A DNA stretch of 34,573 bases from a virus (lineage: Duplodnaviria > Caudoviricetes): positions 1 through 34,573 of the IMG/VR virus record IMGVR_UViG_3300017766_001405, one strand, 5' to 3'. Shown here piece after piece: positions 1 through 34,573 of the stretch. The position numbers and the translations under genes are program-made. How positions within the stretch are numbered: the stretch's first letter is position 1; each line of letters opens with the position of its first letter. The notes beneath the pieces were generated by a model that worked only from the letters and a program-made list of their open reading frames with translations, ran no database searches and was not told where the DNA came from.

Positions 1-149
1 AGAGAAAGAAAAGAAGCGGCGTGGGACAAACGCACGCATTTTTTCGATTGAAAAGTTGAGGGTCGGTCGATTTTTTGGCTGGAGCATTGCTCTACGGCCT
101 ATCGACGCACTATTCCACCTTTTTAGACTGAAGTCAAGGATATTTTCAA

Positions 150-533
150 ATGGCGCGACCAAGAACGCCAAAAGCCAAGGCGGAAATCACCGGCTATGCT
201 GATAAGCAAAAAACTAAATTTGAATCACGCAATGAGCCGACCGTTGCCGATAATGTTGGCGACCCGTTTGAGTGGCTGAACGAACATGCGCAGAAGGCGT
301 GGCAAGAAATAGCGTCTGAAGTTCCATGGCTTAATTGGAGTCATCGCGGACACCTGGCAATTGCAGCAAACATTCGCGGCAGAATGATGAAGGGTGATGA
401 CGTTGGCGTGCAAGCCATGAACCTTTTACGTCAATGCTATGGGCAGATGGGCGCTACGCCTGCTGACGCCAGCAAGGCTGGAGCGAAACCCGATGGCGAA
501 AAAACAGATCCAGCCGACGAGTTCTTTGACTGA
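150..533 (+). CDS. terS: Terminase small subunit (P27-like)
   Basis: 127 aa with MARPRTP N-terminus and GATPA near the C-terminus; directly upstream of and overlapping terL. Confidence 0.85.
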   Translation: MARPRTPKAKAEITGYADKQKTKFESRNEPTVADNVGDPFEWLNEHAQKAWQEIASEVPWLNWSHRGHLAIAANIRGRMMKGDDVGVQAMNLLRQCYGQMGATPADASKAGAKPDGEKTDPADEFFD

Positions 534-2457
534 AGTTCCAAAGCATTTTAACCCACCTTACCCAACTGGGCAAGTTGATGAGTATGCCGAAAAGGTAATT
601 TCAGGCGAGATTGTTGCTGGGCCGCACGTTCGCAATGCTTGCCACCGTCATAGAGATGACCGGCTTAATGGGCCAGCGCGCGGCATTCATTGGGATCCAG
701 AGGCGGCTGATAGAGTTTTGCGGTTTTTCCCAGCTGTGTTGCGCCTGAATGGCGGTCAGTTCGAAGGACGCCCGTTTAACCCGCACATCTCGCAGAAATT
801 CAAGATTGGCTGCATTTTCGGGTGGAAGCGCGTTGAATCGGATGGCGCTATCTTGCGTCGTTTTCGCCGTGCCTACATTGAAGAAGGTAAGGGAAACGGA
901 AAGTCGCCGCTTGCCGCAGGCATCGGGCACTATTGTTTGACGGCCGATGGTGAGGCTGCTGCTGAAATTTATGCCGCGGCTGCCAACAAGGATCAGGCAT
1001 TCGTTCTTTTTCGTGATGCGGTTGCCATGTATGAGCAATCACCAGCGCTGAAATCAAAGCTGAATCATTCTGGCGGCAATCCAGTCTGGAACCTATCTTA
1101 TCTCAAGAAGCGTTCGTTCTTTCGTCCTATTTCGCGTGAAGGCGCGCACTCTGGGCCTCGCCCATATGTCGCTCTTTGCGATGAGATCCATGAGCACCCG
1201 GACGGCAAGGTTATTGAAATGCTGGAGCGCGGTTTTAAGTTCCGCCGCCAGCCATTGCTGTTCATGATCACGAACAGCGGCAGTGATAGAAACAGTATTT
1301 GCTGGGATGAACACCAGCATGCGGTGAAAGTTGCGGCGGGCACACAAACGCCAGATGATGATTTTTCGTATGTTGGCGAAGTCATTGACGACACGACATT
1401 TTCTTATGTGTGTGCTCTTGATAAAGACGACGACCCGTTCACTGACCCAACATGCTGGCAAAAGGCAAACCCGCTTTTTGGCGTGACGCTGAAGCACGAT
1501 TACCTTGCTGGTGTGGTCAATCAGGCGAAAGACATTCCATCAAAGCGGAATGGTATTTTGCGTCTGCATTTCTGTGTCTGGACTGAAGCCGATACGGCGT
1601 GGATACCGCGTCCAATCCTTGAAACGGTTATGGCTGACTTCAACCCATACGTTAAAGGTGCCGGTCCAATCATGACATCTGGACTCGACTTGTCTGGCGC
1701 AAAGGATTTGACGGCAGCCGGTTTCGTTCGTGAGACTGGCACTAAGACAGTCAAGCGTGAGGATGGTTCTGAAGTTGAGTTGCCGACTTATGATTTGTGG
1801 ATTGAAGCGTGGACGCCACGCGACACCATGGATGAGCGGTCGAAGACTGACCACGTTCCTTATCGCTTGTGGAACGAGAGTTTTCACAAAGACGAGAACG
1901 GAAACACTACTGACCAGCCATACATCCATGCGCCAGAAGGCGGGCGGGTACGGTATGACCATGTTGCGGCTTTGTTTGCGCGCTTGAACGCTGAATATGG
2001 CATCGGCGTGCTTGCCTTTGACCGATACGCTTTTGATAAATTCGAGCAAGAGCTTGATGAGTACGGCGTTGAAATCAAAACTGTTGCCCACCCACAAGGT
2101 GGGAAGAAACGCGCAAAGCCAGATGAAGCAAAGGTTCAGGCAGCTAAAGACGCTGGGCTCGAAGCTCCGCTTGGCCTTTGGATGCCGGGGTCTGTGTCTG
2201 CATTGGAAACCCTCATTCTTGAGGGCAGAATCAGAATGCGGCGCTCTCCAGTACTTCTTGGGGCGCTGATGGGTGTTGCAATCGAGACTGACCCACTCAT
2301 GGGGAATCAGTGGTTTTCGAAAAAGAAAAGCACTGTGCGAATCGACCCTGCTGTGGCTTCCGCAATGGCGGTTGGGGCTGCTGTTGATGGCTTCGTTGAT
2401 GTCAAGCCGGTCGCCTCGCCCTGGGAAAATCCAGAATTTAAACTGGCAGTTGCCTGA
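493..2457 (+). CDS. terL: Terminase large subunit (HK97/lambda-like Terminase_1 type)
   Basis: Walker A KGNGKS, Walker B ALCDEIHEH, ITNSG, KANP, nuclease GLDLS and RIDPAVA. ATG 493 (MAKKQ) preferred over the ORF-track start at 439. Confidence 0.95.
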   Translation: MAKKQIQPTSSLTEVPKHFNPPYPTGQVDEYAEKVISGEIVAGPHVRNACHRHRDDRLNGPARGIHWDPEAADRVLRFFPAVLRLNGGQFEGRPFNPHISQKFKIGCIFGWKRVESDGAILRRFRRAYIEEGKGNGKSPLAAGIGHYCLTADGEAAAEIYAAAANKDQAFVLFRDAVAMYEQSPALKSKLNHSGGNPVWNLSYLKKRSFFRPISREGAHSGPRPYVALCDEIHEHPDGKVIEMLERGFKFRRQPLLFMITNSGSDRNSICWDEHQHAVKVAAGTQTPDDDFSYVGEVIDDTTFSYVCALDKDDDPFTDPTCWQKANPLFGVTLKHDYLAGVVNQAKDIPSKRNGILRLHFCVWTEADTAWIPRPILETVMADFNPYVKGAGPIMTSGLDLSGAKDLTAAGFVRETGTKTVKREDGSEVELPTYDLWIEAWTPRDTMDERSKTDHVPYRLWNESFHKDENGNTTDQPYIHAPEGGRVRYDHVAALFARLNAEYGIGVLAFDRYAFDKFEQELDEYGVEIKTVAHPQGGKKRAKPDEAKVQAAKDAGLEAPLGLWMPGSVSALETLILEGRIRMRRSPVLLGALMGVAIETDPLMGNQWFSKKKSTVRIDPAVASAMAVGAAVDGFVDVKPVASPWENPEFKLAVA

Positions 2458-2475
2458 CGGCGGCAAGGAAAATCA

Positions 2476-3780
2476 ATGTTCGGACTCACCACTACGCGCG
2501 CCGCCGAAAAAAAGGCGACGCAAGCCGCAGCAGAGGTGCGCGCTAGCCTTGAGAGCCCCAGCGTACCGCTTTCGGATGTAAGCGCATGGCGCAACCTAAT
2601 GGGCGAGTGGCACGCGGTAGCCGGGGTTACCGTTACGCACGAAACAGCACTTGAGGTTCCGGCTGTGTGGTGCGCAATCAACTTTATTGCGAACACCATT
2701 GCAAGCCTTCCGTTGCAGGTATTTTCGCGCACTGGAGACGGACGCGATACGGCGGAAAAAGATCCGCTTTATGGCATTCTTCATGACGCGCCAAATGAAG
2801 AATTGACTTCATTCATGTGGCGCAAAGGCATGATGACTAATGTTCTGCTTCGCGGACGTGGCGTTTCGTTCATTGAGCGAAACCTTGCTGGGCGCGTCAT
2901 GAATATTTGGCCGCTCGACACCGAAAACTTAACTGTAGAGCGAGTTAACGGACGCAAACTTTACCACTATACGGACGGAGACCGAAAGGTAACGTACGCA
3001 GCGAGGGAAGTTATAGACCTGACCTTCATGCTTCAGGCAGATGGCGTCAAGCATGTTAACCCTGTTGGTAAACTCAAGGGCGCTGTTGGGCTTTCCTTGG
3101 CTCTTGAAGAGTATGCCCGCAAGTTCTTTGCGAACGGCGGCGTTCCCCCCCTCGCGCTATACGGGCCAATGCCGTCACCTGGGGCTGCTGGCAGGGCGGC
3201 AGCAGACGTAACGCAGGCGGTTAAAGACGCCAATGCAGAGCGTCGAAACGTCATGATCATGCCTTCAGGGCACGAATTGAAGCCTATAGGCGTTGACCCA
3301 GACAAATCGCAGATGGTCGAGTCTCGCCGGATGCAAATTGAGGAGGTTGCCCGCATTTACGGCATACCGCCTGTCTTTTTGCAGGATTTAACCCACGGCA
3401 CATTCAGTAATACGGAACAGCAGGACTTGGCGCTAACCAAGCACTTGATTTCGCAGTGGCTGAAGGCTTGGGAGCAAGAGCTTAATTTGAAGCTGTTTCC
3501 GGCGCGCAATCGTACAAAGTTTTGCGAGTTCAATATAGACGGGCTCCTTCGTGGGGACTTCGCTACGCGGATGGCTGGCTATGCCACGGCAATCCAGAAC
3601 GCGATCAACACGCCGGACGAAGTGCGCGCGATGGAGAACTGGCCAAAGCAGGGCGGGGAGGCAGAGAAGCTGCACATCCAAGGGGCAACCGTGCCTCTTG
3701 GCTCGCAGAATATTGCGGGTGGCACTGCGCCGCCTGCCTCCAATGATAACAACCCCACTGACGGGACACAAGCCACATGA
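2476..3780 (+). CDS. Portal protein, HK97 family
   Basis: AVWCAINFIANTIASLP, PNEELT, FFANGG, EVARIYGIPP, TFSNTEQQ and TPDEVRAMEN motifs. Confidence 0.95.
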   Translation: MFGLTTTRAAEKKATQAAAEVRASLESPSVPLSDVSAWRNLMGEWHAVAGVTVTHETALEVPAVWCAINFIANTIASLPLQVFSRTGDGRDTAEKDPLYGILHDAPNEELTSFMWRKGMMTNVLLRGRGVSFIERNLAGRVMNIWPLDTENLTVERVNGRKLYHYTDGDRKVTYAAREVIDLTFMLQADGVKHVNPVGKLKGAVGLSLALEEYARKFFANGGVPPLALYGPMPSPGAAGRAAADVTQAVKDANAERRNVMIMPSGHELKPIGVDPDKSQMVESRRMQIEEVARIYGIPPVFLQDLTHGTFSNTEQQDLALTKHLISQWLKAWEQELNLKLFPARNRTKFCEFNIDGLLRGDFATRMAGYATAIQNAINTPDEVRAMENWPKQGGEAEKLHIQGATVPLGSQNIAGGTAPPASNDNNPTDGTQAT

Positions 3781-4403
3781 GCAAGATTGAAAAGCGTGGC
3801 GGCCTACTTGGCGTCGAAGCGCGCGCTATAGATGAAAAGCGAACGCTGGTTGGATATGCGTCCGTCTTCAACTCACCGGCAGACATCGGCGGGTATTGGA
3901 CCGAGATGATTGCGCCGGGTGCGTTTGCTTCTCAGTTGACTGCGGATGTTCGCGCCCTCGTTGACCACGACTCCGGCAGGGTAATCGGTCGAACCAAGAG
4001 CGGCACACTTCGCCTGTCTGAAGATGCAAAGGGGTTACGTGTTGAGGTTGATGTCCCTGACACAACTAACGGCAACGACCTTTGGGTGCTTGTAGAGCGT
4101 GGCGATATTTCCGGGATGAGTTTCGGCTTTCGCGTCACCAAGGAAGCTTGGGATGAAACCGTTGACCCTCCTACCCGAACTATTCAGGCGGTTGAGTTGA
4201 CGGAAGTTTCTGCGGTTGCCTTCCCGGCATACGATGACACGACTATCGGCAAGCGATCCCTTGATGAGTGGCGTTCAGCTAATCCACAAAAGCCACTTGC
4301 AGAAGAAACAGAAGATCCGGCGGCAGCGCCGGTAACGCGGGCCGCACTCACAAAGGTGCGCCTGAAAATGAGCCTTGATCTAAAGGCTCGCAGCACGCGC
4401 TGA
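3777..4403 (+). CDS. Prohead maturation protease, HK97 family
   Basis: GYASVFN, ALVDHD, GMSFGF, LTEVSAVAFPAY motifs; ATGA overlap with the portal gene. Confidence 0.95.
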   Translation: MSKIEKRGGLLGVEARAIDEKRTLVGYASVFNSPADIGGYWTEMIAPGAFASQLTADVRALVDHDSGRVIGRTKSGTLRLSEDAKGLRVEVDVPDTTNGNDLWVLVERGDISGMSFGFRVTKEAWDETVDPPTRTIQAVELTEVSAVAFPAYDDTTIGKRSLDEWRSANPQKPLAEETEDPAAAPVTRAALTKVRLKMSLDLKARSTR

Positions 4404-4439
4404 ACAGCGCTGCCACTCACCCGAACATACCGATAACAG

Positions 4440-4467
4440 GACCGCCTCTGAGTGGTCTTTTTCGTTT
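4440..4467 (+). terminator. Terminator-like hairpin upstream of the capsid gene
   Basis: gaccgc/gtggtc stem followed by tttttcgttt, just before the capsid RBS (ggag). Confidence 0.45.
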
Positions 4468-4476
4468 GGAGCACAC

Positions 4477-5715
4477 ATGCCTACAATTCTTGAAATGCGT
4501 GAAAAGCAGCAGACTCTTGTTGCAAGCGCCCGCGCACTGCTTGCTGACATCAAAGACGACACCGCAGAAGCGCGTGTTGCCGAACTAGAAACGCAGCACG
4601 ATGCGGCTATGGCCGAATTTGACAAGCTTGAAGCTCGTATCAAGCGCGAAGAGGCTGCCGAAGAGCGTGAGCGCGCCCTCAATGAGGCAGATTCTCGCCG
4701 CCCTGTGGCCGATACCCGCGCTGGCGACAAGAAGGTCGAAAAGACCGCTGACGAGCGCTATGCTGAAGTATTCCGCAGTTTTTTGCGCGGTGGGCGTTCC
4801 AGCCTTTCCGTTGAAGAGCGCGCGATTCTAAAAGCCGTTGAAGAGAGAGGCCAGTCAGTCGGCACTCAGACCCAGGGCGGCTACCTTGTCCCTGGCGTGT
4901 TCATGGCTGAACTCATCAAGTCACTGAAAGCTTGGGGTCCGATGCTTGATCCTGGCGTCACCCGCCGTCTTGATACGGCAAGCGGTGCGACTATCACCAT
5001 GCCATCTATGAACGACACCGCAAATGTTGGCGCGCTCATCGGCGAAAATCAGCAGGTATCTGTCTCTGAAATTGCTTTCGGCACCAAGTCGCTTGACGCC
5101 TACAAATACACTTCCGGCGTAGTGCTTATTTCCGATGAGCTTTTGCAGGATGCCGTCATGGATGTCGAGGGCATTGTTCGCGATGCAATGGCAGAGCGCA
5201 TTGGCCGCATCGCTAACACACATCTGACGACTGGCGACGGCGCTTCTAAGCCCAATGGCATTGTCACAGCCGCTGGCACTCAGGCTGCCGCTGGCGCTGC
5301 CGCCATCACACTTGACGACTTTATCAACCTTGAGCATTCAGTTGACCCGGCCTATCGTTCTGACCCTTCTGTTTCCTTTATGTTTAACGACGCCACACTG
5401 AAGGCTGCACGTAAGCTTAAGGATCTTGATGGCAACTACATCTGGCAGCAGGCCGATGCGCGCGGTGGCGCTCCAGCAACGCTGCTGGGCTATCGCTACT
5501 CCATCAATCAGGCCATTGCCGACATCGGAACAGGCAACAAGTCCGTGGTGTTCGGTGCCATGAACAAGTACGCGGTTCGAATGGTGATGGAATTTGCCAT
5601 GAAGCGCCTTGTTGAGCGGTACGCTGATTATGGTCAGGTTGGCCTTATCGGCTTTATGCGCATGGACGGCGAATTGCTCGACACGGCAGCCGTTAAGACT
5701 CTGCTGCATCCTTGA
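4477..5715 (+). CDS. Major capsid protein, HK97 fold with N-terminal delta/scaffold region
   Basis: Coiled-coil N-terminus, GGYLVP, ISDELLQD, GDGASKPNGI, KLKDLDGNYIW, RMDG. Confidence 0.96.
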   Translation: MPTILEMREKQQTLVASARALLADIKDDTAEARVAELETQHDAAMAEFDKLEARIKREEAAEERERALNEADSRRPVADTRAGDKKVEKTADERYAEVFRSFLRGGRSSLSVEERAILKAVEERGQSVGTQTQGGYLVPGVFMAELIKSLKAWGPMLDPGVTRRLDTASGATITMPSMNDTANVGALIGENQQVSVSEIAFGTKSLDAYKYTSGVVLISDELLQDAVMDVEGIVRDAMAERIGRIANTHLTTGDGASKPNGIVTAAGTQAAAGAAAITLDDFINLEHSVDPAYRSDPSVSFMFNDATLKAARKLKDLDGNYIWQQADARGGAPATLLGYRYSINQAIADIGTGNKSVVFGAMNKYAVRMVMEFAMKRLVERYADYGQVGLIGFMRMDGELLDTAAVKTLLHP

Positions 5716-5721
5716 TCATAA

Positions 5722-5747
5722 TGGCGTCACTCGAAGGGGTGACGCCA
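5722..5747 (+). promoter_or_regulatory. Stem-loop after the capsid gene (mRNA stabiliser or pause site)
   Basis: Perfect 9-bp stem tggcgtcac/gtgacgcca with no U tract. Confidence 0.5.
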
Positions 5748-5766
5748 ACACCCCATGGAGGGCAGA

Positions 5767-6009
5767 ATGCTCGTAAAAGTTAACACAAGCCTTGCCGGAG
5801 CTGACTTTTCCTTTCGCCACGGAGAGGAAGTAGATATCGAGGTTTTTGCTGCCCTCGTTGGGAATGGATGGGAAGGTCTTTGCGCCCCAATCGTGAATGA
5901 CGGTAAGCTGGAATCTACGATTGGGGCACCAGTCATTGACGTGGTTGATGAAACCGCAGACTTGCCTACTGCTATTGAAAATACCTCTAAGCGCGGACGG
6001 CGAAAATGA
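5767..6009 (+). CDS. Hypothetical head-region protein
   Basis: RBS ggaggg before ATG 5767; basic C-terminus; ATGA-coupled to the next gene. Confidence 0.7.
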   Translation: MLVKVNTSLAGADFSFRHGEEVDIEVFAALVGNGWEGLCAPIVNDGKLESTIGAPVIDVVDETADLPTAIENTSKRGRRK

Positions 6010-6581
6010 GTGTATGGACGCGGTTGGTCAGGACTGTGGCCCCAGCGTCTCCGGTTTTATCATTGCCAGAAGCAAAGCGTCATTTGCGCGTCTTACACGA
6101 TGATGATGACGATGACATTATGGCTATGATTGCCGCAGCAATAGACGCTATTGAAGGGCCAAGCGGCATTGGAATTGCACTTTCCCCGCAAACTTGGAGG
6201 TTGTCATATGATCACTTCCCCTGCGAAATTATCGTTCCTCTTGGCCCGGTAACGGCAGTCACGTCTGTTTCTTACACGGACAGGAACGGGTCGCCGCAAA
6301 CGGTCCCAAGCCTACGATTTGATCTGGACGAAAGCCCATTGCGCATATGGCCTGCACGAGACACGTCTTGGCCGGAAATATACTGCGAACCTGGCGCTGT
6401 GAAAATAACATTTGTCTGTGGTTATCCAGAACTTCCACAAGACCTGCGGTGGGCAATCCTTCTTCTTGTTGGGCATTTCTACCAAAACAGAGAAGCCGTT
6501 ACCTATGACCTCAAGGCGATGGATTTGCCTATGGGTGTCTCGTCAATTTTGGAGCGATACCGAGTAGGCCGCTTCGCCTGA
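6006..6581 (+). CDS. Head-tail connector (HK97 gp6-like)
   Basis: SLPEAKRHLRV and AILLLVGHFYQNREAV motifs. Confidence 0.9.
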   Translation: MSVWTRLVRTVAPASPVLSLPEAKRHLRVLHDDDDDDIMAMIAAAIDAIEGPSGIGIALSPQTWRLSYDHFPCEIIVPLGPVTAVTSVSYTDRNGSPQTVPSLRFDLDESPLRIWPARDTSWPEIYCEPGAVKITFVCGYPELPQDLRWAILLLVGHFYQNREAVTYDLKAMDLPMGVSSILERYRVGRFA

Positions 6582-6613
6582 TATTCGCGGCAATGACCGC
6601 AGAAGGAAAACAA

Positions 6614-7048
6614 ATGCCAAATCGTGAAATCCATAATACACTGCACGTTGTTCCGCTTATTGCGCCCGTTGCCGCACGCACGGATAACACTGCGGTTGTG
6701 TCTGCCATTATTGACACGGCAGGATACAACGCCTGCGAACTCGTTATTGTTACCGGCACCAACACAGACACTAACGCTACCTTTGCGGTGACCGTTGATG
6801 AAGGCGATGCCTCCGATCTGACAGGTTCCAATGCCGTTGCTGCAAGCCAGCTTGTCGGTACCACAGCTCTCGCAAGCTTTACGTTTGCTGATGACGTTGA
6901 GTGCCGAAAGATTGGCTATATTGGTACCAAGAGATATGTCCGACTCACCGTGACCCCAACCGGCAATGACTCCGGCAACATCTTCCTGTCTGGCGTTGCC
7001 GTGCTTGGCTACTCGTCCACCAAACCTACCGCCAACCCGCCGCAGTGA
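6614..7048 (+). CDS. Putative capsid decoration/cement protein
   Basis: Beta-rich and Thr/Ala-rich, with GYIGTKRYVRL as seen in small virion jelly-roll proteins; RBS gaagga. Function inferred. Confidence 0.55.
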   Translation: MPNREIHNTLHVVPLIAPVAARTDNTAVVSAIIDTAGYNACELVIVTGTNTDTNATFAVTVDEGDASDLTGSNAVAASQLVGTTALASFTFADDVECRKIGYIGTKRYVRLTVTPTGNDSGNIFLSGVAVLGYSSTKPTANPPQ

Positions 7049-7059
7049 TCTAGCCTTGC

Positions 7060-7079
7060 GGAGCGCTTTCGGGCGCTCC
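7060..7079 (+). promoter_or_regulatory. UUCG-capped hairpin between virion genes
   Basis: ggagcgct-ttcg-ggcgctcc followed by a weak U-rich tail. Confidence 0.5.
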
Positions 7080-7107
7080 TATTTACCTTTACGAAAAGGA
7101 GCCAATC

Positions 7108-7518
7108 ATGGCAGACCTGACAATCACCGCGGCAAATGTGGTCGCCGGCGCGAACAGCGCAAACCTTACCGGCGTAGCCGGGGCGGCAATTACCGCTGGC
7201 CAGGCGGTTTACCTCGCCGCGGCAACCAAGAAATGGCTGTTGGCAGATTCCAACAGCGCAACCGCAGAAGTGAGGCAGGCCACCGGCATTGCGCTCAACA
7301 GCGCGGCGGCAAACCAGCCTATTTCGGTCCACAAGAGCGGCGATATTACAATTGGCGCAACGCTTACGGCGGGGACAGCCTATTATTTATCCGACACGCC
7401 CGGTGGGATTTGCCCTCTGGCTGATGTCGGTAGTGGTGAATATGTCTGCCAGATCGGTTTGGCAAAAAGTTCGGCGGTACTTTCCGTGGACATTCAATAT
7501 CCTGGGGTTAGCCTATAG
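7108..7518 (+). CDS. Putative head decoration/fibre-type virion protein
   Basis: Strong RBS aaggag; AGAAITAGQAVY and GTAYYLS motifs typical of small decoration proteins. Confidence 0.55.
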   Translation: MADLTITAANVVAGANSANLTGVAGAAITAGQAVYLAAATKKWLLADSNSATAEVRQATGIALNSAAANQPISVHKSGDITIGATLTAGTAYYLSDTPGGICPLADVGSGEYVCQIGLAKSSAVLSVDIQYPGVSL

Positions 7519-7548
7519 CTTGCTGATTTCCCCATAAAATCTTATATA
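7519..7548 (+). promoter_or_regulatory. Putative sigma70 promoter of the endonuclease cassette
   Basis: CTTGCT-N17-TTATAT, resembling the alphaproteobacterial CTTGAC-N17-CTATAT consensus, in an AT-rich patch. Confidence 0.45.
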
Positions 7549-7550
7549 TA

Positions 7551-7636
7551 GGTTGCTTGGCTAGCTCGACGGAGCGAAAATCGGTTATCCAGCCGCCTGC
7601 CAAGCACCACATCTGGATAGTGAGAGGGATACTCGC
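7551..7636 (+). ncRNA. Putative structured cis-regulatory RNA leader (three-stem junction plus pseudoknot)
   Basis: P1 tgcttggc/gccaagca, P2 gctc-gacg-gagc, P3 cggtt/agccg; tatccag (7586-7592) is complementary to ctggata (7613-7619). Confidence 0.5.
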
Positions 7637-7637
7637 G

Positions 7638-7922
7638 ATGGAATTTTACACGTACATTTGGCGTGATACTAACGGCGTGCCTTTCTATGTTGGGAAGGGC
7701 AAGGCAGGTAGAGCATTTGATGTAAAGCGGCGCTCCGAGCAGTTCAAGACAAAAATCGAAGCAGGCGGGTGCAATGTAGAGATCGTGGATTGGTTTATCC
7801 ACGAATCGCAAGCTCATGCGCATGAAGTTGAATTGATTGCGCGCTATGATCGTGCCGCAATTGAAGCTTGGGGCCTTGGCAACTGCTATCTGAACTTTCC
7901 TGATAAAGTGGAAGCTGCATGA
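7638..7922 (+). pseudogene. Internally deleted GIY-YIG/AP2 homing endonuclease
   Basis: N-terminal FYTYIW...PFYVGKG...R...E (GIY-YIG) joined in frame to YDRAAIEAWG...LNFP (end of an AP2 domain); only 94 aa. Confidence 0.7.
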
Positions 7923-8131
7923 CGTGGGTTCGCTTCATTACCAACTTCGATTTCAAACCGCGCCCGTCCATCACTTTAGCATTTAAGGCTGGCGACGTGC
8001 GCAATGTAACGCGCGCGTGCGCCGCTGCTGCGATAGAGCGCGGCAAAGCGGAAAAAATAGAAAGGCCAGCCAATGCCAGCAGGAACTATGCGCGCAAGGC
8101 TGTCATTTCAGCAGCGCACGACGGGCGATGA
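7919..8131 (+). CDS. Small hypothetical protein in the neck region
   Basis: ATGA-coupled, 70 aa; WVRF...FKAG...AIERGKA pattern common before head-closure genes. Confidence 0.6.
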   Translation: MTWVRFITNFDFKPRPSITLAFKAGDVRNVTRACAAAAIERGKAEKIERPANASRNYARKAVISAAHDGR

Positions 8132-8420
8132 TGGGTTCGGAACGCCTGTAGTTGGTGATTTCGCAGAAGTATTCCAAGACTTTGCCGAGATCACGCCGCG
8201 CATGGGGTCGGAAGCCGTCATGGCGTCCCGCCTGAACGGGTTGCAGCCGGTGACGATAAAGGTGCGCAGCCACACAAAAACACGCGCTATTGACACTACA
8301 TGGCGGGCTGTGGGGCGTGGTAGTGAGGTTTACTCAATCACGTCTCCTCCCATCAATTCCGATCAGAAAAACGACTGGATTGAGATGCTGGCAACCGTTG
8401 GCACGCAGGTAGATGGCTGA
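8073..8420 (+). CDS. Head closure/head-tail adaptor (SPP1 gp16-like)
   Basis: MPAGTMRARLSFQ...DGFG...IKVR pattern and gene position. Confidence 0.85.
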   Translation: MPAGTMRARLSFQQRTTGDDGFGTPVVGDFAEVFQDFAEITPRMGSEAVMASRLNGLQPVTIKVRSHTKTRAIDTTWRAVGRGSEVYSITSPPINSDQKNDWIEMLATVGTQVDG

Positions 8421-8884
8421 TGGCAATCAAAGGACTCGATAGCCTGAATCGAAAATTGCGCGCCTTGCCGCTAGTTGCTGAAAAGCGCATTCGGCAAGCC
8501 ATGGAACAAGGCGCGGATGAAATTGTCGCGATGATGAAGTCGCTTTGCCCTGCCGATAGTGGTGACTTGAAAAAGAGTATCGCGTGGACGTGGGGGCAAG
8601 CGCCCAAAGGCGCACTGACTGTGGCAAAAGTCAAGCAAGCCAGCGGCGAAAACACGTTGACGATCTACGCTGGCAACGCTGAAGCTTATTATGCGCGTTT
8701 TGTGGAATTTGGTACGGCCTCGCATATTGCTGGCGGTGAGTTTGCTGGCGCGACTATCCCGGCTATTCCAGCGCAGCCATTCTTTTATGTCAGCTTTCGC
8801 GCCAACCGCCGAAAAGTAAAAGGCCGCATCACACGCGCCATCAATAAGGCAGCAAAAGAAGTTGCGGCAGGCGGCGGCAAATAG
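8420..8884 (+). CDS. HK97 gp10-like neck/tail completion protein
   Basis: IKGLDSL, PADSGDLKKSI, YARFVEFGT, PAQPF. Confidence 0.9.
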   Translation: MAIKGLDSLNRKLRALPLVAEKRIRQAMEQGADEIVAMMKSLCPADSGDLKKSIAWTWGQAPKGALTVAKVKQASGENTLTIYAGNAEAYYARFVEFGTASHIAGGEFAGATIPAIPAQPFFYVSFRANRRKVKGRITRAINKAAKEVAAGGGK

Positions 8885-8905
8885 CACCGCCAAGGACACC
8901 CAATC

Positions 8906-9322
8906 ATGGACCCAATTTATGAGCTGAAGGCTGCGATAATCACGCGGCTTCGGGCTAATACGGCTATTGTGGCGTTTTGCGGCAACCGCATTTATGACCG
9001 CCCGCCAGCTGGCACGCTTACCCCGCCTTACATCTCACTGGGTCCATGGGACGCGATCACAGAGGATGCGGAATGCATTGATGCGGTTGAGATCACCGGG
9101 CAAATTGATGTTTGGTCTTGGGGCGCAAATGAAGCCTTTGGCAGCGCCGAGGCGAGCAAGATTGCGGGCATTATCCGCGCATCACTGCATGACGCCGAGA
9201 TTATCATTGGCACCAATGCCGTCGCAACAATTAACCACCGCATCACACGCCTGCAACGCGAAAGCGACGGCGCAACCAATCGAGCGATTGTGACGATCAC
9301 AGCGCTTGTTGAAGTCAATTAG
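8906..9322 (+). CDS. Tail terminator (DUF3168-like)
   Basis: RIYDRPP, PPYISLG, QIDVWS motifs; position before the tail tube gene. Confidence 0.85.
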   Translation: MDPIYELKAAIITRLRANTAIVAFCGNRIYDRPPAGTLTPPYISLGPWDAITEDAECIDAVEITGQIDVWSWGANEAFGSAEASKIAGIIRASLHDAEIIIGTNAVATINHRITRLQRESDGATNRAIVTITALVEVN

Positions 9323-9360
9323 CGGCTACCGACCGCAACCACCAAACATAGGAGGCCGCT

Positions 9361-9798
9361 GTGGCTCAACCGATCACAACACGCTTTGGCAAATTTCGGA
9401 TTCTACTAGACCTTGCTGGCACTGGCACATATAGCGCGCCTTGCGGCTTTACCAGCAAGAGCTTGACGCTCAATAAATCACTGTCTGAAGTTTCAATTCC
9501 AGACTGTGACGATCCTGATGCTCCTATCGTCATTGCCCGCGATGTTGAATCTATTAGCGCCTCCGTATCCGGTGAAGGCGTTCTTGCCGCATCGGCTATT
9601 GTGACGTGGCTTGATGCGTACGAAGGTACGAATTCCGTCGCTGTGAAGGTCGAAGTTGAGTTTTCGACTGGAACCGTGACTTGGACAGGCAATATGCACA
9701 TTGAATCACTGGAAATCGGCGCAGAACAGGGTGGACGCGCTATCTTGAACGTTTCGATGCAATCTGATGGCGCTCTTGTTCGCACGGATACATTCTGA
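9361..9798 (+). CDS. Major tail tube protein (GTA gp9/TP901-1-like)
   Basis: GTG start with RBS aggagg; CGFTSKSL, PDCDDPD, SVSGEG, SMQSDG. Confidence 0.88.
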   Translation: MAQPITTRFGKFRILLDLAGTGTYSAPCGFTSKSLTLNKSLSEVSIPDCDDPDAPIVIARDVESISASVSGEGVLAASAIVTWLDAYEGTNSVAVKVEVEFSTGTVTWTGNMHIESLEIGAEQGGRAILNVSMQSDGALVRTDTF

Positions 9799-10154
9799 TG
9801 TCTCGTGACGCCAGCATAGAACTGCCAATCTGGGACGGAAGTTATACCTTCCGTCTCGGTTGGGGAGAATTGGCGCTACTGCAAGAAAAATGCGATGCAG
9901 GCCCTTACTACATCCTCAACCGGATGCAGGCAGGCGCATGGCGACTGGAAGACATTGAAGGGTGCTTGCGGCTTGGCCTTATCGGTGCAGGGCGCAAGCC
10001 TGAAGAAGCGACCAAGCTTATCGCCACGCATGTCAAGAGCCGACCTGCCGGTGAATACGTGTTGCACGCCACGCTTGTTTTGCAAGCCGCCCTTCTAGGC
10101 GCGCCGGATGAACCGTTGGGGGAGCCAGAGGCACCAAATCAGACGGACCAATAG
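9798..10154 (+). CDS. Tail assembly chaperone G (GTA gp10-like)
   Basis: FRLGWGELALLQE...LRLGLIGAG; position between tail tube and tape measure genes. Confidence 0.85.
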   Translation: MSRDASIELPIWDGSYTFRLGWGELALLQEKCDAGPYYILNRMQAGAWRLEDIEGCLRLGLIGAGRKPEEATKLIATHVKSRPAGEYVLHATLVLQAALLGAPDEPLGEPEAPNQTDQ

Positions 10155-10372
10155 ATGACCTGCCGAGAGGTAAGATCCGGTTTGGTGCCATTTACGGCAC
10201 GGCTGCTGCGATAGGATGGACCATTGCAGATGTGAAATCGTGCAGCATGTGGGAGTTTATGGCAGCCGTTGAAGGCTACGTGAAAGCCAATTCACCCGAT
10301 GACGGAAAGCTGTCAAGCGGTGAGGTTGATGACATGTGGCAGTGGCTAGAAGCTAAGGCTGCTTCTGACTAG
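10118..10372 (+). CDS. Tail assembly chaperone GT extension (probable -1 frameshift product; not in ORF track)
   Basis: The -1 frame is open from the G run at 10118-10122 to TAG 10370-10372: GGARGTKSDGPIDDLPRGKIRFGAIYGTAAAIGWTIADVKSCSMWEFMAAVEGY... Confidence 0.75.
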   Translation, partial: GGARGTKSDGPIDDLPRGKIRFGAIYGTAAAIGWTIADVKSCSMWEFMAAVEGYVKANSPDDGKLSSGEVDDMWQWLEAKAASD

Positions 10373-10601
10373 CTATGAGTGCGATGAGTGCAGCGGCTTG
10401 GCGGTCGCTGGCTTCGCGTATAGCTATCAGGTTGTTGAGTATCGCACCAAGGGCATAGATGCCCGCGCCGGAAATCATAAATGGCAAAGCGTACACAAGC
10501 AACATGACGCCGCCGCCGCGCGTTGTTATTGCTGCGACTATGACGCCAGCAAGTGTTAGCCAAAACACGGCTCCACCAGCAATCTTTAAAAATCCATCCA
10601 T
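10353..10601 (-). CDS. Small two-TM membrane protein (moron), opposite to the late operon
   Basis: 82 aa from MDGFLK with RBS ggag; two hydrophobic segments; own promoter. Confidence 0.7.
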   Translation of the reverse strand: MDGFLKIAGGAVFWLTLAGVIVAAITTRGGGVMLLVYALPFMISGAGIYALGAILNNLIAIREASDRQAAALIALIASQKQP

Positions 10602-10628
10602 GCCCATCTCCATTTTGATGACTTTTAT

Positions 10629-10657
10629 ATTAGTCGCATAAAAAACAAAAATGTCAA
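10629..10657 (-). promoter_or_regulatory. sigma70 promoter for the moron
   Basis: Minus strand TTGACA (10652-10657), N17, ACTAAT (10629-10634). Confidence 0.6.
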
Positions 10658-10675
10658 GCAAAAAGGTAAAGTCAT

Positions 10676-12976
10676 ATGGCTGCAACAGATCTTGAGCGCC
10701 TAGTTGTGCAACTTTCTGCCGACATTACCAAATATAACAACGCGATGAACAAAGCGCTTGGACAGACAAATAAGCAAGCGCGCGCTATCGAAAATCGCTT
10801 TGCGAAGATGAATAATGGCATTAGCGCTGATTTTTCAGGGTTGGCCGGGAAAGCTGCTGCTGCTTTTGCGGCTATCGGTGGCGTTACCGCTTTTAAAGAA
10901 TTGTCCGACGCGGCAACGCGCATTGATAATTCTCTGAAGGTAGCTGGCCTTTCCGGTGCGGAGCTGGAAAAAGTGTATCAGAGCTTGAATAAGGCTGCCG
11001 TAGAAAATGGCGCTCCACTAGAAACTCTCGCTGAGCTTTATAGCCGAGTGGCGCAGAACCAAAAAGAGCTTGGTGCGTCATCGACTGATCTTACCAGTTT
11101 TACTGACAATATTGCGTTGGCTTTGCGCGCCTCTGGCAAATCTGCTGAAGCGTCAAGTGGCGCATTATTGCAGCTTGGGCAAGCGCTTGGTGGCGGGACT
11201 ATCCAGGCTGAAGAATACAACAGCTTGATTGATGGTCTCCCAACCGTGCTTCAGGCAGCTGCGGCAGGCTTAAAAGAGGCGGGCGGATCTGTCGCGAAGC
11301 TCACTGCATTGGTGAAGGACGGAAAAGTCTCCAGCGAAGTTTTCTTCCGAGCCTTCGAAGCTGGCGCGCCGATGTTGCAAGAAAAGGTCGCTAACTCTGT
11401 CTTCACAATTGAGCAATCTCTTGGAAACTTGAAAACCGCATTGATTGATTCAGTCCGTGAGTTCAATAATGCCACTGGTGCAAGTGAAAGTTTTGCTGGT
11501 GGAATTAACACGATAGCCAAAGCGATCAACGATTTCGATATAACAAGTCTGATCAATAAGATTCGTGAGGCGAAAAACGAGCTTGACGCATACCTGAATA
11601 GCATTGGTAATGCTGACGTATTCAAAAGTCTAAACCAAACGCTTGGCGCTACTAACGCCAACAACGAGATCATCAACCCTGATGTTTCGGCAGCCAACGA
11701 TAAAATTGCTGGTCTTGAGCGCGACCTTGCTTTGTTGCAAGAGCGCATCGGCATGAATACCGAAATGGGCTTTGATAATACCGAAGCTCTTGCTCGTATT
11801 GGCGAAGTGCAGGCGGCATTGGCCAGCGCAAGGGCTGCTGCTGCTAATTTGCCTGCGACAGTGGATTCATTGAATGTTGTGCCAGGATCTGGGATCGAGC
11901 CTACCGTTGCCACAACAAATGGCCAAATGGGCGGTTCAAGTACACGCGCTACGAGGCGCGCGAAGGTTACCCCTGTTTCCATCACTGATTTCAAGCCACC
12001 AACTACCAAAGCAAAGAGCGGCGGCAGTGGCACCAAGAAAGAATCCGACTACGAAAACGAAATCCAAAAAATCAGAGAGCGCACCGCATCTTTGCAGGCT
12101 GAAACAGCCGCGCAAGCGCTTGTTAACCCGCTCATTGATGACTATGGTTATGCGTCAACCAGAGCAACTACAGCCCAAGAACTGCTAACGGCCGCTCAAA
12201 ACTCTGGCTTGGCGGCGGGCAAGGAGCTGAGTAGCGTTGCGCAACTCTTGAGCGGCGATTTCGCTGGTCTGTCTCCGGCGGCACAGGCGCAAGCCCAATC
12301 AATGTTGACGCTTGCTAATGGCTATGCGGCCGCATCGGCTGGTGCTGAGAACTTGCAAGATAGCCAGCAAAGAGCGCGTGAAGCGGCGGATGAGTTTAAA
12401 TCAACCGCAAAGGACGTTACGAGCGGGTTTATTTCCGACTTGCGCAGTGGTGTTTCGGCAGCCGATGCGCTATCTAACGCCTTGGACAAGGTTGTTGATA
12501 AATTGCTGGACGTTGCGCTCAATAGCGCGTTCGGGATTGGCGGTGGCGGTGGCTTTTTGTCGCTGTTCGGGCTTAAGGACGGCGGAGCGGTCAAGGCTTA
12601 CGCCGGCGGCGGCAAGGTGTCTGGACCAGGTGGCCCACGCAGCGACAAGGTGCTTGCGCGCCTTTCCAATGGTGAATTTGTTGTCAATGCAGCCGCCACG
12701 AAGAAAAACCGTGCGTTGCTAGAGGCGTTGAATGGTGGGCTACCTGCCTTTGCAAATGGCGGCATGGTTGGCTCCGCGCCTAGCTTGCCGTCTATCAGCA
12801 AGGCGGGCAGCGGCGCTGGGTCATCTTACGCGCCAACCTATGTCATTGACGCACGTGGCGCTGATCAGGCAGCTGTGGCGCGTCTAGAGCGCGGGCTTGC
12901 GGAACGTGACGCCACGGAAAGCAAGCGGGTTGCCGGATACAATCAGCGCAGCCAGGTTCGCAAAACAAGAGCTTAA
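10676..12976 (+). CDS. Tape measure protein
   Basis: 766 aa, Ala-rich and helical; LERLVVQLSAD, QLGQALGGGTIQAEEYNS, GGKVSGPG...SDKVLARLSNGEFV. Confidence 0.93.
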   Translation: MAATDLERLVVQLSADITKYNNAMNKALGQTNKQARAIENRFAKMNNGISADFSGLAGKAAAAFAAIGGVTAFKELSDAATRIDNSLKVAGLSGAELEKVYQSLNKAAVENGAPLETLAELYSRVAQNQKELGASSTDLTSFTDNIALALRASGKSAEASSGALLQLGQALGGGTIQAEEYNSLIDGLPTVLQAAAAGLKEAGGSVAKLTALVKDGKVSSEVFFRAFEAGAPMLQEKVANSVFTIEQSLGNLKTALIDSVREFNNATGASESFAGGINTIAKAINDFDITSLINKIREAKNELDAYLNSIGNADVFKSLNQTLGATNANNEIINPDVSAANDKIAGLERDLALLQERIGMNTEMGFDNTEALARIGEVQAALASARAAAANLPATVDSLNVVPGSGIEPTVATTNGQMGGSSTRATRRAKVTPVSITDFKPPTTKAKSGGSGTKKESDYENEIQKIRERTASLQAETAAQALVNPLIDDYGYASTRATTAQELLTAAQNSGLAAGKELSSVAQLLSGDFAGLSPAAQAQAQSMLTLANGYAAASAGAENLQDSQQRAREAADEFKSTAKDVTSGFISDLRSGVSAADALSNALDKVVDKLLDVALNSAFGIGGGGGFLSLFGLKDGGAVKAYAGGGKVSGPGGPRSDKVLARLSNGEFVVNAAATKKNRALLEALNGGLPAFANGGMVGSAPSLPSISKAGSGAGSSYAPTYVIDARGADQAAVARLERGLAERDATESKRVAGYNQRSQVRKTRA

Positions 12977-12987
12977 AAGGAGCCGAC

Positions 12988-13710
12988 ATGGCACGACTAT
13001 TGAGCTGGCCTGTTGGCTTGCGTTGGAACAAATGGAAGTGGCTTGCTGGGCCTGAATCAATTGGTTCTTCTAGCAGCACTTCTGTTGGCGACTTCACGCA
13101 AACGGTTGCATCGCCGTTCGGCGCACGACACATTCAATTGTCGTTTCCAATCCTAAAAGGTAAACAAGCCCGCCGAGCGCGTGGGCTTGTTACGGCACTG
13201 CATAAAGGGGCCAACGCTGTTCGATTGCATATGTGCGATTGGGACGGCATGTCTTTAGCGGACGCTGGCGTTTCCGTCACTAAAGCACAGCTGCAGGCTG
13301 GAGCGCCATGGAACAATGGGCTTGGATTCGACAACGGAGAAAACTTCCATATCTCAAAGCCGAATGTTGCTGTTTCTGAAGCGGCGGCAATAAATGCAAC
13401 CATCATCCAGCTATCTGATCAGTTCTGGGGACATGAACTTGGAAGCGGTGATTGGATTGGCTTCTTCCCGCTGCACTTTGGCCTTTACGAAGTCACCGAA
13501 GATTTTGGCGATGGGCGTTATCGCATTTGGCCCCCATTGCGCAAGGCTGTTCCGGTTGGAAGCTATGCCACGCAATATCCAACCATGGCAATGCGCTTGA
13601 AAGCTGACAACTTGCCGGATGCTGATCGTGGCGCGGCTTTTCTTGAGGGGCTTACGATTTCTCTTCTGGAAGTGTTCGACTACGACGCGCGGGATTATTT
13701 CAATGACTGA
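12988..13710 (+). CDS. Distal tail (Dit-like) protein
   Basis: First gene after tape measure; IWPPLR motif; RBS aaggag. Confidence 0.6.
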   Translation: MARLLSWPVGLRWNKWKWLAGPESIGSSSSTSVGDFTQTVASPFGARHIQLSFPILKGKQARRARGLVTALHKGANAVRLHMCDWDGMSLADAGVSVTKAQLQAGAPWNNGLGFDNGENFHISKPNVAVSEAAAINATIIQLSDQFWGHELGSGDWIGFFPLHFGLYEVTEDFGDGRYRIWPPLRKAVPVGSYATQYPTMAMRLKADNLPDADRGAAFLEGLTISLLEVFDYDARDYFND

Positions 13711-13906
13711 TCGTGACGTTACTACAATGCGCCGCCGCCAATTGGCCGCGCTTCATACGCAAGAGATGCAGGATGCTTTGTTCCCGCATGTCGGCAGGCC
13801 GGACGATGAAATCAGCGATGAAGAAAAAGCCGCCACACAAGCAAATGTCACAGCATTGGCGGCGGCGCATCGTGCAGAAATAAAGGCTTGGCAGGCCGCA
13901 AATTGA
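13703..13906 (+). CDS. Small hypothetical protein in the tail-tip region
   Basis: 67 aa from MTDRDV, overlapping the upstream stop and filling the gap. Confidence 0.55.
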   Translation: MTDRDVTTMRRRQLAALHTQEMQDALFPHVGRPDDEISDEEKAATQANVTALAAAHRAEIKAWQAAN

Positions 13907-13915
13907 GGTTCTGAC

Positions 13916-14497
13916 ATGGCTAATATTTTTTCAGCAGACGACCGAGCTTTTTTACGCAGGCCGCATATTTCCCGCGTTTGGTTTGCCGAACTCGATTTGC
14001 CATCCGGGATAACGAGACTGCACAGCGGTGCCGGTCGCGTTATCGTTGGTGGCTATGAATGGCGCGGGATTACCGATCCAGGCGGTAATCAATTGGTTTC
14101 GGTTGGCGCTGTTGAGGAGCCTCGCTTTGGTGCCGCCGCTAAAATCGACATTGTGATCAGTGGCGTCAATATCGACTTGCTGCGCTATATCAAAGACACA
14201 GCGCGAGCGATGGAAGGCCGAAGAGCAAATATATATTGGTGCGCGTTTGACCAAGAGACTGCGGATCCGTGGTCTGGTGGAATGAAGAAGCTCTGGCCGG
14301 GGCGTTTATCGTCGCCAGTCATTCGCTGGGCCGGTACTGGCGTGCGAACCATATCGCTTGCCGTTGAAGGCCCATGGCAAAGCCAAGATTATGCGTTTGG
14401 CGGAAAATGGAATCCGGCTGATCAGCGGCGGCGCTATGCTGGCGACAAGGGCTTGGATTTTGTGGGTGTCGAGGTGCAGGAGATTATCAAAGCATGA
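13916..14497 (+). CDS. Tail tip/hub protein (DUF2163/gpL-like)
   Basis: GGYEWRG and DQRRRYAGDKGLDFV; position. Confidence 0.7.
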   Translation: MANIFSADDRAFLRRPHISRVWFAELDLPSGITRLHSGAGRVIVGGYEWRGITDPGGNQLVSVGAVEEPRFGAAAKIDIVISGVNIDLLRYIKDTARAMEGRRANIYWCAFDQETADPWSGGMKKLWPGRLSSPVIRWAGTGVRTISLAVEGPWQSQDYAFGGKWNPADQRRRYAGDKGLDFVGVEVQEIIKA

Positions 14498-14919
14498 GCG
14501 ATTTTGATCTTGCGGCTAGAGCGCTTGCGTACGCCGAGGCATCCATCAACGAGCCTACGGTTTGGGGCGAAAGCGATTGCACTGCTTGGGCGCGCAGATG
14601 GGTTGAGCAAATCCACGGCAAGCGCATGAAGCTTCCTAAGTGGTGCAGCAAAGAGCAAGCTCTGGCTTATATCGAAAAGGCGGGCTCGCTCGAAAATCTT
14701 TGGTCTCCAGCAGTTGAATCCTACGGTTTGCGTGTCCGCTACGGTGAGCCGCAAGCTGGCGATGTTGGCATTATCAAGACACATCTCTTCCCGCAAGTCG
14801 GCGGAATTTTCTTGGCTCATGGTCTTTTTGCGTGGCGCGCAGAGCCGCACGGCGCGAGAGTAATTAGGCCGCGTCCGAAAACAATTGTCAAGGTTTGGGT
14901 GTGCAATGAAACTATTTAG
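14494..14919 (+). CDS. NlpC/P60-like tail tip assembly protein
   Basis: WGESDC and PQAGDVG motifs. Confidence 0.75.
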   Translation: MSDFDLAARALAYAEASINEPTVWGESDCTAWARRWVEQIHGKRMKLPKWCSKEQALAYIEKAGSLENLWSPAVESYGLRVRYGEPQAGDVGIIKTHLFPQVGGIFLAHGLFAWRAEPHGARVIRPRPKTIVKVWVCNETI

Positions 14920-17029
14920 AGTTCTTCTGCTCACCGGAGCGGCGTATGCTGTAGCAACGCAAGCTCACGCTGAGGTCGTCAGTTTTTCAATTTTCAGTGC
15001 ACTTTACAGCATCGGTGTTTCCGGTGCTGTTGCCAACGCTATTTCTCTCATTGCAATTCCAGCGCTTGCTATTGGTGCATCGCTGGTGTTTGGGAAACAA
15101 AGCAGCGCATCCGTTACCGCAAGCGACGCAAAAAGCACTTTTGAGACTAGCGAATCGCAGGTTATTGAGGGCATTGGCCGGGTCAGGATTGGGGGGCTGA
15201 ATGCCTTCGGTAATTCTGACGGCTCCACCCGCGCACGGTTGATTTGCCGGTTGCAAGGCCCGATTGACGCGGTTGAAGAATATTACATTGGCGGGCGCGA
15301 GGTTGTTGTAGACACGGACGGGTCAGTCAGTTCGCCTCCGTGGGCAAGAGCTGGTGGGTCGTGGTGCAATTGGCAGGACAAAAAAGGCGACGGCTCGGAA
15401 ACTGCATGGTCTGGCCTAATGTCACTGTTCCCCGCGCTGTGGACTTCCGATCACAGAGCGAGAGGCATAGCGCAAAGCCAGATTATCTGGTACAATCCCG
15501 GACTTTCTGAGGATAAATATTTTACCCTTTATCAGGGGGGCATACCAGACACGGAACAGCTTATTCGTGCATCAAAAATCTACGATCCACGAACTGGCGC
15601 GACCGCATGGTCAGATAATGGCGTGCTTGCTTGCGCTCATATTTTGCAGCGTGATCCTGTTTTTACAGACGACACAATTGATTGGGGCTTGATTGCGTCT
15701 GAAGCCAATAAGGCAGACGTTCTAGTTGCCACCCGTACCGGCACGGAAAAGCGTTCGCGCGCGTGGGGTGTTTGGGGTTGGGAAACCAGTCGAAGCGAAG
15801 TCATGCAGCAGCTCATGGATTCCGTTGGCGTTGAATTGCGGACAACGGACGTTGGTAAGGTTTGGTTCCAGTTGATTGACGACGATCACGCGTCTGAAGT
15901 TGATTTTGGACCGAGAGACGGCGTTGAGGTCTCTTGGCGAAGTGGGCCTGAAGCCGTAGAGCGTCCAAATATTTTGCGATTGAGCTATTACTCGCCAGAG
16001 CGGAATTATGAATCGGCTGAAATCGATTTGATTGGCAAGGCGTGGGCAAGCGTTGATGACGAGGTTGCTCGGTATGGTCCGAAATACCTTGACATCAACC
16101 TTCTTTTCTGCCCGTCCGCAAGCCAGGCACAGAGAATAGGTCGGCGCAAGTTTGCGCAGGCGCGCGGCGACACAGGATCAATCAGTACTGACATGGCTGG
16201 TCTTGCCGCATGGGGGCTGCTTTATGCGGAGGTTGCGTTGCCCGATTTGGGCGATGTGCTGCCTGTGCGAATGGAAGCGCCTCGCGTAAACGACGACAAC
16301 GGTACAGTTGAAATTCCTTTCTCTGTGTGGCCAACATTGACAGCGTGGAACCCGGCAACAGACGAGGCGGCGGCACCAGACCCAATCCCAGATTTTGAAT
16401 ATGAATCTGACTTGACGACTCCGAACGCGCCAAACGACGCCACACAAATCACATATCCAGATGGCGGCAAAGAATTTCGCGTTGGGTATTCTTTGCCTGC
16501 ACAAACGATTGATACAATTGAATGCACGTATCGTTCTTATACTTCTGGACTGCCAAACTCTTGGACTGGCATGACGGAAAGCAGCAACGTCTGCGCGTTT
16601 GCGAATGTCGATCTTACCGGGTCTACTATTGATGCTCGCGTTCGCGTTTTTTACGAGGATGATGGCAGCTATTTTTCGCCGCTGCTTAATGCAGGCGTTG
16701 GACCAAACAACACTGCCTGTGGAGCTCCGACCGCAACTGGCGGCATAACTACGCCGGACGGCGGCATACCAACCCTAAACTTGTCCGTTACGGTTCCAGA
16801 GTTGCGCGCCGCATCTGTCACGCTGGAGAGAAGTGTCGGCGGAGTATGGTCTGTCGTTAGCCACCAAAACATTAGGCCGGGTCAGACGATTACGTTTTCC
16901 AGCGCCGCTCTGACCGGATCTTCGGTCACGACATATTGGCGACTGCAAACGCGCACGTCGAATGGGACTGGCGGGCCTTACGCTACCTACGCATACACCA
17001 CTGCCGATACAAGCGGCGGAAGCGGCTAA
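14906..17029 (+). CDS. Central tail tip/host-specificity (gpJ-like) protein
   Basis: GRVRIGG, KIYDPRTG...WSDN, SASQAQRIG; C-terminal Fn3/Ig-like beta domains. Start MKLFRV at 14906. Confidence 0.85.
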   Translation: MKLFRVLLLTGAAYAVATQAHAEVVSFSIFSALYSIGVSGAVANAISLIAIPALAIGASLVFGKQSSASVTASDAKSTFETSESQVIEGIGRVRIGGLNAFGNSDGSTRARLICRLQGPIDAVEEYYIGGREVVVDTDGSVSSPPWARAGGSWCNWQDKKGDGSETAWSGLMSLFPALWTSDHRARGIAQSQIIWYNPGLSEDKYFTLYQGGIPDTEQLIRASKIYDPRTGATAWSDNGVLACAHILQRDPVFTDDTIDWGLIASEANKADVLVATRTGTEKRSRAWGVWGWETSRSEVMQQLMDSVGVELRTTDVGKVWFQLIDDDHASEVDFGPRDGVEVSWRSGPEAVERPNILRLSYYSPERNYESAEIDLIGKAWASVDDEVARYGPKYLDINLLFCPSASQAQRIGRRKFAQARGDTGSISTDMAGLAAWGLLYAEVALPDLGDVLPVRMEAPRVNDDNGTVEIPFSVWPTLTAWNPATDEAAAPDPIPDFEYESDLTTPNAPNDATQITYPDGGKEFRVGYSLPAQTIDTIECTYRSYTSGLPNSWTGMTESSNVCAFANVDLTGSTIDARVRVFYEDDGSYFSPLLNAGVGPNNTACGAPTATGGITTPDGGIPTLNLSVTVPELRAASVTLERSVGGVWSVVSHQNIRPGQTITFSSAALTGSSVTTYWRLQTRTSNGTGGPYATYAYTTADTSGGSG

Positions 17030-17062
17030 CACAGCACAAAGAATCCAAAGAAGGAACTACAA

Positions 17063-19726
17063 ATGGCACTCGTAACAAAAACAGCGCAAGACATTTTTGC
17101 ACCTGCAGATAACAACGGCCAACCGCGAGCCCCCTCACTTCAGGAGGTGCAGGTATGGGGTACGGAGATTGAGAATGTCGCAACCGCGCTTGCAACGGCT
17201 TCCGCTGCGTTTGATACTCGCGCTAACCTGTACTCCTCTCTCGGCTACTCCGCCAATACTATGGCGTGGGTGGTAGCAGATACGACGGTAGCTTACAACG
17301 GAATCTATCGGAAGTCTGGCGCGTCCGGCTCTGGCGCGTGGTCGCGCGTTGCCGACCTGCCATACAGCTTTATTGTGGCGACCAACGCCGGGGCTGGAAC
17401 AGCGAATGCCATTATTGCCACGACATCAATTCCAGTCAGTGAAAGTGCGCTTGTTATTCTTCCGATCGCGGCGACCAATACGGCTAGCCCTGTGCGCGTG
17501 TCCTATAACGGCGGATCATTGCTGACCATCAAGTCAAACAATGGCAATGATATTGTGATTGGTGGGCTGGCTGCTGGAATGCATGTCACAGGGGTGATTG
17601 TAGGCGATGTGTTCCAGCTGGTCAGTGATCAGGTGAGTGCAGCTATCGCCGCTGCTGCCGAAGCTTCTGCGCAGGCCTCCCAGGCGTCGGCCAACAATGC
17701 AGCCACTCAGGTCACGAATGCAAGGGCTTGGTCCGATCAGGCGCAAGCCTATGCCGCGACCGCCAACCCGATTAACTTCGTGCCGATCCGTCCCAATTTG
17801 TGCCCGAACGGTGGCCTCGAAAGTGGCCTGGATGGCATTTCTTTGTGGAACAACGTGGATGGATATTATAATAATGGAAACCGATACGACAGTCCGATGT
17901 GGGGGGCGGTGTTATCGATAGGTTTGACCAGTGGCGCAACAACTTATCGGGTGCAATGGCCAAAATTTCCTGTTTCTGCAGGATCGACGTACACTGTTAC
18001 AGGCGATGCCGTGCTATTCGCAACCGCTGGGAATGTGTTTTACCAATTAGTTTGGTTGGATGCGGCTGGCGTAGAGACATACGGCAGCACAAAGTTGCTC
18101 GGAATCGGACGTAACTTTTCGGATACAGCCACAGCGCGTCAAGACATGGCCGTTGCATCAGTTGCGCCCGCAGGTACAGTCCAAGCCTATGTTAGATGTG
18201 TGTTTGACGCCCTGACCGCTCCCGCAGCACTGCAGGTCCGCCAATGTAAAGTTGAGCATGGCACAATTCCGGCCAGCTTCTACAGCCAGTATGTACCACC
18301 CATTACCAGGATGATTGAGGTGTATCCCGAAATGTACGGGGTCAGCACGAGCAATACGGCTGCACTCAATGACATCGGGTGGGCACGTGTTAAGGCCGCG
18401 ATTGAGGCTATGTCCGGATCGTATGGGGTGACCATACGCTTTCGCGCAGGCCTTTACAGATTTACGTCGTTGCCTTGGCCCAACCGACATTGCACCCGCA
18501 TCCTTGGCGCAGGCCATGGCCTCAACGGCACGATACTTGAGTTCGCCAGCACCTCTGGCTTGCCAAACCCCATCACGATCACCGGATTGCAGCACTGCGC
18601 TATCCGAGACGTTTACATCCGACAGTCCATCCGTGTCGCAGGGTATGCAATCGTGCTCGATGGAGCAGCCTATGTCACGACGATTGAGCGTGTGCGGATT
18701 GACTACAGCCACAATGGCATCTGGGTAAAACATGCCTCTGAAACGGTGCTGCGGGACATTGAATATCGCTATCTGATCGGCTCTTACGGAACCCGATGCG
18801 GTGGTGCGACAGGCGGTTGCTACGGAGTAACGTTTGACAATGTCCGTGGCGACAACCCGTATCGCCCAAATCTGGAACCAAAAGTCAAAAAGGTTGGAAC
18901 GGCAGTCAGGGTCAATTGGCAGCCCACACAGGCGTATGTTGCGGGCGAAATCACAGTTGCCAATAACGCTATCTGGCAATGTGTGGTCGCGGGAACAACA
19001 GGCAGCACATTTTCTCCTGCGATACCGGGCACGACGCCGACAGATGCGTTCACGACCAATGTCACCGATGGTACCGTGCAATGGGCATTCATCAGTCTCA
19101 ACAACCTCGCTTGGTGTGTGCAGGACAGTTTTGCTTACTCCTTGCGACTGGATAAGTTGATTTCGTTGAATGGATCGCAGGGCTTCGCGATGCGTGACAC
19201 GCTGGCGACAGGCTCCAGCTATCCAATGTGGTGCCTCGTTGGCTTTATTGAGTGTGACCATAATCATGCGATGGCCATTAATCTCGAAGCCGGTGAAGGG
19301 TTCTACACGTCACTTGTTTGGGCTGGATCTTGCCTGACAGGCAACGGCATAACCATCGGATCAGGTTTCCGTGGCGAGGTTGCTCTGAATAACGGCACGC
19401 GGGTGCACGGTAATTGGCAGCATGGAATTCTGCTCAACCCCGGTCCGGTCGCCACCTCAATCATTGGTGTGCAGGTTTCCAACAACAGTCAGGAAAATGT
19501 TGGAGTCTATCATGGCATTGCTGTTGTCGGTGGCTCGACTGACTTCACCATATTGGGTTGCGGCATTGGCGTCAGCGCACACATACAAGTCTCGCAAGGC
19601 TACTCGATATTTATCGGCGGCGGCTGCTCATATGGTCGCGTGGCTCTCAACCGCCTCAGAGGAGCATCGGTTGCCAACATCGATCAAGGCACAGGCCATA
19701 ACGATGTGCAGTTCAGCATGAACTGA
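17063..19726 (+). CDS. Tailspike/receptor-binding protein, putative polysaccharide depolymerase
   Basis: N-terminal anchor (YNGIYRKSGASGSGAW), Ala-rich linker, CBM-like domain (NLCPNGGLE), PEMYG plus pectate-lyase-like beta-helix with an inserted WQPTQAYVAG...WQCVVAGT module. Confidence 0.82.
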   Translation: MALVTKTAQDIFAPADNNGQPRAPSLQEVQVWGTEIENVATALATASAAFDTRANLYSSLGYSANTMAWVVADTTVAYNGIYRKSGASGSGAWSRVADLPYSFIVATNAGAGTANAIIATTSIPVSESALVILPIAATNTASPVRVSYNGGSLLTIKSNNGNDIVIGGLAAGMHVTGVIVGDVFQLVSDQVSAAIAAAAEASAQASQASANNAATQVTNARAWSDQAQAYAATANPINFVPIRPNLCPNGGLESGLDGISLWNNVDGYYNNGNRYDSPMWGAVLSIGLTSGATTYRVQWPKFPVSAGSTYTVTGDAVLFATAGNVFYQLVWLDAAGVETYGSTKLLGIGRNFSDTATARQDMAVASVAPAGTVQAYVRCVFDALTAPAALQVRQCKVEHGTIPASFYSQYVPPITRMIEVYPEMYGVSTSNTAALNDIGWARVKAAIEAMSGSYGVTIRFRAGLYRFTSLPWPNRHCTRILGAGHGLNGTILEFASTSGLPNPITITGLQHCAIRDVYIRQSIRVAGYAIVLDGAAYVTTIERVRIDYSHNGIWVKHASETVLRDIEYRYLIGSYGTRCGGATGGCYGVTFDNVRGDNPYRPNLEPKVKKVGTAVRVNWQPTQAYVAGEITVANNAIWQCVVAGTTGSTFSPAIPGTTPTDAFTTNVTDGTVQWAFISLNNLAWCVQDSFAYSLRLDKLISLNGSQGFAMRDTLATGSSYPMWCLVGFIECDHNHAMAINLEAGEGFYTSLVWAGSCLTGNGITIGSGFRGEVALNNGTRVHGNWQHGILLNPGPVATSIIGVQVSNNSQENVGVYHGIAVVGGSTDFTILGCGIGVSAHIQVSQGYSIFIGGGCSYGRVALNRLRGASVANIDQGTGHNDVQFSMN

Positions 19727-19740
19727 CGAATGCCGCGATT

Positions 19741-19866
19741 TGACCATCCGTTTAAGCCGGGTGGTCAGGGTGCACCAAACACCCTAACGACGGGCCAGAT
19801 TTGCGCTCAGACCCGTCCGACAGCACCACACGATAACCGTCGCACCCGTACCCTGCAGGGCCGGGT
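19741..19866 (+). promoter_or_regulatory. Multi-hairpin leader upstream of the methylase remnant
   Basis: Stems tgaccatccg/cgggtggtca, gggtg/caccc, gacggg/cccgtc, and acccg/cgggt enclosing ccctgcaggg. Confidence 0.45.
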
Positions 19867-19895
19867 CTCTGTGACTGAGTCGTGAGATTTTGGAA

Positions 19896-20204
19896 ATGGT
19901 AAATCGTGAAACGCTGCGTGATGTCCCCAACACGCAGCCTCCTGCCGCATGGATTGGCGGCAAGCGCACCCTTGCTCCGCTTCTGGTCAAGATGATCGAG
20001 ACCGTGCAACACCAGACCTATGCCGAGCCATTTGTTGGCATGGGCGGTGTGTTCTTCAGGCGCAGGCAAGCGCCCAGGACGGAGGTGATCAATGACCGCT
20101 CCGGTGATGTGGTCAATCTGTTCCGTATCCTTCAGCGGCACTATCCGCAGTTTATGGACACGCTCAAATTCCAGATCACCAGTCGTCGCGAGTTCGAGCG
20201 GCTG
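19896..20204 (+). pseudogene. Truncated D12-class (Dam-like) DNA adenine methyltransferase
   Basis: WIGGKR, YAEPFVGMG (motif I), EVIND and SRREFERL are present; similarity stops there and no DPPY catalytic motif follows. Confidence 0.85.
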
Positions 20205-20257
20205 CCAGCTCTACGATGGTTTACGCCGACAACTTCTAAACCAAAGGAACCCACACC

Positions 20258-20482
20258 ATGCTTATCAAGAACTGGCGGAGCGTGCTTTTGCGCGCGTTGT
20301 CTATGTGGGCTGTCTATATCGCAACAGCCCTGCAAATCGCAGAAAACGCGGTTCCGTATGTGGCTGATCATTTGCCGTGGTGGCTGCCGGTCGGTGTCTT
20401 AATTTTATCGCCAATTTTCAGAATCATATCACAAGGAGGCTTAGATGCCGATCAACAAGATAACGGCAAGCAAGCGCGGTAA
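20258..20482 (+). CDS. Putative holin
   Basis: 74 aa with two TM segments, MLIKNWR...RIISQ pattern; RBS aagga; directly upstream of the lysozyme. Confidence 0.7.
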   Translation: MLIKNWRSVLLRALSMWAVYIATALQIAENAVPYVADHLPWWLPVGVLILSPIFRIISQGGLDADQQDNGKQAR

Positions 20483-21047
20483 AGCTGCGCTTGCAGCAGC
20501 CATTGTTGCTGCGGGTGTTGGTGGATGGCAAACGTTCAAAGACAGCACGCCAGCTACCCCGCCGCCAGCCGTTGTGCTGGCAACGAATACCCTGATCATT
20601 CCATGGGAGGGCTTGGCTCTCAAATCTCATTGGGATCAGTTCGCAAAGATCTGGGATATTTGTTACGGCGAGACGCTCATCAATGGCAAGCCTGTCCAGC
20701 CAGGAATGAGCTTCACCAAGGCGGAATGCGGTGCCATGCTGAAGCGTCGCGTCTTCAATGACTATTACATGCCGCTGGTTCGCAAAGTGCCAAAATTTAC
20801 AAACTTCCCGGTCTCTGTGCAGGCGGCGATGGTTTCTGGTGCTTACAATTTTGGGGTGGGCGGCATGATCGGTTCGCGCGCGATGGCGCTGGCACTTGAC
20901 GGCAAATATCGTGAGGCTTGCGAAGCGCAAACAGCTTGGAATAAAGCGGGCGGACAGGTCGTCAATGGCCTCGTCAAGCGCCGCGAGATGGGGGATGCGC
21001 AGCGGATCGGTGAAGCTGAAGTTTGCGTTTCTGGGTTGACACCATGA
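20445..21047 (+). CDS. Endolysin, GH24 lysozyme with probable SAR anchor
   Basis: WEG-x6-D...ICYGET catalytic region, YNFG, WNKAGG...GLVKRR; Ala/Gly-rich N-terminal TM. Confidence 0.92.
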   Translation: MPINKITASKRGKAALAAAIVAAGVGGWQTFKDSTPATPPPAVVLATNTLIIPWEGLALKSHWDQFAKIWDICYGETLINGKPVQPGMSFTKAECGAMLKRRVFNDYYMPLVRKVPKFTNFPVSVQAAMVSGAYNFGVGGMIGSRAMALALDGKYREACEAQTAWNKAGGQVVNGLVKRREMGDAQRIGEAEVCVSGLTP

Positions 21048-21412
21048 CAGCACTCTGGAGCAAGCCAGCAATCTACATCTATATAGCAATTGCCGCAGCG
21101 CTGGCCTTATGGGGCGCTTATATCCATGTGTACAACAACGGCTATGAAGCGGCAGAGCTGCACTACAAGGCAGAGATTGCCGCCAATGCCGCCGCCATTG
21201 CCGAAGCCACAGCCAACGAGCAGCGACGGCAGACCATAGCCAACAACGCCGCAAAAGCGCGTGAGGCGGCAGCCATTGCCGAGTTGGAAAAACAAGAATC
21301 TGAAAATGAAGAACTCAGACGGAGGCTGGCCGATGAAGCTATGCACGATCCTGATGCTGGCCGCCCTGCCTTTGGTGTTGGGAGCGTGCAGCGTATCAAC
21401 AAAATTCGTTAG
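21044..21412 (+). CDS. Inner-membrane spanin (Rz-like)
   Basis: N-terminal TM followed by a coiled coil; ATGA-coupled to the endolysin. Confidence 0.75.
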   Translation: MTALWSKPAIYIYIAIAAALALWGAYIHVYNNGYEAAELHYKAEIAANAAAIAEATANEQRRQTIANNAAKAREAAAIAELEKQESENEELRRRLADEAMHDPDAGRPAFGVGSVQRINKIR

Positions 21413-21632
21413 CAGCCCGCCACAAATCGCGATGCCTGATAGCAAGCTTCTCCGTGCTTGCGGCAAGCCGGTGGATGTTGGCACCGCGCCATTGACACAA
21501 CAGCAAGCCGAGGATATGTGGATCACCGACCGATTGCGCTTGTTGGATTGTTACAGGCGTCACCTTGCTTTGACGAAATTCATCATTGACCGCGACAATG
21601 CGCTTATGGGGAACGCCGAGGGCAAGCCATGA
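21333..21632 (+). CDS. Outer-membrane spanin lipoprotein (Rz1-like)
   Basis: MKLCTILMLAALPLVLGAC lipobox; Pro/Cys-rich; overlaps the i-spanin 3' end in another frame. Confidence 0.8.
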   Translation: MKLCTILMLAALPLVLGACSVSTKFVSSPPQIAMPDSKLLRACGKPVDVGTAPLTQQQAEDMWITDRLRLLDCYRRHLALTKFIIDRDNALMGNAEGKP

Positions 21633-21952
21633 GCGGACCTGAAATCATGGCAGTTGTCGGCTTTTTCGTTGCCGTTTCCGGCGCTCTATGGGGTGTGTGG
21701 TGGCGTGTTGAAGGACGTATCTCCGCAGCCAAGGACCGCGCCGACAAGGTGGCTGAAGATCTGGCGGCACATCGACTACACATTGCAGAAACCTACGTCA
21801 CTAAGGCTGGGTTGCAAGAGCAGACTACCCAAATTATGCGAGCTATCGAGGGCGTTGGTTCTCGTATCGATGGCATGAATGAGCGGTTAGACCGCGCATT
21901 TGAACACCCGCACGTCACGCCATTGCCGCGTCGTCGTACATCCAGCGATTAA
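21629..21952 (+). CDS. Membrane-anchored coiled-coil protein of the lysis region
   Basis: N-terminal TM then heptad repeats (ETYVTK...RIDGMNERLD). Confidence 0.7.
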   Translation: MSGPEIMAVVGFFVAVSGALWGVWWRVEGRISAAKDRADKVAEDLAAHRLHIAETYVTKAGLQEQTTQIMRAIEGVGSRIDGMNERLDRAFEHPHVTPLPRRRTSSD

Positions 21953-21976
21953 CAAACTACCGATAGGAGTCAATCC

Positions 21977-22240
21977 ATGGCTACCGAACTTCTTGCAACC
22001 GGATCAACGGCTGCCTCTTCTTCTGATCTAGTTGTTGCCGATGGCTCCACGGTTACTGTGGCACTCAAGGGCGACACGACTGGTGAAGCCTATGTACAGA
22101 TCCTTCTCAAAGATGACGCCGGTGCTTACGCGGTCATTGGCGCAATTTCTCCATATCTGCGCGCCGTTGTGATTGCCGCGCCAGGCACATATCGCTTTAC
22201 GCGCCGCGCTGGTGCGGTCTGCGGGGTGTTCAGTGCTTAA
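21977..22240 (+). CDS. Small beta-rich protein, possible virion appendage base
   Basis: 87 aa; RBS aggag; coupled to the following esterase gene. Confidence 0.7.
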   Translation: MATELLATGSTAASSSDLVVADGSTVTVALKGDTTGEAYVQILLKDDAGAYAVIGAISPYLRAVVIAAPGTYRFTRRAGAVCGVFSA

Positions 22241-24590
22241 GACTCTGCTGTCCTCTGTTTTTAGACCGCCTTTACGGGTTAGTGTTAACCAGCCCGCCAG
22301 AGGAAACAAGTTTACGCCTTCCGCCTTCACAATGACGCAGCTTGCAACATCTGGTCGTATTTATCAGCGGTCAACAGCGTCTGGCGGGACGGCGGGCAGA
22401 GGCTACGGATCGATACCAGTCACGGTAAACGTAACGCAGGCTGGAAACATTAAAGCCCGCTGCCGTGCTGTATCGGATGGAACGACAATTTTGCAGGCAC
22501 CATGGACGGCGGCAACGGTCTCTGTGGCTAACGGCGCTGTTTCAATCAACCGTGTGGCGGCAAGAGCGGAACAATTCTATCTAGATTTGTCAGCAGACGG
22601 CACGACGTGGCAAAATGGCACGGTTCCAATTTGGATGGGTCGTCTTGTTGGTGTGTCTGGTCAATCGCAAGCCGTTCGGCAAATTGCGAAGGTGTCAGCC
22701 TATGTTGGCACGATGGCAAGCCTTGGCGTCACCATTAGCCCGAACGGCGCGCTATATGCTGCGGTTGACGATACAAGCATTACAGTTGCCACGGCTGCAT
22801 GGGCGTTACCATCCGATTCTGGACCGTATACCAGCACATTCGCCGCGGAGTTTCTGCGCAGACAAGTCGCGTCATATGGTGTGGCATGCGGTCTCGTTGG
22901 CTATGCGAAGGGCGATACCGCTATTTCCGACTGGGCAAGCGGAACAGCGCAACGCAATAAGCTTCTCGCGACACTAGATGCGGTTGGTGGGTTCGAGGCG
23001 TTCTATTGGCATCAAGGCGGCAATGACGCCGGGGCCGGAACGACGAAGGCAACGTACAAGGCGGCGCTCGACAACCTCTTTGCTGACCTTGCCGCGCATA
23101 ATCCTATCTTTGGCACGAATTTCACGAAGTCCATCACGGCAATGGCAACACGGCTTGCGGCTGGTGCCGGGACCGTTGCGACCGTGCAGGCTATCCGTCA
23201 AGCGTCAAAAGAATGGGCAGCAGCGAACAGCGGAATTTACCTTGAGCCGCATGACCTCAACCTAGAAGACAGCGTGCATCAAGGCCAGCCGGGTAATATC
23301 GTTCTTGCGCAACACCTGCACCGCGCATTTGCCAGCAACGACATCGGCCCTTCGCTGGGCACGCCAACTCGTGCTGCCGGAAGTGCCGTCATTTCAGTTC
23401 CTGTTTCGCTGCCAACTGGCGCAACCTCGATCGTTCTGACAGGTTCGCCGCAAACGCGCTTTACGGTTTATCCATCTGGGACCACTACGGGTGCGCTCAC
23501 TGTGTCATCGTTAGCGTGGAGTGCAGCAACGCAAAGCCTGGAATTGACGCTATCATCTGCTCCAGCGGATTCGCAGGCGTTAGACGTTTATGCGTTCTTG
23601 CATCCAGACCCAAGCGGCACGACTGCGAATGCCAATATGATCCGCGATGACCGCATGGAAGATGGTATCTCCGTTGGTCGATCTCTTGAGCCAACAACGG
23701 CTGGCCCTGTAGTTTGTGCGGCGGTTGGCCCTGCAACGGCCCCGGCTCAAATGTCTGCGCCAACTTTGGCCGCTATTGACGCTTCAATTGCGGTTACACG
23801 CGCTGCGGACCCAAGCAATGGCGGATCAGCGATCACAGGCTATGACCTGCGGTACTCTACCGACGAATCGACATGGACAACCGTTGCGATGACAACCAAC
23901 CCGCATACTGTCAGCGGACTGACGAATGCAACACTGTACTATGTCCAGACGCGGGCGAATAATGCCATCGGTAATGGTGCGTGGAGTGCTTCGGCGTCCG
24001 CAACACCTGCAGCTGTAGTGAGTGCGCCGCTTTCTGATACATTCGCCGCGACAGATGGTACCAACCTTTCCGCCCATGCAGCCGACACCGGGCAGTCATG
24101 GACGGCTGTTGTCGGGACGATGCTTATTGCAAGCAATGAGGTTTACGCCTCTGCGTCTCCGTCAACATACCGTTCGTCTTATACGGCGGCATCCGCAAAC
24201 GCCTATGTGCAAGCAACTTTCCGATTCTTGTCGAGCTTGGCAAGCTCTGCAAATTGGCTGCTTTGCCGATCCACTGCGACCAATACTTGGTATCAGGGCG
24301 GCTATCAGCAGGCAGGGGCAAGCGGTGAAGGCTATTATCTAGGCAAGACCGTGGCTGGCACCTTTACAGTCATTGGCTATTATGCTGCGTCTCCGACTGG
24401 TGATAAGGTTGTCAGGATCGAAACATCAGGTACCACGATTCGCCTATTGGTGGATGGCGCTCAAGTGATTTCGGCAACAGACTCGTCCATTACCGCTGCC
24501 GGTAATGCTGGCATCAGACAAGGTGGATCTAACGCTGCGACGACGACAACCGGCGTTCATATTGACAACATGACCGCTGGCATTTTATAA
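22233..24590 (+). CDS. SGNH/SASA-family carbohydrate O-acetylesterase with Fn3 and C-terminal lectin-like domain
   Basis: GQSQ (block I), WHQGGND (block III), DSVH (DxxH); Fn3 GGSAITGY...YYVQTRANNAIGNGAWS. GTG start at 22233 inferred. Confidence 0.8.
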   Translation: MLKTLLSSVFRPPLRVSVNQPARGNKFTPSAFTMTQLATSGRIYQRSTASGGTAGRGYGSIPVTVNVTQAGNIKARCRAVSDGTTILQAPWTAATVSVANGAVSINRVAARAEQFYLDLSADGTTWQNGTVPIWMGRLVGVSGQSQAVRQIAKVSAYVGTMASLGVTISPNGALYAAVDDTSITVATAAWALPSDSGPYTSTFAAEFLRRQVASYGVACGLVGYAKGDTAISDWASGTAQRNKLLATLDAVGGFEAFYWHQGGNDAGAGTTKATYKAALDNLFADLAAHNPIFGTNFTKSITAMATRLAAGAGTVATVQAIRQASKEWAAANSGIYLEPHDLNLEDSVHQGQPGNIVLAQHLHRAFASNDIGPSLGTPTRAAGSAVISVPVSLPTGATSIVLTGSPQTRFTVYPSGTTTGALTVSSLAWSAATQSLELTLSSAPADSQALDVYAFLHPDPSGTTANANMIRDDRMEDGISVGRSLEPTTAGPVVCAAVGPATAPAQMSAPTLAAIDASIAVTRAADPSNGGSAITGYDLRYSTDESTWTTVAMTTNPHTVSGLTNATLYYVQTRANNAIGNGAWSASASATPAAVVSAPLSDTFAATDGTNLSAHAADTGQSWTAVVGTMLIASNEVYASASPSTYRSSYTAASANAYVQATFRFLSSLASSANWLLCRSTATNTWYQGGYQQAGASGEGYYLGKTVAGTFTVIGYYAASPTGDKVVRIETSGTTIRLLVDGAQVISATDSSITAAGNAGIRQGGSNAATTTTGVHIDNMTAGIL

Positions 24591-24599
24591 CTTCTCACC

Positions 24600-24644
24600 A
24601 AAGCCCCGCCTGCCCTAACCGGCGGCGGGGCTTTTTTTGTTTTT
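24600..24644 (+). terminator. Rho-independent terminator ending the late operon
   Basis: aagccccgcc/ggcggggctt stem followed by a long T tract. Confidence 0.9.
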
Positions 24645-24648
24645 GTGG

Positions 24649-24677
24649 TTGACAGTAGCATCGGCGTGTGCCATGCT
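24649..24677 (+). promoter_or_regulatory. sigma70 promoter for the accessory operon
   Basis: TTGACA (24649-24654), N17, CATGCT with extended TG; RBS gaggag at about 24692. Confidence 0.6.
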
Positions 24678-24704
24678 TTAATAAGAAACCAGAGGAGTTT
24701 TGAA

Positions 24705-25316
24705 ATGCCTTATATCGAACATCTGCATACGAATCCAAACGGCGAAAAAGTAACAATTTACATTGATGATAAATTCAACATAGCCACACTCGGCGCAGGG
24801 TCAAAAATCGGCGCAGGGTCAAAAATCGGCGCAGGGTCAAAAATCGGCGCATGGTCATCAATCGGCGAAGGGTCAAAAATCGGCGCATGGTCATCAATCG
24901 GCGAAGGGTCAAAAATCGGCGCAGGGTCAAAAATCGGCGCATGGTCATCAATCGGCGAAGGGTCATCAATCGGCGCATGTTCATCAATCGGCGAAGGGTC
25001 AAAAATCGGCGCAAATGATGAATGCAACCGTCCCGCCTATATGGCCCCGCTTCCATTTGGTCCGCGTGAGTACTACATAACCATGACCAATAAAAACATG
25101 GCAATCGGTTGTGAGTTGCACACTTTTGAGTGGTGGTGGCATGCATCTGATCGCGATATTCTTGCGCTAGACGGAAGAAAAGCGCTGGAATACTGGGCCA
25201 AAGCAAAGCCGCTCTTGTTTAGCGCGGCTAAAGTGTTTGGTTTTTTTGATGAAGGCATGAAAGCCGCGGAAATTGTGGGAAGCCATAACCAATCAGAAAG
25301 AGGAGATCAATTATGA
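24705..25316 (+). CDS. Hexapeptide-repeat (left-handed beta-helix) protein with a C-terminal IGC...WW domain
   Basis: About 12.5 IGxxSx repeats followed by MAIGCELHTFEWW...LDGRKALEYW. Confidence 0.8.
   Translation: MPYIEHLHTNPNGEKVTIYIDDKFNIATLGAGSKIGAGSKIGAGSKIGAWSSIGEGSKIGAWSSIGEGSKIGAGSKIGAWSSIGEGSSIGACSSIGEGSKIGANDECNRPAYMAPLPFGPREYYITMTNKNMAIGCELHTFEWWWHASDRDILALDGRKALEYWAKAKPLLFSAAKVFGFFDEGMKAAEIVGSHNQSERGDQL
24789..25013 (+). repeat. In-frame 18-bp tandem repeat, about 12.5 copies
   Basis: Units such as atcggcgcagggtcaaaa, atcggcgcatggtcatca and atcggcgaagggtcaaaa. Confidence 0.95.
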
Positions 25317-25954
25317 AAAGCATTACATGCGCATTATTGGCAGCTGTAGTGTTGGGCAGCCCAACATCTGCACAAACGCCAGCAACCACACCACCCGTCC
25401 CAGTTACAGACGCCGCAACCGTCCGCATCACAGTGCCAGACGGCCTTGGTTCCGGCGTTTCACTCGGTAATGGCTTTATCATCACAGCCGCTCATGTGGT
25501 AGGCGATGTCAAGTCAGTCAAGGTGAAATCACGCGCTGGAACAGAGGTTGATGGCGCAGTGCTGTGGGTCAGCAAGGCGTATGACATCGCCCTGGTTAGG
25601 GCAGAACAGAGCTGGCAAGGCGCAAAGCTTGATTGCGGCGTTGCTCATGTTGGAGACCAGATTTCAGCAGTTGGCAATCCTCTTGGATTGGACTTCATAA
25701 CGGCATACGGTCGTATTGCGGGCGATGCGCGTGAACAAGGGCCGTGGAAGTTGGTTTATGTCACAGACATGACGACTGTCATGGGCCAGAGTGGCGGCCC
25801 TGTGTTTTCAGCAAAAGGTGAGCTTATTGGAATCACTGTTGGCGTGATCAGCGCCCCAATGAAATTTAAGGAAGATTATATTCATTCTATTGTCGGCTTC
25901 GGCTTTATCGTGCCGTCGTCTGTAGTTTGCGAACTGATGGGCGGGAGGGTTTGA
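25313..25954 (+). CDS. Secreted trypsin-like (S1) serine protease without PDZ
   Basis: Signal peptide; TAAHVV (His), YDIALV (Asp), GQSGGP (Ser), VGNPLG. Confidence 0.9.
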   Translation: MKSITCALLAAVVLGSPTSAQTPATTPPVPVTDAATVRITVPDGLGSGVSLGNGFIITAAHVVGDVKSVKVKSRAGTEVDGAVLWVSKAYDIALVRAEQSWQGAKLDCGVAHVGDQISAVGNPLGLDFITAYGRIAGDAREQGPWKLVYVTDMTTVMGQSGGPVFSAKGELIGITVGVISAPMKFKEDYIHSIVGFGFIVPSSVVCELMGGRV

Positions 25955-26124
25955 TGGACACGAAGGAAGCGAAAAAGATAGCTAAGTCTTGGGGCTGGAA
26001 ACTCGACGAGCTTCTTGAAGCACTGGAGAACGGCGGAACGTCACTAGACCCGGTGAAGAATATAAGCGCAACGCAAACAGCGCATGAAATCATCACCACG
26101 GCACTCAAGAGGGCAACACCATGA
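25954..26124 (+). CDS. Small hypothetical protein
   Basis: 56 aa from MDTKEA; RBS ggaggg; coupled on both sides. Confidence 0.6.
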   Translation: MDTKEAKKIAKSWGWKLDELLEALENGGTSLDPVKNISATQTAHEIITTALKRATP

Positions 26125-26579
26125 CCCATTCCTCCCCAGTCTATCATCTTGATGGCGACAAGCCCAAAGCAGCCCGCCTTATCGTGCTCAACACATGCTG
26201 GCTTGCGTTCGTAGCATGGGCGGCAGCTATGGGCCATGTGCAGTTTGTGTTCACCCATGATGTGTCGCGGATCAGCTACGGCATTGCCGCAGTGCTTGCC
26301 ATTGGCTTGCTGGCTGTTGCGTTAGGACGCACGGCTCACCTTGCGAGGTTGGAGGTCTGGCTTGTGACGCTTGGCCTGATCGGCAACGTCGTCGGTTTTA
26401 TTCTTGCCCTGCAAAACATCGACACCGGCTCACTGTCGTCACCTGACGGCGTGCAGCGCGTTGCTGCGTCATTGCTTGCCGGGATGGGCGTTGCGTTCTG
26501 CTCGACGCTTGTGGGCGCTATCGGCGCGCTGTGGGTGTCTACGGTGGCTTGGGTTGTTGGTGAGAAGGTGGCTGTGTGA
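26121..26579 (+). CDS. MotA/TolQ/ExbB-like proton-channel membrane protein (minimal)
   Basis: Four hydrophobic segments; LGLIGNVVGFILAL...GMGVAFCSTLVG matches the TM-hairpin signature GLxGTVxG...GxxxAxxTTxxG. Confidence 0.8.
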   Translation: MTHSSPVYHLDGDKPKAARLIVLNTCWLAFVAWAAAMGHVQFVFTHDVSRISYGIAAVLAIGLLAVALGRTAHLARLEVWLVTLGLIGNVVGFILALQNIDTGSLSSPDGVQRVAASLLAGMGVAFCSTLVGAIGALWVSTVAWVVGEKVAV

Positions 26580-27040
26580 TGGTGGAAATTGTTGACAAGC
26601 TACGGTCCCGTCTCGTTTTTCACGCGGACCAAGTGGAGCAGCTTGCTTTCGAATTGGCCTTTGAGTTGGAGGAGGCGAAGCTGGGCCGGAACGACCTAGT
26701 GTCCGTCAACCGCGATAAGTTGCGGGCTGTCGCGATACGCGTTCTTTCTCGCACATGCGCCAATCTTGAAGCGTTGAAATCTGAAAACGAAGATTTTCGA
26801 GCAGGCATCAAGCGCTTGTCGGATGAGGAAGAGTTTTGCGCAGAGACGACCGGCGACAACCCATTCTCAATGGTTCACCTCGCCGCCAAGCTTGCCGCCT
26901 CGGAACAACGCATCAAGGAACTTACAACCGAGCGGCACGTCCTATGCAGCATTGCATTCATCGGCCCTGATGATGTGGCCGAGGCGGCGTTAGAGGCTAT
27001 CCGGGCAGTTCTATCCGCAGCGCCGGAGCCATCCCTATGA
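26576..27040 (+). CDS. Hypothetical coiled-coil phage protein
   Basis: Coupled ORF; C-terminal RAVLSAAPEP is typical of phage accessory proteins. Confidence 0.65.
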   Translation: MMVEIVDKLRSRLVFHADQVEQLAFELAFELEEAKLGRNDLVSVNRDKLRAVAIRVLSRTCANLEALKSENEDFRAGIKRLSDEEEFCAETTGDNPFSMVHLAAKLAASEQRIKELTTERHVLCSIAFIGPDDVAEAALEAIRAVLSAAPEPSL

Positions 27041-27573
27041 CCGCCATCCTCACCCGCGACTTGCTCATGAATTTCTTGATGGGCCTAACTGCCCTTGTGA
27101 TTCTAACGCTGGCGGCAATCAACCCCGCCAGCACAGAAACGCCAATGTCTCAACCGGGCAACCTTGTCGTCTCCGCGGCATGGCCCACCGGGCCAGACGA
27201 CGTTGATTTGTGGCTTTCCGCACCGGGAGACCGCGGCATTGGCTACAGCAATAAATCCGGCAAGGTCTGGAGCCTGCTGCGTGACGATCTAGGCATCGCC
27301 AATGACACGACCCCATTGAACTACGAGTCCGCATTCTCGCGCGGACTACCAGACGGGCAATATGTTGTTAATGTGCGCTGCTATTCGTGCCTATCCGCCG
27401 TGCCTGTTTCTGTTGAAGTTCGCTTGGCAACGGGAGTGTTGGTTTGGAAAGGCACCGTCAATCTATCTGGCTACAAGGATGAAAAGACGGCGATTGCTTG
27501 GGCCATGCGGTCGGGTGCTGTTGTGACAGGCAGCGAGAGTTTTGTTTTTCGGAAAATTAGAGGAGGTGAGTGA
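27037..27573 (+). CDS. ExbD/TolR/MotB-like single-pass protein with a YfaP/DUF2135-like periplasmic domain
   Basis: N-terminal TM begins RDLLMNFL (Asp); then DDVDLW..PG, LLRDDLG, NYE, GQYVVNV. Confidence 0.7.
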   Translation: MTAILTRDLLMNFLMGLTALVILTLAAINPASTETPMSQPGNLVVSAAWPTGPDDVDLWLSAPGDRGIGYSNKSGKVWSLLRDDLGIANDTTPLNYESAFSRGLPDGQYVVNVRCYSCLSAVPVSVEVRLATGVLVWKGTVNLSGYKDEKTAIAWAMRSGAVVTGSESFVFRKIRGGE

Positions 27574-27720
27574 ATGGAATTTACATTAGCGCTAGCAGCA
27601 TTTTGTGGGTTGATGTCGGTTAAGGCTGCGATTGGGAAAGACACATGGAATTGCGTTATTCAGGCATTCCTTTGCTCTTTTAATTTATGGGTGGCGCTCT
27701 CACGGTTGTTTGCATCATGA
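27574..27720 (+). CDS. Small hydrophobic protein, 48 aa (below ORF-track cutoff)
   Basis: Strong RBS gaggagg; MEFTLALAAFCGLMSV...LWVALSRLFAS; ATGA overlap with the next gene. Confidence 0.6.
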   Translation: MEFTLALAAFCGLMSVKAAIGKDTWNCVIQAFLCSFNLWVALSRLFAS

Positions 27721-28139
27721 CCCAAGCCCTAACCCTATGGCTAGCCTTCGTCCTAGCAGCCGGAACAATCGCCTTCTTCGGCACCAAGCGGCAGGCAATT
27801 GCATTTGCAATTGTCGCGATCCTCACAGCGCCAGCCACACTCTTGCCGCTTGGCCAGCCGTCACCACTCAGTCCACCAAAGGACGGCACGGTGCTCGGCT
27901 CAAAGATCGACATCGGGCGCGCTATCTATGTGCTGCTGGACGGGCCTACGCCGCGCTATTATGTCCTGCCGTATTCAGAGCAGACGGCCAAGGCGTTGCA
28001 AGATGCGCAGTCAGCAGCGGAAGGCTCTGGTGGTTCCGTCGTCATGCGAGCTGGTGAGGATGGCTCACCTGGCTTTGCAGAAGATGCGCCGCCGCCAGAG
28101 CCGGTCAAAGGCGCGGAACGCGCTGTTGTAGGAGGGTGA
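27717..28139 (+). CDS. Membrane protein, candidate third component of the MotA-like module
   Basis: Two N-terminal TMs, GQPS, IYVLL...PRYYVLPYS, Pro-rich C-terminus. Confidence 0.7.
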   Translation: MTQALTLWLAFVLAAGTIAFFGTKRQAIAFAIVAILTAPATLLPLGQPSPLSPPKDGTVLGSKIDIGRAIYVLLDGPTPRYYVLPYSEQTAKALQDAQSAAEGSGGSVVMRAGEDGSPGFAEDAPPPEPVKGAERAVVGG

Positions 28140-28140
28140 G

Positions 28141-28269
28141 ATGGACTATAGCGAAAAAATCGTAGAAGAGCTATATGTGCTCAGTGCCGAATTTATTGTT
28201 CTAGCTATTGTGCTCGGCGCAATTTGCTATATTGTGAAAAAGCGGCTTGGGCCGCTAGATGAGGAGTGA
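28141..28269 (+). CDS. Small single-TM protein, 42 aa (below ORF-track cutoff)
   Basis: RBS ggaggg; MDYSEKIVEELYVLSAEFIVLAIVLGAICYIVKKR... Confidence 0.6.
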   Translation: MDYSEKIVEELYVLSAEFIVLAIVLGAICYIVKKRLGPLDEE

Positions 28270-28273
28270 AGTT

Positions 28274-28483
28274 ATGAATGTGAAAGCTTTTCCGTCGGCA
28301 GCAAACGATCAGACAAAAGGGGTGGACCTGCGCGATTGGTTCGCAGGTCAGGCGATAGCCGCATTTATCGCTGGGAGCTTCAATATGCATGACCGTGGCG
28401 AAGACTTGTTAGACGAATCAATTGCGCTTGAATGCTACCAAATCGCCGACGCCATGCTCGCAGCCAGAAAAAAGGAATCCTAA
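28274..28483 (+). CDS. Conserved phage hypothetical protein (LRDxFAxQA family)
   Basis: DLRDWFAGQA...YQIADAMLAAR; RBS gaggag. Confidence 0.8.
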   Translation: MNVKAFPSAANDQTKGVDLRDWFAGQAIAAFIAGSFNMHDRGEDLLDESIALECYQIADAMLAARKKES

Positions 28484-29742
28484 TGAAACAACCAATATCA
28501 GACGAAATTGCCAGACAGGCAGCGGAAGCATACGCCACCCACGGCACACAAACGGCAGCCGCTATTGCTTTAGGCTGGCCTCGCAAGACGCTTTGCAATC
28601 GACTCAAGGTGGCTGCGGAACGCGGCATGTGCGGCACGAAGCCAGTATTGCCGGGGTTCCGTATCAGCCAGGTGACGAATACACCGAAAGGCGACTTTAT
28701 CCAGCAGAAGCCAGAGCGTGGTCCAGAATGGGAAACGCCAGATGGCCATAGCATCAAAGGCATTTCGGCGCTTGTTGATGCGGATGGGAGGACGATTCAG
28801 CAATGGGTGAAAACCACGCAGGCTGCGCAAGACCAAATGGCGGCTTTCCGCGCAATGGTTGAGGCTATGAAAGAAGACTTGCCGCGCGTCACGATGACGT
28901 TTCCGCCCGCAAGCTTTGAGTCCGACCTTTTGAATCAGTTCGTTGTGACAGATTCGCATTTTGGTATGTTAGCCCACCGCGAAGAGACAGGCGCTGATTA
29001 CGATCTGAAGCTTGCCGAACAACTGTTGCTGGATTGGTTCGCCGCTGCTGTAGCGTGCGCACCACAGGCACACACAGCCGTTCTGGCTCAGCTCGGCGAC
29101 CTGCTACACCATGACAGCCTTGAAAGCGTCACGCCAGCCCACAGGCACGTCCTTGACGCTGATAGCCGCCTGCATAAAGTTGTGCGGGTTGTTATCCGCA
29201 CTCTTCGTCGCATCGTTGATATGCTGCTGCAAAAGCACAAGCACGTTCACGTCGTCATGGCGTCTGGCAACCACGACCCGGCGTCTTCCGTGTGGGTGCG
29301 CGAACTGCTGGCAACGATCTATGAAAACGAACCGCGTGTGACGGTTGACACAAGCCCTATGCTGTACTATTCATATGCGTGGGGTTCGACTGCGCTGTTT
29401 TATCACCACGGACACAAGCGCGGGATTAACAACGTTGACGCTACCCTTGCTGGTATCTTCCGCGAGTTGTTTGGTATGTCAAGACACGCCTATGCCCACA
29501 TCGGCCATTTCCACAGTGATGAGGGGCGCAAGTCTGCCCTGATGTATGTTGAGCGCCACGAAACCCTTGCCGCGCCTGACGCCTATGCCGCTGGCGGCGG
29601 CTATCTATCGGGACGGTCCGCCAAGGTCATCACATACAGCAAAAGGTTTGGTGAAGTCGGCAGGAGCACGTTGCGGCCTGAAATGGTGTCTGGGCGGTAT
29701 GCAGCTGCGAATGACAACACCAAAAAGGAGGACGCGGCTTGA
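28483..29742 (+). CDS. HTH plus calcineurin-like metallophosphoesterase
   Basis: N-terminal HTH (QTAAAIALGWPRKTL); DSH, GD..H.D, GNHD, HHGH and GHFH metal motifs. Confidence 0.85.
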   Translation: MKQPISDEIARQAAEAYATHGTQTAAAIALGWPRKTLCNRLKVAAERGMCGTKPVLPGFRISQVTNTPKGDFIQQKPERGPEWETPDGHSIKGISALVDADGRTIQQWVKTTQAAQDQMAAFRAMVEAMKEDLPRVTMTFPPASFESDLLNQFVVTDSHFGMLAHREETGADYDLKLAEQLLLDWFAAAVACAPQAHTAVLAQLGDLLHHDSLESVTPAHRHVLDADSRLHKVVRVVIRTLRRIVDMLLQKHKHVHVVMASGNHDPASSVWVRELLATIYENEPRVTVDTSPMLYYSYAWGSTALFYHHGHKRGINNVDATLAGIFRELFGMSRHAYAHIGHFHSDEGRKSALMYVERHETLAAPDAYAAGGGYLSGRSAKVITYSKRFGEVGRSTLRPEMVSGRYAAANDNTKKEDAA

Positions 29743-29933
29743 ACATCAGTATTGAAGTCAGCGGCACATTTGAGCCAAACGAGCCAGCATTCACCGAATT
29801 CATTGATCATTTCTTTGCCATCCAGAAGCAATCATTTGACGAGGACGGCGGGATGCATACGGCGGGAGTGCAGATGATGCTAGCCTACGATGAGGGGCAA
29901 TTCACTGTCGAAGAACTAATGATGCCCGCCTAA
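29739..29933 (+). CDS. Small acidic hypothetical protein
   Basis: TTG start overlapping the upstream stop; RBS ggagg. Confidence 0.6.
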   Translation: MNISIEVSGTFEPNEPAFTEFIDHFFAIQKQSFDEDGGMHTAGVQMMLAYDEGQFTVEELMMPA

Positions 29934-30010
29934 CTATACCACTTCCACCAACAAAGTATAACACCCCTGCCGTCACCAGCGGCAGTCACCACCAAGAGGA
30001 GAAATAACGA

Positions 30011-30349
30011 ATGGATACAACAATCAGAGAACTGCAGCTTGCCCACGTTGCTCGCCAAGATGAATGGTGCGCGAACCAAAAACCAGACCTTTCTTTTCGT
30101 GGCAACGAAATGGCGGGTGAGGTCGGAGAGGCGTGCAACGTCATCAAGAAGCTGGAGCGTGAGCGTCAAGGGTGGCGGGGGTCGCGGGACACGGTTGACC
30201 ATTTGGGAGATGAGCTTGCTGATGTTGTCCACGCTGCCATCCTTTGCGCTATTACGGCTGGAATCGATCTTGCACCATACGTCATAAGCAAATTCAACGA
30301 TACCAGCACGAAGAATGGACTTGCTACCAAGATCGGCAGTGCGGCATGA
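30011..30349 (+). CDS. MazG-like nucleotide pyrophosphohydrolase
   Basis: GEVGEACN (ExxE) and DELADV (ExxD), plus SKFN. Confidence 0.88.
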   Translation: MDTTIRELQLAHVARQDEWCANQKPDLSFRGNEMAGEVGEACNVIKKLERERQGWRGSRDTVDHLGDELADVVHAAILCAITAGIDLAPYVISKFNDTSTKNGLATKIGSAA

Positions 30350-30525
30350 CAAAAAATTACGCAATCGCAGATTTGCACGGCAGGCATGGCTTGCTGACAA
30401 AGGCTATCGAGCGAATCGAGATGGGAAGCCCAACGGGTGGCACCATCGTTTTTACTGGCGATTACGTTGACCGTGGGCCATCAATCCAAGAGCTTTTGAA
30501 GGAGTCCGCCAATGTCGCAGCATAG
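30346..30525 (+). pseudogene. Truncated Ser/Thr phosphatase-type metallophosphoesterase (NinI/PphA-like)
   Basis: IADLHG and GDYVDRG are present; the ORF ends after 59 aa without GNHE or later motifs. Confidence 0.8.
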
Positions 30526-31480
30526 TATTGAAGATACCTTCATGATTCCAGGCATGGGCGCGCAACCAGTGCCGCCACAGAAATATGTGGCTGCGAATGA
30601 TAATGTTGTGCAGCCAAATGAAAAGCTGCGCCGCATGTTGAGTGGTCAGCTAACTGACGCGGAGAAGGAAGAGATTGATGAGGCGCTATCGGGGGCAAGC
30701 GGCTGGCTCGCCCGTGGCGTATTTATGGAACATTCCTGTCCAGATGAACTAATTTCCGTAGCAAGCGGTGGATATGCAAAGCCATCGGATTGCCGGCCTA
30801 TTCTGAGTAGTGAATATATTTATGAACAGCGCCAGCCGAAAGTTGGCGAAGTATGTGCCAGCAACGGCGAGCTTTGCATTTTCGATGGAATTGACTTTGC
30901 GCCAATTGCAGCCACCCCACCCACTGAAACAAACCGTGGCCCATACGTCGCTACAGCATCTGGCCGCAAGTTCTATCCGCTAGACCCGCGACCAGATGAA
31001 ACACACATCGAAGACATTGCGCATGGCTTGTCTATGTTGTGCCGCTATAACGGGGCTGTGAAGCGCTTCTACAGCGTTGCGGAGCATAGCGTGATGATTG
31101 CGCGCAGCTTGAGGCAATACGGCCCTGTCATACAGCTGTGTGGCCTTCTGCATGACTCCCCGGAAGCACTGTCTGGCTTCGGTGACATTTGCGCGCCGAT
31201 GAAGGGAGAAATCCCAGCTATCTCCGATATTGAGAAGGATATCTATGTGCGGGCCGTGTCGGTACGCTTTGGGTTGCCGCCATTTATTCCACCGGAGGTG
31301 CACGAAGCTGACATGCGAATTCGCAGCAATGAAGTTCAAAACATGGCACCCATGGAATGGCACGCCGCATACAACAACCCGCTTGGCGTGACGCTTCAAT
31401 ACTGGACGCCGGATCAGGCGGAAGACGAGTTCTTGGCTGAGTATGTTCGGTTGGAACGGTTGGTTAGAGGAGTTGTGTGA
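30512..31480 (+). CDS. HD-domain phosphohydrolase (YfbR-like 5'-deoxynucleotidase) with N-terminal extension
   Basis: IEDIAHGLS..CRYNG, YSVAEHS, LLHD..EA...D, EAD. Confidence 0.88.
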   Translation: MSQHSIEDTFMIPGMGAQPVPPQKYVAANDNVVQPNEKLRRMLSGQLTDAEKEEIDEALSGASGWLARGVFMEHSCPDELISVASGGYAKPSDCRPILSSEYIYEQRQPKVGEVCASNGELCIFDGIDFAPIAATPPTETNRGPYVATASGRKFYPLDPRPDETHIEDIAHGLSMLCRYNGAVKRFYSVAEHSVMIARSLRQYGPVIQLCGLLHDSPEALSGFGDICAPMKGEIPAISDIEKDIYVRAVSVRFGLPPFIPPEVHEADMRIRSNEVQNMAPMEWHAAYNNPLGVTLQYWTPDQAEDEFLAEYVRLERLVRGVV

Positions 31481-31728
31481 TGACACTAACTGAAAACCCA
31501 CAATGGAACATCTGGCGAATAAAGAGTAAATATGCGCGCGCCTTATTCACTGTTTTTATCGTCACACCACTACTTCTTGTTGTCACTACCATAACCGCCT
31601 TCCTCGCTTTGATTGTCGGCGCTGCGCACGGAGCGAAATATGCATGGTACATATTCAGTGAGGTTGTTTTAGTGGACAACACATGGATTGGATATTGGCG
31701 CGCCATAACGCTTAGGGGGAAACCGTGA
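31480..31728 (+). CDS. Membrane protein
   Basis: Long hydrophobic segment; RBS gaggag; coupled. Confidence 0.65.
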   Translation: MTLTENPQWNIWRIKSKYARALFTVFIVTPLLLVVTTITAFLALIVGAAHGAKYAWYIFSEVVLVDNTWIGYWRAITLRGKP

Positions 31729-32039
31729 ACCACTTCCACGTAGGCCAAGAAGTCGCCTGCATTGATGACACCACCTTTCCAGAGCAATGGCTCGGCATCC
31801 AGAAAGACAAGATCTACAAAATCCGCTGGATTGGCATGTACAAGAGCTATCTCGCTGGAGAGTACCTTGGCGTGCTGCTGGATGGCGTAACGCGCCCATG
31901 CCCACAGTTTGGCGACAAAGATGTGCCGTTCCGCGCAAGCCGGTTTAGGCCATTGGTGAAAGATCCGATTGCGGTGTTTCGTGGGTTGCTTGCTAGTGGG
32001 CCGGATTTGGCGAAGATTAAGAAGAAGGAGGCAGTATGA
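31725..32039 (+). CDS. Hypothetical phage protein (SH3-like fold suspected)
   Basis: FHVGQEVACID...YKIRWIG...FRASRFRPL; coupled. Confidence 0.7.
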   Translation: MNHFHVGQEVACIDDTTFPEQWLGIQKDKIYKIRWIGMYKSYLAGEYLGVLLDGVTRPCPQFGDKDVPFRASRFRPLVKDPIAVFRGLLASGPDLAKIKKKEAV

Positions 32040-32296
32040 GCACGATGATTGAACGGGTGGTAAAGGCTATCCTTAAGGCTCAATTCTATGATTGTGAGCC
32101 TAATATGTACGAAAGCCTAGATGAGTTTTATCGCACGATAGATGATGAGCACATAGAAGCAGCAAGTTACATGGCGCGGGCCACCATTGAGGCGATGAAG
32201 ACCGCCATGGAAAACGACATTGATTGGGATGGGGATGCAGTTCGCACCTACGTTGCTGGAATCGACGCAGCACTAAACGAGGAGACAAGAAAATGA
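32036..32296 (+). CDS. Hypothetical phage protein
   Basis: MIERVVKAI...ARATIEAM...IDAAL; RBS ggagg. Confidence 0.7.
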   Translation: MSTMIERVVKAILKAQFYDCEPNMYESLDEFYRTIDDEHIEAASYMARATIEAMKTAMENDIDWDGDAVRTYVAGIDAALNEETRK

Positions 32297-32487
32297 AGAT
32301 TGTTGTTGATTACATCGGCGCTGGCATTGCTAGCGACAATAGGCACGCACAAGACATAATGAAATCTCTTGGAATAAGCTATTCTTCGTATCGGACTCAA
32401 TCAGTCGCTGATTGTTGGATTTTTGAAGGGTGCTCCAATATTCCAAAGGAGTTGCCAAGCTATGTCCGCGTCATTCAAAAGCCATGA
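32293..32487 (+). CDS. Hypothetical phage protein
   Basis: Start MKIVVD with RBS gaggag; QSVADCWIF. Confidence 0.65.
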   Translation: MKIVVDYIGAGIASDNRHAQDIMKSLGISYSSYRTQSVADCWIFEGCSNIPKELPSYVRVIQKP

Positions 32488-32747
32488 CGGAAAGGATTGC
32501 GGCAGCCGCCATACAATACGGCGCAACAATTAGCCTTCCTCCGCCGGCAAGGCATCACACAATAATCCAGACAATGGATCTTGAAATGGGTGTTGGTGGC
32601 GCAAGCGCGACACCAGATAGGCAGGGGTTCATCACAGACAAAGGCCGCTTCGTGAACCGTGTCGAGGCGTTTTATATCGCGAGTCAATCCGGTCAAATCG
32701 TCAATCAGGCACAAGGGCCGCAACTTTATTCGGAGGATCTATGGTGA
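32484..32747 (+). CDS. Conserved phage hypothetical protein
   Basis: PPPARHH...QGFITDKGRFVNRVEA...LYSEDLW. Confidence 0.75.
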   Translation: MTERIAAAAIQYGATISLPPPARHHTIIQTMDLEMGVGGASATPDRQGFITDKGRFVNRVEAFYIASQSGQIVNQAQGPQLYSEDLW

Positions 32748-33316
32748 TGACACTACAAGACAAAATCGCAGCAACAGCCGACAAATGCAAAACAGTTGCG
32801 GAATGCGCGCTGCAAGAATTCAGCGACAACTTCACGCTTGCCGCCGTATCGCAAGACGATGGCTGCCTAGCTGCAATCCCATCGAACCCGTCATACATCC
32901 CACCAGAACTTGAACCACTTGCCGCAGCTATCGGCAAGGCCCCGGCCAACGACAACACGGACAGCTTCTTCGACCGCGCCATGCGTGCGCCTTGTGGTGC
33001 TCCGCTGCCAAACGCACGCCGCGACATTAAGATGCATATCGTCAATGAGGCGGCAAGAGTTGTTACCGGAGCGCGCAGGAAGGACTACGGCACCCCAGAA
33101 GACAACTTTGAGCGAATTGCCAAATTCTGGCAGGCGTATTTTGAAAACACCGGGCGCGGATCTGTAGCAATTACCGCGCAAGACGTTTCGCCAATGATGC
33201 GCCTTATGAAAGAGGCGAGGCTGTGTGAATCGCCGAATCACCTTGACAGCTTTGTTGATATTGTCGGATACACGATGACTGGAGCAGAGGTGAATGGCGT
33301 TGAGGTGGCGGGGTGA
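32741..33316 (+). CDS. DUF6378-like (alpha-helical NTP pyrophosphatase-related) protein
   Basis: GARRKDYGTPEDNFERIAKFW...MKEAR...HLDSFVDIVGY. Confidence 0.75.
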   Translation: MVMTLQDKIAATADKCKTVAECALQEFSDNFTLAAVSQDDGCLAAIPSNPSYIPPELEPLAAAIGKAPANDNTDSFFDRAMRAPCGAPLPNARRDIKMHIVNEAARVVTGARRKDYGTPEDNFERIAKFWQAYFENTGRGSVAITAQDVSPMMRLMKEARLCESPNHLDSFVDIVGYTMTGAEVNGVEVAG

Positions 33317-33513
33317 TCGATCTTCCAGTGTACTATATGCCTATGCCAGTAAATGAGAATGGCGATGGGCCAGCATTTGGCGATGAGGTATCGCGCATCA
33401 TTCACGAAGTATGGGACCCGCATTGCAACACAATCTGCACCGCCCCCACAGAAGAACTAGCGCGTTTCATTGCAGATACCATCATGAAAGGAAAATTGCC
33501 AGATGTCAGTTGA
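33313..33513 (+). CDS. Hypothetical protein
   Basis: GTG start coupled to the upstream stop; 66 aa. Confidence 0.6.
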   Translation: MIDLPVYYMPMPVNENGDGPAFGDEVSRIIHEVWDPHCNTICTAPTEELARFIADTIMKGKLPDVS

Positions 33514-33886
33514 CCTAGATGAACTTGACGACCTCATAAGCAGATACGTGTTTAGCGCAAATTTTGATGGCGACACAAGAGAGGAGAGCGATGCTATTCA
33601 CGAATGGGTGCGCGCAGCCGTCCTGGCAGAGCGCAAGCGGTGCGCTGAGACTACAGACAAACATCGAAACGACCTTACGGCAGGAGGTGAGGTCAGGCTG
33701 GTCGCGGCTTACATCAATCGCGAAATCATGAAAGGAGAGTACATCAATGTGGAACGTCAGAGTGGTTCAAAGAAAAGCAGTAACGCGACATATGATGAAT
33801 ATGCCTTAAAATACGGAGCACGATTCAAGCTATCACCGCCACACAACACCAACCCCGCCACTCACCACGGCGGGCTTTTCTTTTAA
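33503..33886 (+). CDS. Hypothetical phage protein
   Basis: AAVLAERKRCA motif common in phage accessory proteins; the C-terminus runs through the terminator. Confidence 0.6.
   Translation: MSVDLDELDDLISRYVFSANFDGDTREESDAIHEWVRAAVLAERKRCAETTDKHRNDLTAGGEVRLVAAYINREIMKGEYINVERQSGSKKSSNATYDEYALKYGARFKLSPPHNTNPATHHGGLFF
33854..33884 (+). terminator. Rho-independent terminator ending the accessory operon
   Basis: cccgcc/ggcggg stem followed by cttttctttt. Confidence 0.75.
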
Positions 33887-33894
33887 CACTCTTG

Positions 33895-34096
33895 CGGTTT
33901 GCAAATGTAATATCGCATAATGCTCCGCGATGATTCATAAGACACCCAGTTTGTATCTAGCCAACGCACACCATTGAATTAAGACCTGATTTGTAATCAG
34001 GTGTAAGTCTGTAATTGGCGATTTTGCGCTAACTAAATATCAATGACTTAGGTAAAGCAAAACCGGCAGTTTGCAATAGCAGGCTGCCGGTTTGTT
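33895..34096. other. Candidate attP with a tRNA-Thr(TGT) anticodon-arm core
   Basis: acctga-tttgtaa-tcaggt (33984-34002); IHF consensus tatcaatgactta (34038-34050); repeats C(A/G)GTTTG at 33895, 33947, 34067 and 34088; adjacent to the int 3' end. Confidence 0.65.
34054..34093 (-). terminator. Inverted repeat downstream of int (probable terminator)
   Basis: aaaccggcag (34060-34069) / ctgccggttt (34084-34093), with a U-rich tail on the minus strand. Confidence 0.55.
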
Positions 34097-34120
34097 GCGT
34101 CAAGAACTAAGGTTTTTGGG

Positions 34121-34573
34121 TTAGTTTTTGCTGTGCTCTTCCAGTTTCAAAATAGCCTGCTCGGCCAGTTGGATCTTCCCGCCTAAATAGTGCGCGTCGA
34201 GAATCGACTCCACGTCCTTCAGGCTATGACCTGTGATTGACGCGATCTGCGCTGTGCTGCATCCAGATATAGCCAGCCGCGTGACAGCCGTGCCGCGCAA
34301 GTCGTGGAACGTCAAGCCAACAATTCCGGCAAGTTGCGCCGCCTTGCGCCATGACGCCTTAAAACCGTCGCTTGTCCATTGCTTGCCGCGTGTCGTCGTT
34401 AAGATCGTGCCGGCGTTGCGAGGTAGTGCGTCCAGCATTGTCCTGATAGGCGCTGCAAGTGGCACAGCCACACGCGCTTTTGTCTTGCCTTGATGCACTC
34501 GCAAAGCGTGACCGTCATAGCTTGACCACTCGGCCTTGAGCAAGTCACCTTGCCGCTGTCCAGTCCACAAGGC
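34121..34573 (-). CDS. int: Tyrosine integrase, C-terminal catalytic part (5' end outside the window)
   Basis: TGQRQGD (Arg), QGKT (Lys), FHDLRG (HxxR), TGH, HY. Confidence 0.95.
   Translation of the reverse strand, partial: ALWTGQRQGDLLKAEWSSYDGHALRVHQGKTKARVAVPLAAPIRTMLDALPRNAGTILTTTRGKQWTSDGFKASWRKAAQLAGIVGLTFHDLRGTAVTRLAISGCSTAQIASITGHSLKDVESILDAHYLGGKIQLAEQAILKLEEHSKN

What the first reader, a model, noticed from the sequence alone, without database searches (positions are those of the whole stretch)
26121..28139. Phage-encoded minimal MotA/TolQ/ExbB-type ion-motor module with a non-canonical partner
Seen: a 152-aa protein with the channel hairpin LGLIGNVVGF...GMGVAFCSTLVG; a 178-aa single-pass protein whose TM starts with an Asp (RDLLMNFL) followed by a DVDLW/RDDLG/NYE beta domain; and a third 2-TM protein. 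All lie in one coupled operon. Established: MotAB, ExbBD, TolQR and ZorAB are 5:2 ion-driven motors that need a TM Asp in the B subunit and ring threonines in the A subunit. Deviations here: almost no cytoplasmic domain, Asn instead of Thr in GLxGT, and a YfaP/DUF2135-like domain in place of an OmpA or ExbD domain. Inference: a dedicated phage envelope motor or channel. It could act in superinfection exclusion, PMF modulation, or interference with host TonB/Tol/Zorya complexes. I know of no characterised phage system of this composition.
Basis: partly seen in the sequence, partly recalled or inferred. Interest (0 to 1): 0.88.

Follow-up and report, generated by a model that had tools for sequence, protein, structure and literature searches.

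The report
Phage-borne three-gene membrane ion motor
This temperate phage carries three membrane-protein genes, kept together in many phages and bacteria, that likely form a stripped-down, unstudied cousin of the ion-driven motors behind flagella and nutrient import, and would act on the infected cell's envelope.

Summary
Observation largely confirmed. Gene A (26121-26579) is a MotA/TolQ/ExbB-family protein. Gene B (27037-27573) has a membrane Asp (193 of 204 trios) and a TerD/DUF2135-like head with invariant acidic residues. Gene C (27717-28139) has two membrane helices and an OB-like domain. Two unrelated ORFs interrupt the trio here. The trio co-occurs in 97 of 99, 76 of 78 and 47 of 48 loci (redundant sets). 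It is in phage 16-3 (p038/p040/p042) and large T4-like Rhizobium phages. It is not phage-specific: B is found in 56 of 401 sampled alphaproteobacterial genomes but only 3 of 300 in the host family. The Asn for Thr is a lineage variant (Thr 150, Asn 50 of 204). One phage clade lost B's Asp and gained a Glu in A (7 of 7 pairs), which suggests that A and B share one ion path. Best reading: a likely 5:2 ion motor whose output faces the periplasm; its job is untested. It is not Mot, Ton, Tol or Zorya. Ten literature searches found no description. This scan noted the same trio on other DNA at least nine times.

The parts
26121..26579 (+). Gene A: 152-aa MotA/TolQ/ExbB-family ring subunit, four hydrophobic segments, almost no cytoplasmic domain
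   Evidence: Pfam PF01618 above cut-off; family profile hits ZorA, MotA, TolQ, PomA and ExbB structures, 23 of 24 hits; hydropathy
26385..26387 (+). A Asn89, aligned to TolQ Thr145 (first pore ring); Thr in most relatives
   Evidence: Register read from the HMMER alignment to TolQ; T150/N50/K4 of 204
26505..26507 (+). A Thr129, aligned to TolQ Thr178 (second pore ring)
   Evidence: alignment; T192/S10 of 204
26576..27040 (+). Passenger ORF (154 aa, soluble), not part of the module
   Evidence: No PHROG hit, no Pfam hit above cut-off; no tblastn match in fetched loci; other phages carry other genes here, e.g. a homing endonuclease
27037..27573 (+). Gene B: 178-aa single-pass axle subunit with a TerD/DUF2135-like beta-sandwich head
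   Evidence: AF2 pLDDT 89.7, helix 2-28 then beta domain; Z 9.9, rmsd 3.5, 129 aligned to TerD homologue 2qz7; W49, D55, D57, D83, D84, G86, E97 invariant in 204 of 204
27058..27060 (+). B Asp8, the predicted ion-binding carboxylate
   Evidence: 119 of 120 close and 139 of 150 diverse homologues; 193 of 204 trios
27574..27720 (+). Passenger ORF (48 aa, one hydrophobic segment), not part of the module
   Evidence: No family hit; no tblastn match in fetched loci
27717..28139 (+). Gene C: 140-aa third subunit, two membrane helices, small OB-like beta domain, Pro/charged tail
   Evidence: AF2 pLDDT 70.5; weak OB-fold matches, best Z 6.6; no Pfam, PHROG, PADLOC or NCBIfam family; near-constant partner of A and B

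Best explanation
The three genes encode a MotA/ExbB-family ring protein, a single-pass partner with a conserved membrane Asp and a two-helix third protein, which likely assemble in the host inner membrane as a self-contained 5:2 ion (probably proton) motor that would work on the periplasmic side of the infected cell's envelope. Shown: homology of A, conservation of the pore residues, the fold of B's head, co-inheritance of all three genes. Inferred from solved relatives: five A subunits surround two B helices, and ions crossing at Asp8, Asn/Thr89 and Thr129 move the ring against the B pair. Inferred from anatomy: A has almost no cytoplasmic domain, so the output is between B's head and C. C would ride on the ring as the TonB/TolA-like third part. 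B's acidic cluster likely binds Ca2+ or a similar cation and grips or gates. The purpose is the least certain step: remodelling or guarding the envelope during infection, for example against a second phage or early lysis. Odds: motor-type A-B complex about 0.8; C a physical part about 0.65; the envelope-work purpose about 0.45.
For: A: Pfam above cut-off; 23 of 24 PDB profile hits are motor ring subunits, best E 4e-9, with both pore-ring positions in register with TolQ T145/T178, which PMC12905483 calls essential with TolR D23 (passages). B Asp in 193 of 204 trios. Of 146 A+B pairs, the 7 with Glu at A125 all lack the B Asp and none of the other 139 has that Glu; this is one clade. One natural A-B fusion, P0351. 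Trio together in 97 of 99 B-centred loci, 35 of 35 A-centred, 76 of 78 in a second viral lineage (the misses at contig ends), and 47 of 48 chromosomal regions. In those 48 regions no other neighbour family recurred in more than 10. B's head residues are more conserved than the membrane Asp. C is fused to a phage lysozyme in 6 viral loci, which fits a periplasmic C-terminus. The host family almost lacks the module: 3 of 300, the two strong hits in prophage-like context. It also sits in T4-like phages among replication genes.
Against: No experiment and no expression data. Both conserved prolines of TolQ (P138, P187) and its E173 have no counterpart among the six commonest residues at those columns, so coupling may differ or be absent. 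C has no SHLS motif and no His in its helices (sequence). The Asp-to-Glu swap, the lysozyme fusion and the A-B fusion are each probably one event; the lysozyme keeps its own Met and P0351 is a singleton. Five chromosomal pairs have Val at B8 with an Asp four residues earlier, and four have Lys at A89. The TerD link is structural only; profile comparison is not significant (E 0.062). The locus counts are redundant (204 trios, about 130 effective). Nothing here names a substrate or target.
Confidence: 0.55

Rival explanations
1. The complex is a gated leak, not a working motor. B's head senses an envelope event (a second phage, cation loss) and opens the pore, depolarising the cell to block DNA entry or to time lysis.
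For: A's nearest library hits include ZorA models. The phage copies have lost the cytoplasmic domain (19 against 69 residues) and lack the coupling prolines. The pore residue varies only in one viral clade (Asn).
Against: ZorA scores are far below cut-off (22.9 against 500 bits) and cover only the shared hairpin. No ZorB-like or effector genes are near. The operon sits among housekeeping genes in bacteria. A plain leak would not need three conserved proteins.
Confidence: 0.2
2. The trio is a metabolic helper. It uses the ion gradient to capture or deliver a cation (Ca2+ or lanthanide) or another small ligand in the periplasm, and phages carry it to boost the host.
For: Invariant acidic cluster in a fold whose solved relative is titled calcium-binding (2kxt). 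A PQQ dehydrogenase family recurs in 5 of 48 chromosomal regions. A lipoprotein-like fourth gene in 10 of 48.
Against: 43 of 48 regions lack that PQQ family; a TonB-dependent receptor was seen in 1 of 20 regions scanned. Phage copies sit among ordinary phage genes.
Confidence: 0.13
3. The phage proteins are decoys that mix into and poison host ExbBD, TolQR, MotAB or ZorAB complexes, removing receptor energisation for rival phages.
For: A is a minimal ring subunit with an altered pore residue.
Against: A always travels with its own B and C. The Asp/Glu swap implies selection on an A-B ion path of its own. Bacteria keep the same trio on their chromosomes.
Confidence: 0.07
4. The trio is an accessory of lysis that positions or activates a wall-cutting enzyme.
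For: C-lysozyme fusions in 6 viral loci and an 86-member Atlas cluster of that build. In this window the operon follows the lysis and tail genes on the same strand.
Against: One lineage only, and the lysozyme keeps its own Met. This phage has a separate endolysin 5 kb upstream. Bacteria without phage context keep the trio.
Confidence: 0.05

Closest known systems
TolQ-TolR-TolA and ExbB-ExbD-TonB (Tol and Ton motors)
   Same: Homologous ring hairpin with the two pore positions in register; single-pass partner with a membrane Asp; A-B gene order; a third membrane protein.
   Different: Four helices and no cytoplasmic domain in A; no counterpart of P138, P187 or E173; TerD/DUF2135-like head instead of the ExbD domain; C has two helices, no SHLS and no long linker; no linked TolB, Pal or TonB.
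ZorAB (Zorya anti-phage motor)
   Same: Top profile hits for A; a 5:2-type motor in a phage-host setting.
   Different: No long cytoplasmic tail, no OmpA-like ZorB domain, no ZorC/D/E; carried by phages; scores far below family cut-offs.
MotAB / PomAB flagellar stators
   Same: Four-helix ring subunit, membrane Asp on the axle (PMC9389320, passages).
   Different: No torque-generating cytoplasmic domain, no plug-linker or OmpA-like domain (defining traits in PMC12505986), no flagellar genes near.
TolQ-like + transpore-helix vWA motors (Williams-Jones et al. 2025, PMC12204202)
   Same: A predicted motor of unknown function whose axle has the Asp but a non-ExbD periplasmic domain (section 8).
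   Different: vWA fold, mostly heterologous pairs, no C-like gene; the main text has no TerD, YfaP or DUF2135.
GldLM (type IX secretion motor)
   Same: The essential carboxylate lies on the ring subunit (GldL E49, PMC8986121 passages), as predicted for the swap clade L059/L066/L068/L072/L074/L106/L107.
   Different: No GldL/GldM hit; this window's copy has the ordinary axle Asp.
TerD and DUF2135/YfaP domains
   Same: Fold of B's head (Z 9.9 and 9.0, next 6.0); DxD and RDD/GDN motifs line up; weak DUF2135 hits in 4 of 150.
   Different: Membrane-anchored and predicted periplasmic; no Pfam TerD hit; no ter operon genes near.

Membership tests
MotA/TolQ/ExbB-type 5:2 ion motors (superfamily) | Ring subunit with the PF01618 helical hairpin | tested here: met
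   24.6 bits over cut-off 22.9; profile E down to 4e-9 against solved ring subunits
MotA/TolQ/ExbB-type 5:2 ion motors (superfamily) | Single-pass partner downstream with a conserved membrane Asp | tested here: met
   Helix 2-28; Asp8 in 193 of 204
MotA/TolQ/ExbB-type 5:2 ion motors (superfamily) | Two pore threonines (TolQ T145/T178) | tested here: inconclusive
   Second met (Thr129). First is Asn in this copy but Thr in 150 of 204 relatives; whether Asn works is untested
MotA/TolQ/ExbB-type 5:2 ion motors (superfamily) | 5:2 assembly, ion flux and rotation | not testable with these tools
   The complex tool takes at most 6 chains; no functional assay
Ton / Tol motors | ExbD/TolR periplasmic domain | tested here: not met
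   B's head is a well-predicted beta-sandwich matching TerD; no ExbD hit in 150 homologues or NCBIfam
Ton / Tol motors | TonB/TolA transducer with SHLS helix, long linker and TonB_C/TolA domain | tested here: not met
   C has two helices without His, no long linker, no family hit
Ton / Tol motors | Conserved ring prolines (TolQ P138, P187) | tested here: not met
   Val82 and Trp138 here; no Pro among the six commonest residues of either column
Zorya ZorAB | Long ZorA tail, OmpA-like ZorB, effector genes | tested here: not met
   A is 152 aa; B and C have no PADLOC hit; ZorA models far below cut-off
Flagellar stators MotAB/PomAB | Torque-generating cytoplasmic domain and OmpA-like B domain | tested here: not met
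   19-residue stretch between helices 2 and 3; TerD-like head
TerD family (PF02342) | Sequence profile match | tested here: not met
   No TerD hit in 150 members; hhalign E 0.062
TerD family (PF02342) | TerD fold | tested here: met
   Z 9.9, rmsd 3.5, 129 residues aligned, predicted model against 2qz7
TerD family (PF02342) | Ca2+ binding | not testable with these tools
   Invariant acidic residues are only suggestive
OB-fold proteins (C domain) | Five-stranded barrel with a helix after strand 3 | tested here: inconclusive
   Topology fits, nearly all domain hits are OB folds, but best Z 6.6 is under the tool's mark of 8

The most novel reading that the evidence does not exclude
This is a separate class of ion-driven rotary motor that phages use as their own envelope machine. 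A cation-gated TerD-like head turns against a ring-borne OB-domain partner to remodel the wall or shut out a second phage, and the family has moved its essential carboxylate from axle to ring in one phage clade, a natural switch from MotAB-type to GldLM-type chemistry on one scaffold.
Probability: 0.22. Interest if true: 0.9.

Novelty: new variant of a known kind. Interest (0 to 1): 0.72.

Why it matters
Known 5:2 motors are bacterial machines that phages exploit or are stopped by. Here phages carry one of their own into a host family that almost lacks it. The family is large (1,661 B clusters at 50% identity) and unnamed. The phage copy is close to a minimal motor, about 470 residues in all. 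It sits in the classical, cultivable phage 16-3 of Sinorhizobium meliloti, so its job can be tested at once. Natural variants (Thr/Asn/Lys ring, axle Asp against ring Glu) test which residues such motors really need.

Tried and rejected
Complex prediction of three A, two B and one C with C scored: no answer (0.03 and 0.00, mark 0.32); no evidence either way. Mutual information between A, B and C over 204 trios gave only clade markers. Profile comparison of B with TerD was not significant. The B and C profiles found no solved relative by sequence (best E 0.07 and 0.91). Foldseek on C gave nothing at E<=0.001; the wide search was filled by helical hairpins. The viral structure library gave no full-length B relative, only TerD-like domains. 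Promoter and terminator counts at 24000-34573 were at shuffle level. Sequencing runs: no RNA holder listed. The upstream secreted trypsin-like protease (25313-25954) was rejected as a core part: present in 39 of 74 lineage-1 viral loci, as often as the exonuclease (38), but 0 of 40 chromosomal and 1 of 78 lineage-2 loci; phiM9 has the protease but gave no B candidate. Replacement of a host copy was rejected because the host family almost lacks it. Asn89 as a sign of a dead pore was rejected as unlikely: it flips with Thr several times in the viral clade. The test of one viral clade did not finish, so no donor is claimed. The metagenome collection was not scanned. Literature: ten searches listed no paper on this trio; the library lacks most subscription papers, and the supplements of bioRxiv 10.64898/2026.10.24.761521, which I could not see, may list these proteins.

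Full report
Setting. The window is a 34.6-kb fragment of a temperate HK97-type siphophage: terminase, portal, capsid, tail and endolysin genes on the + strand, and an integrase on the - strand at 34223-34570. Its layout matches Rhizobium phage 16-3, and its closest protein relatives with names are from Rhizobium, Sinorhizobium and Mesorhizobium. The host is therefore inferred to be a rhizobium.

Observation. The three ORFs and all quoted motifs are present. A is 26121-26579, B is 27037-27573, and C most likely starts at 27717. They are separated by a 154-aa and a 48-aa ORF, all joined by overlapping or abutting starts and stops. These passengers matched no fetched locus. Related phages carry other genes in the same gaps.

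Gene A. It passes the Pfam MotA_ExbB cut-off. A profile of 150 relatives hit 24 distinct PDB sequences at E<=1, of which 23 are ring subunits of ZorA, MotA, TolQ, PomA or ExbB type. From the printed TolQ alignment, N89 = T145, T129 = T178, V124 = E173, A125 = A174, V82 = P138 and W138 = P187. PMC12905483 (passages seen) names TolR D23 with TolQ T145/T178, and ExbD D25 with ExbB T148/T181, as essential. In 204 non-identical trios position 89 is T150/N50/K4 and position 129 is T192/S10; the prolines and the Glu are not among the six commonest residues of their columns. Asn occurs only in one viral and prophage clade and flips with Thr several times. A has four hydrophobic segments. The stretch at positions 66-84 has a median of 19 residues in this viral lineage (n=81), 39.5 in a second viral lineage (n=68) and 69 in chromosomal copies (n=55). 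The phage copy is the shortest form.

Gene B. The model is confident (pLDDT 89.7): one helix at 2-28, then a beta-sandwich. The best structural matches are TerD proteins (Z 9.9, rmsd 3.5, 129 aligned; Z 9.0), well above the next row at 6.0; Foldseek agrees weakly (E 1.3e-3). DUF2135 hits 4 of 150 diverse members weakly, and the B profile finds DUF2135 regions in longer proteins. Profile comparison with TerD is not significant, though W, DxD and RDD/GDN line up. Asp8 is kept in 119 of 120 close and 139 of 150 diverse homologues and in 193 of 204 trios. Of the 11 exceptions, five have an Asp four residues earlier, five belong to the swap clade, and one is a misalignment. W49, D55, D57, D83, D84, G86 and E97 are invariant in 204 of 204. 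A cation site is inferred from this and from the title of PDB 2kxt; it is not shown.

A compensatory swap. Among 146 A+B pairs, seven have Glu at A125. All seven lack B's Asp, and none of the other 139 has the Glu. They form one clade (support 1.0), so this is one event. It suggests that a carboxylate is needed in a path shared by A and B. A ring-borne Glu is the arrangement in GldL (E49; PMC8986121, passages). A single A-B fusion protein also exists (P0351).

Gene C. No family in four libraries. The model (pLDDT 70.5) shows two helices, then three strands, a helix and two strands. Matches to this domain are nearly all OB folds, at best Z 6.6, which is inconclusive. Six viral loci carry C fused to a phage lysozyme; the lysozyme begins with its own Met, so the fusion may be recent.

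Co-occurrence. Of 99 loci fetched through B, 97 hold A and C; the two others end just after B. All 35 loci fetched through A hold B and C, many being the same contigs. In a second viral lineage 76 of 78 loci hold all three, and the two others start at B; that scan kept 80 of 194 matches. Of 48 chromosomal regions, 47 hold all three and no other family recurs in more than 10. These sets are redundant and were chosen by B similarity.

Distribution. B has 1,661 clusters at 50% identity. It is found in 56 of 401 genomes of the class of a Geminicoccaceae genome (Alphaproteobacteria; a few weak hits are probably other DUF2135 proteins) and 20 of 401 of its phylum, seven of these only DUF2135 proteins. 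Chromosomal copies lie among housekeeping genes. In the family of Rhizobium esperanzae only 3 of 300 genomes match (one more unscored): two beside phage genes and one weak hit without A or C. Among 50,697 phage records, 29 match, all Rhizobium or Sinorhizobium phages, duplicates included. They include 16-3 (p038, p040, p042), 68-kb phages, T4-like Pootjesviridae and a 171-kb phage; in the three distant ones I opened the genes are adjacent. A likelihood tree of 48 of the 204 trios joins this viral lineage with one chromosomal group (100/97) and the second viral lineage with another (100/99). This implies at least two exchanges between phages and chromosomes; direction is not resolved.

Mechanism. 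From the known 5:2 family (PMC9389320, passages), five A around two B helices with ion flow at Asp8 is the likely build. With no cytoplasmic domain, output must be periplasmic or in the membrane. The most conserved surface is B's head, and C is never dropped, so I infer that the head works against C, which rides on the ring. The host lacks its own copy and the three genes move as a set, so the machine is likely self-sufficient. Presence in T4-like phages suggests action during infection, not only in lysogens. The best single reading is an envelope-working motor (0.55). A gated leak (0.2), a metabolic helper (0.13), a decoy (0.07) and a lysis accessory (0.05) are the rivals.

Known or new. It fails defining tests for Ton, Tol, Mot and Zorya but meets the superfamily's sequence hallmarks. 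The nearest idea in print is the TolQ-like motor with a vWA-bearing axle (PMC12204202, section 8 read), a different fold; its main text lacks TerD, YfaP and DUF2135. PMC12505986 (abstract, first part of Results, term search) places such homologues among 'generic ion transporters' without naming this one. The AP-16-3 paper PMC10460002 (term search only) and the huge-phage envelope preprint 10.64898/2026.10.24.761521 (abstract and term search; supplements not seen) do not mention MotA or ExbB. Ten searches found no description. Earlier notes of this scan report the same trio on other DNA; they are not independent evidence. Verdict: real, a new variant of a known kind, interest 0.72.

Noticed in passing
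L059, L066, L068, L072, L074, L106, L107 (A column 125, B column 8): One phage clade has lost the axle Asp and gained a Glu on the ring subunit, with Arg and Tyr flanking the lost Asp in B.
   Followed up: partly
L142-L145: Chromosomal copies have Lys at the first pore-ring position (GKVIG) while keeping the Asp.
   Followed up: no
L147-L151: B's Asp lies four residues earlier and a Lys sits in the membrane helix.
   Followed up: no
L305, L306, L308, L311, L315, L317 (gene C): C is fused to a phage lysozyme that keeps its own Met.
   Followed up: partly
window 25313-25954: Secreted trypsin-like protease upstream of the trio. Most cultured rhizobial phages with the trio also carry a homologue, in T4-like ones about 75 kb away.
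   Followed up: partly
L219, L221-L224, L227-L231: A fourth, lipoprotein-like gene (weak DUF3108-like hit) follows C in 10 of 48 chromosomal regions.
   Followed up: no
L217, L218, L225, L226, L231: A PQQ dehydrogenase family lies near the trio in 5 of 48 chromosomal regions.
   Followed up: partly
L097:4902-7416; L136, L137; L119: Variant layouts: A-B-C-B' (L097), two C paralogues (L136, L137), A-C-B (L119).
   Followed up: no
L308:569-1150: A ClpP-like gene sits upstream of A; its family recurs in 15 of the 81 loci clustered.
   Followed up: no
window 24645-25316: Hexapeptide-repeat (GAxSxI) protein with no match in the fetched loci.
   Followed up: no
window 22173-24590: 805-aa ORF with an SGNH/SASA esterase and Fn3 domain after the lysis genes; TM3_3_14B has an SGNH hydrolase at the same place.
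   Followed up: no
window 19890-20402: Short (170 aa) adenine methyltransferase-like ORF covering only the first 71 of 253 Pfam positions; possibly truncated.
   Followed up: no
Azospirillum records, e.g. NZ_CP012915.1: Seven large Azospirillum replicons each hold two B matches; a cultivable host for the chromosomal form.
   Followed up: no
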